DNA of 57,812 nucleotides, taken from contig CAMDWQ010000002.1 of the NCBI GenBank assembly GCA_945877765.1, positions 80,464 through 138,275 on the forward strand, in the 5' to 3' direction. Of the stretch, positions 1 through 57,812 are shown one piece after another. Both the position numbers and the translations under genes were made by a program. Origin of the DNA: Candidatus Omnitrophota bacterium (lineage in GTDB: Bacteria > Omnitrophota > Gorgyraeia > 2-02-FULL-51-18). The first letter of the stretch is position 1; each line of letters opens with the position of its first letter. Below the pieces are notes generated by a model that did not search any database, was not told the DNA's origin, and was given only the letters and a program-made list of their open reading frames with translations.

Positions 1-489
1 TTTGCAGGCCAAGAAGATATGGTCAGCGATATTTTTCAGGACGTGTTTCGTAAGATCTATGAAAAGAACAGCCTTCTGCTCTTAAAGGACGCCAACAACC
101 TTAAAAAATTTTTGATTGTTTTGTCCACGCACCAGACGCTGGACCATATCAAAAATATTTCGCGGATGGAGAAGAAAAACGTTTCTATCGATGAAGTTTC
201 TTTTGGCGGGCGCGCAGAGGCTGATTTAACCCCTGCAGTTGAAATTCAAGCTGCTTCATCGCCCGCCGAAAAAGTCAGCGAGCGCGAGAAACACTCGGCT
301 TTGTCGGAAGCGATTGAGTCGCTTCCTCCCCGAGAGCGTGCTTGCCTGGAATTTCATCTTTATGACGAGAAGACTCATCGTGAAATAGGGGAGCTATTGG
401 GTATCACGCAAGATACAGCCTCCTCGCTCGTTAGGCGAGCAAAGGAAAAGATTAAAGAAAAAATATCAAAAAAAGGCTTTTTATTTTGA
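1..489 (+). CDS. ECF-type (sigma-70 group 4) RNA polymerase sigma factor, 5'-truncated by the window edge
   Basis: Frame open from base 1. Region-2-like DIFQDVFRKIYE...KFLIVLSTHQTLDHIK; region-4 HTH LPPRERACLEFHLYDEKTHREIGELLGITQDTASSLVRRAKEKI. Confidence 0.85.
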   Translation, partial: FAGQEDMVSDIFQDVFRKIYEKNSLLLLKDANNLKKFLIVLSTHQTLDHIKNISRMEKKNVSIDEVSFGGRAEADLTPAVEIQAASSPAEKVSEREKHSALSEAIESLPPRERACLEFHLYDEKTHREIGELLGITQDTASSLVRRAKEKIKEKISKKGFLF

Positions 490-521
490 CGAAAACAGGG
501 GTCTGCGTCGTCAAGTAGAGT
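487..521 (+). promoter_or_regulatory. Putative ECF-sigma promoter, copy 1 (TGACGAAAA-N11-GTCGTC-N2-GTAGAGT)
   Basis: Starts on the sigma stop codon, just upstream of the anti-sigma RBS (GGAGG). TGACGA-N16-CGTC spacing as in TGAAAC-N16-CGT ECF promoters; 26/35 identical to 18938..18972. Confidence 0.6.
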
Positions 522-535
522 AGGGAGGGTTCACT

Positions 536-1123
536 ATGGATGCATTGGATAGAGAAATTAAGAATTATATCGCCGGTGAGCGTGCCGCCGTGGCGGTGTT
601 GGGCAAGCGTGGTGTGGATTTATATCCCACAGAGCACGATTTTTATCTTTTTTTAACCGATCGACTCGCGGGCGATGCGCTTGAAAAAATGCTCAGTCAT
701 TTAAAAACCTCGCCCGAGGATCAAGCGCTTGTCGTTACCGCCAGAAAACTTTTTTTAGCCATGGATGAGGCAAGTCAGGAAGTTGTGCCGGACGCGCTGT
801 TAAAAAAAGTACGACCAAAGGGTGCGGAAAATTTGTCAGCGCATTGCCCGCATTGTCAAAAAAGCATTACACCGTTTAAACGGCCCGCTTCAGAGCAAAA
901 AAAGTTAAATCTTTTGTGGCTGGCAGGCGGCCTTGCGTTGTTTTCACTTTCTTTTCTCATCCCGCGTTATTTTATCCAATGGGTGGCGCTGGGCGCTCTT
1001 TGTGTTCTTAAATGGATCGTGGATCAAAAATCCACCAAGACGCAGATCATGATATACAAGGCTCTAAAAGATGAAAACGAAGAGAAAACGCGTCATTTAC
1101 ATCGCGTCGACTCTAATTTATAA
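536..1123 (+). CDS. Putative membrane-anchored anti-sigma factor (degenerate zf-HC2-like region, CxxC, two TM helices)
   Basis: Directly follows the ECF sigma. PTEHDFYLFLTDRL...MLSHL resembles the ZAS/zf-HC2 helix without the cysteines; HCPHC; hydrophobic hairpin near the C-terminus. Confidence 0.55.
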   Translation: MDALDREIKNYIAGERAAVAVLGKRGVDLYPTEHDFYLFLTDRLAGDALEKMLSHLKTSPEDQALVVTARKLFLAMDEASQEVVPDALLKKVRPKGAENLSAHCPHCQKSITPFKRPASEQKKLNLLWLAGGLALFSLSFLIPRYFIQWVALGALCVLKWIVDQKSTKTQIMIYKALKDENEEKTRHLHRVDSNL

Positions 1124-1157
1124 TGGGGCACTCAAACTTTATTAATAGCAATTTTAT

Positions 1158-1235
1158 CGGGATGTAGCGCAGCTTGGCTAGCGCGCCGGGTTCGGGACTC
1201 GGAGGCCGTGGGTTCAAATCCCACCATCCCGACCA
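1158..1235 (+). tRNA. tRNA-Pro(CGG)
   Basis: Acceptor CGGGATG/CATCCCG, anticodon loop TTCGGGA, T-loop TTCAAAT, encoded 3' ACCA. Confidence 0.95.
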
Positions 1236-1241
1236 ATTTTT

Positions 1242-1652
1242 ATGAAAAAAAGCCACAGCGCCGGCGGGATTGTTTTAAATCCCAAAGGTCAAATTCTTGT
1301 AGTCAACCAAAACAACAATTCCTGGTCTTTGCCTAAAGGGCACATTGATCCGGGCGAGAGCGCTTTCCAGGCGGCTTGCCGCGAGATCGAAGAAGAGTCG
1401 GGTGTGTCCAGAGTTGAGCTTGTACGCGAGCTGGGGACTTACGAACGTTATAAGATCGGGCTCGACGGCAAGGACGATCTCACAGAGCTAAAGATCCTCA
1501 CTTTTTTTCTATTTCGCACCACTCAGACCAGACTCCGGCCCATCGACCCACAAAACCCAGAAGCGCGCTGGGTGAATAAAGACGAAGTGGCTAAGCTTTT
1601 GACTCACCCCAAAGACCGGGAATTTTTTCTTCAAGCCTCGAAGGAGCTCTAG
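1242..1652 (+). CDS. NUDIX hydrolase
   Basis: Nudix box GHIDPGESAFQAACREIEEESGV. Confidence 0.92.
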   Translation: MKKSHSAGGIVLNPKGQILVVNQNNNSWSLPKGHIDPGESAFQAACREIEEESGVSRVELVRELGTYERYKIGLDGKDDLTELKILTFFLFRTTQTRLRPIDPQNPEARWVNKDEVAKLLTHPKDREFFLQASKEL

Positions 1653-1656
1653 CCGG

Positions 1657-2127
1657 ATGGAAGCTCTTTTTTGCTCCTCACCGATAGGCATGCTTAAAAT
1701 TTCGTCCCGGAATGGGAGAGTTGTTTCTCTCGGAGTTGTTTCGGTGCCAGTTAAGGGGGCCGCCTCTGTATCCACAATGCTAAAAAAGGCAAAAAAAGAA
1801 ATTGAGGCCTATTTTGCTGGCAAGCGTAAAAAATTTTCGGTGCCTCTGGAGGTTTGCGGCACAGAGTTTCAGAAAAAAGTTTGGAAGGCGCTCTTAAAAA
1901 TTCCGTACGGGAAAACAAAGACCTATCAGCAGATAGCCGCTGCAGTCCGTCGTCCGAGAGCCGTACGCGCGGCAGCAAACGCTATTGGCGCCAACCCTCT
2001 TTGCATCTTAGTTCCTTGCCACCGCGTGATTGGTTCCGACGGCTCCTTAAAAGGCTATGCCTACGGCGCTGATAGAAAAAGGGCTCTTCTTCGCCTGGAG
2101 AAAGTACTTTTGCCCGGAGTTTTGTAA
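1657..2127 (+). CDS. ogt: Methylated-DNA--protein-cysteine methyltransferase
   Basis: GTEFQKKVWKAL...IPYG.T.TY...AVRAAANAIGANP...VPCHRVIG active-site motif. Confidence 0.95.
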   Translation: MEALFCSSPIGMLKISSRNGRVVSLGVVSVPVKGAASVSTMLKKAKKEIEAYFAGKRKKFSVPLEVCGTEFQKKVWKALLKIPYGKTKTYQQIAAAVRRPRAVRAAANAIGANPLCILVPCHRVIGSDGSLKGYAYGADRKRALLRLEKVLLPGVL

Positions 2128-2140
2128 TATAATACAGAGC

Positions 2141-4484
<2,344 letters not shown>

Positions 4485-4503
4485 CCGTTACCAAGGAGTT
4501 TTG

Positions 4504-5055
4504 ATGAAGAATAAAGCCCTTTATTTGCTATTGGCAGTCTCTGTTTTTTATATGACTGGCTGTGAGACAGTTCAGAGAAAATTTACGCCCAAAAAGAAAA
4601 CGCCCAGCCACGTGGCGTCCTCGATTTTTTTTGAAGAGGGGGCTTATCAAAAAAAGTTTTCCAATGACTACTACTACAAGACGCACTACACACTATGGCG
4701 GACTTGGCATGATGAACTTTTGCAGAGTCTTGGCGGTAATGACAAGAAGGCCAATCGTGCGGCCGAGGAAGCTGTGGGTAATCTTCAGCAGATGCAGCAG
4801 TACCTCGTGCCGGACAAATTTGCCCAATTGCAAATCATTATCAATGACCTGGAGGCCGTGATCAAAAGAATGGACCAAGCAAGCGGCACTTCGCAGATCG
4901 GGCCGTTCCGAACAGAGCTTGAGCGAATCCGCCGGGCTGTTGGCAATGATTTTTACTACGACAAGGTCAAGGAAAGTCTTTTGGCGGATAAGGTGGATTT
5001 GGGAAATCAAGATGAAGGTAAGGCTTCCGAGCCGGTTACTCCCGAAGCCGCATGA
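4504..5055 (+). CDS. Hypothetical lipoprotein
   Basis: AAGGAG RBS; basic N-terminus, hydrophobic stretch, lipobox-like MTG-C; helical body; stop overlaps the xerD start (ATGA). Confidence 0.7.
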   Translation: MKNKALYLLLAVSVFYMTGCETVQRKFTPKKKTPSHVASSIFFEEGAYQKKFSNDYYYKTHYTLWRTWHDELLQSLGGNDKKANRAAEEAVGNLQQMQQYLVPDKFAQLQIIINDLEAVIKRMDQASGTSQIGPFRTELERIRRAVGNDFYYDKVKESLLADKVDLGNQDEGKASEPVTPEAA

Positions 5056-5939
5056 CCGAGCTTGTCGGTCTTTTTCTGGACAGCCTTTCCATTGAGAAGG
5101 GCCTCTCGAAAAATACGACAATTTCCTACGGAAGGGATTTGCGCCGCTACGTTCTTTTTTTTAAAAAAAATGGAGTGGCGACACCCTCGGCGGTAACACG
5201 GAAAGAAATCATGGATTTCCTGCTCAACGAGAGGGACCGTGAGCTTTCGCCCGTGTCGGTGGCGCGCGAACTTGTCGCGATACGGATGTTTCATCGTTTT
5301 TTGGTTGCCGAAGGAAAATTGAGCGAAGACGTCACCGAAAGTCTTGAGGCTCCCAAACTCTTCAAGCATCTGCCGGACGTTTTGAGCGCCAAAGAGGTGG
5401 AGGTGCTTCTGGAGTCGCCCAACACTCGGCAGCCGCAAGGAATACGCGACAGGGCGGTTTTAGAATTTATGTACGCGACAGGTTCACGTGCCAGTGAAGT
5501 TTCAACGGTCAAGCTAGGGTCTGTTAATTTCGAGACTGGCTATGCGCGCATCCGCGGCAAGGGCGAAAAAGAGCGCCTAGTGCCTCTGGGGAGCATGGCA
5601 AAAAAAAGTTTGAAGCGTTATCTGGAAGCCGTTCGCACCCGCTGGCTCCAGGGAAAAACAGAAGAAGCTCTTTTTTTGACGCGGCAAGGCAAGAAGATGT
5701 CACGCCAAGCGGTGTGGGCAATTTTAAAGAAATACGCTAAAATCGCGGGCTTGCGCAAAGATGTGTATCCGCACACGCTAAGGCATTCCTTTGCCACGCA
5801 CCTTTTAGAAGGCGGGGCAGATTTGCGGGTGGTTCAAGAGCTGTTGGGGCACTCGGATATATCAACGACACAAATTTACACGCACGTCGAAAAATCGAGG
5901 TTAAAATCGATTCACGCGAAATTTCATCCGCGAGGGTGA
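5052..5939 (+). CDS. xerD: Site-specific tyrosine recombinase XerD
   Basis: RDRAVLEFMYATG.R, GKGEKERLVP, HTLRHSFATHLLEGGADLRVVQELLGHSDISTTQIYTHV. Confidence 0.93.
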   Translation: MTELVGLFLDSLSIEKGLSKNTTISYGRDLRRYVLFFKKNGVATPSAVTRKEIMDFLLNERDRELSPVSVARELVAIRMFHRFLVAEGKLSEDVTESLEAPKLFKHLPDVLSAKEVEVLLESPNTRQPQGIRDRAVLEFMYATGSRASEVSTVKLGSVNFETGYARIRGKGEKERLVPLGSMAKKSLKRYLEAVRTRWLQGKTEEALFLTRQGKKMSRQAVWAILKKYAKIAGLRKDVYPHTLRHSFATHLLEGGADLRVVQELLGHSDISTTQIYTHVEKSRLKSIHAKFHPRG

Positions 5940-5951
5940 AGAAGGTAAAAA

Positions 5952-6320
5952 ATGTCACAGCGCCAAAATCAAGTCGCCGAAGAATTACGTAAAATTATTA
6001 GCAGGATTTTTTTGGAAGATCTTACCGATCCGAGGTTGGGGTTTGTCACCATCACGCGCACCGAGATTACACCTGACTTAAAATATGCAAAAGTATTTTA
6101 CAGTGTGCTTGGCGATGAAATACAGAAAAAAACTACCTCGGAGGCGATCGCTGAGTACTCCGGCCGCATTCGAAAAATGGCTGTCGAGAGAATCAATATG
6201 AAATTTGCGATGGATTTGCGTTTTGAGTTGGACCCCTCCATTGAAGCCAGTTTTAAATTGGGTGAAATTTTCAAAAAGATTCATGAAGGTCAAAAAGCCG
6301 AAGAAGAGCCAAAAGAGTAG
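5952..6320 (+). CDS. rbfA: Ribosome-binding factor A
   Basis: DPRLGFVTITRTEITPDLKYAKVFYS, LRFELDPSIE. Confidence 0.92.
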   Translation: MSQRQNQVAEELRKIISRIFLEDLTDPRLGFVTITRTEITPDLKYAKVFYSVLGDEIQKKTTSEAIAEYSGRIRKMAVERINMKFAMDLRFELDPSIEASFKLGEIFKKIHEGQKAEEEPKE

Positions 6321-6325
6321 CTTTT

Positions 6326-7018
6326 ATGGATGGAATTTTATTATTTAATAAGCCGATATTGTGGACCAGTCATGATGCGGTCGATTTCGTTCGGCGTAAA
6401 GCAGGGCAGCGGTCAGTGGGTCATGCGGGCACGCTGGATCCTTTGGCGACGGGTCTGCTCCTGATTCTGCTGGGCAAAGGGACCAAGCGCTCCGACGAGC
6501 TGATGGGGCTGGACAAATCCTATGAAGGGACCATTCTTTTTGGGGTTGAAACCGATAGTTATGATTTGGATGGCAAGATTCAAAAATGGAATGATGGCGC
6601 TGGCTTGACCCAAGATCAGGTGTCTAAGGTTTTTGAATGTTTTACCGGAAAAATCTCCCAGATGCCGCCCGTTTTTTCGGCACTGAAAATAAATGGTAAA
6701 AAATCGTATGAGTTAGCTCGCACAGGAGAATCGGTATTGCTCAAAAGCCGCGAAGTCACCATCACGGATCTTTGTTTGAATTATTTTTATGAAAATGAAG
6801 CGGCTTTTTCTTTGTCTTGTTCAAAAGGAACCTACGTACGCTCGTTAGCGCATGATGCGGGGGAAAAACTCGGATGCGGGGGAGTGCTGTCTTCTCTTGT
6901 TCGTACGCGTATCGGTTCTTTTGATTTGAGCAAGGCGCTCTCTCAATTAGATCTTCAAACGATGACTCCAAAACAAATGGAAGAAAGCATATCCTGTGAA
7001 AATTTATTACGGGCCTGA
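6326..7018 (+). CDS. truB: tRNA pseudouridine(55) synthase (short form, no PUA domain)
   Basis: GHAGTLDPLATG, QMPPVFSALK.NGKKSYELAR, CSKGTYVRSLAHD. Confidence 0.95.
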   Translation: MDGILLFNKPILWTSHDAVDFVRRKAGQRSVGHAGTLDPLATGLLLILLGKGTKRSDELMGLDKSYEGTILFGVETDSYDLDGKIQKWNDGAGLTQDQVSKVFECFTGKISQMPPVFSALKINGKKSYELARTGESVLLKSREVTITDLCLNYFYENEAAFSLSCSKGTYVRSLAHDAGEKLGCGGVLSSLVRTRIGSFDLSKALSQLDLQTMTPKQMEESISCENLLRA

Positions 7019-7916
7019 CGATAAATCGCTTGCATCGCAAAAACGCGCGCTGGCGATCGGCGTGTTTGACGGAGTTCACTTGGGCCACCAGAAAATCTTG
7101 TCGCACATGATTGTCGATGCCAAAAAACACAACATCCCCTCTATGGTGGTGACGTTTGATCCACATCCTGCCAAGGTGTTGGCGCCCAAAAAATTTCAGC
7201 CATCCATCTTGATGTCGCTCGAACACCGGCTAAGCTTTTTTGCCTCCCTTGGCATTCAGGAGACGCTGGTGATCCCGTTTACGATGGATTTTTCAAAAAT
7301 TACCCGTGAAGATTTTTTTATTCAACTGCTGATCCAGAAGCTCGGCCTTCAGTCTTTGAGTGTGGGCCGCGATTTTCATTTTGGACACAAAGGGCTAGGG
7401 AGCGCGTCGTTTCTCAAAGACAAATGCAAAATGTTTCACCGACGTTTTTTTATGGTCCCGGCACTTAAATCAGCCGGTACGGTGATTTCAAGTACGCGTA
7501 TTCGTGTTTTGATTGAAAAAGGGGATCTCAAAAAGGCCTCTGAAATGTTGGGCCGCCCCGTCTCCGTGGTGGGGACGGTGGAACATGGCCACGGCCGCGG
7601 GAAATCTATCGGTTTTCCTACCGCCAACTTAAACCCGCACCACGAGGCCTTGCCGCCGGCGGGTGTTTACGCGGCGAATGGTTATTTAGAAAAAAAGAAG
7701 CTTCGGGGCGTCATTTCAATTGGGCCAAAACCAACATTTGGAGACAGCAACAAAGGCCTCGAAGTTCATTTTTTAAAATTTAACCAGAATATCTATGGCC
7801 GGAAAATCGAGCTTCTATTTGTCAAGAGACTTAGGGATATCCAGCGTTTTGCGACACCAGAGCTTCTGGGCAAGGCGATAGCGCGTGACATCAAATCTGC
7901 TCAGAAGATACTCTAA
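6996..7916 (+). CDS. ribF: Bifunctional riboflavin kinase/FAD synthetase
   Basis: GVFDGVHLGHQ, ISSTRIR, GRGKSIGFPTANL, EVH. Confidence 0.96.
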   Translation: MKIYYGPDDKSLASQKRALAIGVFDGVHLGHQKILSHMIVDAKKHNIPSMVVTFDPHPAKVLAPKKFQPSILMSLEHRLSFFASLGIQETLVIPFTMDFSKITREDFFIQLLIQKLGLQSLSVGRDFHFGHKGLGSASFLKDKCKMFHRRFFMVPALKSAGTVISSTRIRVLIEKGDLKKASEMLGRPVSVVGTVEHGHGRGKSIGFPTANLNPHHEALPPAGVYAANGYLEKKKLRGVISIGPKPTFGDSNKGLEVHFLKFNQNIYGRKIELLFVKRLRDIQRFATPELLGKAIARDIKSAQKIL

Positions 7917-7921
7917 TTTTC

Positions 7922-7950
7922 TTTACATTGCTTTCCTAGCCCAGTATAAT
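7922..7950 (+). promoter_or_regulatory. Sigma70-type promoter for rpsO-pnp
   Basis: TTTACA-N17-TATAAT. Confidence 0.75.
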
Positions 7951-7966
7951 ATCTCTAACTAACAGT

Positions 7967-8059
7967 AACCCCCCACTTGCAAAAATTTTGTTTTTTGCTG
8001 TAAGTGTCTGTAAATAATAATTTTAGGTCTTACTTGAAAAAGCTTCGCAAGGGTGGGTT
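7967..8059 (+). ncRNA. Structured rpsO 5' leader (candidate S15 autoregulatory element)
   Basis: AACCCCCCACTTGC (7967-7980) pairs with GCAAGGGTGGGTT (8047-8059), enclosing AAAAA/TTTTT and GTAAG/CTTAC helices. Confidence 0.5.
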
Positions 8060-8083
8060 CATCAACCAGGAGAATTAAATAGC

Positions 8084-8353
8084 ATGTCCTTACCAAAAGA
8101 AAAGAAACAAGAAGTCATCCAGAAGCACCGCGTCCACGATAAGGACACCGGCTCCGCTTTTGTTCAGGTAGCAGTTCTAACCGAGAGAATCAACAGCCTC
8201 GGAGGCCATTTCAAAGCCCACGTGAAGGATAATCATTCACGCCGCGGCCTTTTGAAAATGGTGTCTTTGCGCCGCAAACTCCTCAACTATCTCAAACGCG
8301 AAGACGAAACCGCCTACTTCAAGCTGATTGAACAGCTTGATCTCAGAAAGTAA
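8084..8353 (+). CDS. rpsO: 30S ribosomal protein S15
   Basis: [40 protein letters not shown]. Confidence 0.97.
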
Positions 8354-8360
8354 AATTCAC

Positions 8361-10511
8361 ATGAAACAATTTAATATTAAGATCGGCGAAAAGCCGATGA
8401 GCTTTGAAACTGGCCGTATGGCCAAGCAAGCCGATGGAGCTGTTTTGGCTCAATTGGGTGAAACCGTTGTGCTCGTGGCTGTTTGCGGTAATCGCCAGCC
8501 CAAAGAGGGGACCGATTTTTTTCCTCTCTCTTGTGATTACACCGAAAAAGCGTATGCCGGCGGGAAGATTCCCGGCGGTTATTTTAAGCGTGAAGGAAAA
8601 GCCACGGAAAAAGAGACGCTCACTTCACGATTAATCGACCGTCCGATCCGTCCGCTGTTTCCTGAGGGCTATTTTAGTGAAGTGCAGGTCACCGCGACCG
8701 TTCTTTCCAGTGACAAGGAAAACAACGCTGATATTCTTGCGATCAACGCCGCCTCCGCGGCTCTGATGATTTCCGGCCTTCCTTACATGGGCCCCATGGC
8801 TGCCGCGCGCGTAGGTGAGGTGGAAGGGAAGTTTATTTTAAACCCGACGTATGCGGAGCTTGAAACCAGCACGATGGACATTGTGGTGGCAACGACAGAG
8901 CGCGGCATCATCATGATTGAAGCCGGAGCGAGCATTGTTGATGAAAAACGCTTGGTGGAAGCATTTGAGTTTGCCGTCGAAGCTTTGAAGCCGCTATTGA
9001 AACTTCAAAAAGAAATGAAAGCTGCTGTCGGGAAAGCCGATATCAAAACGGTGGTTTATACCCTTCCTGAGGGTTTGCAAGAAAAAGTTACCAAGCTAGC
9101 TTCTGCAGGGATTGATAAAATCAATCACAACGAAAAGACCAAAGAAAGCCGCGATGCAGCCCTGAAAACTCTTTCCGCCGAAGTAGCCGCTAAAGTGATT
9201 ACCGAAGGTTCGGGGATCACCGAAAAGCAGTTGGCGTATGCGTTTCATGAGGTGGAGAAGGAAGAAGTTCGCACGTTTATTGTGGACAAAGGTCTTCGTA
9301 CTGACGGACGTAAGCACAGCGAAATTCGGCCGATTACCTGTGAGATTGGTGTTCTTCCCCGCACGCACGGATCGGCACTTTTTACTCGCGGCCAGACGCA
9401 GTCTTTGGGCGTTGTGACGCTGGGGACCAACGAAGATGAGCAGATGATTGATGCGATTGAAGGCAATGTGTTTAAGTCTTTCATGCTGCATTATAATTTC
9501 CCCTCTTACTCGGTAGGCGAAATCAAACCTAATCGCGGACCTGGACGCCGGGAAATCGGTCACGGGGCACTCGCCGAACGAGGTCTTCGTCCTGTACTTC
9601 CATCAAAAGAAGATTTTCCTTATACGATTCGCTTTGTCTCTGAGATTTTGGAATCCAATGGATCTTCTAGTATGGCCACGGTTTGCTCAGGCTCTTTGGG
9701 CTTGATGGATGCCGGCGTGCCATTAAAAGCACCAGTAAGCGGTATTGCCATGGGTCTGGTGAAGCACAAGGACCGCATTGCAATTCTTTCTGATATTGCG
9801 GGCGTTGAGGATCATTTGGGAGATATGGATTTTAAAGTCACGGGGACTTCGGTCGGCGTGACCGCTATTCAGCTGGATCTTAAGTTGAAAGATTCTTTGG
9901 ATGTGGCAACGTTGGCTCGTGCCCTTGAGCAAGCCAAAGAAGGCCGTCTTCATATTTTAAAGAAGATGACCGATTTAATTTCGGTAAACAAGCCTGAACT
10001 TTCAGCGTTTGCGCCTCGCATCACCACGATAAAAATAGATCCGGACAAAATCCGAGAGGTCATCGGGCCTGGTGGAAAAATGATTCGCAAGATTACCGCT
10101 GAATCAGGGGCTTCGATTGAGGTTGAGGACGATGGGACGGTCCGCATCGCATCTGCTGACGGTGAAGCCACCAAGCGTGCGCTTGAGATGCTTGGTTTTA
10201 TTACGGCAGAAGCCGAAGTCGGCAAGATTTATGACGCGACAGTGATGCGCTTGATGGCGTTTGGCGCATTCTGTGAGATTATGCCGGGCAAGGAAGGTCT
10301 TGTCCATATCTCCGAACTTGACGAGAAGCGCGTTGAAACTGTTGAAGGCTATCTCAAGGTAGGCGATAAGATCCGCGTGAAAGTCATTGAGGTTGATTCC
10401 CAGGGACGTGTCAATCTTTCAAAAAAACAAGCTAGTTCTGATGCACCACCAGTAGTTTCAAGGCGCAGTGAAAACGGTAAAGGTCCTCGTCCAAAGAAGT
10501 CCTGGAACTAA
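8361..10511 (+). CDS. pnp: Polyribonucleotide nucleotidyltransferase
   Basis: [33 protein letters not shown] and S1 domains; start reassigned to ATG 8361. Confidence 0.98.
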
Positions 10512-10917
10512 CGATCTTCCGATGCCGGCCTACATGTCGGCCGGTGCCGCGGGAATGGATCTTTACGCGGACGTTCGGGAGGACGTAATTTTGAATCCCG
10601 GTGAAATCAAATTGATTTCTACCGGGATTCATATTGCTTTGCCCGAAGGTTATGAAGCCCAAATTCGACCCCGCAGCGGACTGGCACTCAAACATGGCAT
10701 TACCATGGTCAATACCCCGGGCACAATCGACAGCGATTATCGCGGGCTTATTTCCCTTATTCTCACTAATCTCGGAAGAGAGGCCTATGTGATCAAGCGT
10801 GGGGCACGCATGGCGCAAATGGTCCTGGGCGAAGTGATTCGGGCTGAGTTTGAACTTGTCCAGGAGCTTAATGACACCGCGCGAGCCCACGGTGGTTTTG
10901 GGCACACGGGAGTCTGA
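10468..10917 (+). CDS. dut: dUTP diphosphatase
   Basis: [34 protein letters not shown]; GTG start overlaps pnp by 44 nt. Confidence 0.95.
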
Positions 10918-10919
10918 GT

Positions 10920-13256
10920 ATGGAACAAAACAAAAAAAACGAAATTTTTGCTTTTTTCTGGTTTGTTGTTTCAGTGTTGACCCTAGTATCCCTCCTGTCT
11001 TTTACACCCGAGGACATTGCTTTTGAAGTTTCGATGCCTAACTCCCCAATTAGAAATTTTGCGGGGATTGCTGGCGCCTACACCGCTTGGTTTTTGGTGC
11101 TTTTGTTCGGCAAGACCGCCTATTTTCTTGTGCCGCTATTTTTATTCTGGGCACTGGCCAAGTGGGTTGGTAAAAAAGGTCAGTATCTCTGGCTTAAGAT
11201 TTTTTCAAGTGTCATTTTCTTTGCTTCGGCCTGCGCTCTTTTTTCACTCCTTAATTCCCATGAGGCGGTTTCGCGTTTTCATGCGGGCGGGCTCATCGGT
11301 TATTTTGTTTCACTATTTCTTTCCGGCCTTTTCGGCAAAACGTCTTTTTTTGTCGCACTAAGTCTTTTTGTCCTCTCCCTAATTTTAGCAACGGAGCTTC
11401 TTGTCCTTGAGATTGCCTCAAGCTTTTTTAAAAAATCAAAAGAGATGATTATTCCCGCCGGGTCCAAGAAAGAGGAGGTAGTCGAAAGGAAGCAGCTTGT
11501 TAAGCCAGCCGAAGGATTGAGTCATAAATTTGCCCAATTAAAAAATAATTTGAAAGAAAAAATACAGCCGGCCAAAGCAGGAACTCCAATGCCTGCGAAG
11601 CCGGAAATTAAACTTTCCATCCCCAAAGAAGAAAAGCCTAAGGTTGAAAGACCCAAGGCAGAAAATCTGCCAGTTGAAAGCCCTAAGATTCCCAAAACAT
11701 TATCGGGCATGGATGATCCTGATGACGAGGGTGCTTATGTGCTGCCATCGACGGACCTTTTGGAATCGCCGCCTTCAATGGATAGGGTAATGATGAAAAG
11801 CTCTCTTGAGGAAAGTTCGCGAGTACTGGAAGACACGCTGCGAGATTTTGGAATCGATGCCAAGGTGGTGGAAGTTGAGCAGGGGCCAACGATCACGCGT
11901 TATGAGCTCCAGCCGGCAGCCGGCGTGAAAGTACAAAAAATTACCTCCCTTGAGAATGATATTTCTTTGGCTATGCGCGCGACAAGCGTTCGCATTGTTG
12001 CCCCGATTCCTGGAAAATCGCGCGTGGGGATCGAAGTCCCCAACGCATCAGCCGCGACAGTTTATTTAAAGGATGTTCTTTTGTCTGCTGAATTTCAAAA
12101 GGAAACCTCCAAGATTGCCATTGTCATCGGTAAGGACACGGCCGGCGCGCCCCTGGTGTGCAATCTGGCGGACATGCCGCACCTTTTGATTGCCGGAGCC
12201 ACCAATACAGGCAAGAGCGTCTGCATCAATAGCATTATCACAAGCCTTCTGTATCGCGCGACACCCGAAGATGTGCGATTTATCATGATTGATCCTAAAA
12301 TGGTGGAGCTGCATTTTTACAATGATTTGCCGCATCAGATTTGTCCTGTTGTCACAGACAAGGCGAAAGCGCCGGGTATTTTGGCCTGGCTTTTAAGTGA
12401 AATGGAGCGCCGTTACAAGGTGCTTTCCAAAGTCGGCGCTAAAAATATACTCGCTTTCAATTCAAAGGTTGAAAATAAGGAAATCCGTCCCGAAACACTT
12501 CATCATTCGCCCGACGGGCAGAACGACGAGCCCATTGTGGTTCGGAAAATGCCCTACATTGTTCTGGTTATTGATGAGTTGGCCGATTTGATGATGGCTT
12601 CCGCACAAGAAGTGGAGACATCGATTACGCGCCTGGCTCAGCTGGCTCGGGCGGTGGGGATTCATATGATTTTAGCGACACAGCGTCCGTCGGTGGACGT
12701 CATCACCGGCGTCATCAAGGCTAATTTCCCTGCCCGCATTGCGTTTCAGGTGGCTTCCAAGGTTGACTCGCGCACGATTCTGGATGAAAATGGAGCTGAT
12801 AAGCTGCTGGGCCGAGGGGATTTGCTTTTGATGGATCCTCGAAAATCAAAATTGATACGAGCCCAGGGCGCCTGGGTGCAAGACGCTGAAATCGAGAAAG
12901 TGACTCGATTTATTAAGGCACAAAGAAAACCGAGTTTTGACTCTTCGGTGACGCAGAGCGTAGGTAAAAAACTTGTCGGCGGGGGTAATTTTGACCGCGA
13001 CGAAATCTATATGGAAGCCAAACGAATCGTGCTGGAGCTCAAACAGGCATCGGTTTCGACGATTCAGAGACGTATGGGCGTAGGTTATACGCGCGCGGCG
13101 CGGCTTATTGATATGATGGAAGAGGATGGGGTGGTGGGGCCGTATCGGGGAGCCAAACCTCGTGAAATTTTAGTCGAAACGCCCGGGGGCGATTCAACCG
13201 CCTCCGCCAAAGGCGGATCCGCCTCCGGCGGAAAAGAGGAAAAAGAAAACGAATGA
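10920..13256 (+). CDS. ftsK: DNA translocase FtsK/SpoIIIE
   Basis: N-terminal TM domain, Walker A GATNTGKS, IDPKMVEL, VIDELADLMM, ATQRPSVDVITG, gamma domain. Confidence 0.96.
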   Translation: MEQNKKNEIFAFFWFVVSVLTLVSLLSFTPEDIAFEVSMPNSPIRNFAGIAGAYTAWFLVLLFGKTAYFLVPLFLFWALAKWVGKKGQYLWLKIFSSVIFFASACALFSLLNSHEAVSRFHAGGLIGYFVSLFLSGLFGKTSFFVALSLFVLSLILATELLVLEIASSFFKKSKEMIIPAGSKKEEVVERKQLVKPAEGLSHKFAQLKNNLKEKIQPAKAGTPMPAKPEIKLSIPKEEKPKVERPKAENLPVESPKIPKTLSGMDDPDDEGAYVLPSTDLLESPPSMDRVMMKSSLEESSRVLEDTLRDFGIDAKVVEVEQGPTITRYELQPAAGVKVQKITSLENDISLAMRATSVRIVAPIPGKSRVGIEVPNASAATVYLKDVLLSAEFQKETSKIAIVIGKDTAGAPLVCNLADMPHLLIAGATNTGKSVCINSIITSLLYRATPEDVRFIMIDPKMVELHFYNDLPHQICPVVTDKAKAPGILAWLLSEMERRYKVLSKVGAKNILAFNSKVENKEIRPETLHHSPDGQNDEPIVVRKMPYIVLVIDELADLMMASAQEVETSITRLAQLARAVGIHMILATQRPSVDVITGVIKANFPARIAFQVASKVDSRTILDENGADKLLGRGDLLLMDPRKSKLIRAQGAWVQDAEIEKVTRFIKAQRKPSFDSSVTQSVGKKLVGGGNFDRDEIYMEAKRIVLELKQASVSTIQRRMGVGYTRAARLIDMMEEDGVVGPYRGAKPREILVETPGGDSTASAKGGSASGGKEEKENE
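13203..13232. repeat. 30-bp palindromic element inside the ftsK 3' end (encodes SAKGGSASGG)
   Basis: TCCGCCAAAGGCGGA-TCCGCCTCCGGCGGA: two tandem 15-bp hairpins, together an imperfect palindrome centred on GGATCC. Confidence 0.7.
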
Positions 13257-14101
13257 GCACCGCGGTGATAGGCAATGTACTGAAAGAAGCACGTACTAAA
13301 AAGTCACTTTCTCTAGATGAGGTTCACGCAAAGATCAAAATTCATCCGCGGGTCCTTCAACTTTTGGAAGAGGGAAAATTTGAAAAACTGCCCAGCCCGC
13401 TTTTTGCCAAAAGTTTTCTCCGAAGCTACGCTGAATTTTTAGGAGTGAACCCTGAAGAGGTGATGGACGCTTATGGCAAAGAGGGGGAGTCGGTCAGAAA
13501 AGAGCCAGAGCAAGTTCTTTTTATTAAAACGGTAGATGAAAGAAAAGAAGAAAACTGGGCTCAAAAAAATATTGTAAAAACGGTTGTGTTTATTGCCGTG
13601 TTGGTGATTGGCGGGCTGTTGATTTCTTTTGTGTTTAAACATGCATCTGCATGGACACGCAATATTAAATTGTCTAACCCCATCGCTGGGCTGGCTCCTA
13701 AAACAGGCAAAGCGCAACCCAATAGGGTGAGCGTAAAAACAGCCGTAGCAGAAACGCCGATAAAGGAAGTTAAAAAAAATGAGGAGTTTGTCCGTAGTTT
13801 TGAATTGGGAAATTTTCCTAAAATTTCAAAGAAGACAGCGCTTGAGCTGAGGCTTCGCGCGCTGGATAATGTCTGGGTGCGTGTCAATGCCGATGGAAAA
13901 ATAATGTATCAGGGGATTTTGGGCAGGAACGCAGTGGATACCTGGACCGCCAAGAATGGTTTTGAAATCTGGACCGGCAACGCGGCTAATATGTTTTTAT
14001 CCGTCAATCGGTCCTCTCTGGGCTCTCCCGGCAAGGGAATGGTCCGCAAAATGATCATCACGCGCGAAGGCGTGCGCATTGCCGCTTCCGAAAACCGTTA
14101 G
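13253..14101 (+). CDS. rodZ: RodZ-like HTH / TM / DUF4115 protein
   Basis: N-terminal HTH_25 (LKEARTKKSLSLDEV...LEEG.FEKLPSPLFAKSFLRSYAEFLG), single TM, C-terminal WVRVNADG...GNAAN; typical position between ftsK and rimO. Confidence 0.8.
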   Translation: MSTAVIGNVLKEARTKKSLSLDEVHAKIKIHPRVLQLLEEGKFEKLPSPLFAKSFLRSYAEFLGVNPEEVMDAYGKEGESVRKEPEQVLFIKTVDERKEENWAQKNIVKTVVFIAVLVIGGLLISFVFKHASAWTRNIKLSNPIAGLAPKTGKAQPNRVSVKTAVAETPIKEVKKNEEFVRSFELGNFPKISKKTALELRLRALDNVWVRVNADGKIMYQGILGRNAVDTWTAKNGFEIWTGNAANMFLSVNRSSLGSPGKGMVRKMIITREGVRIAASENR

Positions 14102-14108
14102 TAAATTT

Positions 14109-15443
14109 ATGTCCCTAAAAATCAATCTTGTTAGTTTGGGCTGTGCCCGTACTTTGGTTGATTCCGAAGTGGCACTGGGCGGGTTGGCGCTTGAAGGCTA
14201 CCAGATTGTTGGCGATCTTAAGCAGGCCGATGTGGCAATTGTCAACACTTGCGGATTTATTGAGGAAGCCAAAACTGAATCGATTGATACGATTCTCCGC
14301 CTTTGCGACATGAAGAAAAAGGGCCAGTTAAAAGCCGTCGTAGTTCTGGGTTGTTTGGCTCAGCGGCATGGAGAAGAGTTGCGCAAGGAACTGGCGGAAG
14401 TGGATGCCATTGTGGGAACGAATAATTTTGGCGACATCGCCCGCATTCTTGAGCCGCTCAACAGAAAAGAAAAAATTTTTAAAGTTGAACCCAAACCGTA
14501 TTATTTGCTGGATGAAAATACCCCACGCTATAACCTGACGCCCGATCATTACGCGTATATCAAAATTTCAGAGGGCTGTATCAACGCCTGCTCGTACTGC
14601 GCGATTCCTAAAATGAAGGGAGCACACCGCTCAAGATCTATAGGCTCGATTCTTGCTGAGATACGCAAGCTGACGTCTGAGAGAAAAATATCCGAAATTA
14701 ATCTGATCGGACAGGACACGGCGGCGTTTGGGTATGATGTGGACAAAGTTTTTCGCTTGCCGGAACTTTTGCGCGCTATTGAGAAAGAAAAACTAGCCCC
14801 ATGGGCAAGATTGCTTTATGCTCACCCGGGACACGTCACTGAGGATATGATTGATGCGATTGCCGAATCGTCATCGATTTGCAAATACATTGATTTTCCT
14901 ATCGAGCATAGTCACGACGCGATGCTGAAGCGCATGAATCGCGGTGTTGACCGCGCTAAAATGCTCTGGGGGATCGAAACTGTCCGCAAGAAAATGCCCA
15001 AAGCCAGCATCCGCACGACCATCATTGTTGGTTTTCCGGGTGAAACGGAGGAGGAGTTTCAAGATCTCATGGAGTTTCTTAAAGAGGTGCGCTTTGACCG
15101 TTTGGGAGCGTTTCAGTTTTCTGAGGAAGAGGGCACGCGTGCGTACGGCATGCCGGACCAGATACCAAAACCGGTACGCCTTGAGCGTTATAACGCCGTG
15201 ATGGCTCAGCAAAGAGACATCTCCCAAGAGCTTAACGCCCAGATGATCGGTAAAAGCGCGCACGTGATGATTGATGAAAAAAGCGACGATGAGCCGAATA
15301 TTTTTTACGGTCGCACTGAAGCCGATGCTCCCGACGTGGACTGCCAGGTCTTGATTCACTCAGAAAAAAAACTAATCCCCGGGCAATTTATTGATGTGAC
15401 GATTGAAGATGCGCTTGAATACGACCTTGTGGCGAGCTACTAA
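14109..15443 (+). CDS. rimO: Ribosomal protein S12 methylthiotransferase
   Basis: SLGC, NTCGFI, radical-SAM CINACSYC, TRAM domain; start reassigned to ATG 14109. Confidence 0.95.
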   Translation: MSLKINLVSLGCARTLVDSEVALGGLALEGYQIVGDLKQADVAIVNTCGFIEEAKTESIDTILRLCDMKKKGQLKAVVVLGCLAQRHGEELRKELAEVDAIVGTNNFGDIARILEPLNRKEKIFKVEPKPYYLLDENTPRYNLTPDHYAYIKISEGCINACSYCAIPKMKGAHRSRSIGSILAEIRKLTSERKISEINLIGQDTAAFGYDVDKVFRLPELLRAIEKEKLAPWARLLYAHPGHVTEDMIDAIAESSSICKYIDFPIEHSHDAMLKRMNRGVDRAKMLWGIETVRKKMPKASIRTTIIVGFPGETEEEFQDLMEFLKEVRFDRLGAFQFSEEEGTRAYGMPDQIPKPVRLERYNAVMAQQRDISQELNAQMIGKSAHVMIDEKSDDEPNIFYGRTEADAPDVDCQVLIHSEKKLIPGQFIDVTIEDALEYDLVASY

Positions 15444-16019
15444 ATGAACTTACCCAATCGCCTGACGGTCTTAAGGATGATCCTGGCGCTTGTTTTTATT
15501 TTTGTCCTTCCTCTCCAGAGTCTGACAGCTAAAGTGGTAGCGCTTCTTATTTTTGCCGTGGCGTCCTTCACCGACTATCTTGATGGGACCATTGCGCGTA
15601 AGCAGGGGCTGATTACACCGTTTGGCAGTTTTTTAGATCCTGTCGCTGACAAGGCGCTTACGTTTTCGGCGTTCTGCGGATTTGTCCAACTGGATCTTAT
15701 CCCAGCGTGGATGGTGGTGTTGATCATGGTCAGGGAGCTCTCAGTCACCGGTGTGAGGCTTCTGATGAGAAACGACCCCAAACGAGCTTCCGCGGGCACC
15801 AGCGGAAAACACAAGACGGTGATCCAGTTTGCCGCTATTCTCTCGATCCTTTTGTACCTTATTGTGCGCGAGACCGCTTTCTGGAACCTTCAGTGGAACA
15901 CGCTTTCTCAAGCCATTATTCACTGGTCCATGGCGTTCGTGGTGGCATTTACGATCTATAGCGGCTATGTGTATCTGTGGCTAAACCGCCAATACTTAAC
16001 AGAGCATCCTCCTAAATGA
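15444..16019 (+). CDS. pgsA: CDP-diacylglycerol--glycerol-3-phosphate 3-phosphatidyltransferase
   Basis: MNLPNRLTVLR, TDYLDGTIAR...FGSFLDPVADK. Confidence 0.93.
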   Translation: MNLPNRLTVLRMILALVFIFVLPLQSLTAKVVALLIFAVASFTDYLDGTIARKQGLITPFGSFLDPVADKALTFSAFCGFVQLDLIPAWMVVLIMVRELSVTGVRLLMRNDPKRASAGTSGKHKTVIQFAAILSILLYLIVRETAFWNLQWNTLSQAIIHWSMAFVVAFTIYSGYVYLWLNRQYLTEHPPK

Positions 16020-16483
16020 TGCCAGCCTCCGGCAAGCGGCCGCTAGGGGATAGGCTAGTCAAATTAACCGCGACTTTTTTTGGAATAGGCCTATCTGGCT
16101 GGGCGCCTGGCACACTGGGGAGTGTTGCCGGTATTCTCATCGCTTGGTTTGCGGGGCCTGCCGCACCGGCTCTTCTTATTTTGTTTATAACGCTTGGTTT
16201 TATGATTGCAAAACCAGCAACGCGTGTTTTAAATTCTGGCGACCCGTCTTCGTTTGTGCTGGATGAGGTCTGCGGGATGATGCTGACGCTTACTTTTGTC
16301 CCAAAAAATTGTTATCTCTTTGGCGCTGGATTTATCTTATTTCGCTTTTTTGATATTTTGAAGCCCTGGCCAATCTCGCTCATCCAAAAATCAAAAAGAC
16401 CCACTGCCATCCTCTGGGATGATCTTGCAGCAGGCCTTTTTGCCAATCTTTTAATCCAGCTTTACTTGTTTTTTAAACTGTAA
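16016..16483 (+). CDS. pgpA: Phosphatidylglycerophosphatase A
   Basis: APGTLGS, DPSSFVLDEVCG, FRFFDILKPWPI, DDLAAG. Confidence 0.92.
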   Translation: MMPASGKRPLGDRLVKLTATFFGIGLSGWAPGTLGSVAGILIAWFAGPAAPALLILFITLGFMIAKPATRVLNSGDPSSFVLDEVCGMMLTLTFVPKNCYLFGAGFILFRFFDILKPWPISLIQKSKRPTAILWDDLAAGLFANLLIQLYLFFKL

Positions 16484-16525
16484 AACCAGTCCAGCCTAAA
16501 TTGAATCATTCCATATAACCTTACC

Positions 16526-16558
16526 AAAAACATCGGGCGCTGCTCAGCAGCGCTGATG
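16526..16558 (-). terminator. Intrinsic terminator for the minus-strand orphan gene
   Basis: Minus strand CATCAGCGCTGC-TGA-GCAGCGCCCGATG followed by TTTTT, 5 nt after the stop codon. Confidence 0.7.
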
Positions 16559-16563
16559 AAAAA

Positions 16564-17265
16564 TTAAGTCAGCGCTACCATAATAATAGCCCGAAGCGCA
16601 TTGATGATGTTCTCTGCGAGGTTGGGGTCATAATCCTCATGGTGAGTCATGTGCACTTGGTTTTCTGTGGGATTTGGCTCGATGTGGGGGTCAACAGCAA
16701 TAACCACGTTAATTACTACTACATTGGGAATCGTCAAGGTTATTTCAAGATTATGTGATATGGGGTCGTTTGTATAAGTAATAGGGATGCCAGTCACAAC
16801 GGCCATTTGAATCATAGGGTCCAATCTATTAGCTATTACAATTCTAGCTCCTGTCCGGGTGCCAACTCCCCTAAAGCCGGTTTGCCTCCAGTTTTTATTC
16901 ACAAACTCATTGATGTAAGATTGTGAGGCTAGGCGCGCAACTTCGAGCGCTGTTGGCGGAGTTGGCGTGTTTGGCTCTTCTGTCCCGTCTGCCATTGGCG
17001 CTTGAGTTGCTTCGTCATTAGCATCTGCACCTGTCATTGAAGCGACGGCATTTCTGTTGTCTACGACACCCTGCGCAACTCCTTGGTTTTGCTGGGCAAC
17101 AGCGGTAGGGATTGCTGAGGGCGCAATTCGGTCTTGTGCCTTATTCGCCACAACTCTTCCCGAATCATCGGCATAGGCTTGAGATACAAAAGGGTGCAGT
17201 GGAAAAGCAGGGGGCAAGATAATGCTGCACATACCAAGAGTCAAAACTATCGCCATTTTTTTCAT
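16564..17265 (-). CDS. Hypothetical secreted protein (orphan)
   Basis: GGAGG RBS, signal peptide ending AYA-D, low-complexity A/Q/P/T linker, own terminator; no recognisable family. Confidence 0.7.
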   Translation of the reverse strand: MKKMAIVLTLGMCSIILPPAFPLHPFVSQAYADDSGRVVANKAQDRIAPSAIPTAVAQQNQGVAQGVVDNRNAVASMTGADANDEATQAPMADGTEEPNTPTPPTALEVARLASQSYINEFVNKNWRQTGFRGVGTRTGARIVIANRLDPMIQMAVVTGIPITYTNDPISHNLEITLTIPNVVVINVVIAVDPHIEPNPTENQVHMTHHEDYDPNLAENIINALRAIIMVALT

Positions 17266-17497
17266 ACAATCCTCCGTTTTTGACCAACATAACTTTAAAT
17301 TTTGCTTTATGAAACATTTTAATTTGAAGCTTAAAAAAATAGGGGCGATTTGATAACCCCATACATATTTAGAACGTACATGATAAATGGTGGGTATTCA
17401 ATAGAGAGCCTAATAAATAGCACAAAATGCTTAATATTGCTTAATTAAATATAAGTATACCACCTCTAATCAGAGCAACCCTTCAGCATTCTCGAAC

Positions 17498-17566
17498 ACG
17501 TCATTCTCAAGCGAAGCGAAGAATCTACAGGGAAAACAGATTCTTCACTTCGCTTAAGGATGACGT
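17498..17566. repeat. CGTC-tagged REP doublet, family A copy 1
   Basis: ACGTCATTCTCAAGCGAAGCGAAGAATCT-N11-AGATTCTTCACTTCGCTTAAGGATGACGT; similar to 26013..26089. Confidence 0.8.
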
Positions 17567-17608
17567 CTTGGGTGATTGCTTCTTTATAGAATGTTCTGAG
17601 ATGCCCAA

Positions 17609-18871
17609 TTAGAGAGCTTTTTGAAGCAGCTGTAATCTTAACGCGTTTAGCGCTCGATGGGCGGCGCGGGTTTTAATCTCGTGGCGGTTTCCTCGGAGAA
17701 TCATTTTTTTAACAAAAATACCGGTATCTGAAGCGATGGCCATGCAGACCAAACCCACCGGCTTTGTCAATGTGCCGCCATCGGGGCCGGCAATGCCTGT
17801 GATGCTAATGCCATAATCGGAAGCAAATCGCTTTCGGCATTCCTGAACCATCGCCTCGGCGACAGGCTCACTAACAGCGCCGTGTTTTTTTAATAAAATT
17901 GCGGGGACGGCCAACTCTGCTGTTTTAACTTTATTGTGATAGGCGATGATTCCGCCAAGAAAGTAAGCCGAACTTCCCGGGGTATCCGTGATGAGGCTTC
18001 CTAGGAGACCGCCGCTGCAAGACTCCGCCACGGCTAATGTTTTTTTTCGATTGGCTAAGATTTTTCCCACGGCAGAGGAAAGCGTTTCATCGTCGATGCC
18101 AAAAATTGAGCTTCCGAGTTTTTTGCGGATTTGTTTTTCTGTGCGGTCAGCCATTTGGCGGGCTTTTTTTTGAGAGCCAGCTTTTGCCATGACTTTTAAG
18201 GTAACAAGATCAGGCCTAGCATAGATGCCCACGGTGAGAGGGGGTTTTGATTTTAAAAAAGCGGGGACGCGCTCGGCGACTTGCGTTTCGGTAAAACCCG
18301 CAATTTTGAGGCTGCGCACAACAAAATGCTCACGCTTAATTTTAGCCTGGCTCAGCAACGCGGGCAGTGCTTGTGTGTTGAACATCGGTTCTAGCTCTCG
18401 CGGGGGCCCAGGGAGCACCAAGACCCATATTTTTTTACCCGCCCGTTGGATATGAGAAAGAATGCCGGGGGCAGCGCCATTAAAATTTTGAAAAACGATC
18501 GAGCCTTTCGGAACGTAACACTGACGCAGGGCAAGTTTGGACATTTTATAACCCGCCAGACGCAAACGTTTTTGAATATAGCGTAGAGTCGGCTGGTGAA
18601 GGACGGCTGGTTTTTGAAGAAAGCGAAGGAGCGCTTCGAGAGTGATATCGTCTTCGGTGGGTCCCAAGCCGCCTGAAGTGATGATGATATCCGTTCGAGC
18701 GGCGGCGGTTTCTAGTGTTTCGACTAGGCGACCCACATTGTCTCCGACGGTGACCTGATAATAGGAGTCAATCGCATTTTCGGCAAGCTTGCCGGCTAGG
18801 TAGCGGGCATTGGTGTTGGTAATTGCACCAATGAGGATTTCAGTGCCTATTGAGATGATTTCTGCGCGCAA
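17609..18871 (-). CDS. cinA: Competence/damage-inducible protein A (MoCF-like plus PncC domain)
   Basis: IISIGTEILIG...TNARYL, SGGLGPTEDDIT, LPGPPREL, AVAESCSGG, HGAVSE, SITGIAGPDGG; TTG start with AAGGAG RBS. Confidence 0.95.
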   Translation of the reverse strand: MRAEIISIGTEILIGAITNTNARYLAGKLAENAIDSYYQVTVGDNVGRLVETLETAAARTDIIITSGGLGPTEDDITLEALLRFLQKPAVLHQPTLRYIQKRLRLAGYKMSKLALRQCYVPKGSIVFQNFNGAAPGILSHIQRAGKKIWVLVLPGPPRELEPMFNTQALPALLSQAKIKREHFVVRSLKIAGFTETQVAERVPAFLKSKPPLTVGIYARPDLVTLKVMAKAGSQKKARQMADRTEKQIRKKLGSSIFGIDDETLSSAVGKILANRKKTLAVAESCSGGLLGSLITDTPGSSAYFLGGIIAYHNKVKTAELAVPAILLKKHGAVSEPVAEAMVQECRKRFASDYGISITGIAGPDGGTLTKPVGLVCMAIASDTGIFVKKMILRGNRHEIKTRAAHRALNALRLQLLQKAL

Positions 18872-18893
18872 GGGAAGCTCCTTTACTTATTTA

Positions 18894-18922
18894 AGTATAA
18901 GGGTTTATGAGAATTTTGTAAA
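18894..18922 (-). promoter_or_regulatory. Sigma70-type promoter for cinA
   Basis: Minus strand TTTACA-N17-TATACT. Confidence 0.7.
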
Positions 18923-18937
18923 ATTTTAAAATAAAAG

Positions 18938-18972
18938 TGACGAAAAAGGCGCCCTCTGTCGTCCTGTAGAGT
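18938..18972 (+). promoter_or_regulatory. Putative ECF-sigma promoter, copy 2, upstream of recA
   Basis: TGACGAAAA-AGGCGCCCTCT-GTCGTC-CT-GTAGAGT; 26/35 identity and identical spacing with 487..521. Confidence 0.6.
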
Positions 18973-18989
18973 GTAGGGGGAATCTTCTC

Positions 18990-19018
18990 TTTACACTGAT
19001 TTTGGGGGAAGGTATAAT
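18990..19018 (+). promoter_or_regulatory. Sigma70-type promoter for recA
   Basis: TTTACA-N17-TATAAT. Confidence 0.75.
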
Positions 19019-19067
19019 ATTTTCTCTCTCAAATACAACGGTCAGCCCAAGGTAGACGGAGGATAGA

Positions 19068-20183
19068 ATGTTGCGTGAAAAAACTGAAAAAGTAGATAAA
19101 GTAGACAAGCTAGCAAGGAGAGAAGTTCCAGCCAAAACCAACGCCAAAGAAGAGTCAGAAATTAAAAGAAAAGCGCTCATTGATACCGTTGCGCAGATAG
19201 AAAAGCAGTTTGGAAAAGGCTCTATTATGACGCTTGGCCAAAATGCACGCACGGATGTGCAGGTCATCCCGACGGGAGCCATGGCTTTGGATATTGCGTT
19301 GGGGGTCGGCGGGATTCCACGAGCACGTGTCATTGAAATTTTTGGTCCTGAATCCAGCGGAAAGACGACGCTGACGCTGAGTGTGATTGCTCAAGCGCAG
19401 AAGAAAAAAGGCACGGCTGCATTTATCGATGCCGAGCATGCATTCGACTCCGCCTACGCTAAAAAATTAGGCGTCAATCTTGACGACCTTTTGATTTCCC
19501 AGCCTGACACCGGTGAGCAGGCGCTTGAGATTGCTGAGATGCTTGTGCGCTCCAATGCAGTGGACCTCATTGTCGTGGATTCTGTTGCAGCGCTTGTACC
19601 TAGAGCTGAGATCGAAGGCGAGATGGGAGCTTCTCATGTAGGGCTTCAGGCGCGCCTGATGAGCCAAGCTCTCCGTAAGCTGACTGCGGTAATTTCTAAA
19701 TCAAAATCATGTCTTATTTTCATCAACCAGCTTCGCGAAAAAATTGGCGTCATGTACGGCAATCCTGAAACAACTCCGGGCGGAAGAGCGCTCAAGTTTT
19801 ATTCTTCGGTGCGCTTGGATATTCGCCGAATCGCGCAGATTAAAAAAGGCGAAGAAATTGTCGGCGGCCGCGTGCGTGTTAAGGTCGTAAAGAATAAGGT
19901 GGCGGCACCCTTTAAGCAGGCTGAGTTTGATCTGATGTACGACGAAGGTGTTTCGTATATTGGCAGTATTTTGGATGTTGCCGAAACGCTTGAGATCGTC
20001 AAACAAAGCGGCAGCTGGGTGATTTACGGAGACGATAAGTTGGGGCAAGGCCGCGAGAACGCCAAAACTTTCCTGCGCGAAAACCCCAAAGTATTGGCTG
20101 AGATTGAGAAAAAAATTACAGAGAAAAATGCCGAAGGTGTTTTAGAAAAAGAGATGGAGATGAAAGTGGCGGTTGCTGTTTAA
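19068..20183 (+). CDS. recA: Recombinase A
   Basis: [50 protein letters not shown]; no intein. Confidence 0.99.
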
Positions 20184-20213
20184 GGCATCCGGCAGTAAGG
20201 TTACTGCGGAGGC

Positions 20214-20252
20214 ACCCGCCTTTCTTTACAAGGAAAGGTGGGTTTCTTTTTT
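20214..20252 (+). terminator. Intrinsic terminator between recA and recX
   Basis: ACCCGCCTTTC-loop-GAAAGGTGGGT followed by TTCTTTTTT; a second hairpin GCAGTA/TACTGC lies just upstream. Confidence 0.7.
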
Positions 20253-20264
20253 CCACTAGAAAAT

Positions 20265-20744
20265 ATGACTAAAACTGAGTTAGCACCTGAAGAAAAAGCA
20301 AAAAGTGATGCGCTGCGACTTTTGGCGGTCCGGCCGCGGAGTGTTGAAGAGCTGCGGAGCAGGTTGCGCCTTAAAAATCACCAAGAGGCGGCGATCGAGT
20401 CTGTGATCGAGCTTTTTAAGAAGCAGGGCCTTCTCGATGATGAAAAGTTTGCGCGTCTTTTTGCGGGATCAAAGACGCTGAGTAGGCCTGTAGGCCGCAA
20501 ACAACTTGAGAGCGACCTTAAGAAAAAAGGTGTTTCGGGGTCGGTTATCCGGGACACCCTATCGAATCTCGTCGATTACGATGAAAAGGCCGAGGCGCTT
20601 AAAATTGCGCGCAATCATTTTCGGCGCGTGAGCGGTCTTACGCCAGAAAAAAAGAAAGCCCGCGTGTTTGGTTTTTTGCAGAGACGCGGGTTTTCAAGCG
20701 ATACTATTTTTTTTGTGGTGGAAGAGCTGCTTAAGGAAGGTTGA
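20265..20744 (+). CDS. recX: Regulatory protein RecX
   Basis: ALRLLAVRPRSVEELRSRL, LLDDEKFA, FLQRRGFS; start reassigned to ATG 20265. Confidence 0.9.
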   Translation: MTKTELAPEEKAKSDALRLLAVRPRSVEELRSRLRLKNHQEAAIESVIELFKKQGLLDDEKFARLFAGSKTLSRPVGRKQLESDLKKKGVSGSVIRDTLSNLVDYDEKAEALKIARNHFRRVSGLTPEKKKARVFGFLQRRGFSSDTIFFVVEELLKEG

Positions 20745-20762
20745 TACAACTTGTTATCCCTG

Positions 20763-20925
20763 CGTCATCCCCGAGATCTTTAATCGGGGATCATACAGGT
20801 TTGATTCCCGATTAAAGATCTCGGGAATGACGTGGGGTGGATGTTCGGGGATCATGCAGGTTTGATTCCCGATAACAGCTTTCGGGAATGACGTGGGGTG
20901 GGCGTTCGGGAATGGGGTGGGGGTC
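20763..20925. repeat. CGTC-tagged REP doublet family B copy 1 plus decayed tandem copies
   Basis: CGTCATCCCCGAGATCTTTAATCGGGGATC-N10-GATTCCCGATTAAAGATCTCGGGAATGACG (20763-20832), then a ~61-nt-period repeat of the right arm plus GTGGGGTGG. Confidence 0.8.
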
Positions 20926-20936
20926 GGGAGATATTA

Positions 20937-23525
20937 ATGAAAGTTGATGAATTAAGGCAAACATATCTGGATTTTTTTAAATCCAAAGGCCATCAAGCGT
21001 TTGCCAGCGACTCGCTGGTGCCCGCTGATGACCCGTCACTTCTTTTTACGGGCGCGGGAATGAATCAGTTTAAACCGTATTTTCTTGGGCTAAAAAAAGA
21101 TGTGAAACGCGCCACTAGCTGCCAAAAGTGTCTACGCACCGCGGATCTTGACCGCGTGGGTAAAACCAATTATCACCATTCATTTTTTGAGATGCTGGGT
21201 AATTTTTCCTTCGGTGACTATTTCAAGGAAGAGGCGATTGCTTATGGTTGGGAATTTGTGACGAAAGTCATGAAAATCCCCACGGATAATCTCTGGGTCT
21301 CCGTGTACGAAGAGGATGATGAGGCGTTTGCCATTTGGAAAAATAAAATTGGAGTTCCCGAGGCGCGTATTGTACGTATGGGAGCCGAAGATAATTTTTG
21401 GCCGTCCAATGCACCCAAGGACGGGCCCAACGGTCCTTGCGGGCCGTGTTCGGAGATCTATGTTGGGAAGGTTCCTGGAAAAGGCGTCGAAATATGGAAT
21501 CTTGTGTTCACTCAGTTTGACCGCCAGAGCGATGGCTCGCTTTTGCCGCTGCCTCAAAAAAATATCGACACCGGCATGGGCTTGGAGCGCGCCGCATCGG
21601 TCTTGCAGGGAGTCGAGAGCAATTTTGATATAGATACGTTTAAGAAAATCCGCCAGGGTTTGCAGGCGTTGATGCGCCCCGGTTCTAGCACCGACCGCGC
21701 TCATGAAAATGCAACGATGGACCACGCGCGGGCCGCTATTTTTTCAATTGCCGACGGTGCACTTCCCTCCAATGAAGGACGAGGTTATGTGGTGCGTAAA
21801 TTGATTCGCTTGGGAAGCGATCATTTTGAAAAAGCGGGCACACCTTTGACGCCCAGGACTTTTTTTAAGTTGGCGCCGGTGATTGTTGGCGTATATGGCG
21901 CGGCGTATCCTGATATCCAGGACAGAGAAAAAACAATTTTATCGATATTGGAAAATGAAGAAAGAGCTTACGAGGATTCTTGTCGCCGTGCAGAAGGCGC
22001 TCGGCAGGGATCGATGTCGGTGGATGAATTCGCATTTATGCTCTACGATACTTATGGTTTGCCGGTGGATAAAATTAAGGACAAATTTTCAAGCGACGGC
22101 ATGGTATTTAACGAGGCTAAGTTTTCAGAGTATCTAAATCAGCAGAAGCAGAGATCTCGTCAATCAAGCAAACTGACGGGTGAAATTTTTACTAAAACCA
22201 ATTTGTATACTTTTATTGAGGGCGTGCCGCCGACAACGTTTTTGGGGTATGACGAGGCCGAGTGTGCGGATGCCGCTCTTTTGCGCATTATCAAAAATGA
22301 CGCGGTGGCCCCGGAGATTTCTCAGGACGAAGAAGGCATGCTTCTTTTTGATCGTTCAGTGTTTTATGCCGAATCGGGTGGGCAGATCGGTGACACAGGG
22401 CTGATCGAGGGACCTGGTTTTAGAGCAGAAGTTTTAGACACACAATATCTTGAGAAATGCATCGGGCACAAAGTGCGCGTGTTGTTGGGGAAAGCGGTTA
22501 TAGGGCAAAAGCTGGTTTTGAAGGTAGATGCTAAGCGGCGCGCGGATATCATGAAAAATCACACGGCAACGCATCTACTGCAAAGCGCTTTACGCAAAAC
22601 TTTAGGGGATCATGTGAAACAGAGCGGATCGCTGGTCAGCCAAGATTATTTGCGTTTTGATTTTACCCATTTTAGCGCTGTGGATGCCAAAGCGATGGCG
22701 GCTATTGAATTGTTGGTAAATGTCCAGATTCAAAAAAATATTACCCTGAGTAAGCGCGTGATGACCAAAGAGGGGGCTGTTCAGGAGGGCGCGATTGCTT
22801 TTTTTGGAGAAAAATATGGGGACCAGGTGCGGGTAGTGACTATCGGGGATTTTTCCAAGGAGCTTTGTGGCGGGACCCATTTAAACTCGACTGGAGAAAT
22901 TGGACTTTTCAAAATCGTCTCGGAGGGGTCTATTCAAGCCGGGGTGCGGCGCATTGAAGCGCTCACGGGGCGCGCGGCGATGGCACTAACTCAGGATCAG
23001 GATAATGAGATTGAGGCGCTTTCGCGGGAGTTTGGGGTCGATAATCAGGCGCTTCCCGCTGAGCTTAAGAAAACTCAGGAGCGAGTTTCTGCAGCCAGGA
23101 ATCGCCTGACGCAACTGGCGGCAGGGAGAATTAAATCTTTTTGGGACAAAACAGTGCTGACTCCTGCCTTGGGAGAGGTTGCGGTGCTTACTCAGCGCGT
23201 GGATGGGGCGGATGCCGAGCTTTTGAAACAGGCAGCCGAAAGCCTTAAAACTTCCCCTTTTTCCTATGCGGTCCTTTTGGCGTCTGGGGCACAAGATAAG
23301 ATTTCGATGGCAGTCGCGGCAAGCCCTGATTTGGTGCAAAAGGGTTTTCATTCCGGAAAAATAGTGAAGGAGATATCGGTGATGGTGGATGGCAACGGCG
23401 GCGGCAGGCCCGATTTCGCTATTGGCGGCGGGAAAAATGTTTTGAAAGCGGCGGAAGCCATCCAATGGGGTGAGCGGCAGATTCGGCGCGAAGTTGACGG
23501 TCTTTTATCGGGGACAAAATCATGA
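20937..23525 (+). CDS. alaS: Alanine--tRNA ligase
   Basis: LLFTGAGMNQFK, HHSFFEMLGNFSFGDYFK, DTGMGLER, HTATHLL, ELCGGTH, GGGRPDFA; start reassigned to ATG 20937. Confidence 0.98.
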   Translation: MKVDELRQTYLDFFKSKGHQAFASDSLVPADDPSLLFTGAGMNQFKPYFLGLKKDVKRATSCQKCLRTADLDRVGKTNYHHSFFEMLGNFSFGDYFKEEAIAYGWEFVTKVMKIPTDNLWVSVYEEDDEAFAIWKNKIGVPEARIVRMGAEDNFWPSNAPKDGPNGPCGPCSEIYVGKVPGKGVEIWNLVFTQFDRQSDGSLLPLPQKNIDTGMGLERAASVLQGVESNFDIDTFKKIRQGLQALMRPGSSTDRAHENATMDHARAAIFSIADGALPSNEGRGYVVRKLIRLGSDHFEKAGTPLTPRTFFKLAPVIVGVYGAAYPDIQDREKTILSILENEERAYEDSCRRAEGARQGSMSVDEFAFMLYDTYGLPVDKIKDKFSSDGMVFNEAKFSEYLNQQKQRSRQSSKLTGEIFTKTNLYTFIEGVPPTTFLGYDEAECADAALLRIIKNDAVAPEISQDEEGMLLFDRSVFYAESGGQIGDTGLIEGPGFRAEVLDTQYLEKCIGHKVRVLLGKAVIGQKLVLKVDAKRRADIMKNHTATHLLQSALRKTLGDHVKQSGSLVSQDYLRFDFTHFSAVDAKAMAAIELLVNVQIQKNITLSKRVMTKEGAVQEGAIAFFGEKYGDQVRVVTIGDFSKELCGGTHLNSTGEIGLFKIVSEGSIQAGVRRIEALTGRAAMALTQDQDNEIEALSREFGVDNQALPAELKKTQERVSAARNRLTQLAAGRIKSFWDKTVLTPALGEVAVLTQRVDGADAELLKQAAESLKTSPFSYAVLLASGAQDKISMAVAASPDLVQKGFHSGKIVKEISVMVDGNGGGRPDFAIGGGKNVLKAAEAIQWGERQIRREVDGLLSGTKS

Positions 23526-24757
23526 TTGTCGTCAAACCCTCAAGCAAGAAATTTCTCAAACTTTTTAATCGTTTTTCCAACCGCAACCGACGTGTTGAGG
23601 AAAAGGTTCGGCGCATTTTAGAAGATGTTAAAAACAACGGAGATGAGGCGGTGTTGCGCTACACTCGTAAGTTTGACCGCGTCAAATTGACAGCGCGCGA
23701 ATTGCAGGTTGCGGAGAGCGAGGTCAATGGCGCCTATCAGAATATCAGCCCGGATTTTGTGGCCATTTTGAAAGTGGCGCTGGAAAATGTCAGCCGATTT
23801 TACAAAAAACAGACGCACCGCTCATGGAAAATGACCGGTGATGATGGTGTGATTCTGGGAGAAAAGATCCGCCCCTTGGAATCGGTTGGGATTTATGTGC
23901 CGGCGGGTACGGCGCCTCTGCCATCCACGGTCTACATGACCGTGCTTCCGGCAAAACTTGCGGGCGTGGAAAAAATATATCTGATTACACCGCCAAATAA
24001 GTTCAAGAGCATTGATCCCCACATTTTAGTAGTGGCGAACCTTTTGAAAGTGGACGGTATTTTTAAAGCAGGGGGAGCGCAGGCGATAGGCGCTTTTGCG
24101 TTTGGCACCAAAACGATTCCGCGCGTTGACAAAATCATCGGTCCCGGCAATGCCTACGTGGCAGAGGCCAAGCGGCAGGTTTTTGGCTATTGCGATATTG
24201 ATATGGTGGCAGGCCCCACGGAAGTGGTGATTCTTGCCAATGATCACGCGGATCCTGATTTTGTGACGGCAGATCTTTTGGCGCAAGCCGAGCATCATAT
24301 GGGAACATCGATTTTAGTTACCACTTCCAAGCGCTTAGAAAAAATTATTAAGAAAGTGCCGGCGAAGGGTTTTATTGTTCGTGTCAAAAATTTAAAGCAA
24401 GGGGTGGAGGTCATTAATCAGATCGCGCCAGAGCATGTCCAGGTCATGGTTAAAAACCCACAACGCATTGTTAAGGACATTAAACATGCGGGGGCTATTT
24501 TTGTCGGTGCTTATACACCGGCAGCTGTGGGTGATTACGTGGCGGGCCCGAGTCATGTGCTGCCTACTAGCGGCACCGCGCGTTTCTTTTCTGGGTTGTC
24601 GGTGCATGATTTTACAAAAAGCTCTCACATTGTTTCTTATAGCCGTAAGGCGCTTGAGAAGGTCCGGTGTGCGGCGGAGCACCTGGCAACGCTAGAGGGT
24701 TTGACCAAGCATATGGAATCCGTCAAAATCCGTTTTGAAAAAGGACCCAAAACCTGA
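23522..24757 (+). CDS. hisD: Histidinol dehydrogenase
   Basis: VGIYVPAG, DKIIGPGNAYV, IDMVAGPTE, APEH, GDYVAGPSHVLPT. Confidence 0.96.
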   Translation: MIVVKPSSKKFLKLFNRFSNRNRRVEEKVRRILEDVKNNGDEAVLRYTRKFDRVKLTARELQVAESEVNGAYQNISPDFVAILKVALENVSRFYKKQTHRSWKMTGDDGVILGEKIRPLESVGIYVPAGTAPLPSTVYMTVLPAKLAGVEKIYLITPPNKFKSIDPHILVVANLLKVDGIFKAGGAQAIGAFAFGTKTIPRVDKIIGPGNAYVAEAKRQVFGYCDIDMVAGPTEVVILANDHADPDFVTADLLAQAEHHMGTSILVTTSKRLEKIIKKVPAKGFIVRVKNLKQGVEVINQIAPEHVQVMVKNPQRIVKDIKHAGAIFVGAYTPAAVGDYVAGPSHVLPTSGTARFFSGLSVHDFTKSSHIVSYSRKALEKVRCAAEHLATLEGLTKHMESVKIRFEKGPKT

Positions 24758-24759
24758 CG

Positions 24760-25389
24760 ATGAAAAAACGCATAAGTCTTATTGAACGAAAAACCAAGGA
24801 AACTGATATTCGTATCCGCCTCAATGTGGACGGCACCGGCAAATCTAAAGTCAGCACGGGGATTGCTTTCCTGGACCACATGATTGAAAGTTTTTCAAAG
24901 CATGGTCTTTTTGATATTGAGCTAAAAGCAAAAGGTGATTTGCATGTCGATTCTCACCACACCAACGAAGATGTAGGAATTGCGCTGGGAGAGGCATTTA
25001 AAAAGGCGCTGGGTGATAAAAAAGCGATTCGTCGGTTTGCTGATTTTCGGGCGCCTTTGGATGAGTCGCTCTCAGGTGTTCGTTTGAGTTTGGACCTGTC
25101 GGGCCGGGGTTCCTGCCATTTCCATACCAATGTTAAAACCAAATGGGTGGACCACCCATCTCTTCGTGCCAGCGACGTGGTGAAGGGCTACAGCTTTTTG
25201 GATATGAGGCACTTTTTAGAATCTTTTTCCACTCACCTGGGAATGACGCTGCATGTTGATTTTGTGGCGGGGGAGCAGCCGCACCATGTCATCGAAGCGA
25301 CGTTTAAGGCGCTGGCAAAGGCTTTGGATTGGGCTACTTCCTATGATAACCGCGTGAAAGGAGTGCCTTCCACTAAAGGCAAGCTCTGA
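24760..25389 (+). CDS. hisB: Imidazoleglycerol-phosphate dehydratase
   Basis: RKTKETDI, FLDHM, DSHHTNEDVG, HHVIEA, VPSTKG. Confidence 0.96.
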   Translation: MKKRISLIERKTKETDIRIRLNVDGTGKSKVSTGIAFLDHMIESFSKHGLFDIELKAKGDLHVDSHHTNEDVGIALGEAFKKALGDKKAIRRFADFRAPLDESLSGVRLSLDLSGRGSCHFHTNVKTKWVDHPSLRASDVVKGYSFLDMRHFLESFSTHLGMTLHVDFVAGEQPHHVIEATFKALAKALDWATSYDNRVKGVPSTKGKL

Positions 25390-25391
25390 TC

Positions 25392-26009
25392 GTGGCTGGA
25401 ATTGTTTTGGTGGACTATGGGATGGGTAACCTTCGGAGTGTGGAGAAGGCTTTTGAAGTTTCTGGTCAGAAGCCAAAAATTTCTTCAGACCCGCGCGAAA
25501 TTGAAAAAGCCTCCAAGATTGTCCTTCCTGGCGTAGGCGCTTTTAGCCACGCGATGATTGAATTAAAAAAAAGAAAGCTGGTAGAGCCTATCCGTGAAAA
25601 AATTCAAAGCGGGACACCCTACCTGGGTTTGTGTTTGGGTCTTCAGCTTTTGTTTGAGCGAAGCCAGGAGAGCAGCCGCCTAAAAGGGTTGGGTATCATC
25701 GAGGGGGAAGTCCGGCGTTTTTCCCACCAATTAAAAGTGCCACACATGGGGTGGAATACGTTAGAAATTTCCCAAAAAAAATGCCCTCTGTTTAAAGGCA
25801 TTTCAAAAGAGGCCTATTTTTATTTTGTGCATTCGTATTATGGTGTGCCTGAGGATAAATCCTGGATCTTAAGTCGTACCGAATATGGCGTCAAATTTTG
25901 TTCGTCCATCTGGAAGGGCAATGTGTTCGCTACTCAATTTCATCCGGAAAAAAGTCAGGCGCAGGGGATCCAAATGATCAAGAATTTTATTGGCTATGAA
26001 AAAAATTAG
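25392..26009 (+). CDS. hisH: Imidazole glycerol phosphate synthase glutaminase subunit
   Basis: DYGMGNLRSV, LPGVGAF, GLCLGLQ, VPHMGWN, QFHPEKS. Confidence 0.96.
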   Translation: MAGIVLVDYGMGNLRSVEKAFEVSGQKPKISSDPREIEKASKIVLPGVGAFSHAMIELKKRKLVEPIREKIQSGTPYLGLCLGLQLLFERSQESSRLKGLGIIEGEVRRFSHQLKVPHMGWNTLEISQKKCPLFKGISKEAYFYFVHSYYGVPEDKSWILSRTEYGVKFCSSIWKGNVFATQFHPEKSQAQGIQMIKNFIGYEKN

Positions 26010-26012
26010 CAT

Positions 26013-26089
26013 CGTCATTCTGAGTAAGCGTAGCGAACGAAGAATCTGTCCGCACGACCTTCAGATCCTTCGCTTCGCTCAGGATGACG
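26013..26089. repeat. CGTC-tagged REP doublet, family A copy 2
   Basis: CGTCATTCTGAG...CGAAGAATCTG...CAGATCCTTCGCTTCGCTCAGGATGACG, filling the hisH-hisA gap. Confidence 0.8.
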
Positions 26090-26093
26090 GCTC

Positions 26094-26825
26094 ATGATCC
26101 CGATTCCGGCTATTGATCTAAAAGACGGCAAAGTGGTGCGTTTGCTTCAGGGAAATTTTAAGGAAGAGAAGGTTTATCAGGTAAAGGCTCAGGAGGTTGC
26201 GCGGGGCTATCAGGAGGCGGGGGCTCAGAGAATTCACGTCGTAGATTTGGACGGGGCGCTTAAAGGCGTGCCGGCGAATCAAGGAAGCATTGAAAGTATT
26301 TTGGGCGCTGTCAAAATCCCCTTGGAGGTCGGCGGCGGTATCCGGGATTTAAAAACAGTACAGCGGTATCTTGACTTAGGAATTCGCTGGGTAATTTTAG
26401 GGACCAAAGCTTGTCTCGACCGCGGGTTCATGGAAGAGGCTGCCAAAGAGTTTGGAAGCCGGGTTATTGTGGGAATGGACGCTCTGGGAGGAATGATTGC
26501 TACAGACGGCTGGACTCAAATTACCCGCATCAAGGCGGTTGATTTAGCCAAAGATTTTGAAAAATTTGGCGGACGCACCATTATTTACACCGATATCGCC
26601 AAGGACGGAGCTCTTAAAGGTCCCAATTTAAAGGAAATAAGCTCGATGTGCGAGGCCGTGAAGCTTGAAGTCATCGCCTCTGGCGGTGTGAGCTCGCTCA
26701 AAGACCTTGCTGACCTGACGAAACTGGCGAAGGCTAATTTGTCGGGAGTGGTGATTGGAAAAGCGCTGTATGAAAATAATTTTTCTCTCGAAGAGGCGGT
26801 TAAAACATGCTTGCAAAACGCGTAA
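26094..26825 (+). CDS. hisA: ProFAR isomerase
   Basis: [41 protein letters not shown]. Confidence 0.96.
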
Positions 26826-27571
26826 TTCCTTGCTTAGATGTTAAAGAAGGCCGCGTGGTCAAAGGCACAAAATTTTTAGGTTTGCGTGATGCGGGCGATC
26901 CGGTAGAGTGCGCCATTTATTATGATAAGCATGGCGCGGATGAGCTTGTTTTTTTGGATATTACGGCTTCGCATGAGAAGCGGGGAATTCTATTGGACGT
27001 GGTGCGGCGCACGGCGGAAAAAGTGTTCATGCCGCTCACCGTCGGCGGCGGGATCAGCACGGTTGAAGATATCCGCAATCTGTTGAATGCGGGCGCCGAT
27101 AAAATATCCATTAATACAGCGGCGGTGAAGAACCCCAATTTTGTAAAGAAGGCTTCGGCGCGGTTTGGTGCCCAGTGCATCGTTGTAGCGGTCGACGCGC
27201 GGCGTGTGCCAGGCAAAAAGAATCGCTGGGAAGTTTATACGCATGGTGGCCGGGAAAAAACGGGGCTGGATGTGGTCTCTTGGGTTAAAAGAGTTGAGAA
27301 GTTGGGGGCCGGCGAGATTCTTTTGACGAGCATGGATCGCGATGGCACGCGAATTGGGTATGACTTGGAGTTGACGAGGGCTGTTTCGCAGGCCACCTAC
27401 ATTCCCGTTATCGCCTCTGGCGGTGTTGGAGAGTTGAGGCATCTAGCTGACGGGCTCACTCGCGGGAAAGCGGATGCGGTGCTGGCGGCAAGTATATTTC
27501 ATTTTAAACAACACACCATTGGGGAAGCTAAAAAATTTCTACAAAAAGAAGGGATTTTGGTGAGACTATGA
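26807..27571 (+). CDS. hisF: Imidazole glycerol phosphate synthase cyclase subunit
   Basis: [40 protein letters not shown]. Confidence 0.97.
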
Positions 27572-27969
27572 GCATGAATGTTGATTTTGAAAAAATTATG
27601 TCACAGATTAAATTTGATGCAAACACGGGGTTGATTCCCGCGATCATTCAAGATGAGAAATCCAAGCAGGTGTTGACGCTTTGCTACATGAATGACATCG
27701 CCCTCAAAGCGACACTTGAAAATGGATTTATTTATCTTTTTCGCCGGTCGCAGAATAAGCTGATGAAAAAGGGTGAGACATCAGGACACACGCAGGCGGT
27801 CAAAGAGTTTCGTGTGGACTGCGAGGGAAAATCCCTTCTTTTTGTTATTGAGCAAAAAGTAGCCGGCTGCCACAAGGGTTTTTTTAGCTGCTATTTTGAT
27901 AAAATTAAAACTGACGGTTCACGCCAGACAACGGATCCGCTTGTTTTTGATCCTGCGAAAGTCTACTAG
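27568..27969 (+). CDS. hisI: Phosphoribosyl-AMP cyclohydrolase (monofunctional)
   Basis: [31 protein letters not shown]. Confidence 0.88.
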
Positions 27970-29420
27970 TGTCCGAGCTCTACACCCCATCACGTAAAGA
28001 CTTTTTAGCACTGTCTAAAAAGTATAATCTGATACCAGTTTGCCGGGAGATTTTGGCGGATTTAGAGACGCCGGTTTCTTGTTTTCTTAAGTTGGGGAAT
28101 CGTCCCTACAGCTATCTTCTGGAATCGGTTGAGGGTGGAGAAAAAATGGCGCGCTATTCATTTATTGGCGCAACCTCCTCTAAAATATTAAAAAATCATG
28201 GAGGCCAAGACCCTCTCAAGAGTCTTGAGGAATTGTTGAAGCAATACCGCGAGGCGCCCGTTGCGGGCTTACCGCCTTTTTCGGGCGGTGCGGTCGGTTA
28301 TCTTAGTTATGACACGGTTCGCCATATTGAAAATATTCCTGATAAGAATCCGGATGTTTATGGTATCCCAGAATCTGTCTTCATGATTTCTGATACGGTG
28401 CTGGCTTTTGACCACATCCAAAAGAAGATTAAAGTGGTTTGCAATGCTTTCTTGGACGGCTCCAAAAATCCCGAGGCCATTTATGATGAGGCGGTCCAAA
28501 AAATTGAGCTTGAGATAAGCCGTTTGCGTACGCCGCTTTCTTCAAAGAACCTCTCTTTTGAGCCGCAACCGGGCAAGAAAATTAATTTTGAGTCCAATTT
28601 TACGGAAGCCGAATTTAAAAAGGTGGTGCTTCGAGCTAAAGAACATATCAAGAGGGGCGATATTTTTCAGGTGGTGCTTTCTCAGTCCTTCAAAACCCCC
28701 ATTCATTCGGAGCCTTTTGCAATTTACCGAGCCCTGCGGTCGATCAATCCATCACCCTATATGTTTTATTTAAATTGCGGCGATTTTCAGCTGGTTGGTT
28801 CATCGCCAGAGGTTCATGTGCGCTGTGAAGAGGGTAAGGTGCTATTGCGTCCGATTGCCGGGACGCGCCGCCGCGGCATCAATGAGAAAAAAGATTTGGC
28901 TCTGGAAAAAGAGCTTTTGGCCGATACTAAAGAACGTGCCGAGCACTTAATGCTCGTGGATCTGGGGCGCAACGATTTAGGGCGTGTGTGCCAATATAAA
29001 AGCGTACGCGTGCCTGAATTTATGGTGATTGAGCGTTATTCTCATGTCATGCACATTGTCAGTCTTGTTGAAGGGCTTCTTAGAAAAGGGAAGACCGTTT
29101 TTGATCTTTTGCGCGCGACTTTCCCCGCAGGCACTATTTCAGGTTCCCCCAAAGTGCGAGCGATGGAAATCATCGACACTCTCGAAAACCAAAAACGCGG
29201 ATTCTATTCGGGAGTGGTGGGCTATTTTAGTTTTTCAGGAAATCTTGACTCGTGCATCACTATTCGCACCATCCTGGTCAAAGAGGGAATGGCCTACGTC
29301 CAGGCGGGTGCCGGCGTTGTGGCGGATTCCAACCCTAAAAAGGAATATGAGGAAACGCTGAACAAAGCCCGCGCGCTTTTAAAGGCTATCGAGTTTGCGG
29401 AAGGCAGCGTGTCGGCATGA
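27969..29420 (+). CDS. trpE: Anthranilate synthase component I
   Basis: [65 protein letters not shown]. Confidence 0.95.
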
Positions 29421-29989
29421 TTTTGGTCATCGATAATTATGACTCTTTTACTTATAACCTTGTTCAGTATTTAGGGGAGATGGGGCAGGAGCTTAAAGTT
29501 TACCGTAACGATGCGATTGATATCCCCAAGATCAAAAAAATGAAACCTCGCCAGATTGTGATTTCTCCTGGGCCGGGCAATCCGCAGGAAGCGGGTATCT
29601 CCATGGCCGTTATCCGAGAATTGGGGCCTGCAATTCCTGTGCTGGGAGTGTGTTTGGGCCACCAGTGTATCGGGGAAGTTTTTGGCGGTAAGGTGGTGGG
29701 TGCCGCGCGGCTCATGCATGGGAAGACGTCTCCCATCCTGCACGATGGTAAGGGTCTTTTTAAGGGATTGGATAATCCTTTCGTGGCGACGCGCTATCAT
29801 TCGCTTTTGGTAGAAAGAAAGTCATTCCCCAAGGAACTTCTGATAACTGCCCAGACAAAAGAAAAAGAAATCATGGGTCTTGAGCATAAAAAATTCCCTA
29901 TCTACGGTGTCCAGTTTCACCCGGAATCCATACTGACCCAAGGCGGAAAAGAAATCTTAAAAAATTTCCTCGCCCTGGCTCGCCGCTAG
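29417..29989 (+). CDS. trpG: Anthranilate synthase component II
   Basis: [34 protein letters not shown]. Confidence 0.95.
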
Positions 29990-31020
29990 TGGCCATGAAT
30001 CTTACCGGGCATCTTTCCCAGTTAAAAAACGGCCAGTCTCTTTCTTCGGACCAGATGCAGGAGGCGATGAATATCATCATGTCTGGCGGCGCTGGGACCG
30101 CTGATATCGAAGAGTTTCTTCTGTCATTACGCAAAAAAGGCGAGTCGGTTGATGAGATCACCTCTGCTGTCCGCGTCATGCGCCAGCATGCCGTCAAACT
30201 CTCAAAAGCCTATCCCAATCTTTTAGATACCTGCGGCACTGGCGGGGACGCAAAAAACACACTGAATATTTCAACGCTTTCGGCACTGGTTGCTTGCGCC
30301 GCGGGAGCGCGGGTAGCCAAGCATGGCAATCGCTCGGTCTCAAGCGTTTGCGGCAGCGCCGATCTCTTGGAAATGCTGGGAGTCAAAATCAGCCTGGACT
30401 CGGCAGGCGTTGAGCGTTGTATTGAGACGGTTGGATTCGGTTTCTTTTTCGCACCTAATTTTCATCCCGCCACGAAGGCGGCGATGCCTGCACGTAAAAA
30501 CATTCAGGGCAAAACTCTTTTTAATCTCTTGGGACCCCTTACGAATCCAGCGGGTGCGGATTTTCAGCTCATTGGTGTTTATAGCAAACCGCTGGTTCGT
30601 GTTTTTGCCGAGGTTTTGAGTAGACTCGGATCTAAACGGGCCTTGGTGGTTCATGGGCTTGACGGTCTAGACGAAATAAGCCTATCAGGGCCAAGCTGTG
30701 TGGCAGAGCTGTATGAGGGGAGTATCCGCGAGTACCAAATCGAGCCTCGAGATTTTGGTCTGCTTCCTGTCGTGCCGGAAGCGTTTGTCTGCCAGCACAA
30801 GGAAGAAAACCGGCAAAAAGCACTGAAAGTTCTCGAGGGTGTACCAGGGCCTGGGACAGACGTGGTTTGTATGAATGCGGCGGCAGCCCTGTACGTTTGT
30901 GGCAACGCGCCCTCACTGAAAGAAGGTTTTCTCATGGCGCAGAAAACAGTTCATTCTCACCAAGCGATGGACAAGCTGGATCATTTGATTGAATGCTCAA
31001 ACGATGAGGAAGCAGAATGA
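29989..31020 (+). CDS. trpD: Anthranilate phosphoribosyltransferase
   Basis: DTCGTGGD, NIST, KHGNRSVSSVCGSAD, GLDEIS. Confidence 0.96.
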   Translation: MAMNLTGHLSQLKNGQSLSSDQMQEAMNIIMSGGAGTADIEEFLLSLRKKGESVDEITSAVRVMRQHAVKLSKAYPNLLDTCGTGGDAKNTLNISTLSALVACAAGARVAKHGNRSVSSVCGSADLLEMLGVKISLDSAGVERCIETVGFGFFFAPNFHPATKAAMPARKNIQGKTLFNLLGPLTNPAGADFQLIGVYSKPLVRVFAEVLSRLGSKRALVVHGLDGLDEISLSGPSCVAELYEGSIREYQIEPRDFGLLPVVPEAFVCQHKEENRQKALKVLEGVPGPGTDVVCMNAAAALYVCGNAPSLKEGFLMAQKTVHSHQAMDKLDHLIECSNDEEAE

Positions 31021-31802
31021 TTCTTGATAAAATCGTCCGCCAAAAGATCAAAGAAATTATTCTTCTTAAGAAAGAGACCCCTCTAAAAAAATGGATCGAA
31101 TTGCTAGGAAAGAAGAAAGGAAAGCATCGCTTTTATCAGGCGCTATCTCGCGCTAGGAATGTCGCGGTCATCGCCGAAATTAAGCGGCGCTCACCTTCCA
31201 AGGGAATATTAAGAAAAAATTTTAAGCCTGCGGCCATTGCGCGTGAATTTGAAAAATCAGGCGCGTCGGCGCTTTCGGTGTTGACCGATGAGCTTTTTTT
31301 TGGGGGCTCGCTGGAAATACTCAAGAAAGTTCGAGCGGTGACGTCTTTGCCCATCCTAAGAAAAGATTTCATTCTTGATGAGTGCCAAATTTATGAGGCG
31401 GCTTTGGCAGGAGCTGATGCCATTCTTTTGATTGCTGCAATTCTCAAACCAAAAGAGATGGCAAATCTTTCTGCGACTGCAAACCGTTTAGGCTTGGATG
31501 TTGTGTTTGAGGTTCACAATCTAGCGGATGTTAAGAAAGTCAGGCCGTTGCACCCCAAAATAGTAGGTATTAACAATCGTGATTTGCAGACGTTTGAGGT
31601 AAGTTTATCAACGACAGAGAAGTTGGCTGGATTTTTTTCAAAAAAATCGATCCTTATTTCGGAAAGTGGGATTTTTACGCGCGAAGATGTGGATAGGGTA
31701 AAATATGCAGGTGCCAAGGCCGTGCTCGTCGGAGAGAGTTTGATGCGTCAAGCAAAGCCTGGTGAAGCGCTTAAAAAGCTTTTGTGGACTGATAAACAAT
31801 AA
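31017..31802 (+). CDS. trpC: Indole-3-glycerol phosphate synthase
   Basis: IAEIKRRSPSKG, LSVLTD, LRKDFI, GINNRDL, ESGI. Confidence 0.96.
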   Translation: MILDKIVRQKIKEIILLKKETPLKKWIELLGKKKGKHRFYQALSRARNVAVIAEIKRRSPSKGILRKNFKPAAIAREFEKSGASALSVLTDELFFGGSLEILKKVRAVTSLPILRKDFILDECQIYEAALAGADAILLIAAILKPKEMANLSATANRLGLDVVFEVHNLADVKKVRPLHPKIVGINNRDLQTFEVSLSTTEKLAGFFSKKSILISESGIFTREDVDRVKYAGAKAVLVGESLMRQAKPGEALKKLLWTDKQ

Positions 31803-31812
31803 TTCTCCTTAT

Positions 31813-31884
31813 TGTCATTCCCGAATTGTTTTATCGGGAATCATACGAAGGCATGATCCCCGATTAATGATTTCGGGGATGACA
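31813..31884. repeat. CGTC/TGTC-tagged REP doublet family B copy 2
   Basis: TGTCATTCCCGAATTGTTTTATCGGGAATCAT-N8-ATGATCCCCGATTAATGATTTCGGGGATGACA in the trpC-trpF gap. Confidence 0.8.
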
Positions 31885-31921
31885 TTTTAGGGGCGACAGT
31901 TGTATTCGATAGGAATATTTC

Positions 31922-32542
31922 ATGGTTCGAGTTAAAATATGCGGAATTACAAGTGTCGACGACGCGCGGGCGGCTGCCGATTTGGGAGCAGACGCGATAG
32001 GCGTTATTTTTGCCAAAAGCCGTCGGCGTGTGACCCAAAAGCGCGCGACCGAGATATCGCATGCGGTGGGTCCCTGGATTGCCGTGTTGGGCGTGTTTGT
32101 GGATGAAACACCCGCTTGCATGCACCGCATCATTCGTGAGTGTGGTTTGTCCGCAGTGCAGCTTCACGGCCGAGAAACGCCCAAGACGATGGAGTCGCTT
32201 AAGGGCGTCAAGGTCATTAAGGCGTTTCATGTGGGGGAGGGTTTTAAACCTTCTGGGTTGGCCGCTTACCGGAACGCGGACGCATTTTTATTCGACACGA
32301 AAGTCCCTGGGGAGTCGGGGGGGACGGGCGTGGTATTTGACTGGAGACTGTTGAATCAATTTAGGTCCAAAAAGCCGATTATCATTTCAGGCGGTTTGCA
32401 CGCTGGGAATGTTGTGCAGGCGATCCGTCACTTTAAACCCTACGGCGTGGAAGTGTCGAGTGGCGTTGAGAAAGCGCCAGGAAAAAAAGATTTAAAAAAA
32501 GTTGAGGAATTTATACGCAATGCCAAAAAAATCAAAGCCTAA
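31922..32542 (+). CDS. trpF: Phosphoribosylanthranilate isomerase
   Basis: VKICGIT, VGVFVD-like LGVFVD, VQLHG, FLFDT, GGTG..FDW, ISGGL. Confidence 0.95.
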
Positions 32543-33728
32543 CTTTTCAAATTTACCCGACAAAGAAGGACATTTCGGACCTTATGGCGGCCGCTATGTG
32601 CCGGAGACGCTCATGGCAGCGTTGACCGAGCTGGATAAAGTTTATCGTGTGACCAAAAAAGACCCGAAATTTAAAAAAGAACTGAATCACTACCTGCGTA
32701 ATTTTGCCGGCCGGCCCACCCCCCTGACAGAAGCTAGGCGCCTGGCGAAGATTTTGGGCGTGAAGCATTTTTATTTAAAGCGCGAAGACTTGATGCATAC
32801 AGGCTCTCACAAAATTAACAACACGCTCGGCCAGGTGCTCTTGACGATCAAAATGGGGAAGAAGCGGGTGATCGCAGAAACGGGTGCTGGGCAACACGGA
32901 GTAGCCACTGCCACGGTATGTGCTTTGTTTGGAATCCAATGTGAAATTTATATGGGCGAAGAAGACGTGCGCCGACAAGCCTTGAATGTGTTTCGTATGA
33001 AATTGCTCGGCGCCAAAGTGAACCCTGTCAATTCCGGTTCCTGCACTCTCAAAGACGCTGTCAATGAGGCGATCCGCGACTGGGTGACCAACGTGCGTGA
33101 TACGCACTATATTATTGGTTCTGTTATTGGCCCTCATCCTTACCCGGGGATGGTTAGAGATTTTCAGTCGGTTATTGGTCGCGAAGCGCGCTCTCAATCA
33201 AAGTCAGCCATTGGAGGAGATCCTGATTACTTGGTGGCATGCGTGGGCGGCGGGTCCAACAGCATAGGTCTTTTTCACCCTTTTCTAGGCTCAAAATCCC
33301 GCATGATTGGGGTTGAGGCGGCGGGTCTTGGAGTCCACACGGATAAGCATGCTGCCACTTTATCGAAAGGGCGAATCGGCGTACTTCACGGCTCCAAAAG
33401 TGAAATCCTGCAAACGCCGGATGGTCAGATACAGCTAGCGCATTCGATATCCGCCGGTTTAGATTACCCCGGCGTTGGCCCAGAGCACGCCTATCTACAA
33501 TCTGTTCACCGCGCCGAATATGTTGCCGCCACCGACAAAGACGCGCTGTTGGGAGTGAAAATTTTAAGTGAAAACGAAGGTATTATTCCTGCCTTGGAGC
33601 CTGCTCACGCCGTGGGATATCTTATACGCCAGAAGCGCCGATTTAAAAAGACGGATACGATTCTAATGTGTCTTTCGGGCCGCGGCGATAAGGATGTCCA
33701 GCAGATAGCCCAGGAGATGAATCGGTGA
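32520..33728 (+). CDS. trpB: Tryptophan synthase beta chain
   Basis: [60 protein letters not shown]; start reassigned to ATG 32520. Confidence 0.98.
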
Positions 33729-34525
33729 CCCGCATTCAGAAAAAATTTGATGAGCTTCGGGTGAAAAAAGAAAAAGCGGCGATTATTTTTATCACCGCTG
33801 GCGACCCAAGTCTTGATAAAAATTTGAAGTTGGTGCATTCGTTTGAGAAGGCGGGCGTCGATCTAATCGAGTTGGGTGTGCCGTTTTCGGACCCTTTAGC
33901 GGATGGCCCAGTCATTCAAGAGGCTTCAGAACGGTCTCTGAAGCGGGGAACCAATCTTAAAAAAATTTTAGAGCTGGTTAAAAAAATTCGGCGCACCTCC
34001 CAGATTCCTCTGATTTTGATGAGCTACTTAAATCCTATCTTAAGCTATGGTGTTGCATCGTTTGCCAGGGATGCGAAGACGGCGGGTGTTGATGGCGTCA
34101 TTCTTCCTGAAGTTCCCGTAGAAGAGGGCCGAGAGCTGTCTAGCGTACTAAGCCGCGCTAAGTTAGATCTCATCTACTTGCTGGCCCCCACCAGCACTCT
34201 CGAAAGAAAAAGGAACGCGGCTAGGGCTTCGCGTGGTTTTATTTATTTTGTTTCCATGACCGGTGTGACGGGCGCCAAAAATACTGTTTTGCAATCGGTG
34301 GATGCGGATGTGCGGTCGATCAAAAAGTTTTCAACCTTACCCGTTTGCGTGGGTTTTGGTATCTCAACGCCCGAGCAAGCGCGCCAAATGTCCCGCGTTT
34401 CAGATGGTGTGATCATTGGGAGCGCCGTGGTTAGGGCCCTTAAAGAACACGCCGGCTTATCCGCCGACGCCTTCACTAAAAAGTTTGTGACGCCATTTGT
34501 CAAAGCCGTGAAAGCACCCCGCTAA
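33725..34525 (+). CDS. trpA: Tryptophan synthase alpha chain
   Basis: [36 protein letters not shown]. Confidence 0.97.
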
Positions 34526-35538
34526 TGGCCAAAGCGGTAATCATGGCGGGCGGACAGGGTGAGCGCTTCTGGCCGATGACTCATGAAAATTTTCCTAAGT
34601 ATTGCATTCCTTTTTACGGCAAACAGTCGCTTCTACAGAAAACTCTGGAGCGTTTAGAAAAGGTTTATGGTCGGGGAGGTGTTTACGTGATCACGGTTGC
34701 AGATCACGTAAAGTTTATTCGACGCCAGCTGCCAAAGCTTCCCAAAAAAAATATTTTAATTGAGCCAAGCCGACGGAACACGGCAGCAGCGATTTATCTT
34801 TCGACCGCTCTCTTGGGCAAGCAGTTTGGAGAAAACGAAGTGGTCTCTTTTTACCCCGCGGACCACTTGATTCAAAATGAGAAAAAGTTTCAAGCCACAG
34901 TGAAAAGTGCGATTGAACTGGCCTCCAAGCGAAGCGACCTGGTGACAATAGGCATTAAGCCAACATTTCCCGCGATTGGTTATGGTTATATCGAGACGGG
35001 CAAATCAATTGCAGGGTCTGCCAATGCGTTTGGGGTGAAACGCTTCGTGGAGAAACCCGATTATGCAACCGCCTTGAAATATGTGCGGAAAAGTAATTTT
35101 TTTTGGAATGGGGGCATCTTTACTTGGAGAGTAGGCGTGCTTCTGGAGTCCATGAGACGATTTTCACCTGAAATCGTAAAAACGATTGATTTGGCGCATT
35201 TGGAGAAAAGCTATAAAAAAGTAAAAGGCGTATCGATTGATTACGCGCTTTTTGAGAAAGCGGACAATATTTCAATGATTCGTACCGACATGGATTGGTG
35301 CGATGTCGGAAGCTGGGATATGTACCTGGCAAAAAACCCATGGGACCCCACAGGCAATTATGTCGACGGCGTGTGTGTTCACGAGCAGACGCAAGGTTCT
35401 TTGCTTCTAAATCAAACATCCAAGCCTCTGGTGGCGCTCGGTTTGAAAGATATCATAGTCGTCCAAACACCCCAAGGAACACTCGTCTGCCGCCGTGGAC
35501 AAGCAGAACAGGCAGCGCTTCTTTTTAAAAAACTATGA
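34525..35538 (+). CDS. manC: Mannose-1-phosphate guanylyltransferase
   Basis: VIMAGGQGERFWP, PK, EP.RRNTAAA, GYGYI, FVEKPD, WNGGIF, SIDYA, WCDVGSW. Confidence 0.92.
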   Translation: MAKAVIMAGGQGERFWPMTHENFPKYCIPFYGKQSLLQKTLERLEKVYGRGGVYVITVADHVKFIRRQLPKLPKKNILIEPSRRNTAAAIYLSTALLGKQFGENEVVSFYPADHLIQNEKKFQATVKSAIELASKRSDLVTIGIKPTFPAIGYGYIETGKSIAGSANAFGVKRFVEKPDYATALKYVRKSNFFWNGGIFTWRVGVLLESMRRFSPEIVKTIDLAHLEKSYKKVKGVSIDYALFEKADNISMIRTDMDWCDVGSWDMYLAKNPWDPTGNYVDGVCVHEQTQGSLLLNQTSKPLVALGLKDIIVVQTPQGTLVCRRGQAEQAALLFKKL

Positions 35539-35960
35539 GAATTCTTGCTATTGATTTTGGAGAAAAGCGTATCGGTTTGGCGCTTTCCGACCCGCTAGGC
35601 TTTACTGCGCAGGGACTCCAGACGCTTGAGCGTCAAAACATCAAGCAAGTGATCGCCCACATTGCGGAGACAGTCAAAAATAATCAAGTAGGGGAGATTG
35701 TCATCGGTTTACCAGTGAATATGGACGGAAGTCAGGGCTTTAAGGCGCAGGAAGTTTTAAAGTTTATCCCGCAGCTTCAGATCGCTGCCGGTGTCCCTGT
35801 GAATACCTGGGATGAGCGGTTGACCAGTCGCGAAGCCAGCCGCCTGATGATCGAAGAGGGTTTGTCGCGCAAGAAGCAAAGAGCCAATAGCGACCGCCTG
35901 GCCGCCACATTGATTTTGCAAAATTATCTGGAATTTAAACGACCCAAAGGACTCTCATGA
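35535..35960 (+). CDS. ruvX: Holliday junction resolvase-like protein YqgF/RuvX
   Basis: LAIDFGEKRIGLA.SD, VIGLP.NMDG, WDERLTS, D..AA..ILQ. Confidence 0.94.
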   Translation: MRILAIDFGEKRIGLALSDPLGFTAQGLQTLERQNIKQVIAHIAETVKNNQVGEIVIGLPVNMDGSQGFKAQEVLKFIPQLQIAAGVPVNTWDERLTSREASRLMIEEGLSRKKQRANSDRLAATLILQNYLEFKRPKGLS

Positions 35961-37240
35961 GCGCGGCAAATCTTGAAATTTCGACGCTGGACAACGGGCT
36001 TAAAGTGTTGGCGGTACCACTAAAAGAAAGAAAGTCCATCTCGGTGGGTATTTGGGCTCACGTTGGTTCTCGTAATGAAAGCGTAGAGCTTGGCGGGGTA
36101 TCTCATTTCCTCGAGCATATTGTCTTTAAAGGCACTTCTTCGCGGACCGCAGCCCAAATCAAAGAATCCATTGAGGGGGTGGGCGGGAGCATGAATGCTT
36201 TCACTTCTGAAGAATGCACCTGCTTTCTGGCTAAAACGACACGACGACATTTTGAAAGCGTTTTTGCCACTCTCTCGGACATGGTGGCGGATGCGGCGTT
36301 GGACGCCAAGGATATTGAAAAAGAACGTACGGTTATACTCGAAGAGATTAAGATGACGCAGGACCAGCCTTCACAGCTAACCGAAGAAATTCTATCGGAG
36401 ATTGTCTGGCCGGGGCATGTCTTGGGGCGGCCGATAGCAGGCACCCATGATACGGTTAGCGCCCTGACACGCGAAAACATCAGAGCTTACCGTGATGATT
36501 ACTACACTCCGCGTCACCTGACGATCACCGCCGCCGGCGATATAGATCAAAAAACTCTTGTGCAGGAAGCGGCGAAACATTTTTTTAAGAATAAAACTGA
36601 AAAGGAAAAACACAGCACTCTGTTTAAGCCTGATCAACGCAAGCCCGCGCTCAAATTTTTTTCAAAAAATACAGAGCAGACGCATCTTGCGCTTTCTTTG
36701 CACGCGCCCGGCAAGGACCATCCGGATGAATACGCCGCCGATCTTCTGAATGTGATTCTTGGCGGAAATATGTCTTCGCGGCTTTTTAACGAAGTGCGAG
36801 AGGAGCGCGGCTTGGCTTACGACATCGGTTCTTTCATGCGCCGCCACCAAGAAACAGGGGCGTTTGTGGTATCTGCCGGTGTGGACCATAAAAAGGCTAA
36901 GGACGCCTTGGCGGTCATCCTGACCGAGCTTGAGCGCATGACAGATGAAATTGTTAAGTTAGACGAATTGGGGCGTGCCAAAGAGTTTTATTTGGGGCAA
37001 TTTGAGTTGGGCCTTGAAAACAGTATGAGCCAGATGCTTTGGAACGGAGAAAATCTAATGACGCTTGGGGCTCTGAAAGACCCAGAAGAGATCGTTAAAA
37101 ATATTCGCAAGGTAAGCGCCGAAGACCTTCTGCGCGTGGCTGGCAACCTGTTCAAAACCTCGTCTCTTAATCTGGCGATGGTGGGGCCCTCCCTTTCCGA
37201 GAAAGATTACGCAGCCATTCTTTCATTTTCTAAGCGGTAG
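35957..37240 (+). CDS. M16 family zinc peptidase (pitrilysin/MPP-like)
   Basis: GVSHFLEHIVFKGT (HxxEH), NAFTS, ILGGNMSSRLFNEVREERGLAY. Confidence 0.93.
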   Translation: MSAANLEISTLDNGLKVLAVPLKERKSISVGIWAHVGSRNESVELGGVSHFLEHIVFKGTSSRTAAQIKESIEGVGGSMNAFTSEECTCFLAKTTRRHFESVFATLSDMVADAALDAKDIEKERTVILEEIKMTQDQPSQLTEEILSEIVWPGHVLGRPIAGTHDTVSALTRENIRAYRDDYYTPRHLTITAAGDIDQKTLVQEAAKHFFKNKTEKEKHSTLFKPDQRKPALKFFSKNTEQTHLALSLHAPGKDHPDEYAADLLNVILGGNMSSRLFNEVREERGLAYDIGSFMRRHQETGAFVVSAGVDHKKAKDALAVILTELERMTDEIVKLDELGRAKEFYLGQFELGLENSMSQMLWNGENLMTLGALKDPEEIVKNIRKVSAEDLLRVAGNLFKTSSLNLAMVGPSLSEKDYAAILSFSKR

Positions 37241-37330
37241 AAAATGAAAAAATGAAAAACCGTGCACAACAAACCTTTAAAATGTTTGACAGGCCATAGG
37301 TGGGTCGTGCATGTTCGCATTAGATTTGTT

Positions 37331-37363
37331 CCCCATCTGACTTGCCGCAAGGTCTCGGTGGGG
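37331..37363 (+). promoter_or_regulatory. Hairpin in the 5' leader of the NYN gene
   Basis: CCCCATC/GGTGGGG stem enclosing GAC/GTC and a GCAA loop; weak TTGACA-N18-CATGTT promoter at 37286..37315. Confidence 0.4.
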
Positions 37364-37394
37364 TTATTCGTTTAAAGCCTGCTGAGCAAAAAAT

Positions 37395-37913
37395 ATGAAG
37401 CCAAGCCGAAATAATTTTGCATTTATCGATAGCCAGAATCTCAATCTATCCATTTTGGATCAGGGATGGAGACTTGATTTTAAGAGATTCCGGGTATATC
37501 TGGAAGATAAGTATGGCATCGTAAAAGCATTTTTGTTTATTGGGTATGTTCCTACCCAACAGAGCCTATATACTGCTTTGCAGGAATATGGTTATCTACT
37601 AGTCTTTAAACCAACTTTGACATTATCCGAGGGACGAGTGAAAGGGAATGTCGACGCCGAACTCGTGCTCCACGCTATGATTGAGTACGCTAACTACGAT
37701 CAAGCAGTTATTGTCACAGGTGACGGCGACTTTCACTGTCTGGTGGACTATCTGAAGAAACAGAAAAAATTGATCCGACTCTTAATCCCTAATCGGTATA
37801 AATACTCAGCTCTCTTTCGAGGGCTAGCGTCGGATATGGCTTTTATTAGCGACTGGCGGGATAAATTGGAGTACAAAAAAAGAGAGGCATCGCCGCGGGA
37901 CGGAACCCTTTGA
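37395..37913 (+). CDS. NYN-domain (LabA/DUF88, PIN-like) ribonuclease
   Basis: Acidic motifs intact: FIDSQNL, KGNVDAEL, VTGDGDF. Confidence 0.9.
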   Translation: MKPSRNNFAFIDSQNLNLSILDQGWRLDFKRFRVYLEDKYGIVKAFLFIGYVPTQQSLYTALQEYGYLLVFKPTLTLSEGRVKGNVDAELVLHAMIEYANYDQAVIVTGDGDFHCLVDYLKKQKKLIRLLIPNRYKYSALFRGLASDMAFISDWRDKLEYKKREASPRDGTL

Positions 37914-37933
37914 CTAGCCTCTTATCGTGATCT
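37875..37933 (-). ncRNA. Predicted ~60-nt antisense small RNA overlapping the NYN 3' end
   Basis: Minus strand AGATCACGATAAGAGGCTAGTCAAAGGGTTCCGTCCCGCGGCGATGCCTCTCTTTTTTT: AGAGGC/GCCTCT stem plus U7 tail, downstream of a near-consensus promoter. Confidence 0.55.
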
Positions 37934-37939
37934 AATTGG

Positions 37940-37969
37940 AGTATACACGATAAAATGTGGGGCTGTCAA
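37940..37969 (-). promoter_or_regulatory. Antisense sigma70 promoter facing into the NYN gene
   Basis: Minus strand TTGACA-N18-TATACT. Confidence 0.65.
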
Positions 37970-38017
37970 ACGCTGCTTTTTTAAAGTCTTTTTTTCTGTC
38001 TATAGGCACTTTCTATT

Positions 38018-38026
38018 TGATATACT
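38018..38026 (+). promoter_or_regulatory. Extended -10 promoter for rpe
   Basis: TG-A-TATACT. Confidence 0.45.
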
Positions 38027-38049
38027 AACGGTCTTGAAAACGGGAATAT

Positions 38050-38697
38050 ATGGCATACACTTTAAAGATAGCACCCTCTGTTCTAGCGGCTGATTTTTCA
38101 GAGCTGGCAGTTGAAATTCGTCGCGTGGAAGAGGCGGGCTGCGATTTGCTCCACCTAGACGTCATGGACGGGCATTTTGTGCCCAACATCACCATTGGTC
38201 CGTTTATTGTCAAAGCGATTCGTAGGATTACAAAGCTTCCTCTGGATACGCATCTAATGATAGAAAATCCCGAGCGCTATGTATCTGAATTTGCAAAAGC
38301 AGGATCCGATCATATTACGATTCATGCGGAGGCGTGCCCGGGAAATTTGGCAGAAGTTCTTGAGCAGATTCGTGCTCTTAAAGTAGGCTGCGGTGTTTCA
38401 TTGAAACCGGCAACGCCTCTGGATGCCATTCAACCTTTTTTGGACCGGATTGACATGGTGCTTTTGATGACCGTCAACCCTGGGTTTGGCGGACAATCTT
38501 TCATGAGGGAAGTTCTCCCCAAAGTACAGGCTTTGAGAAAAATTTATAAGCGCGATATTGAGGTGGACGGCGGCATTAATAAAGACACCTCTAAAGAAGC
38601 GGTGGCTGCTGGGGCCAACGTCTTGGTGGCAGGGACGGCTATTTTTGGGAAACAGGATGTCCGCAAAGCGATTGAGGAGTTGAGATGTCAAATGTAA
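38050..38697 (+). CDS. rpe: Ribulose-phosphate 3-epimerase
   Basis: IAPSVLAADF, LHLDVMDGHFVPNIT, DTHLMI, MTVNPGFGGQ, EVDGGI. Confidence 0.97.
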   Translation: MAYTLKIAPSVLAADFSELAVEIRRVEEAGCDLLHLDVMDGHFVPNITIGPFIVKAIRRITKLPLDTHLMIENPERYVSEFAKAGSDHITIHAEACPGNLAEVLEQIRALKVGCGVSLKPATPLDAIQPFLDRIDMVLLMTVNPGFGGQSFMREVLPKVQALRKIYKRDIEVDGGINKDTSKEAVAAGANVLVAGTAIFGKQDVRKAIEELRCQM

Positions 38698-40115
38698 TCC
38701 CCAAGATTAAATTCGGTACCGATGGTTGGCGGGCGATCATGGACACGGAGTACACCATGGAAAACCTAGAGCTGGTTACTCAGGCTTTCGCGGATCTGAT
38801 GAATGAAAATCACAAAAAAGCTGGCAAGGCGGGATCTATTCGGGTAGTGGTGGGATATGATTTTCGTGAAAATTCGGAAGTTTTTGCGCATCGCTCCGCC
38901 GAAATTTTAGTGGCCAACGGCATTCAGGTGATTCTTTCGAGTGCTGCTTGTCCGACACCGGCAGTAAGCTATACCATTGTCGATGAAAAATGTGATGCCG
39001 GCATCGCCATCACCGCCAGTCACAATCCAGCACGGTACAATGGTTTTAAAATAAAAAATGAAATTGGAAGTTCCGCCGAAAAAACAATTACCGATGCCGT
39101 GGAGTCGCTCTTGGGGAAAAACCCTGTTAAGAAAACAGCATTCACGCCTCAAAACCCAGTGATTAGGGACATCAACACAAAGTTTATCCAAAATCTAAAA
39201 AATTATCTACGGTTAGAGACCATCAAAAATTCCTCCTACCGGATTTTGGTCGACTCTATGCATGGCGTCGGAGCGGATACCATGGAAGAGATTTTGGCGG
39301 GGGGTAAGATTAAAGTTCAGACCATTCGCGGAAACAGAGATATCACGTTTGGCGGCGTCGCTCCCGAACCCATCGCCAAGTATCTGGCGCCGTCCATCGA
39401 ACTGATGAAGACGGGTAACTATGACCTAGGCGTAGTAACTGACGGCGATGCTGATCGCGTGGGCGCGATTCGGCCGGGCGGGGAGTTTGTATCGCCGGGA
39501 ATTATTTTGTCACTTATTTTGCTGCATTTTGTTGAGGATCTAAAAATGGCCGGCGGTGTCGTGACCACGATTTCAAACACCGGCTTGATTTACCGCGTCG
39601 CGCGAAAACTGGGTGTGAAAGTTTTTGAGACGCCGGTAGGCTTTAAATACATCTGCGAAGTCATGCGCAAAGAAAATATTTTAATCGGCGGCGAAGAGTC
39701 TGGTGGAATTGCCTTTCAAAATTATATGTTTGAGCGAGACGGCATTCTCTCGTCTCTACTTCTAATGCAGATGATGGCGATGCGCGCTCAGAGCTTTGAG
39801 CAGATTCTTAAATCAGTTGAAAAAGAGTTTGGGCGATTCTATTACGTGCGTCAAGATCTAACCTATCCCAACGAATTGAAAGTAAAGCTGTTTGAATTTC
39901 TATCGTCTCGAGCACCCAAATCTTTTCAGGGGCTTGCGGTCGAGAGAATCAATGCTGCGGACGGCATCAAATTTGTATTGAAAGATGACAACTGGCTTCT
40001 GTTTCGCCTGTCAGGAACCGAGCCGATTCTGCGCGTTTACGCAGAAGCTTCCAGCCAAGCCTTGGCCGATGCTCTGGTAAATGAAGGCAAGCAGCTTGCC
40101 TTTAGCCTGAAATAA
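38685..40115 (+). CDS. Phosphoglucomutase/phosphomannomutase family protein
   Basis: FGTDGWR, TASHNP, DGDADR, GGEESGG, RLSGTEP. Confidence 0.94.
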   Translation: MSNVIPKIKFGTDGWRAIMDTEYTMENLELVTQAFADLMNENHKKAGKAGSIRVVVGYDFRENSEVFAHRSAEILVANGIQVILSSAACPTPAVSYTIVDEKCDAGIAITASHNPARYNGFKIKNEIGSSAEKTITDAVESLLGKNPVKKTAFTPQNPVIRDINTKFIQNLKNYLRLETIKNSSYRILVDSMHGVGADTMEEILAGGKIKVQTIRGNRDITFGGVAPEPIAKYLAPSIELMKTGNYDLGVVTDGDADRVGAIRPGGEFVSPGIILSLILLHFVEDLKMAGGVVTTISNTGLIYRVARKLGVKVFETPVGFKYICEVMRKENILIGGEESGGIAFQNYMFERDGILSSLLLMQMMAMRAQSFEQILKSVEKEFGRFYYVRQDLTYPNELKVKLFEFLSSRAPKSFQGLAVERINAADGIKFVLKDDNWLLFRLSGTEPILRVYAEASSQALADALVNEGKQLAFSLK

Positions 40116-40130
40116 AAAAAGACAGCCTGT

Positions 40131-41930
40131 ATGATTCTGAAAAATATCCGCAATTTCTCCATCATTGCTCACATCGACCACGGGAAATCGACGCTAGCCG
40201 ACCGTATTCTTGAGCACACCGGCGCCATTGATAGCCGTACGTTTCACAACCAGCTTTTGGATGACATGGAGCTTGAGCAGGAGCGTGGGATTACCATTAA
40301 AGCCAGCGCTGTAAAAATTAAATACAAAAGCAAAGACGGAAAAGAATATATTTTAAATTTAATTGATACGCCGGGACATGTTGATTTTAGTTATGAGGTA
40401 TCCAAGAGCTTACGTGCTTGCGAGGGCGTCTTGCTTTTGGTGGATGCCGCTCAAGGGGTGGAGGCGCAAACGGTCGCCAATGCATTCCTGGCTGTTGAGC
40501 ATAATCTGGCCATTATTCCAGTAATCAACAAGATTGATCTCCCGACAGCGGACCCCGAAAAAGTTAAAAAGCAAATTCATACCGTATTTGGAATTGATGA
40601 AAAAGAAGTTATTTTGGCCAGCGCCAAAGCGGGGATAGGGATCACTGAAATATTAGAAGCGGTTATCGAGCGAGTTCCTCAGCCTGAGGGAGAACCAGGC
40701 AACCCTTTGCAGGCGCTGGTATTTGATTCTCAGTATGACACCTATCGCGGAGTCATCATTTATGTTCGCGTGTTTAATGGTGTCCTTAAAAAGGGGATGA
40801 AAATACGAATGATGGTGACAGGGCGTGATTACGAAGTTTTGGAGATTGGCACGCTCACACCCAAGCCCGTTGCCGGGGAAATTTTAAATACGGGGGAAGT
40901 GGGCTACATCTGCTGCAATATCCGGACCGCCAAGGATGTGGAGAACGGGGATACAGTCACGGATGCTCTCAGGCCTTGCGCGCAAGCCTTGCCGGGTTAT
41001 AAGAAAATTCGCCCGATGGTGTTTGCCGGTATTTATCCTGTAAACTCAAAAGATTTTCAATCGCTCAAAGACGCACTCGAGAAATTGCAGCTTAACGACG
41101 CGTCTCTTGTTTTTGAGGTTGAAAGCTCGCCCTCAATTGGTTTTGGTTTCCGCTGTGGTTTCTTGGGGCTGCTTCACATGGAGATTGTGCAGGAGCGCCT
41201 AGAGCGCGAATACGACATGAATCTTGTCATCACCACTCCGAGCGTGGTGTATAAAATTGTGACAACAGCAGGGGAAACTGTAGAAATTGACAACCCCGCC
41301 AAAATGCCGCCGGTGACGCAGATCCAGGAAATTTTAGAGCCGTTTGTAACCGCTTCAATGGTGGTGCCTCCGGCCAATATGGGAGCAATCCTTGAAATGT
41401 CTGAAAAAAAACGCGGCGTTTATAAATCCACCGAGTACATCAGCGAGGACCGCGTCAAAATTGTGTATGAGTTCCCCTTGTCAGAGATCATTGTGGATTT
41501 TTACGACAACATCAAATCCGCCACGAAGGGCTATGGATCCTTTGATTATGAATTGAGCGGCCACCGGGAAGGAAATGTGGTCAAGCTGGACATTCTTATC
41601 AACAATGAGATTTGCGATTCATTTAGCTCGATGGTTCATCATGAAAAAGCGCAGGCCAAGGGACGCGTGCTGTGCGAAAAACTAAAAGAATTAATTCCTC
41701 GCCAGCTTTTTGAAGTCGCCATTCAAGCAGCGGTTGGCGGTAAAATCATCTCTCGTGAAACGGTCAAGCCGATGGGTAAAAACGTTACTTCCAAGTGTTA
41801 TGGCGGAGACATCTCTCGTAAGCGCAAGTTGTGGGAAAAACAGAAAGAAGGAAAAAAGCGTATGAAGCAATTCGGTAAAGTAGAAATTCCGCAGGAAGCC
41901 TTTTTGGCGGCTCTCAAGGTAGAGGATTAA
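40131..41930 (+). CDS. lepA: Elongation factor 4
   Basis: [53 protein letters not shown]. Confidence 0.98.
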
Positions 41931-41936
41931 AACGAT

Positions 41937-42494
41937 ATGAAATTTCCCATCCCCAAAGAGGTTCTTATTCGCGAAGCCAAGGAGTGGACGAATTCTATTT
42001 TAGTGGCGCTTATTTTGACGCTGATTATACGCACGTTCATTATCCAGGCATTTAAGATTCCCTCAGGCTCGATGCGGCCGACTCTCATGGAGGGGGATAA
42101 GCTATTTGTGAATAAATACGTCTATCGTTTTGAGGCGCCAAAGCCAGGTGATATTATTGTATTTAAATATCCGGTGGATCCCAAAAAAGATTTTATTAAG
42201 CGCTTAGTCGCTTTGGGCGGTGAAAAAGTGGAGATTCGAGATGGGAAGATTATTGTTGATGGAAAAACTCTCGATGACCCCAAGCTCTTTGGAAAGTTTT
42301 TTTACTATAATCACGACCCCTATGGGGCGCCCGGAGAAACCATTCAGGTGCCGGAGAATAATTATTTTGTATTGGGAGATAATAGCGGCAATTCGACCGA
42401 TAGCCGTTTTTGGGGTTTTGTGCCGAAAAAAAATGTACTGGGCAAAGCGGTATTCCGTTGGTGGCCCTTAAATCGTTTTGGAAAAATTGAATAA
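41937..42494 (+). CDS. lepB: Signal peptidase I
   Basis: IPSGSM.PTL, DFIKRLV, YFVLGDNSGNSTDSRFWG. Confidence 0.96.
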   Translation: MKFPIPKEVLIREAKEWTNSILVALILTLIIRTFIIQAFKIPSGSMRPTLMEGDKLFVNKYVYRFEAPKPGDIIVFKYPVDPKKDFIKRLVALGGEKVEIRDGKIIVDGKTLDDPKLFGKFFYYNHDPYGAPGETIQVPENNYFVLGDNSGNSTDSRFWGFVPKKNVLGKAVFRWWPLNRFGKIE

Positions 42495-43074
42495 ACGAAT
42501 TAATTTTTTCTCCAACCTGCCCAATAATATCACCGCTTTAAGGATATTGCTGGTTCCCGCATTTATTTTTAGCCTTCTAGGCTACACTCCCCAGAAACAA
42601 TATTTTATTTTCTGGGCAGTGGGTATTTTTTTAACGGCCTGCTTCACGGATGCGCTGGACGGCTTCGTTGCCAGAAAGCTAAAACAACAGACCGTGTTTG
42701 GCAGTTACATCGATCCGATTGCCGACAAGCTTCTGCTTTCTAGCGGATTTCTTTGCTTGTCACTTTTGACGCACCTGCCGGCCCCGATGAGGATTCCTGG
42801 GTGGGTGACCCTTTTGGTGATTTCCAGAGACGTCATTATTCTTATCGGATCAGCGCTTATTTTTTTATCGACAGGCTCTTTGAAGGCGGAGCCTCTTTTT
42901 ATCAGCAAGCTTACGACGCTTGTACAAATGGTGACTTTGTGCGCGGTGCTGTTCAGATTGCCGCACGACATTCTGACCGTTTTGTTTATTCTTACGGCCG
43001 TGTTAACCGTGCTGTCAGGCGTCTTGTACATTCGTATGGGTGAAAAAATATTTAACCGGGAGCCCAGCACATGA
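42478..43074 (+). CDS. CDP-alcohol phosphatidyltransferase (second PgsA-like paralog)
   Basis: LPNNITALR, TDALDGFVAR...FGSYIDPIADK; exact start uncertain. Confidence 0.88.
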   Translation: MEKLNKRINFFSNLPNNITALRILLVPAFIFSLLGYTPQKQYFIFWAVGIFLTACFTDALDGFVARKLKQQTVFGSYIDPIADKLLLSSGFLCLSLLTHLPAPMRIPGWVTLLVISRDVIILIGSALIFLSTGSLKAEPLFISKLTTLVQMVTLCAVLFRLPHDILTVLFILTAVLTVLSGVLYIRMGEKIFNREPST

Positions 43075-43682
43075 CAGCTAGGATTGTGATCAGTTTCTTT
43101 TTTTCATTTTTTTTAGGCTCTATCCCAACAGCTTTTTTATTGGTAAAAAAAATAAAGGGCTTGGATATCCGGGAGCACGGCAGCGGCAACGTGGGGGCAA
43201 CCAATGCGTTTCGGGTGCTCGGAAAAAAAGGGGGCAGCCTTGTATTTGCGCTGGATTTTTTAAAGGGTGCGATTCCTGCGTGGCTGGTGCTGGCGCTGTA
43301 TCCCTCAGGCGGTATCTCGGTTCCCACCGTCGCATTAATTGTGGCTTCCGCTGCAATCCTGGGACATATATTTACCCCCTTTTTAGGGTTTAGAGGGGGG
43401 AAGGGTGTGGCTACGGGAGCCGGCGCTGTTTTTGGCGCTTACCCGCTATTATTCTTGGGTGCTTTGGCTGTCTGGGTCGTGGTTTTTTTGATCACTCGTA
43501 CCGTTTCCATCAGCTCGCTTTTTGCTCTTATTTTTCTTGTCGCGCTGAGCTTCTGGGTAGTGCCTGATCGCTTATCAATAGCGGTGCTTTTTGCGCTTTT
43601 TCTTTTGATTCTATGGAGCCATCGTAGCAACATTTTGAGATTATTAAATAAAAATGAGTTAAAATTTGATAAAAAGAATTAG
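43071..43682 (+). CDS. plsY: Glycerol-3-phosphate acyltransferase PlsY
   Basis: GSIP, DIREHGSGNVGATN, DFLKG, GHIF, GGKGVATG, HRSNI.RL. Confidence 0.96.
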   Translation: MTARIVISFFFSFFLGSIPTAFLLVKKIKGLDIREHGSGNVGATNAFRVLGKKGGSLVFALDFLKGAIPAWLVLALYPSGGISVPTVALIVASAAILGHIFTPFLGFRGGKGVATGAGAVFGAYPLLFLGALAVWVVVFLITRTVSISSLFALIFLVALSFWVVPDRLSIAVLFALFLLILWSHRSNILRLLNKNELKFDKKN

Positions 43683-43694
43683 TGTCTGCCTACC

Positions 43695-43723
43695 TTGTAT
43701 TTACGCCCAGGTATGGGCATACT
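43695..43723 (+). promoter_or_regulatory. Candidate promoter for the 43793 ORF, with a palindrome in the spacer
   Basis: TTGTAT-N17-CATACT; GCCCA-GGTA-TGGGC at 43705..43718. Confidence 0.35.
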
Positions 43724-43792
43724 CTTTGTGTGGCCGTTTTTTTTAGTTGGCTTTCTTAATTTGTTTAGTATGTTCTATTAAAAGGACCTTCG

Positions 43793-44182
43793 ATGAGAGA
43801 GATTAGCATTAAGACATCAACCTCTGAAAACCACAAAAGAAAAAATTTGATGATTGTGGAGATGATTAATCAGGATGGCGTGGTGGCCCGCGCTGAAAAG
43901 AAATTCTCCTATTACGTCTCGGAGCAAAGCCCCTTTCTGGATGCCGATAAATTAAAAAATTGGGCGGACGTGCAAGCACAGACCCACCATAAAAAAGACC
44001 GGCATGTTTCGATACGTAAAGTCGTAGATCCCAAGACGGGAATGGGGCAGATGATATACCGCGTGATTGGCAGTTTTTATGTAGTCCAAAATCTTCATGT
44101 TTTTGCGGTGGTATTTATGCACCGCATTAAGTTTGATATGGTGTCTGGCAATTTTCCCCAAGGAAAGATTCCCTCGTTTTAA
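43793..44182 (+). CDS. Hypothetical protein
   Basis: 129-aa ORF filling the plsY-gpsA gap, AAGGA upstream; no recognisable motif. Confidence 0.6.
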   Translation: MREISIKTSTSENHKRKNLMIVEMINQDGVVARAEKKFSYYVSEQSPFLDADKLKNWADVQAQTHHKKDRHVSIRKVVDPKTGMGQMIYRVIGSFYVVQNLHVFAVVFMHRIKFDMVSGNFPQGKIPSF

Positions 44183-44187
44183 TTCTT

Positions 44188-44216
44188 TTGACCAAGCTTT
44201 AGCGCTTTGTTATACT
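44188..44216 (+). promoter_or_regulatory. Sigma70 promoter for gpsA
   Basis: TTGACC-N17-TATACT with extended TG. Confidence 0.7.
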
Positions 44217-44228
44217 CCATAACTATCT

Positions 44229-45236
44229 ATGAATCCAAAAGATACAAACATTTCAGTTTTGGGGAACGGTGGTTGGGGGACGGCGCTTTCGCTGGTTTTG
44301 GCCGGCAAGGGTTTTAAAGTCCATTTGTGGGGAGTTTCCCCGGAGTACGTCACCCAGGTCCAGAAAACACGCGAGAATGTAAAATTTTTAGCGGGGTTTA
44401 AATTACCTCGGAATATCCGGCTGACAAGCGACCTGCCGCTTGCGCTTGAAGCGTCCAGCTTTCTTGTTCTAGCAACACCTTCCCAACACATGCGCTCTGT
44501 TCTTAAAAAAATAAAACGCGAAAAACTAAAGAGCAAATCTTTTATCAGTGTCGCTAAGGGAATCGAAGTAGGCTCTCTTAAGACCATGTCGCAAGTCATC
44601 ATTGAGGAGTTGGGACGTCAGCGTTTGGGAGTGCTCTCAGGTCCGAGCATTGCGCGGGAAGTTGCTCAGAAAATGCCAGTGGCTGTCTCCGTGGCCTCTC
44701 TAGATGCCGGCTTTGCGGCCCAAATACGCGAGATCTTTACAACGGATTACTTTACTCTTTTTGAGAGTGCTGACATGCTTGGTGTTGAGCTTGGCGGCTC
44801 CATAAAGAATGTGGTCGCTATTTCTGCTGGGATTGTGGAGGGGTTGGGATTTGGTTCCAACACACGCGCGGCCCTTTTTGCGCGCGGCGTTGCTGAAATG
44901 GCGCGTCTGGGTGAGGCGATGGGCGCCAACCGTGAAACATTTATGGGTCTCTCGGGTCTTGGAGATTTGGCAACCACTTGTTTGAGCCGTGACAGCCGAA
45001 ACCGCTCGCTCGGCGAAGCAATTGGGAAGGGTAAAAAATTGAAAGCCATTTTAGGGAAAACAGAGATGGTGGTGGAGGGCGTTGATACCGCACGCGCCGC
45101 GTATGAGCTTTCCAGAAAATTCAAGGTTTCTATGCCTATTACGGAGGCGGTCTACAAGATATTGTTTCAAGACAAAAACCCCAAAGAAACCATTAAAGCC
45201 CTCATGCATTCCAGCTTTCATCGCGAGCTTGATTAA
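44229..45236 (+). CDS. gpsA: NAD(P)H-dependent glycerol-3-phosphate dehydrogenase
   Basis: GNGGWGTAL, KGIE, LSGPSIA, GGSIKNV.AI, GLGDL..TC...SRN, EG. Confidence 0.96.
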   Translation: MNPKDTNISVLGNGGWGTALSLVLAGKGFKVHLWGVSPEYVTQVQKTRENVKFLAGFKLPRNIRLTSDLPLALEASSFLVLATPSQHMRSVLKKIKREKLKSKSFISVAKGIEVGSLKTMSQVIIEELGRQRLGVLSGPSIAREVAQKMPVAVSVASLDAGFAAQIREIFTTDYFTLFESADMLGVELGGSIKNVVAISAGIVEGLGFGSNTRAALFARGVAEMARLGEAMGANRETFMGLSGLGDLATTCLSRDSRNRSLGEAIGKGKKLKAILGKTEMVVEGVDTARAAYELSRKFKVSMPITEAVYKILFQDKNPKETIKALMHSSFHRELD

Positions 45237-45266
45237 GATATAATAAAAAGCTTATTTAACCAATAT

Positions 45267-45342
45267 CGGGGTGTGGCCCAGCTTGGTCTAAGGCGCTACC
45301 TTGGGGTGGTAGAGATCGGAGGTTCGAATCCTCTCACCCCGA
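45267..45342 (+). tRNA. tRNA-Pro(GGG)
   Basis: Acceptor CGGGGTG/CACCCCG, anticodon loop TTGGGGT, T-loop TTCGAAT; CCA not encoded. Confidence 0.94.
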
Positions 45343-45384
45343 CATTGGTGTTTATTGAACCGTTCTTGTTTTCAGGAAAACGCA

Positions 45385-46698
45385 ATGAAGAAGTCTATGG
45401 ATTCGCAGCCGCAAGAAGTACGTCTGGGCCTTGTGGGTTTAGGCACCGTGGGATCGGGTGTGTTTGAGATTCTTAAAAACCAGGCTGTCTCTCTTGAGAA
45501 AAAAACGGGAGTGCGCTTGATTTTGCAAAAAATTGCCGTACGCTCCGTTTCCAAAAAAAGAGCCGTCTCTGTCCCTAAAGCACTTCTTACGACAGACGCT
45601 ATGTCTGTCGCTTTGGATCCGCGTGTGGATATCCTAATTGAGCTTATTGGTGGTATTCGCCCAGCCAAAGAAATTATCTTAAAAGCACTCTCATCGGGAA
45701 AGCATGTTGTCACCGCCAACAAGGCGCTCTTGGCGGAGGCGGGGGAAGAAATTTTTACTGCAGCGGATGCTAATAACCGCAAGATTGGTTTTGAGGCCAG
45801 TGTTTGCGGCGGCATTCCCATCATCAAGTCCTTGCGGGAGGGACTGGTCTCCAACGATATTTCCCAATTTTTAGGGATTGTGAACGGCACTTGCAATTAT
45901 ATTTTGACGCGCATGTCTCAAGAAGGCTGCGATTTTAAAACGGCGCTCGTCGAAGCGCAGGCCAAAGGCTATGCGGAAGAAAACCCAGCCCTGGACGTTG
46001 ATGGTGTGGATTCGGCACATAAACTCGCGGTGTTAGCGCGCTTGGCGTTTCGCTCAGCTATTTCATTTAAAAAAATTTACGTTGAGGGAATACGAGGCTT
46101 GCGACGCGAGGATATTGGTTACGCGCAAGAGCTGGGCTACGCGATCAAGCTTTTGGCGGTTGGCAAAAAACATCCCAAGGGACTTGAACTTCGCGTTCAT
46201 CCAACACTCTTGCCTAATGGTCACCCATTGGCCGGAGTTCGAGGAGTCTATAACGCTGTATTTATTCACGCCGATCAGGCGGGGGATCAGCTTTTCTATG
46301 GCCGTGGCGCGGGGAAAAAGCCGACTGCCAGTGCCGTCATGAGTGATGTTTTGGACATTGCCCGAAGAAACGTCTCCGGCAGCCAACGCGCGAAAGCGCC
46401 TCGTTTAAATTTTGATAATAAAAAAGTACTTGGGATCGAAGAAACTATTTCAAAATATTATTTACGTTTCCAGGTGGCCGATAAACCGGGTGTTCTTGGG
46501 ATGATCGCTAAGACCTTGGGTCAAAACGAAATATCAATTTTGAGCGTCAATCAAAAGGAATCGCACGCGACAAAATCAGTGCCCGTGATTATTCTCACGT
46601 ACGCTGCCGCTGAAAAAAATATACGAAAAGCGCTTAAAGTCATTGATGCGTCACGCGGTGTCAGCGAAAAAACAATCATGATGCGGGTCGAATCATGA
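45385..46698 (+). CDS. hom: Homoserine dehydrogenase (with ACT domain)
   Basis: GLGTVGSG, VVTANKAL, FEASVCGGIPII, GIVNGT.NYIL, DVDG.DSAHK; start reassigned to ATG 45385. Confidence 0.96.
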   Translation: MKKSMDSQPQEVRLGLVGLGTVGSGVFEILKNQAVSLEKKTGVRLILQKIAVRSVSKKRAVSVPKALLTTDAMSVALDPRVDILIELIGGIRPAKEIILKALSSGKHVVTANKALLAEAGEEIFTAADANNRKIGFEASVCGGIPIIKSLREGLVSNDISQFLGIVNGTCNYILTRMSQEGCDFKTALVEAQAKGYAEENPALDVDGVDSAHKLAVLARLAFRSAISFKKIYVEGIRGLRREDIGYAQELGYAIKLLAVGKKHPKGLELRVHPTLLPNGHPLAGVRGVYNAVFIHADQAGDQLFYGRGAGKKPTASAVMSDVLDIARRNVSGSQRAKAPRLNFDNKKVLGIEETISKYYLRFQVADKPGVLGMIAKTLGQNEISILSVNQKESHATKSVPVIILTYAAAEKNIRKALKVIDASRGVSEKTIMMRVES

Positions 46699-47771
46699 GT
46701 TTTTGGCCTGGGCTGATCGAAAAATACCGCACCTATTTACCAGTAACAGCCTCGACACCTGTCGTGACACTCAACGAGGGAAATACGCCCTTGATTGAGG
46801 CGGGCTATTTGTCCGAGATTACCGGCGAGAAAGTTTTTTTGAAATACGAGGGCTTGAATCCCACAGGCTCATTCAAGGATCGCGGCATGACGCTGGCATT
46901 GTCAAAAGCCAAAGAAAAAGGCGCTCGTGTTGTGATTTGTGCTTCCACAGGGAACACTTCGGCGTCTGCAGCGGCTTATGCAGCGCGCGCGGGATTGCGA
47001 TGTGTGGTACTGATTCCGGAAGGCGCGATTGCTCTGGGCAAACTAAGTCAGGCGCTGATTCATGGCGCAACGGTTATTCCGGTAAAAGGGAATTTTGACG
47101 TCGCGCTTGGTTTGGTTCGTGAAATTTCACAAAAATATCCGGTGACATTAGTCAATTCCGTCAATCCTTTTCGCATTGAAGGGCAGAAGACGGCTGCGTT
47201 TGAGATCTGTGACCAGTTGGGTGGGGCGGCGCCTGATTTTCATTCCATCCCGGTGGGAAATGCCGGCAATATTACGGCTTACTGGAAGGGTTATCGGGAA
47301 TATTTTGAACATCAGAAAATTCGGTCCAAGCCGGTAATGTTGGGTTTTCAGGCGCAAGGCGCGGCGCCGATTGTTAACAATCGGATGGTGGCTAATCCCA
47401 AGACGATAGCCACTGCCATCAAAATTGGCAATCCGGCCAGTTGGCAGACGGCAACTGCAGCTCGCCAAGAGTCTGGGGGCCTGATTGATAAAGTCAGCGA
47501 CAACGAAATTATATCGGCGTATAAACTTCTCGCTCAAAAAGAAGGTGTTTTTGTAGAGCCTGCCAGCGCAGCGAGCGTCGCTGGAGTTTTGAAGCTTTCT
47601 AAAAATGGCTATTTTAAAAAAACAGGAAAAAAGAATTCAAAAAAGAAAATAATTGTTTGTGTATTGACGGGGCACGGCTTAAAAGATCCCGACTGCGCGC
47701 TTTTGTCTGTTAAAAAGCCCAAGGCAGTACCAGCCAAACTTGAGAATATCTTAAAAGTGATGGGGCTCTAA
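46695..47771 (+). CDS. thrC: Threonine synthase
   Basis: EGNTPL, NPTGSFKDRGM, CASTGNTSAS, PVGNAGN, EPASA, LTGHGLKDP. Confidence 0.96.
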   Translation: MSFWPGLIEKYRTYLPVTASTPVVTLNEGNTPLIEAGYLSEITGEKVFLKYEGLNPTGSFKDRGMTLALSKAKEKGARVVICASTGNTSASAAAYAARAGLRCVVLIPEGAIALGKLSQALIHGATVIPVKGNFDVALGLVREISQKYPVTLVNSVNPFRIEGQKTAAFEICDQLGGAAPDFHSIPVGNAGNITAYWKGYREYFEHQKIRSKPVMLGFQAQGAAPIVNNRMVANPKTIATAIKIGNPASWQTATAARQESGGLIDKVSDNEIISAYKLLAQKEGVFVEPASAASVAGVLKLSKNGYFKKTGKKNSKKKIIVCVLTGHGLKDPDCALLSVKKPKAVPAKLENILKVMGL

Positions 47772-48911
47772 ATGAAATTTTTTATTTTTGTTTGTGCGGG
47801 ATTAACCGATGAGCCTGTCGAGGACTTGGGAGGTCGCACGCCTTTGGAAGTCGCCAAGACCCCTGTGATGGACGAGCTGGCTAAGAAAGGCCGGGTGGAA
47901 TCGGTGTCTTTTGTTCCGTCAAACTTGGAGCCCCTGGCAGAGGTGGCCGTGCTCTCTCTTTTGGGATACGATCCCCAGCAATTTTATACCGGTCTAGCGC
48001 CGTTGGAAGCTCCGGCTTTTGGTATCCGGCAGGATGACCGTGAAGTGATATTTCGTGCAGACCTCACCACAGCTTCGGATGGCGTGATGGTGGACAGGAC
48101 TTCTGGCGGTATCTCAGATCGCGAAGCAGATATCCTAATTACTGGTTTAAGCACTGCTTTTGCCGACCAGTCTTTTCGTTTTTGCCGCGGCCGTGGGTAC
48201 AAAAACTATTTATTGGTCAGAGATGAAAAGTTGCTCGAAGACTTGGATGAGCTTGACTGTGTTTCGCCGTCTTTTTTTCTGGGGCAAAAAATTTCAAAAT
48301 TTTTGCCCAAGGGCAGGGGAAATGGGAGTGTCGTCGAGCTCATGAAAAAAGCGGATACTTATTTAGAAAATCAAGAAATTAACCGCGTGCGTATTGATTT
48401 GGGTGAAAATCCAGCCAATGGATTATGGTTGTGGGGGCAGGGGAAAAAGCCTCGGCTTCAGTCTTTTGAAAAACAGCACGGTTTGAGCGGCGCCTTTTTT
48501 GCGGACGCGGATTTTATAAAAGGTCTCGCCGAGCACATTGGACTCCTTCGCGTGAAAGATCCGACGAAGCTGCCCACGCAGTCAGAGGTGGTTTTTTTCT
48601 ATTATGGATCGCTGGAAGCAGCCGCCGCCAGCGGATTAAAACAAAAGATTAAAAAAATTGAGGACTTTGACGTGTTTGTTGGCACAGTTTTAAAAAGTCA
48701 CAGCCACGAGCCGTCGTTACGTGTGTGCGTCTGCGGGGACGTGTCAGAATCTTTATCGCGCAAAACGGCTACCCGGAATCCTACAATTGCCTTGATCGCG
48801 GGCGAAGGGATTGCGGCAGACAAAAATTTATCTTTTGATGAAAAAACTTGCGGGCTGAGTTCGTTGGCAGATAGAAGCGATGGTTTCTTGTCGTCATTTT
48901 TAAAAAGTTAA
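47772..48911 (+). CDS. ApgM / cofactor-independent phosphoglycerate mutase-like protein, apparently catalytically dead
   Basis: Family scaffold retained (LGGRTPLEVAKTP.MD, LLGYDP, YTG.APLEA, ANGLWLWG, KI..IEDFD) but the metal ligands and catalytic Ser are substituted. Confidence 0.8.
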   Translation: MKFFIFVCAGLTDEPVEDLGGRTPLEVAKTPVMDELAKKGRVESVSFVPSNLEPLAEVAVLSLLGYDPQQFYTGLAPLEAPAFGIRQDDREVIFRADLTTASDGVMVDRTSGGISDREADILITGLSTAFADQSFRFCRGRGYKNYLLVRDEKLLEDLDELDCVSPSFFLGQKISKFLPKGRGNGSVVELMKKADTYLENQEINRVRIDLGENPANGLWLWGQGKKPRLQSFEKQHGLSGAFFADADFIKGLAEHIGLLRVKDPTKLPTQSEVVFFYYGSLEAAAASGLKQKIKKIEDFDVFVGTVLKSHSHEPSLRVCVCGDVSESLSRKTATRNPTIALIAGEGIAADKNLSFDEKTCGLSSLADRSDGFLSSFLKS

Positions 48912-48933
48912 ACCTTAGATACAAGAGAAAAAC

Positions 48934-50157
48934 ATGAGTCTAATTGTACAAAAATTTGGCGGATCGAGCGTTGCCAACCCCGAACGAATCAAGCGCGTGG
49001 CCCAGCGAGTTGCCAGCTACCAAAAAGCGGGACACTCACTGGTTGTTGTCGTGAGCGCGTTGGGGGACACCACAGACGATCTTTTAGAGTTGGCGGATAA
49101 AATTTCCAAAAACCCGTCGAGCCGCGAACTGGACATGCTGCTCTCGACCGGCGAGCAAATTTCTGTGGCGCTTTTAGCGATGGCTTTGCAGGAGTTGGGG
49201 GTGGATGCTATTTCTTTTACGGGGTATCAGGTGGGTATTCGTACGGATTCCACGCATACCAAAGCGCGGATTATTGATATCTCGTCCGATCGAATTATTC
49301 GGGAGCTTAAAAACAAGAAAACAATCATCGTGGCAGGATTCCAAGGGACCAACAAGAATCAAGACATCACCACGCTGGGTCGAGGCGGAAGCGACTTAAC
49401 CGCGGTGGCGTTGGCCAAGGCGCTGAAGGCGGACACCTGCGAAATCTATACCGATGTCGACGGGATTTATACGACGGACCCGCGCCTGGTCCATGACGCG
49501 CAAAAAATTGAACGAATCAGTTATGAGGAAATGCTGGAGCTGGCATCTTCTGGGGCGCAGGTGATGCAGTCGCGCTCGATTGAGGTGGCGGGTAAGTATA
49601 ATATTCCTCTGCATGTACGAAGCAGTTTTTCCACCAACGAAGGAACCTGGATTGTGAAGGAGGATAAATCAATGGAAGATGTTTTGATTCGCGGTGTTTC
49701 TGTCAGTAAGAATGAGGCTAAGATTACTGTCAGCGGTGTGCCTAATAAGCCCGGTATTGCCGGTAAGATTTTTAGGACGCTTTCTGATGCGGGGATCAAT
49801 GTGGATGTGATTATTCAGAATATCGGCAAGGCCGTTTCGACCGATATTTCGTTTACGGTCCCGCGCAACGAAGCGGATACAGCAGTGACTCTTTTGAAAA
49901 AAGTTGCCGATGAAAGCGGAATCAAGGAAGTGACCAAGGATCCGCACATCGCCAAAGTTTCCGTGGTGGGTATCGGTATGCGCAGTCATGCGGGTGTCGC
50001 GGCCAAAATGTTTGAGATCTTGGGAAAAAATAGAATCAACATCGAGATGATTTCCACCAGCGAAATTAAGATCTCGTGCGTGGTAAAGCTTGCTAGTGCC
50101 GATAAGGCGGTTAAGCTTTTACATCAAGAATTTGAGCTCAATAAAAAGAAAAAATGA
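48934..50157 (+). CDS. lysC: Aspartate kinase (two ACT domains)
   Basis: VQKFGGSSV, VVVSALG, TTLGRGGSD, YTDVDG.YT.DPR, ISTSEIKIS. Confidence 0.96.
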   Translation: MSLIVQKFGGSSVANPERIKRVAQRVASYQKAGHSLVVVVSALGDTTDDLLELADKISKNPSSRELDMLLSTGEQISVALLAMALQELGVDAISFTGYQVGIRTDSTHTKARIIDISSDRIIRELKNKKTIIVAGFQGTNKNQDITTLGRGGSDLTAVALAKALKADTCEIYTDVDGIYTTDPRLVHDAQKIERISYEEMLELASSGAQVMQSRSIEVAGKYNIPLHVRSSFSTNEGTWIVKEDKSMEDVLIRGVSVSKNEAKITVSGVPNKPGIAGKIFRTLSDAGINVDVIIQNIGKAVSTDISFTVPRNEADTAVTLLKKVADESGIKEVTKDPHIAKVSVVGIGMRSHAGVAAKMFEILGKNRINIEMISTSEIKISCVVKLASADKAVKLLHQEFELNKKKK

Positions 50158-51731
50158 AAAGCAGCGCTAAAAAAATACAGATTTACGACACCACTCTCCG
50201 TGATGGGTCACAGGGGGAGGATATTTCTTTTTCTGTTCAGGATAAGCTTTTGATTGCCCGGCGCCTGGATGAGGCGGGCTTTGATTACATTGAGGGTGGT
50301 TGGCCCGGCGCCAATCCCAAAGATGTTCAATTTTTCAAAGACGTCAAAAAAATTAAATTTCAGCACGCCAAGCTCGTGGCCTTTGGTTCCACCATGCGTG
50401 CCGGCGGAAAAGCTTCTGAGGATCCAATTTTGAAGGGATTGCTAGCGGCAGAAACCCAAGTCATCACCATTTTTGGAAAAAGCTGGGACCTGCATGTCCG
50501 AGAGGTCTTTAAAGTGCCTCTTGAGGAAAATCTGCGCATGATATTTGAATCGGTGAAATATCTAAAGTCCAAAGGCAAAGAAGTGGTGTATGATGCGGAA
50601 CATTTTTTTGATGGCTATCGAGCGAACCCGGAATATGCGCTCAAAGCGATCATGGCAGCCCGCGACGCCGGCGCCTCTGTTTTAGTCTTGTGCGAAACCA
50701 ATGGCGGAAACATGCCGTCGGTTGTTGCTAAGATCGTGGCCGAGGTGAAGGCGAAACTCAAGCACCCGCTGGGAATTCATCCCCACAATGATACGGCAAT
50801 GGGCGTTGCCAATGCTATCGCGGCCGTGGAAGCCGGCGCGATTCATGTCCAGGGCACTGTGAACGGGATTGGAGAGCGATGCGGTAACTGTGATTTGATC
50901 CCCGTCATTGCCAACCTCGAGCTTAAATTTGGTTTTAATTGTTTGTCCCCGGGAAAGCTTCGTGAATTAACCGCTGTGTCGCGCTTTGTCAGTGAAGTTT
51001 GTAATATGGTGCCCGCTAAAAGCCAGCCCTACGTTGGGCAAAGTGCCTTTGCCCACAAAGGAGGCGTGCATATCGACGCGGTGAAAAAAAATCCTATCAC
51101 GTACGAGCACGTCGATCCCGCGAGTGTTGGAAACGCGCGTAAGCACCTGGTTTCCGAAATGGGCGGACGCACTAACATCATTTTAAAAGCGCAGGAATGG
51201 GGCATCGACCTTAAAAAAGAGGCGCCGGAAACAAAGGCTATTCTTCGCAGCGTGCAGGTTCTTGAAAATGAAGGCTATCAATTTGAAGGCGCTGATGCCA
51301 GCGTCGAGCTTTTGATGAGAAAAATTATTGGTCGTCAAAAAAAATTCTTCAAAGCATCTGCTGAAATTAAAAATGAACGTATCGGTGAAAAAAATCCTGA
51401 TGTGATGGCTATTGTGAAAGTTTCTGTTAAAGGAGCTAAGTCTAAAACAATCCGCAAAACCGGCGACGGTCCTGTGGATGCGCTGGCCAAGGCGCTTAAG
51501 ATGGCTCTTACCGATTCGTATCCAGAAATAGCCGAGGTGGAGTTGGACGATTACAAGGTGCGTATTGTTAATTCCAAAGCGGGTACAGCTGCCAAAGTTC
51601 GTGTGATCATCGAATTTCATGACAAAGAGCGCGTGTGGTCCACCATCGGCGTTTCCACCAATATCATTGAGGCGAGTTGGAAAGCGCTCATCGATGCGAT
51701 GGAGTACAAGCTATTAAGGAGCGCCCTGTGA
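50154..51731 (+). CDS. cimA: Citramalate synthase
   Basis: YDTTLRDGSQGE, YIEGGWPGANPKD, FGKSW, YDAEHFFDG, AFAHKGG.H, DYKVR, SW.ALID; adjacent to lysC. Confidence 0.88.
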   Translation: MKSSAKKIQIYDTTLRDGSQGEDISFSVQDKLLIARRLDEAGFDYIEGGWPGANPKDVQFFKDVKKIKFQHAKLVAFGSTMRAGGKASEDPILKGLLAAETQVITIFGKSWDLHVREVFKVPLEENLRMIFESVKYLKSKGKEVVYDAEHFFDGYRANPEYALKAIMAARDAGASVLVLCETNGGNMPSVVAKIVAEVKAKLKHPLGIHPHNDTAMGVANAIAAVEAGAIHVQGTVNGIGERCGNCDLIPVIANLELKFGFNCLSPGKLRELTAVSRFVSEVCNMVPAKSQPYVGQSAFAHKGGVHIDAVKKNPITYEHVDPASVGNARKHLVSEMGGRTNIILKAQEWGIDLKKEAPETKAILRSVQVLENEGYQFEGADASVELLMRKIIGRQKKFFKASAEIKNERIGEKNPDVMAIVKVSVKGAKSKTIRKTGDGPVDALAKALKMALTDSYPEIAEVELDDYKVRIVNSKAGTAAKVRVIIEFHDKERVWSTIGVSTNIIEASWKALIDAMEYKLLRSAL

Positions 51732-54445
51732 CAGACAAGCCCAAAGAGCAGCCTGAAAAAATTAGCGACAATCCCAATGAGCTTCCCAAGACTTACGAGG
51801 CTAAGCTTGTAGAAAAAAAATGGTACGAAGAGTGGCGCAAGCGTGGCTATTTTAAAGCTTCGGTCAAAAAAGGTAAAAAACCGTACACGATTGTGATTCC
51901 GCCGCCCAATGTGACCGGTATTTTGCATATGGGGCACGCGCTCAACAACACACTCCAAGATATTCTTATTCGTTATAAGCGGATGAGTGGCTTTGAGACA
52001 TTGTGGATGCCCGGCACTGACCACGCTGGCATTGCAACGCAAAACGTCGTTGAAAAGTCATTGCGCGAGGAAGGAACTAACCGGCATCAATTGGGTCGTG
52101 AAAAATTTTTGGAGCGCGTCTGGAAGTGGCGTGAAAAACACGGCAACACCATCATCAAACAGCTCCAGCGCCTGGGCGCCTCCTGCGACTGGGAGCGGAC
52201 ACGATTTACAATGGACGAAGGGCTCTCAAAGGCGGTCCGCGAAGTTTTTGTCCGACTCTATGAAAAAGGTCTGATCTATCGCGGCGAATACATCATTAAT
52301 TGGTGCCCACGCTGTCAGACAGCGCTATCCGATGAAGAAGCTCAACACAAAGAGCTTAATGGGCATCTTTATTATATTAAATATCAGATCGAGAACACCG
52401 ATCAGCACGTCACTATCGCTACCACGCGTCCTGAAACGCTCCTTGGTGACACGGCTATTGGTTTTAATCCTAAGGATGAGCGCTATCAGCATTTGATTGG
52501 TAAGACCGCGATTCTTCCGCTTTTAAATCGCCGGCTTCGGATTATTCAAGATGAGGACATTGACCCCAAATTTGGCACGGGGGCTTTAAAAATTACACCC
52601 GCCCACGATCCGGTTGATTTTCTTTTGGCTAAAAAGCATAGTCTTGAAATTTTAAATATTATGAATCCCGACGCGACGCTCAATGATGCCGCGGGTATCT
52701 ATAAAGGACTGGATCGTTTTGAGGCGCGTCGCAAAATAATTGCCGAACTTGAAGACCGCCGCCTTCTTCTTGAAACCAAAGAACACATGCATGCAGTGGG
52801 TCATTGTTATCGTTGTCAGACCGTGGTCGAGCCCTACCTTTCGAAGCAGTGGTTTGTTCGTATGAAACCGTTGGCGAAGCCAGCGATTGCCGCAGTTACC
52901 GAAGGGCGTACGGAATTTAGGCCGGCCCGCTGGTCCAAGGTATATCTTGAGTGGATGAATAATATTAAGGATTGGTGCATCTCTCGTCAGATTTGGTGGG
53001 GTCATCAGATCCCTGTTTGGTACTGCCAGCCCTGCCGCGCGGCCGGGGTCGTGACCTCCAATAAAGAGAAAAAAGTTTATTCGGAGCCGGGGATGATTGT
53101 CTCCCGCGAAACTCCCAAAGAGTGCCCCGTCTGCAAAAAAAATGATTTACTGCAGGATCCTGATGTTTTGGATACGTGGTTTTCTTCGTGGCTGTGGCCT
53201 TTTTCAACGCTCGGTTGGCCTGAAAAAAATAAAGATCTTGAGTTTTTTTACCCCACAGCCTGCCTAGTCACCGGCTATGAGATTATTTTCTTTTGGGTGG
53301 CGCGCATGATGATGTCGGGAATTGAATTTATGGGAAAAGAGCCGTTTAAGCAGGTTTATATTCACGGCATTGTGCGTGATGAGCATGGCGCTAAAATGTC
53401 TAAATCGCTGGGAAACGTGGTGGACCCAATTGGAATTATTGACGAATATGGAGCCGATGCGCTACGTTTTGCCATTATTTCAATCACTTCTGAGGGGCAG
53501 GATGTTTATGCCTCCAAGGAAAAATTTGAAGTGGGTCGTAATTTTGCCAACAAAATTTGGAACGCAGCAAGATTCCTTTTGATGAACCGCACCAATGACA
53601 AGAAATCAAAGGCACCCAAAATAGACGATATTAGTGATATCGACCGTTGGATTCTAAGCCGTTTAAATCACACCATCCAGAGCGTCACGGATAGCCTTGA
53701 GAAAAGCCGTTTTAATGAGGCGGTTTCCACGCTTTATGATTTTTTCTGGCATCAATTTTGCGACTGGTATGTCGAGTTGGCAAAACCAAGTATAAAAACC
53801 AAAGAGACGCAGTGGGTTCTTGAGACCGTGCTTGAAAATACACTTAAGCTTTTACACCCTTTCATGCCCTTTATCACCGAAGAAATCTGGCAAAAAATGC
53901 CACACGTTGGTGACTCCATCATGATTTCGGCTTGGCCCAAGTGTAATAAAAAACTTCTGAATCCAAAAATCGAGGAAGAGGTCGGGCTGATCATCAGCGA
54001 AATCCAGGCCATCCGCAACATTCGTTCTGCCTGGCAGATCAATCCCAAGGATTTGGTGAGTGTTGCCATCAAGATTTCTCGTGACAAGGAAATGAAAATT
54101 TTAAAAGACTATTCGAGTCATATTGTGCAGATGGCGAAAATATCCTCGCTCACCATCGGTAAGCAGGTGACCCGGCCCAAAGAATCCGCGGTTGCCAATG
54201 TCGGGCGAGTTGAGACATATGTCGTGCTTTCTGGCCTTGTGGATATCGCGATGGAGCGTCAGCGTATTGAATTGGCGCTGGCCGATGTGGAAAAGATGAT
54301 GAAAGCTCTCGCTGGACGCTTATCCAATCAGGATTTTGTATCAAAGGCGCCAAAAGATATCGTTGACAAAGAGCGTAAAAAAGGCGAAGAGCTTGAAAAT
54401 CGTAAAAAAAGACTAGAAGAAAACCTAAAAACGCTCGGCGAATAG
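51728..54445 (+). CDS. valS: Valine--tRNA ligase
   Basis: PPPNVTGILHMGH, DHAGIATQ, WCISRQIWWGH, KMSKS, C-terminal coiled coil; start reassigned to GTG 51728. Confidence 0.98.
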   Translation: MTDKPKEQPEKISDNPNELPKTYEAKLVEKKWYEEWRKRGYFKASVKKGKKPYTIVIPPPNVTGILHMGHALNNTLQDILIRYKRMSGFETLWMPGTDHAGIATQNVVEKSLREEGTNRHQLGREKFLERVWKWREKHGNTIIKQLQRLGASCDWERTRFTMDEGLSKAVREVFVRLYEKGLIYRGEYIINWCPRCQTALSDEEAQHKELNGHLYYIKYQIENTDQHVTIATTRPETLLGDTAIGFNPKDERYQHLIGKTAILPLLNRRLRIIQDEDIDPKFGTGALKITPAHDPVDFLLAKKHSLEILNIMNPDATLNDAAGIYKGLDRFEARRKIIAELEDRRLLLETKEHMHAVGHCYRCQTVVEPYLSKQWFVRMKPLAKPAIAAVTEGRTEFRPARWSKVYLEWMNNIKDWCISRQIWWGHQIPVWYCQPCRAAGVVTSNKEKKVYSEPGMIVSRETPKECPVCKKNDLLQDPDVLDTWFSSWLWPFSTLGWPEKNKDLEFFYPTACLVTGYEIIFFWVARMMMSGIEFMGKEPFKQVYIHGIVRDEHGAKMSKSLGNVVDPIGIIDEYGADALRFAIISITSEGQDVYASKEKFEVGRNFANKIWNAARFLLMNRTNDKKSKAPKIDDISDIDRWILSRLNHTIQSVTDSLEKSRFNEAVSTLYDFFWHQFCDWYVELAKPSIKTKETQWVLETVLENTLKLLHPFMPFITEEIWQKMPHVGDSIMISAWPKCNKKLLNPKIEEEVGLIISEIQAIRNIRSAWQINPKDLVSVAIKISRDKEMKILKDYSSHIVQMAKISSLTIGKQVTRPKESAVANVGRVETYVVLSGLVDIAMERQRIELALADVEKMMKALAGRLSNQDFVSKAPKDIVDKERKKGEELENRKKRLEENLKTLGE

Positions 54446-54457
54446 CCGGAGGTTGTA

Positions 54458-55309
54458 ATGCTTCGCACGAATGTGATCGATCTCATTGTAAAATTGGCGC
54501 TTCGTGAGGACGTTGGTTCCCGAGATGTCACCACTTCTGCTGTTATCCCCAAAAACACCCCCATCAAAGCCGAGATCGAGGCAAAAGCCGCCGGTATTCT
54601 TTGCGGCATTGAAATCGCCGAGCTAGTTTTTCGCTACGTCGATGAAAATCTGCGTTTTCTACCCGTCTTAAAAGACGGGGCTGCAATGGAACCCGGCCAA
54701 GAGATCGCCTACATCGAGGGGAATGCGGCTTCGATTCTGATCGCCGAGAGGACCGCGCTGAATTTTTTGACCCATCTTTCCGGTATTGCCACGTTTACCC
54801 GGCGCTTTGTCGACCGAGTCAAAGGAACGCGTGCCCAAATCCTAGACACCCGAAAAACTACGCCGAATTTGCGAGTCCTGGAAAAGTATGCCGTCAAAAC
54901 AGGCGGGGGAACCAACCACCGCGCGGGGCTTTATGACCAGATTCTTATCAAAGACAACCACCTGAATATTCTCCGTAATGAAAAAATTGTCGACATCATC
55001 GCTCGGGCCAAAGCCAGCGCCCTAAAAAACATGCCCGTGGGCATCGAGGTCAAAAATCTAAAAGAATTAGCCGAAGCCTTAAAAGGCAAACCCAGCTATA
55101 TCCTCTTGGACAACATGCCCCCCGAAATGATTAAGCAATGCATCAGGGCCCGCACCGAAGCCTCCAGCAAGATTCCCTTCGAGGTCTCCGGCGGCGTCAA
55201 TTTTGAAAATGTCCGCAGCTACGCCGACCTTGGAGTGGAGCGCATCTCCATCGGTGCGTTGACTCATGCGGCTCCGGCGCTGGATATTTCGTTGGATATT
55301 GTGGGGTAG
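54458..55309 (+). CDS. nadC: Nicotinate-nucleotide diphosphorylase (carboxylating)
   Basis: ALREDVG..DVT, ERTALNFL.HLSGIAT, DTRKTTP, HR.GLYD.ILIKDNH, LLDNM, SGG, SIGALTH. Confidence 0.96.
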   Translation: MLRTNVIDLIVKLALREDVGSRDVTTSAVIPKNTPIKAEIEAKAAGILCGIEIAELVFRYVDENLRFLPVLKDGAAMEPGQEIAYIEGNAASILIAERTALNFLTHLSGIATFTRRFVDRVKGTRAQILDTRKTTPNLRVLEKYAVKTGGGTNHRAGLYDQILIKDNHLNILRNEKIVDIIARAKASALKNMPVGIEVKNLKELAEALKGKPSYILLDNMPPEMIKQCIRARTEASSKIPFEVSGGVNFENVRSYADLGVERISIGALTHAAPALDISLDIVG

Positions 55310-55319
55310 GCGTTCATAG

Positions 55320-55497
55320 GTGCTGCGCCGGGGCCTGTCCGGTAAATCCTTTCGGGCCGGCGTTTAATTTGCCCCGCCGTGGCAAATTAAACTCGGAGAT
55401 GAGGGCTCGCTCGTCCCCATCTATTACGATGGGGACACCGTGGCCGCTCGCCTCATCTACGCGTCCCAAAAAGATTTAACGGCCACCCGGCGCACAC
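55320..55497. repeat. ~180-nt nested palindromic element (multibranch stem-loop)
   Basis: Outer TGCGCCGGG/CCCGGCGCA and TAAATC/GATTTA; inner GTTTAATTTGCC/GGCAAATTAAAC, AGATGAGG/CCTCATCT, GTCCCCATC/GATGGGGAC. Confidence 0.7.
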
Positions 55498-55787
55498 TGG
55501 ACTTTTATTATTTAAAAATGTAATACTTGAGGTATATATTTTGAGGGTATCCGTGAAGACATCTATAAGTATCGTGGATGCCCTAAGAGCTGTTCGTTAT
55601 CAGTCCAAATCCTCCAAACAATCGTCCTGAAATTTAAAAATTCTAAAGTTAACAAAAAAACCTCGTTTTATCACCCTGTTTAGAAACAACATTTAATTTG
55701 TATTTATTGAAGTCTGCGGGCATACTTTGGTTAATAAATAGTTAGATCAAGGGGTGCGTTTTATGGTTTCCTGTAGGGTGAAATTGT

Positions 55788-57812
55788 ATGTCTAAAAAGA
55801 AGCGCTTAAGTCTAAGACTTATTGCGGCTATTCTTATCGGGACGTTTGCGTATTCTCAAGCCGCGCAGGCGGCTCCTGGCGTGGCATCGCCACCAGTGAT
55901 ATCGTCGGCACTTGCACGTGATCCTTCAATTTTTCAAGTGCCCGCCGCATCTTCTCGTCTGCGTGAAATCCATCGCGGTTCCAACGGTCTTTTCATGATC
56001 CACATTCAGGATGCGCATTCGAATCTGAGTGGTCAGCAAAATTTGGCCGCCACGCTTGATTCGATCATGGAAAACTATCACGTGTCGCTGGTCCTAGTCG
56101 AGGGCGGTTCGCGTGACGATTCGCTCACGGTGATCAAGCAAGTCGCCTCAGCGGCCACGTGGAAGCGCGTCGCTAAGAGTTTTTTATTTGAAGGAAAGAT
56201 ATCCGGCGAAGAATATCTCAATCTGATCTCCGACCGCCCGATGAAAATCATGGGCATCGAGGACCGCGCACTTTACTTGGATAGCGTGAGGGCATACGCC
56301 GATCTCGCCGCGCGACGCGAGGACATACTGGGGTATTTGAAACTTATCACAGCCGCGCTCGAGAAAGTGAAAAAGCGCCTCTACCCCGAAGAACTGCTTA
56401 CCTATGAAAAAGAACGCAAGACCCGCCGCGACCGCGAGGCTGACGACACAGGGCACCGTGAGGTGTTGAAGCTAGCCGCGCGGGCCGGACTTGATCTCGG
56501 GCGCTATCCTGTCCTTTCGGCACTCGCTCGCATTGAAGCTCGCGAGAAGGAAATTAGTTTTGAGGCAGCTTCGCTTGAGCAAGCTGCGCTCGTCGAAGCG
56601 GTGGCCGCGAGGGGCGGCACGGCGGATCTGGATGAGTATCTGCAACAATCCGCTGCCGCGAAAGGGCAGAAGATTTCCCAGTACACGCATTTTCGAAGTC
56701 TGTTCGAGGCGGCCGAGCGGTCCCATGTGAGCATTCAAGCCTATCCCGAGCTTGCCAAATACGGCGCCTACCTCGAGGAGTTTTCGGCGATTGATCTCGA
56801 CCGCATCGTCGATGAATTGACGCGCGCGGAAGACGACGCGTATGCGGTCCTCCTCACTCAAGACGATCAGCGCCTGGCGCGCGGGATCGACCGCTACCTC
56901 GGACTCCTCGAGACCGCGTATAAAATCCAGATGAGCACGCGCGAATTCGCATTTTTCAAATTGAACGAAACGGATTTCGGAACGACGCGCCACCTGGCGT
57001 TTATCAACCGCAAACTCGCCGAAAACGGCTATGCCGGGGAAATGATCCCGTACCGCGATATTTTGGAAAAAGGCAAGGAAGCGCTTGGGACATTTTACGA
57101 TTCCGTGGAACAGCGCGATTTCGCCTTCATGCGCAACGCCGAGCGGATCATGAAAGAGGAAAAGCAGGATACCGCCGTGCTTATTTCCGGCGGCTACCAC
57201 ACGCCGCACCTGAAACATCTCCTGCGCGAAAAAGGATATTCGTACGCCGTGGTCACGCCGGTGGTGACGTCCGCGACGAATCAGGCCAAATACGAGCGGC
57301 TTCTTCTTGCGCCGCTGAATGGTGAAGCTCCCCAATCGAAGACGACGCGTGAATCTCGCGACGACAGCATCAGAGTGGTGGCCGCCGCCGAGAGTGACCG
57401 CTTTTATAATCTGCTTAGCCAGGCGGTGGTGTCTCCCGAGGCCGAAGAATTGGCTGCTCGCATCGCGCTGGAGTATAAGTTGGGCCAAACTTCAACCGGC
57501 GATGCCAAAGAGGTTCTCTTATCCACGGCAGCTGTCGCTACCCCTAAGAAATCTGCCGCAGTGATTCCGCCCGTCACCGTTGCGGCACGGCTGAGCGCTT
57601 CTGATAAGTCGCAAGCCCTCAAAGAACTCCGCCGCAAATTGAAACAAACCGAATCGGATATCAAGGGGTATCTTAAATTTTCTAAAACCTTCCTCCTGGA
57701 ATCTCCCATAAGCCAGGCAAATAAAGACCTTGATGATACCCCGGAAGGTATTTTTGATAAATCTCCTTATTCAGATGATATTGCAAGAATCATTCATATC
57801 GCTAATATTCTG
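55788..57812 (+). CDS. Large secreted protein, 3'-truncated (at least 675 aa), giant-protein-type N-terminal domain
   Basis: Hand translation from ATG 55788 gives no stop before the window end. Signal peptide MSKKKRLSLRLIAAILIGTFAYSQAAQA; motifs IHIQDAH, VLVEGG, GIED..LY, RDFAFMRN, AVLISGGYHT..L, G.SY.VVTP. Confidence 0.85.
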   Translation, partial: MSKKKRLSLRLIAAILIGTFAYSQAAQAAPGVASPPVISSALARDPSIFQVPAASSRLREIHRGSNGLFMIHIQDAHSNLSGQQNLAATLDSIMENYHVSLVLVEGGSRDDSLTVIKQVASAATWKRVAKSFLFEGKISGEEYLNLISDRPMKIMGIEDRALYLDSVRAYADLAARREDILGYLKLITAALEKVKKRLYPEELLTYEKERKTRRDREADDTGHREVLKLAARAGLDLGRYPVLSALARIEAREKEISFEAASLEQAALVEAVAARGGTADLDEYLQQSAAAKGQKISQYTHFRSLFEAAERSHVSIQAYPELAKYGAYLEEFSAIDLDRIVDELTRAEDDAYAVLLTQDDQRLARGIDRYLGLLETAYKIQMSTREFAFFKLNETDFGTTRHLAFINRKLAENGYAGEMIPYRDILEKGKEALGTFYDSVEQRDFAFMRNAERIMKEEKQDTAVLISGGYHTPHLKHLLREKGYSYAVVTPVVTSATNQAKYERLLLAPLNGEAPQSKTTRESRDDSIRVVAAAESDRFYNLLSQAVVSPEAEELAARIALEYKLGQTSTGDAKEVLLSTAAVATPKKSAAVIPPVTVAARLSASDKSQALKELRRKLKQTESDIKGYLKFSKTFLLESPISQANKDLDDTPEGIFDKSPYSDDIARIIHIANIL

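What the first reader, a model, noticed from the sequence alone, without database searches (positions are those of the whole stretch)
37286..37969. NYN/PIN RNase with a convergent antisense small RNA over its 3' end: candidate RNA-antitoxin (type I/III-like) or anti-phage module
Seen: a catalytically intact NYN gene is inserted between housekeeping genes. On the minus strand, TTGACA-N18-TATACT (37969-37940) points into the gene and would yield a ~60-nt RNA (37933-37875) that folds (AGAGGC/GCCTCT, inner GGG/CCC) and ends in U7. It overlaps the last 12 codons (KKREASPRDGTL) and the stop. Known: NYN is a PIN-fold RNase family; type III TA systems and HEPN AbiF use a small RNA to hold an RNase toxin inactive; type I antitoxins often overlap the toxin 3' end convergently. 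Inference: a self-contained RNase plus RNA inhibitor module; I know of no described RNA antitoxin for standalone NYN proteins. The basic C-terminal tail may be a by-product of RNA constraint.
Basis: partly seen in the sequence, partly recalled or inferred. Interest (0 to 1): 0.78.

Follow-up and report, generated by a model that had tools for sequence, protein, structure and literature searches.

The report
NYN nuclease paired with antisense RNA
A small nuclease gene that was inserted between two housekeeping genes carries, on the opposite strand at its 3' end, a gene for a ~57-nt structured RNA; this pair recurs in hundreds of uncultured bacterial species, matches no described RNA family, and looks like a new toxin-antitoxin-type module.

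Summary
In the window alone, the hairpin (z = -0.96) and the promoter-like site are unremarkable.

- **RNA gene.** It lies on the minus strand at 37875-37933. It has a TTGACA-N18-TATACT promoter and ends in a stem plus U7. It overlaps the last 12 codons of a catalytically intact NYN gene (37395-37913).
- **Recurrence.** The same RNA sits at the 3' end, on the opposite strand, in 79 of 80 NYN homologue loci collected by protein alone. A DNA pattern search found 119 or more further loci across more than 10 phyla.
- **Structure.** 11 of 12 base pairs show compensatory changes. G-U pairs outnumber A-C mismatches 70 to 13, which places the RNA on the antisense strand.
- **Transcription signals.** 79% of loci have at least 10 of 12 matches to the sigma-70 consensus, at a fixed distance from the RNA.
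- **Selection.** Among close relatives the RNA gene is 100% identical, while NYN third codon positions are 60% identical.
- **Mobility.** The pair is a ~750-bp lineage-specific insertion with no conserved third gene.
- **Asymmetry.** NYN almost never lacks the RNA. About 35% of RNA genes have lost NYN.

Best reading: a mobile toxin-antitoxin-like module with an RNA antitoxin. Function is inferred and transcription is unverified. There is no Rfam match and I found no published description.

The parts
37395..37913 (+). NYN-domain nuclease gene, 172 aa; acidic residues D12, D87, E89, D110 and D112 are present
   Evidence: ORF. Pfam NYN E = 6e-15. The acidic residues are invariant in alignments A1 and A5. 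AlphaFold2 model mean pLDDT 88. Best fold matches are 2QIP and the MARF1 NYN domain 5YAA.
37875..37933 (-). Small RNA gene, about 57-59 nt. The 5' end is predicted near 37933-37931 and the 3' end lies within the U-run.
   Evidence: Covariance-model hit at 37870-37933 (-), 73 bits, E = 8e-15; it is the only hit in the 57.8-kb window. Family alignments are A2, A3 and A6. The ends are inferred from promoter spacing and the U-run, not measured.
37964..37969 (-). -35 hexamer TTGACA of the sRNA promoter
   Evidence: Conserved in position across loci while the spacer varies.
37940..37945 (-). -10 hexamer TATACT of the sRNA promoter
   Evidence: In 121 loci the -10 hexamer ends 6-9 nt before AUCACGAU.
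37924..37931 (-). Unpaired 5' tail AUCACGAU, the most conserved part of the RNA
   Evidence: Six of its eight positions are invariant and the other two at least 90% conserved in 134 sequences.
37917..37923 (-). Helix P1, 5' strand (AAGAGGC); pairs with 37882-37888
   Evidence: All 7 pairs show compensatory changes in A3 and A6.
37882..37888 (-). Helix P1, 3' strand (GCCUCUC); also the terminator stem
37893..37913 (-). Inner part of the RNA. P2 pairs 37912-37913 with 37893-37894. P3 pairs 37906-37908 with 37897-37899. The loop UUCCGU is 37900-37905.
   Evidence: P2 and P3 both covary; the outer P3 pair alternates G-C and A-U.
37875..37881 (-). U7 run that ends the sRNA (intrinsic terminator tail)
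   Evidence: In 107 of 121 loci at least 6 of the 8 nt after P1 are T.
37875..37913 (.). Overlap of the sRNA gene with the last 12 NYN codons (KKREASPRDGTL) and the stop codon
   Evidence: The tail is absent from most homologues, has pLDDT below 50, and is invariant at third codon positions, 104 of 104.
37241..37990 (.). Lineage-specific insertion of about 750 bp that carries the whole module. The right edge is approximate.
   Evidence: RuvX-M16-rpe synteny without NYN in 30 related loci. The closest relatives have a 70-nt spacer that matches window 37993-38049.
37909..37983 (+). Plus-strand inverted repeat 37909-37971 followed by CGCTGC and T6. It may be the terminator of the NYN transcript, and it includes the sRNA -35 box.
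   Evidence: Fold energy -23.4 kcal/mol, z = -2.6. Only partly conserved in the closest relatives, so it is idiosyncratic.

Best explanation
This is a mobile two-part toxin-antitoxin-like module. One part is a NYN (PIN-like) nuclease. The other is a ~57-nt structured RNA made from the opposite strand.

**Shown**
- The RNA gene has a near-consensus sigma-70 promoter.
- It has an invariant unpaired 5' tail, AUCACGAU.
- It forms a three-helix hairpin (P1-P3).
- It has an intrinsic terminator that abuts or overlaps the NYN stop codon.
- The pair travels together between phyla and inserts into unrelated contexts.

**Inferred mechanism**
1. The RNA is made constitutively and keeps NYN harmless.
2. 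The main route is probably direct binding to the protein, as an inhibitor or pseudo-substrate (type III-like). This is the simplest explanation for the near-invariance of unpaired nucleotides, which lie outside the ORF in most homologues.
3. A second route is pairing with the 3' end of the NYN mRNA (type I-like). That transcript has no terminator before the RNA gene and so must contain its complement.
4. If RNA synthesis stops, through loss of the module or transcription shut-off during phage infection, NYN is freed and cleaves RNA. The result is growth arrest or abortive infection.
For: **The RNA is real and lies on the antisense strand**
- 97%, 95% and 93% of cells are paired in A2, A3 and A6. 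Compensatory changes occur in 8, 11 and 11 of 12 pairs. None of 500 shuffles reaches these values.
- G-U pairs outnumber A-C mismatches 70 to 13.
- 79% of promoters score at least 10 of 12, against 2% in shuffles. The U-run is present in 107 of 121 loci.

**Selection acts on the RNA itself**
- Among close relatives the RNA gene is 100% identical, NYN third codon positions 60%, and the promoter spacer 42%.

**The linkage is tight**
- 79 of 80 protein-collected loci carry the RNA, always on the opposite strand at the 3' end. Distant NYN genes have none.

**Nothing else belongs to the module**
- No neighbouring ORF family recurs in more than 3 of 60 loci.

**Toxin-like asymmetry**
- Of 107 RNA loci, 63 have an intact NYN, about 9 have a frameshifted or truncated NYN, and 29 have none. 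Leftover C-terminal codons are often visible.

**The module is mobile**
- Homologues at 92% and 88% identity sit in different contexts.
- The window copy is an insertion into conserved RuvX-M16-rpe synteny.
- Some copies lie among toxin-antitoxin and defence genes such as HEPN_AbiU2, MNT and ParE-like.

**The two transcripts should overlap**
- None of 115 loci has a NYN-sense terminator inside the RNA gene.

**The nuclease looks active**
- The acidic residues are invariant and the fold is NYN.
Against: - No experiment or strand-specific read shows the RNA, NYN toxicity or any inhibition. RNA-run contigs were undirected and ran into the flanks.
- The protein is unusually conserved for a toxin, at 55-92% identity across phyla.
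- RNA genes that have lost NYN keep promoter, helices and U-run as well as the others. This would also fit an RNA with a function of its own. That set was selected with a sequence pattern and is therefore biased.
- Phyla come from the labels of metagenome-assembled genomes and may include binning errors.
- No match reaches a convincing score in PADLOC. The best is a larger LabA-like NYN model at E = 7.7e-6.
Confidence: 0.55

Rival explanations
1. The RNA is a cofactor of NYN rather than its inhibitor. The two would form a ribonucleoprotein in which the RNA guides, scaffolds or activates the nuclease against a specific target, such as a conserved cellular or phage RNA.
For: - Unpaired nucleotides, especially the 5' tail AUCACGAU, are extremely conserved.
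- The protein is highly conserved across phyla.
- Orphan RNA genes remain intact.
- The predicted duplex with the 16S rRNA 3' end is stronger than in shuffles, -37 against -25.5 kcal/mol, p about 0.01. The 16S sequence was written from memory.
Against: - A fixed, invariant RNA gives no programmable targeting.
- Sequence similarity to the 16S 3' end is not significant, p about 0.27.
- The most conserved part of the RNA, the 5' tail, is not part of that predicted duplex.
- No enriched or specific complementary site was identified in the window, and there is no specific pairing with the NYN translation start.
- A cofactor model does not explain why NYN is so often lost while the RNA stays.
Confidence: 0.2
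2. This is plain cis-antisense regulation of a non-toxic accessory RNase. The convergent RNA only tunes NYN expression, through transcriptional interference or RNase III cleavage of the duplex. There is no addiction or defence role.
For: The two genes converge and no NYN-sense terminator precedes the RNA gene.
Against: - Antisense pairing alone puts no constraint on primary sequence. Yet the RNA is 100% identical where synonymous sites are 60% identical, and it keeps a covarying fold.
- The patchy, mobile distribution and the frequent loss of NYN are typical of selfish modules.
Confidence: 0.15
3. The roles are reversed. The RNA is the harmful or regulatory element, and NYN is the RNase that degrades or processes it. 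Known systems of this kind have an RNase as the antitoxin.
For: NYN proteins are endoribonucleases. The RNA promoter is strong.
Against: About 35% of RNA genes stand without an intact NYN and still have good promoters. That would be harmful if the RNA were toxic.
Confidence: 0.04
4. There is no RNA gene. The conserved 60 bp would be a DNA-level site, such as a recombination site like an integron attC or a mobile-element end, or an ordinary terminator next to a chance promoter.
For: - It sits at one end of a mobile unit.
- It can form a hairpin on both strands.
- Tandem copies occur in L088 and L029.
Against: - The -35 and -10 hexamers are conserved at a fixed distance while the spacer varies.
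- The U-run lies on one strand only.
- G-U pairs exceed A-C mismatches 70 to 13, which favours one transcribed strand.
- No integrase or cassette arrays were seen, and no neighbouring gene family recurs.
- The window holds a single copy.
- A terminator for the downstream gene is excluded, because that gene (rpe) is on the plus strand.
Confidence: 0.04

Closest known systems
Type I toxin-antitoxin systems with convergent RNAs that overlap at the 3' ends (Bacillus subtilis bsrG/SR4 and txpA/RatA; Enterococcus fst/RNAII); from my own knowledge
   Same: The antitoxin is a small RNA made from its own promoter on the opposite strand. It is complementary to the 3' end of the toxin transcript. The modules are small and mobile.
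   Different: - Those toxins are small hydrophobic membrane peptides. Here the candidate toxin is a 160-172-aa enzyme.
- Type I antitoxin RNAs are not conserved in sequence across phyla. This RNA is nearly invariant, which points to a partner other than its own complement.
Type III toxin-antitoxin systems (ToxIN, CptIN, TenpIN); from my own knowledge
   Same: A structured RNA would directly hold an endoribonuclease inactive. Those systems cause abortive infection when transcription stops.
   Different: - In type III systems the RNA is a tandem repeat array upstream of the toxin, on the same strand and in the same operon, and the toxin processes it.
- Here the RNA is a single-copy convergent gene with its own promoter.
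- The toxin fold is NYN, not ToxN/AbiQ.
Type I systems with enzymatic toxins (SymE/SymR, RalR/RalA); from my own knowledge
   Same: They are precedents for a nuclease toxin controlled by an antisense or small RNA.
   Different: The folds differ. SymR overlaps the 5' end of its target. RalA acts in trans with Hfq. None involves a NYN protein.
VapBC and other PIN-domain type II toxin-antitoxin systems; from my own knowledge
   Same: The toxin is a PIN-like metal-dependent RNase in a compact mobile module. Such modules often cluster with other toxin-antitoxin genes, as in L223 and L226.
   Different: VapC is neutralised by a protein antitoxin encoded upstream. Here no conserved neighbouring protein exists.
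LabA/DUF88-type NYN proteins (PDB 2QIP, VPA0982) and the MARF1 NYN domain (5YAA)
   Same: Same fold and same acidic active-site residues.
   Different: As far as I know and could find, none of these has an associated RNA gene. 2QIP is 22% identical to the window protein in the fold alignment. More distant NYN genes in my set (L216-L218) have no such RNA.

Membership tests
NYN domain (Pfam PF01936, PIN-like nucleases) | Significant match to the family profile | tested here: met
   E = 6.2e-15, 56.4 bits, against a cut-off of 24.2.
NYN domain (Pfam PF01936, PIN-like nucleases) | Conserved acidic residues of the metal-binding active site | tested here: met
   D12, D87, E89, D110 and D112 are invariant in 13 and in 42 homologues.
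NYN domain (Pfam PF01936, PIN-like nucleases) | NYN/PIN-like alpha/beta fold | tested here: met
   Model mean pLDDT 88. Foldseek top matches are 2QIP (E = 3.5e-8, TM 0.70) and the MARF1 NYN domain 5YAA.
NYN domain (Pfam PF01936, PIN-like nucleases) | Ribonuclease activity | not testable with these tools
   Needs a biochemical assay.
Type I toxin-antitoxin system | Antitoxin is an antisense RNA complementary to the toxin mRNA | tested here: inconclusive
   The RNA gene converges on NYN and overlaps or abuts its 3' end. None of 115 loci has a NYN-sense terminator before it. The extent of the transcripts was not measured.
Type I toxin-antitoxin system | Toxin is a small, usually hydrophobic peptide | tested here: not met
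   The candidate toxin is a 172-aa soluble enzyme fold.
Type I toxin-antitoxin system | The RNA blocks toxin translation or destabilises its mRNA; the toxin stops growth | not testable with these tools
   Needs expression experiments. No specific pairing with the translation start region was predicted.
Type III toxin-antitoxin system (ToxIN-like) | RNA antitoxin is a tandem repeat array upstream of the toxin, on the same strand | tested here: not met
   The RNA is a single copy, downstream, on the opposite strand, with its own promoter.
Type III toxin-antitoxin system (ToxIN-like) | Toxin has the ToxN/AbiQ fold | tested here: not met
   The fold is NYN.
Type III toxin-antitoxin system (ToxIN-like) | The RNA binds and inhibits the toxin protein directly | not testable with these tools
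   Inferred only from conservation of unpaired nucleotides.
Any described RNA family (Rfam 15) | Match to a curated covariance model | tested here: not met
   No hit on the element at E up to 10 in the window region. No hit at E up to 1 in five other loci that carry main-type or Patescibacteria-variant RNAs.
Integron attC recombination site | RYYYAAC / GTTRRRY core sites, cassette arrays, and an IntI integrase nearby | tested here: not met
   Reading the sequence shows no such core sites. Contexts are unrelated and no neighbouring gene recurs.

The most novel reading that the evidence does not exclude
The RNA and NYN form a dedicated ribonucleoprotein. This would be a minimal RNA-dependent NYN nuclease whose invariant RNA directs or gates cleavage of a universally conserved target. 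One possible target is the 3' end of 16S rRNA, where the P3 loop UUYY is complementary to the GGAA loop of helix 45. It would be a new class of RNA-protein effector, spread by horizontal transfer among ultra-small and symbiotic bacteria.
Probability: 0.12. Interest if true: 0.92.

Novelty: new variant of a known kind. Interest (0 to 1): 0.8.

Why it matters
**If the module works as proposed**
- It adds a NYN nuclease to the short list of toxins controlled by RNA.
- Its layout mixes type I features (a convergent antisense gene) with type III-like features (a conserved structured RNA that probably binds the protein).

**How widespread it is**
- At least 595 species-level genomes carry the NYN subfamily.
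- The carriers are concentrated in lineages with no genetics: Patescibacteria (the candidate phyla radiation), Omnitrophota, Dehalococcoidia, Planctomycetota and others.

**Why it is useful**
- It is a new, compact (about 700 bp), easily synthesised system for studying RNA-mediated control of a PIN-like nuclease.
- It is a candidate abortive-infection defence.
- It shows that conserved antisense RNA genes at the 3' ends of genes can be missed by annotation. In these loci the public gene calls and names mark only the NYN protein.

Tried and rejected
1. **Single-sequence folding.** It does not separate the hairpin from shuffles (z = -0.96), so I did not use it as evidence.
2. **Rfam.** No family matches.
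3. **Transcript evidence.**
   - Two freshwater metatranscriptomes hold contigs over parts of the NYN coding sequence only.
   - Other RNA-labelled runs hold the RNA gene's words, but their contigs run into the promoter or flanks and carry no direction.
   - This neither supports nor refutes the RNA.
4. **Pairing of the RNA with the NYN translation start.** Mean energy is -21.6 against -19.4 kcal/mol for shuffles, at scattered positions. Rejected.
5. **Targets of the 5' tail in the window.** There are 22 sites with up to 2 mismatches, against 11 expected, and none is specific.
6. **Resemblance to the 16S rRNA 3' end.** The alignment is not significant (p about 0.27). Duplex energy is only suggestive (p about 0.01), and the 16S sequence came from memory. 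Kept only as a speculative lead.
7. **A protein antitoxin or third gene.** None is conserved.
8. **A phage or plasmid origin.**
   - Only 2 close homologues in 2.9 million viral contigs.
   - None in cultured phages.
   - Only about 33%-identical NYN genes on plasmids.
9. **tRNA-linked integration.** 13 of 60 loci have a tRNA or tmRNA within 2.5 kb. That is at most a mild enrichment.
10. **The NYN promoter at 37286.** There is no acceptable -10 hexamer. Close relatives use a TTGACC-N17-TAGAAT site about 55 nt upstream of the ATG, and it is not kept in the window.
11. **Literature.** Seven full-text searches found no description. One of them was badly chosen and uninformative.
Full report
**1. 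What is in the window**

- The ORF 37395-37913 (+) encodes a 172-aa protein. It matches Pfam NYN with E = 6e-15.
- An M16 peptidase gene (35957-37240) lies upstream and ribulose-phosphate 3-epimerase (38050-38697) downstream, both on the plus strand.
- The minus strand carries TTGACA (37969-37964), an 18-nt spacer and TATACT (37945-37940), 11 of 12 consensus matches.
- The minus-strand RNA that would follow is AUCACGAUAAGAGGCUAGUCAAAGGGUUCCGUCCCGCGGCGAUGCCUCUC plus U7. It folds into an outer and two inner helices.
- This RNA gene overlaps the last 12 NYN codons and the stop codon.
- Taken alone it is not above chance. The fold has z = -0.96. The region holds 2 promoter-like sites where shuffles give 2.8.

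**2. Comparative evidence changes the picture**

The best 120 are 68-92% identical, mostly 161-165 aa, and lack the C-terminal tail.
- *First look at homologue loci.* In 13 of the first 15 loci fetched by protein similarity, the DNA just after the stop codon is almost the same as in the window. It is followed by a TATA-type and a TTGACA-type hexamer on the opposite strand. Upstream DNA is unrelated.
- *Pattern search.* An exact degenerate pattern for the RNA found at least 119 further loci in species-representative genomes.
  - Record labels include Patescibacteria, Omnitrophota, Planctomycetota, Dehalococcoidia, Nitrospirota, Elusimicrobiota, Gammaproteobacteria, Clostridia, Fibrobacterota and Ignavibacteria.
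  - These labels come from metagenome-assembled genomes and may include binning errors.
- *Structure.* In an ungapped alignment of 134 distinct RNAs (A2), a three-helix structure is 97.2% paired. Eight of 12 pairs show compensatory changes, and 0 of 500 shuffles reach this.
- *Strand.* G-U pairs number 70 on this strand. A-C mismatches, which would be G-U on the other strand, number 13. The RNA therefore reads antisense to NYN.
- *Unbiased sample.* I built a covariance model (R1) and searched 80 loci collected by protein alone. It found the RNA at the NYN 3' end, always on the opposite strand.
  - A second model that includes divergent members (R2) found it in 79 of 80 genome loci and in both close viral loci.
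  - It found none beside three distant NYN genes, and only one copy in the whole window.
  - On these sets, 11 of 12 pairs carry compensatory changes, in 128 and 179 cells. Those alignments are fitted to the model and lean towards the structure.
- *Patescibacteria variant.* These genomes carry a variant such as AUCACCAACGGAAAAG...CUUUUCUUUUUU.
  - Helix P1 is rewritten from GAGAGG/CCUCUC to GAAAAG/CUUUUC.
  - The NYN stop codon lies inside the RNA gene.
  - The protein ends in KKEK-type residues, read from the complement of P1 and the U-run.

**3. It is a transcription unit under its own selection**

- In 121 loci, 79% have at least 10 of 12 matches to the sigma-70 consensus, against 2% of shuffles.
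- The -10 hexamer ends 6-9 nt before AUCACGAU.
- In 107 of 121 loci at least 6 of the 8 nt after P1 are T.
- Among the window and its closest relatives (88-92% protein identity), identity by region is as follows:

| Region | Identity |
|---|---|
| NYN codon positions 1 and 2 | 92.7% |
| NYN codon position 3 | 60.4% |
| RNA gene | 100% (472 of 472) |
| Third codon positions inside the overlap | 100% (104 of 104) |
| Promoter spacer | 42% |
| -10 and -35 hexamers | 82% |

- The C-terminal tail that overlaps the RNA gene is disordered in the AlphaFold2 model, with pLDDT below 50 for residues 164-172.
- It is therefore best seen as a by-product of the ORF reading into the RNA gene.

**4. It is a mobile, self-contained pair**

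- The closest homologues lie in different contexts. One has a DDE transposase gene upstream.
- RuvX-M16-rpe synteny is conserved in related Omnitrophota-like genomes, and none of the 30 loci examined has NYN.
  - The closest relatives have a 70-nt M16-rpe spacer whose sequence matches window 37993-38049.
  - So roughly 37241-37990 is an insertion of about 750 bp.
- In 60 loci with enough flanking sequence, no neighbouring ORF family recurs in more than 3.
- Some copies lie among toxin-antitoxin and defence genes such as HEPN_AbiU2, MNT nucleotidyltransferases, an SNase-domain protein and a ParE-like toxin.
- Close homologues are nearly absent from viral contigs (2 in 2.9 million). They are absent from cultured phages and from sequenced plasmids.

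**5. Asymmetry between the two parts**

- NYN almost never lacks the RNA (79 of 80).
- Of 107 pattern-found RNA genes with enough flanking sequence, 63 have an intact NYN and about 5 more have a near-full one.
- About 9 have a frameshifted or truncated NYN, and 29 have none. Leftover C-terminal codons are often visible.
- This is the pattern expected when one partner is harmful without the other.
- The orphan RNA genes keep promoter, helices and U-run as well as the rest. That also allows an independent or trans-acting role. The set was selected with a sequence pattern and is biased.

**6. Mechanism**

- The NYN fold and acidic residues are intact.
- None of 115 loci has a NYN-sense intrinsic terminator inside the RNA gene, and only 2 have one in the promoter region. 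The NYN transcript should therefore contain the RNA's complement.
- In the window, a plus-strand inverted repeat (37909-37971, z = -2.6) followed by a T-run may end the NYN transcript. It is only partly conserved.
- Antisense pairing alone cannot explain invariant unpaired nucleotides that lie outside the ORF in most homologues.
- I therefore favour direct binding of the RNA to NYN, with antisense pairing as a second layer. The outcome would be addiction or abortive infection when RNA supply stops.
- All functional steps are inferred. I give this reading 0.55.
- Rival readings:
  - an RNA cofactor or guide (0.2);
  - plain antisense regulation of a harmless RNase (0.15);
  - reversed roles (0.04);
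  - a DNA-level site or chance (0.04).

**7. Comparison with what is known**

- The layout is that of type I systems with 3'-overlapping RNAs, but the toxin is an enzyme rather than a peptide.
- The likely logic is that of type III systems, but there is no repeat array, no shared operon and no ToxN fold.
- The toxin class recalls VapC, but there is no protein antitoxin.
- No Rfam family matches.
- PADLOC has only a weak hit to a larger LabA-like NYN model.
- Seven full-text searches found no description. The library is incomplete, so prior publication cannot be excluded.

**8. Limits**

- There is no strand-specific transcript evidence.
- E-values from the models are rough.
- The pattern search is biased towards intact RNAs.
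- Phylum assignments rest on record titles.

Noticed in passing
L015:2967-3001 and L015:3621-3655: In this homologue locus the NYN-plus-RNA module (about 620 bp) is bracketed by a 35-nt duplicate of the 5' half of tRNA-Arg(ACG). The intact tRNA lies on the right. This suggests insertion into, or next to, a tRNA gene.
   Followed up: partly
window 37909-37971 (+): This is a long inverted repeat in which the RNA promoter spacer is complementary to the first ~21 nt of the RNA gene, and a T-run follows. It folds better than shuffles (z = -2.6). It is partly kept in two close relatives and absent in two others.
   Followed up: partly
L240, L241, L242-L244, L246, L247, L249-L251 (the gap between M16 and rpe): In many related Omnitrophota-like genomes the M16-rpe gap holds a ~235-aa membrane protein with an HExxH motif that looks like an M50 site-2 protease. 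I judged this from the sequence and ran no family scan. The closest relatives of the window have a bare 70-nt spacer instead.
   Followed up: no
L088:7060-7123 and 7394-7457; L029:6958-7021 and 7225-7288; L193:1284-1352 and 1401-1466: A second copy of the RNA gene lies close to the first: 334 nt apart in L088, 267 nt in L029, and about 115 nt in L193. In L088 the two copies have identical promoters.
   Followed up: no
window 37897-37923 (-), RNA helices P2-P3 and loop: The RNA can form an extended imperfect duplex with the 3' end of 16S rRNA (helix 45 and the anti-Shine-Dalgarno region). Its loop UUYY is complementary to the GGAA loop of helix 45. Duplex energy beats shuffles (p about 0.01), but sequence similarity is not significant (p about 0.27). 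The 16S sequence was written from memory.
   Followed up: partly
L152:3123-3468; L153:3293-3368; L161:3209-3281; L183:3211-3283; L189:67-141: A tmRNA gene lies about 70 nt from the module in L152, and tRNA genes lie within about 300 nt in the other four loci. Overall 13 of 60 loci have a tRNA or tmRNA within 2.5 kb, which is at most a mild enrichment.
   Followed up: partly
L025:1233-1296: One orphan RNA copy lies on a contig labelled Micrarchaeota (archaea) and has no recognisable bacterial promoter. This could be a binning error or a transferred relic.
   Followed up: no
L181 and L210 (NYN match starting at 2501): Reading the NYN frame from the start of the match, I met an in-frame stop early in each (at about 2572 and 2533). 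These may be pseudogenes, or the Patescibacteria hosts may read UGA as a sense codon. L210 is the only one of the 80 loci without a detected RNA.
   Followed up: no
window 37432-37857: Two freshwater metatranscriptome runs hold contigs that match parts of the NYN coding sequence at 99-100% identity. They have no contigs from this organism's neighbouring M16 and rpe genes. This is weak evidence that NYN is expressed, and DNA carry-over is not excluded.
   Followed up: partly

Follow-up and report, generated by a model that had tools for sequence, protein, structure and literature searches.

The open reading frame that closes the 57,812-nucleotide stretch of Omnitrophota DNA analysed here (the window) is very probably the start of a gene for a long Sec-exported protein, several thousand residues in length, in an Omnitrophota-type bacterium. 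Its N-terminal domain, here called the head, belongs to a family present in multiple copies, several paralogs to a genome, and caps thousands of large Omnitrophota proteins. Behind the head, a short motif, G/A-A/S-R-L/M-A/S, is found that recurs through the bodies of these proteins and marks the starts of modules; it is described here for the first time. The best explanation of the whole, which we place just on the probable side, is that of a head hydrolase capping a cassette-built, exported and polymorphic giant protein. The function and the handling of very long Omnitrophota proteins are an open question in the field, and the present finding names an N-terminal domain common to about 10,000 protein clusters, together with its probable chemistry.

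Translation of positions 55788-57812 (+ strand) gives 675 codons without a stop, as an earlier note on this DNA had counted, and the frame is still open at the window end. The protein begins MSKKKRLSLRLIAAILIGTFAYSQAAQA|AP. The ORF is missing from the mechanical ORF list, which the note had also observed, only because frames running off the window end are unlisted there. The proposed extension of the contig succeeds in part: on a near-identical contig of another assembly (L011) the same gene runs for at least 845 codons with no stop yet, and its end is not reached. A stop soon after the window, named in the note as the finding that would speak against a giant protein, is thus absent up to codon 845 of that contig, and the length of at least 845 aa is a lower bound. 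Five other assemblies carrying nadC end upstream of or inside the ORF and none goes past codon 845; an exact-match scan of JGI metagenome contigs gives no match for the extension. Residues 1-28 (55788..55871, +) form a predicted Sec (type I) signal peptide with a K/R-rich n-region, a hydrophobic core of about 14 residues and the cleavage site AQA|AP. The core and the A-x-A|AP site are kept across the aligned homologs, which upholds the signal peptide proposed earlier as a prediction. In the AF2 model this region is a helix (3-28) followed by a low-confidence linker (30-35).

The head domain comprises residues ~50-515 (about 470 residues), is modelled by AF2 with a pLDDT of 91.6 and a pTM of 0.86, and is without annotation in any curated library. 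The model shows an alpha/beta core of six strands alternating with helices, which is interrupted by a helical insert. The N-terminal half of the core (residues 48-166, 55929..56285, +; pLDDT > 90) contains invariant residues. Its beta-hairpin (56-62/69-75) ends in D75-A-H77 (56010..56018, +), a putative catalytic acid-x-His with D75 in 177/177 and H77 in 176/177 relatives. Strand 101-104 ends in E105 within LVLVEGG (56100..56102, +), a putative catalytic Glu present in 177/177, and strand 153-156 carries G156-x-E158. The all-helical insertion of about 265-270 residues (160-424, 56265..57059, +) has 14 helices with pLDDT mostly 85-97 and is found in all relatives in the alignment. The C-terminal half of the core (residues 425-511, 57060..57320, +), delimited by the model and by conservation, consists of a long helix (425-457) with F436-Y437 and R443-D-x-x-F-x-x-N450, strand 462-468 ending in G468-G-Y-H471, a helix, and strand 485-491. 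R443, F447 and N450 all lie on helix 425-457. The block R443...N450...G468-G-Y-H471 (57114..57200, +) is strongly conserved in diverse relatives (R443 179/179, F447 171/179, N450 166/179, G468/G469/H471 178/178). Among 181 diverse relatives D75, N79, E105, E158, R443 and H471 are invariant, and this near-absolute conservation means that the head motifs are not due to chance. Further invariant residues are Q83, Y163, K195 and F436-Y437. The ordered motifs reported in the earlier note are all found, with exact positions: HIQDAH at residue 72 (nt 56001), VEG at 104, GIED at 156, RD.AF..N at 443, GGYH at 468 (nt 57189) and AARLSA at 599 (nt 57582). From conservation and order in the sequence, D75-x-H77, E105, R443 and H471 would form the putative catalytic set.

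We consider it likely that the head has the fold of a TIKI-superfamily hydrolase. Besides peptidases, this superfamily takes in esterases and non-catalytic binders. The signature D75-x-H77, E105 and G-G-x-H471 agrees in order and spacing with the 2His/2Glu signature of TIKI/EreA/ChaN proteins, with which the head shares an alpha/beta core, a beta-hairpin followed by the His, a next strand closed by a Glu, an Arg helix and a strand ending in G-x-x-H. The ChaN/Ere branch has an R..(M/F)..N helix ahead of its G-x-x-H strand, and the head has the Arg of this helix as well. The catalytic residues of RRSP are H3902, E3930, R4001 and H4030, with R4001 essential and an E-x-H as the counterpart of D75-A-H77 (PMC6254334). 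The H77-E105 spacing of 28 is the same as that of H3902/E3930 in RRSP and H85/E113 in Bcr135, and the R443-H471 spacing is 28, versus 29 in RRSP (R4001-H4030). There are also differences: the first acid is Asp in the head and Glu in known members, the head has extra invariant residues, and its core is split by the ~265-residue helical insertion. RRSP is an internal effector, whereas the head follows a signal peptide and forms the N-terminus of multi-thousand-residue proteins.

TIKI/EreA/ChaN families are the only sensible neighbours of the head in Pfam and Foldseek. In Pfam no member family reaches its curated threshold on the head, and the register of the matches is consistent. ChaN (7/32 members) and DUF5694 (5/32), the latter presumably of the same clan as the TIKI/EreA/ChaN families, are the two families that recur most on the core, both on the C-terminal R..N..GxxH region. 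The window protein matches DUF5694 with residues 427-483 on profile positions 118-174 of 185 (16.1 bits, cut-off 27.5), and the best E among family members is 0.0018. ChaN (PF04187) matches in relatives cover profile positions 141-203 of 213, the best at 17.4 bits with a cut-off of 27.7. EreC, Bcr135, ChaN and HopBA1 recur in two independent Foldseek runs and account for most of the top probability values, with E > 0.1; EreC leads both times (0.47 and 0.57), with McpZ, Bcr135 and ChaN next to it in the first run. The entries 3B55, 6XCS/6XCQ, 2G5G and 5T09 appear in both runs (E 0.12-1.9, TM <= 0.27), values that are poor because the helical insert dominates the comparison. The best E over all Foldseek matches is 0.07-0.12 and no single match is significant. 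The insert also fills the lists with coiled-coil and pore-toxin noise. Searches of PDB sequences, whether by the protein itself, by the family profile or by a profile of the core alone, give only coiled-coil or chance matches. An hhalign comparison of the core with an alignment of E. coli YbaP/TraB gives a probability of 0.24, against a shallow reference (Neff about 2) from a more distant branch. The TIKI/ChaN/EreA fold put forward in the note is thus probable: it fits in residue order and spacing, with Pfam and Foldseek matches below significance and a negative TraB comparison.

An exhaustive profile search finds the head in 9,731 cluster representatives. Among 133 newly found close representatives, 118 are at least 1,200 aa long, up to 7,482 aa, with the head at residues ~2-600. 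It is N-terminal in all of 78 GTDB loci, where 17 ORFs run past 3,500 aa without a stop. A GTDB scan gives at least 549 head loci, with 2-5 per genome among the best 80, which answers the paralog count suggested earlier. That the head caps large polymorphic proteins is therefore very likely, and the note's conserved N-terminal domain on polymorphic multi-domain proteins is confirmed by these numbers and by the break in the nearest relative described below. Its expectation of a giant protein is matched by relatives that are large, at 1-7.5 kaa, which is below the class of >30 kaa called giant in the literature. Stand-alone heads are flanked on both sides by huge genes with enolase, FBPase, PPDK or SecA/kinase domains. 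Apparently split head and body genes in two GTDB loci (L067, L092) were rejected; they are due to N-run gaps inside tandem repeats.

The head is followed by a linker (residues 512-603, 57321..57596, +), which in the AF2 model of residues 1-675 is disordered at 515-531 and 570-604 around helices 527-545 and 550-568. The compositional bias noted earlier is real, with the richness in A/S/V/T/E (residues 515-600) and not strictly in A/P/T/K. Two copies of the junction motif are found here. A degenerate A-A-R-I-A (residues 556-560, 57453..57467, +), aligned with GARLA/GSRLA of relatives at about columns 820-830 of the alignment, lies inside helix 550-568, where the block 551-560 has a pLDDT of about 85, and A-A-R-L-S (residues 599-603, 57582..57596, +) closes the disordered linker. 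In relatives the first motif clusters at about 548-565 and the second at about 590-622. GARMA and GARLA are the top 5-mers in an unbiased scan, with enrichments of 150-400-fold over chance (GARMA 108 vs 0.27 expected, GARLA 229 vs 1.5). Head ORFs have 1.17 motifs per 1,000 aa and unrelated ORFs of the same loci about 0.03, and the motifs lie outside Pfam domains and bracket them. The motif is missing in 15/118 large relatives, and the nearest relative (P0078) has one copy. In giant genes beside stand-alone heads, no motif is found in about 13,000 aa and no equivalent enriched k-mer either, so that the conserved function of the head cannot depend on the motif alone. The consensus sites of signal peptidase I, prepilin peptidase and double-glycine (C39) peptidases do not fit the motif; all three were rejected on its invariant Arg and Leu/Met and on the lack of upstream conservation. 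A literature search on the motif and on polyprotein processing in Omnitrophota finds nothing relevant.

Right after AARLSA a new helical module starts (residues 604-675, 57597..57812, +; helix 604-638 in the AF2 model), in agreement with the divergent module that the note had seen near this point, and this variable body runs on to at least residue 845 (contig L011). Residues 521-845 have no homolog in a word-indexed search, residues 585-845 have no credible Pfam or PDB match, and the body of the window ORF matches no head-bearing relative. The 622-aa gene after P0001 and the C-terminus of P0002 were rejected as kin of the window tail; neither matches. P0078, a complete protein of 4,376 aa, is 77.6% identical over residues 1-582 and unrelated beyond. 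The same head/body break is found in 218 paralog pairs, and in the closest pairs the similarity ends within about 10 residues of the motif. At an orthologous locus (P0011 vs P0062), a module of ~295 aa is inserted exactly between two motif copies. These comparisons speak directly for the insertion and swapping of modules at the motif, a sharp module delimiter of five residues. Pfam domains in the bodies of scanned relatives include kinase, FHA, HATPase, amylase and RelA/SpoT. In the four large relatives scanned (P0078, P0052, P0058, P0084) no C39 or S8 domain, no toxin family and no CPD, RTX or type I secretion match is found. Downstream of the head ORFs examined lie either ordinary genes, glmU-like in both L010 and L098, or more giant genes, and no cognate immunity gene is evident. 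Beyond the head and linker, such proteins would consist of unrelated exchangeable modules, in many relatives again parted by the same motif.

How could head and motif work together? After export, the head would act as an endopeptidase or a related hydrolase, with the helical insert in its core as a lid or insert of ~265 residues. It would recognise exposed GAR[L/M]|A linkers, either in its own chain or in the product of a neighbouring gene, and cutting of these linkers would mature or release modules in the style of MARTX autoprocessing or viral polyproteins. The motif would double as a joint for the gain, loss and swap of modules. We infer proteolysis from a Leu/Met-specific five-residue site without flanking conservation and from the TIKI superfamily, which includes peptidases, site-specific endopeptidases among them (PMC6254334). 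Further indirect signs of a built-in protease are the peptidase-type catalytic set of the head and the repeated linker motifs on either side of domains. Cleavage at the motif by the head is put forward tentatively, from sequence patterns, as possible and somewhat short of probable: the catalytic residues are universal in the head family while the motif is not, and self-processing has against it that the first copy here is degenerate (AARIA) and modelled within a helix. In its widest form, the proposal would take head-bearing Omnitrophota proteins as polyproteins: exported series of enzyme cassettes that can replace one another, with G-A-R-L/M|A sites as their borders. The TIKI-type protease at the N-terminus of each chain would cut at these sites, and cassettes would be gained, lost and exchanged there too. 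We regard this form as doubtful. If true, viral polyproteins and MARTX toxins would have a chromosomal counterpart that is multi-paralog, and the way in which Omnitrophota use multi-thousand-residue genes would be explained. Equally doubtful in our view is a head that, as an esterase, amidase or peptidase of TIKI fold, acts on an external substrate. This could be the envelope of the producing cell, while the giant protein is being exported or inserted, or else the surface of a host or of prey. GAR[LM]A would then be unrelated to the chemistry of the head and serve as a linker or joint signature or as the site of another protease such as C39/S8. This reading fits the invariant catalytic residues in stand-alone heads and in relatives with motif-less bodies, the erythromycin esterases as best fold probabilities, and the literature, which proposes C39/S8 processing enzymes and a cell-wall-degrading, predatory role. 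However, the motif is nearly exclusive to head-bearing ORFs in the loci examined, its first copies stand at a fixed distance behind the head, and the four scanned relatives lack C39/S8 domains. The head might also bind or anchor without any catalysis, in the manner of haem-binding ChaN or of the C2 domain of PMT, which is inactive; it would then tether or organise the exported chain, possibly via GAR[LM]A peptides. ChaN is the top Pfam family, the helix of the first motif is modelled confidently, as if packed on the head, and the PMT C2 domain shows that a TIKI fold can be inactive (PMC6254334). But PMT has lost the catalytic set and the head has not: the 2His/acid set and the Arg are 99-100% conserved in about 180 diverse sequences, the pattern of active members, which makes a binding module quite improbable.

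The preferred reading, a head hydrolase on a cassette-built protein, takes the motif as a protein feature. We give very little weight to the idea that GAR[LM]A acts in DNA or in translation, for example as a site of recombination or through internal CTG/TTG/ATG starts, even though its codons are biased (GGC 0.67 vs 0.40 background, CGG 0.61 vs 0.23, CTG 0.46 vs 0.22), about 80% of the L/M codons are usable as starts, and indels and homology breaks fall at the motif. All synonymous codons occur, AGA/AGG for Arg included, and the upstream flank shows no conservation. The 96 distinct 15-mers among 142 motif sites place the constraint at the protein level, and a DNA-level or internal-start origin was rejected on this codon diversity. 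The L/M position does not admit Ile, Val or Phe (GARI 11, GARV 18 and GARF 25 vs GARL 382), so the choice is a side-chain and not a nucleotide preference. For the window gene itself, a length above 1,500 aa is to be expected with good confidence. Complete shorter relatives exist (P0001 618 aa, P0011 939 aa, P0062 1,232 aa) and 6/20 closed GTDB ORFs are genuinely < 1,100 aa, while two others that look as short are due to N gaps, so the gene might carry the head with one or two modules and end at most a few hundred codons past the window. Such a short gene is unlikely, since the ORF is still open at no less than 845 aa, the nearest relative has 4,376 aa, and ~45/51 ORFs in GTDB loci with judgeable length are at least 1,500 aa; moreover, five independent assemblies stop at or near the gene, as expected from a repeated head followed by a variable body.

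Among known systems, MARTX toxins are also very long exported proteins of exchangeable modules; a built-in protease frees these modules at short sites between them, which have Leu in P1 and a small residue in P1' (CPD specificity), and their effector repertoires vary between strains. The MARTX protease, a cysteine protease domain activated by inositol phosphate, lies close to the C-terminus of proteins with type I export and RTX repeats, whereas the head proteins have an N-terminal Sec signal, a putative TIKI-type head and a stricter G-A-R-L/M-A site. In polymorphic toxins (CdiA with VENN, Rhs with DPxGL) the N-terminus is conserved up to a short motif, and the C-terminal parts behind this motif are unrelated between close relatives, a layout also found in the head proteins (the break of P0078 at 582, the P0011/P0062 indel and the 218 pairs). 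In CdiA/Rhs, in contrast, a single small toxin tip follows, and here there are thousands of multi-domain residues with the motif repeated many times. The published Omnitrophota giants (Archaeovorin-type, Dockerin-type, multi-enzyme metabolic) come from the same phylum and have a signal peptide and mosaics of enzyme domains, but they reach at least 10-147 kaa and carry N-terminal C39 or S8 peptidases, while head proteins are mostly 1-7.5 kaa. Their N-terminal regions are generally without identifiable domains, and the literature only speculates that C39/S8 peptidases might cut them. Two preprints on these giant proteins are silent on the head family and on GAR[LM]A alike. With the motif and the head, annotators can split giant ORFs into units, and whether these are processed into parts, and by what, becomes a simple bench question.

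Upstream of the ORF, an AT-richer intergenic leader of 478 nt separates it from nadC (55310..55787, +; GC 43.7% vs 48.1% in the window). An Rfam scan of this leader gives no credible match. Its first part (55310-55465) is a strongly folding element (dG -71.7 kcal/mol, z = -3.66), and a promoter scan places weak sigma-70-like sites at about 55511-55540.

Translation from the ATG at 55788 gives 675 open codons up to the final base of the window, as the earlier note had claimed, and the ORF is missing from the mechanical ORF list because that list leaves out ORFs running off an end. The motifs named in that note were all placed exactly: on the + strand, HIQDAH lies at residue 72 (nt 56001), VEG at 104, GIED at 156, RD.AF..N at 443, GGYH at 468 (nt 57189) and AARLSA at 599. 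At the N-terminus, MSKKKRLSLRLIAAILIGTFAYSQAAQA↓AP shows the n/h/c arrangement of a type I Sec signal, with an A-x-A↓AP site that is kept in the aligned relatives; a Sec signal peptide had also been proposed before. Using the neighbouring nadC protein as a handle, the window locus was found in five other assemblies, all of one study. On the sister contig L011 an identical gene stays open for 845 codons, so the ORF encodes at least 845 aa; the contig extension proposed earlier thus lengthens the gene, and L011 also ends there. All sister assemblies that reach the gene (among L011-L014 and L097) stop inside it, the breaks falling at codon 444, 676 or 845, and the window ends at 675; this is expected if short-read assemblers are confused by a head present in many copies and a body that varies between strains. 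N runs are also present in the head ORFs at L067 (~11959-12133) and L092 (~6713-6849), flanked by duplicated coding sequence (e.g. ADQRILNAIQSLKARNI... on both sides). These two were considered as split genes and ruled out, since tandem protein repeats broke the scaffolding and mimic splits.

Pfam matches the ORF protein to DUF5694 only, below threshold (E = 0.024; residues 427-483 on profile positions 118-174 of 185), and searches of NCBIfam and PDB sequences give no match. The head, the conserved N-terminal domain of about 470 residues, is absent from curated libraries. A structure prediction had been proposed in the earlier note; AlphaFold2, with an alignment of 46 homologs, models residues 1-520 confidently (pLDDT 91.6, pTM 0.86). 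In this model the signal helix is followed by a β-hairpin (56-62/69-75) with D75-A-H77 at its end, a helix and a strand (101-104) ending in E105, a strand (153-156), an all-helical insertion (~160 to 424), a long helix (425-457) with F436-Y437 and R443..F447..N450, a strand (462-468) with G468-G-Y-H471 at its end, and finally a helix and a strand (485-491). Among 181 diverse family members, D75 (177/177), H77 (176/177), N79 (177/177), E105 (177/177), E158 (178/178), R443 (179/179) and H471 (178/178) are practically invariant. H72 is kept in only 158/177, and the relevant early histidine is therefore H77.

The earlier note assigned this domain to the TIKI/ChaN/EreA fold, a superfamily that comprises Tiki, Ere/Bcr135, ChaN, HopBA1, PMT and RRSP (PMC6254334). 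The RRSP active site is a 2His/2Glu arrangement of E3900-x-H3902, E3930 and H4030, with R4001 required for substrate; the counterpart pair in Bcr135 is H85/E113 (PMC6254334). The putative catalytic residues of the head family occur in the same order as in RRSP. The spacing from acid-x-His to Glu is 28 in RRSP, Bcr135 and the head family, and the Arg-to-His spacing is 29 in RRSP versus 28 in the head family. In a Pfam scan of the core alone from 32 members, the commonest families are ChaN PF04187 (7/32, best E 0.0048), in which the R..N..GGxH region falls on positions 141-203 of the 213-position profile, at its C-terminal end, and DUF5694 (5/32, best E 0.0038). Foldseek against the PDB gives no significant match, and coiled-coil matches to the helical insert swamp the list. 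Its non-significant matches include Bcr135 (3B55), EreC (6XCS/6XCQ), ChaN (2G5G) and HopBA1 (5T09), precisely the neighbours named in the RRSP paper, at ranks 11, 13, 41 and 44 in one run and 2, 5/6, 22 and 25 in a second run with an independent model; EreC has the top probability in both lists (0.47 and 0.57). Family-profile searches of PDB sequences found no TIKI member, and a shallow E. coli YbaP/TraB alignment gave a negative hhalign result. Every TIKI-type Pfam and Foldseek score of the head is below threshold, while residue order, spacing and the recurrent ChaN, DUF5694 and EreC matches agree with the assignment. On this convergence of weak evidence with an exact motif fit, rather than on formal membership, we consider it likely that the head has a TIKI/EreA/ChaN fold.

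A word-indexed search returned 47 relatives of 394-1,119 aa; every organism-identified one is Omnitrophota/Omnitrophica, and one unnamed JGI protein is labelled MotE. An exhaustive profile search gave 9,731 cluster representatives at E ≤ 1e-3, of which 6,603 reach E ≤ 1e-30. In every match listed there the domain begins no later than about residue 43, and 118 of the 133 newly listed close relatives have at least 1,200 aa (longest 7,482 aa). At least 549 confirmed loci were found with one genome per GTDB species, and among the best 80 of these, single MAGs carry 2-5 loci, which bears on the paralog count suggested earlier. Record titles of the same 80 are Omnitrophota/Omnitrophica or "uncultured Planctomycetia", plus one Eisenbacteria MAG and one Saccharibacteria contig. 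Many head-bearing MAGs bear the title "uncultured Planctomycetia bacterium", the Candidatus Eisenbacteria MAG has four loci and the Candidatus Saccharibacteria contig is 2.3 kb long; such titles are probably labelling or binning issues and not real spread outside Omnitrophota. In the 78 GTDB loci with a visible N-terminus, HIQDAH lies at most 192 residues past the upstream stop (63-147 with a single exception). Of these 78 head ORFs, 20 close within the locus (521-3,242 aa) and 58 reach its end, 17 of the latter being open beyond 3,500 aa.

The nearest relative, P0078, is a complete 4,376-aa gene beside the nuo operon and so is not the orthologous locus. Identity to the window protein is 77.6% over residues 1-582, followed by no similarity, and query residues ~585-845 had no match in any collection searched. 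In 218 of 218 pairs of relatives with heads at least 55% identical, similarity stops 451-560 residues past the HIQDAH anchor. These breaks, and the size of the close relatives, bear out the earlier reading of a conserved N-terminal domain heading a polymorphic multi-domain protein; that interpretation was right on architecture and probably right on fold, and the function is putative. In preprints on Omnitrophota giants, N-terminal regions are said to "generally lack identifiable domains", C39 or S8 peptidases excepted. The same preprints suggest possible cleavage of the giants by these peptidases and list multi-enzyme giants that have signal peptides, but mention neither a TIKI-like head nor the GAR[LM]A motif. 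Text searches of the literature for the motif and for polyprotein processing in Omnitrophota returned nothing relevant. The published focus class is 10-147 kaa whereas head-bearing proteins are mostly 1-7.5 kaa, so "giant" is to be read here as "very large". The novelty lies in the family itself, which is very large and falls inside a known superfamily, in the context of the domain and in the junction motif.

This motif, which the earlier note had not singled out, was seen in alignments as G-A-R-L/M recurring just past the head. Across the 118 large relatives there are 382 copies of GARL where 19 are expected, and 139 of GARM where 3.7 are expected. When all 5-mers of the bodies alone are ranked in an unbiased scan, GARMA comes first (108 versus 0.27 expected, 407-fold) and GARLA third (229 versus 1.5, 155-fold), behind the overlapping SGARM. 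The logo reads G(.81)/A, A(.87)/S, R(1.0), L(.75)/M(.25), A(.69)/S. The fourth position takes Leu or Met to the exclusion of Ile, Val and Phe, and the flanks are unconserved except for a weak S/A preference one position before. The first copies are at a fixed place, typically paired at about 560 and about 598, and later copies have a median spacing of about 290 residues. The density is 1.17 per 1,000 aa in head-bearing ORFs versus 0.14 in other ORFs of at least 300 aa at the same loci. Moreover, 23 of the 29 matches outside head ORFs fall in three giant ORFs, two being head ORFs broken by N-run gaps and one an upstream tandem giant. Window housekeeping genes have the motif at background level, and about 13,000 aa of giant genes adjoining stand-alone heads contain no copy of it. 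Motif codons in the GTDB loci L019-L096 are skewed to CGG for Arg (0.61 versus 0.23 background), CTG for Leu (0.46 versus 0.22) and GGC for Gly (0.67 versus 0.40).

A Pfam scan of four relatives (P0078, P0052, P0058, P0084) places no motif inside a domain, and several motifs bracket one. In P0084, HATPase (2453-2562) lies between motifs at 2365 and 2581, and His_Phos (2902-3093) between 2859 and 3139; in P0058 an FHA domain (3236-3290) is followed by a motif at 3294, and in P0052 the motif at 2905 separates a kinase from FHA. The clearest single case of exchange comes from L010 and L098, one orthologous locus sampled from two populations, where the downstream glmU-like gene is 99.8% identical. 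The head proteins, P0011 and P0062, are 93.7% identical up to ...NSAARMA; P0062 then has an extra module of ~295 residues ending in ...GSRMA, beyond which both run on together. A whole cassette was inserted or deleted exactly between two motif copies. Both copies are degenerate in the window protein (A-A-R-I-A, 556-560; A-A-R-L-S, 599-603). In a second AlphaFold model (residues 1-675) the former lies within a confident helix (550-568), and the latter closes a disordered stretch (570-604) directly before the first body helix, where the earlier note had the divergent module begin.

The protein has a predicted export signal and a strongly conserved enzyme-like head, and a sharp, Leu/Met-specific five-residue site in exposed linkers is tied to that head and is where modules are swapped. 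Short sites with strict P4-P1' preferences and no flanks are typical for proteases, and in the similarly built MARTX toxins processing takes place after Leu residues that lie between effectors. Because of these parallels, and because site-specific peptidases exist among TIKI members (PMC6254334), we infer that the head may be an endopeptidase cutting at GAR[L/M]↓A, in cis or in trans. Cutting after Sec export would release or mature the modules.

The catalytic set is universal among relatives and the motif is not, so either the head functions independently of the motif or its specificity differs between clades. The head may instead be a hydrolase acting on envelope or prey, in which case the motif may serve another enzyme or be merely a joint; the head may also be a non-catalytic binder. 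A DNA-level or internal-initiation feature is unlikely, as 142 motif sites are encoded by 96 different 15-mers with all synonymous codons in use; the constraint is at the peptide level. A perfect GARMA at window ~10801 (+), in the open frame that immediately precedes the annotated start of a 778-aa ORF (10920-13256), is probably coincidence because the overall window count is at chance level.

Stand-alone heads of ~530 aa are more distant family members. They lie directly upstream of, or between, very large co-oriented genes with housekeeping-type domains (L004, L005/L006, L007, L009), including a SecA/kinase/M48 protein (6,949 aa), an FBPase protein (1,279 aa), an enolase protein (1,226 aa), PPDK-containing ORFs, UDPGP with ELFV_dehydrog (Glu/Leu/Phe/Val dehydrogenase), and ORFs of 2,846 and 3,300 aa. 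The closest word-index relative, P0001, is a complete 618-aa head that stops 20 residues past the second motif, GARMAE. Its end is overlapped in another frame by a 622-aa ORF with one GARMSE and neither Pfam match nor signal peptide. This arrangement, seen in three samples (L001 at 236-3945, L002, L003), could represent a genuine split, a programmed frameshift or gene decay.

Upstream of the window ORF are ordinary housekeeping genes, gpsA, hom, thrC, a phosphoglycerate-mutase-like gene, ask, a leuA/cimA-like gene, valS and nadC, separated from it by a 478-nt AT-richer leader. Directly 3' of the nadC stop, 55310-55465 (+) folds into three hairpins within an enclosing stem (dG -71.7 kcal/mol, z = -3.66 versus shuffles). 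An Rfam scan of this element gave no credible match and a T-run terminator is absent; it could be a terminator/insulator or a repeat element. GC is 55.6% in the head-coding part (55788-57347), 48.1% across the window and 49.9% in the tail. Amino-acid composition may account for this, as may exchange or gene conversion between paralogous heads. An antisense ORF of 338 aa at 56472-57488 (-), entirely within head-coding sequence, is most likely just a shadow of the sense frame with its higher GC.
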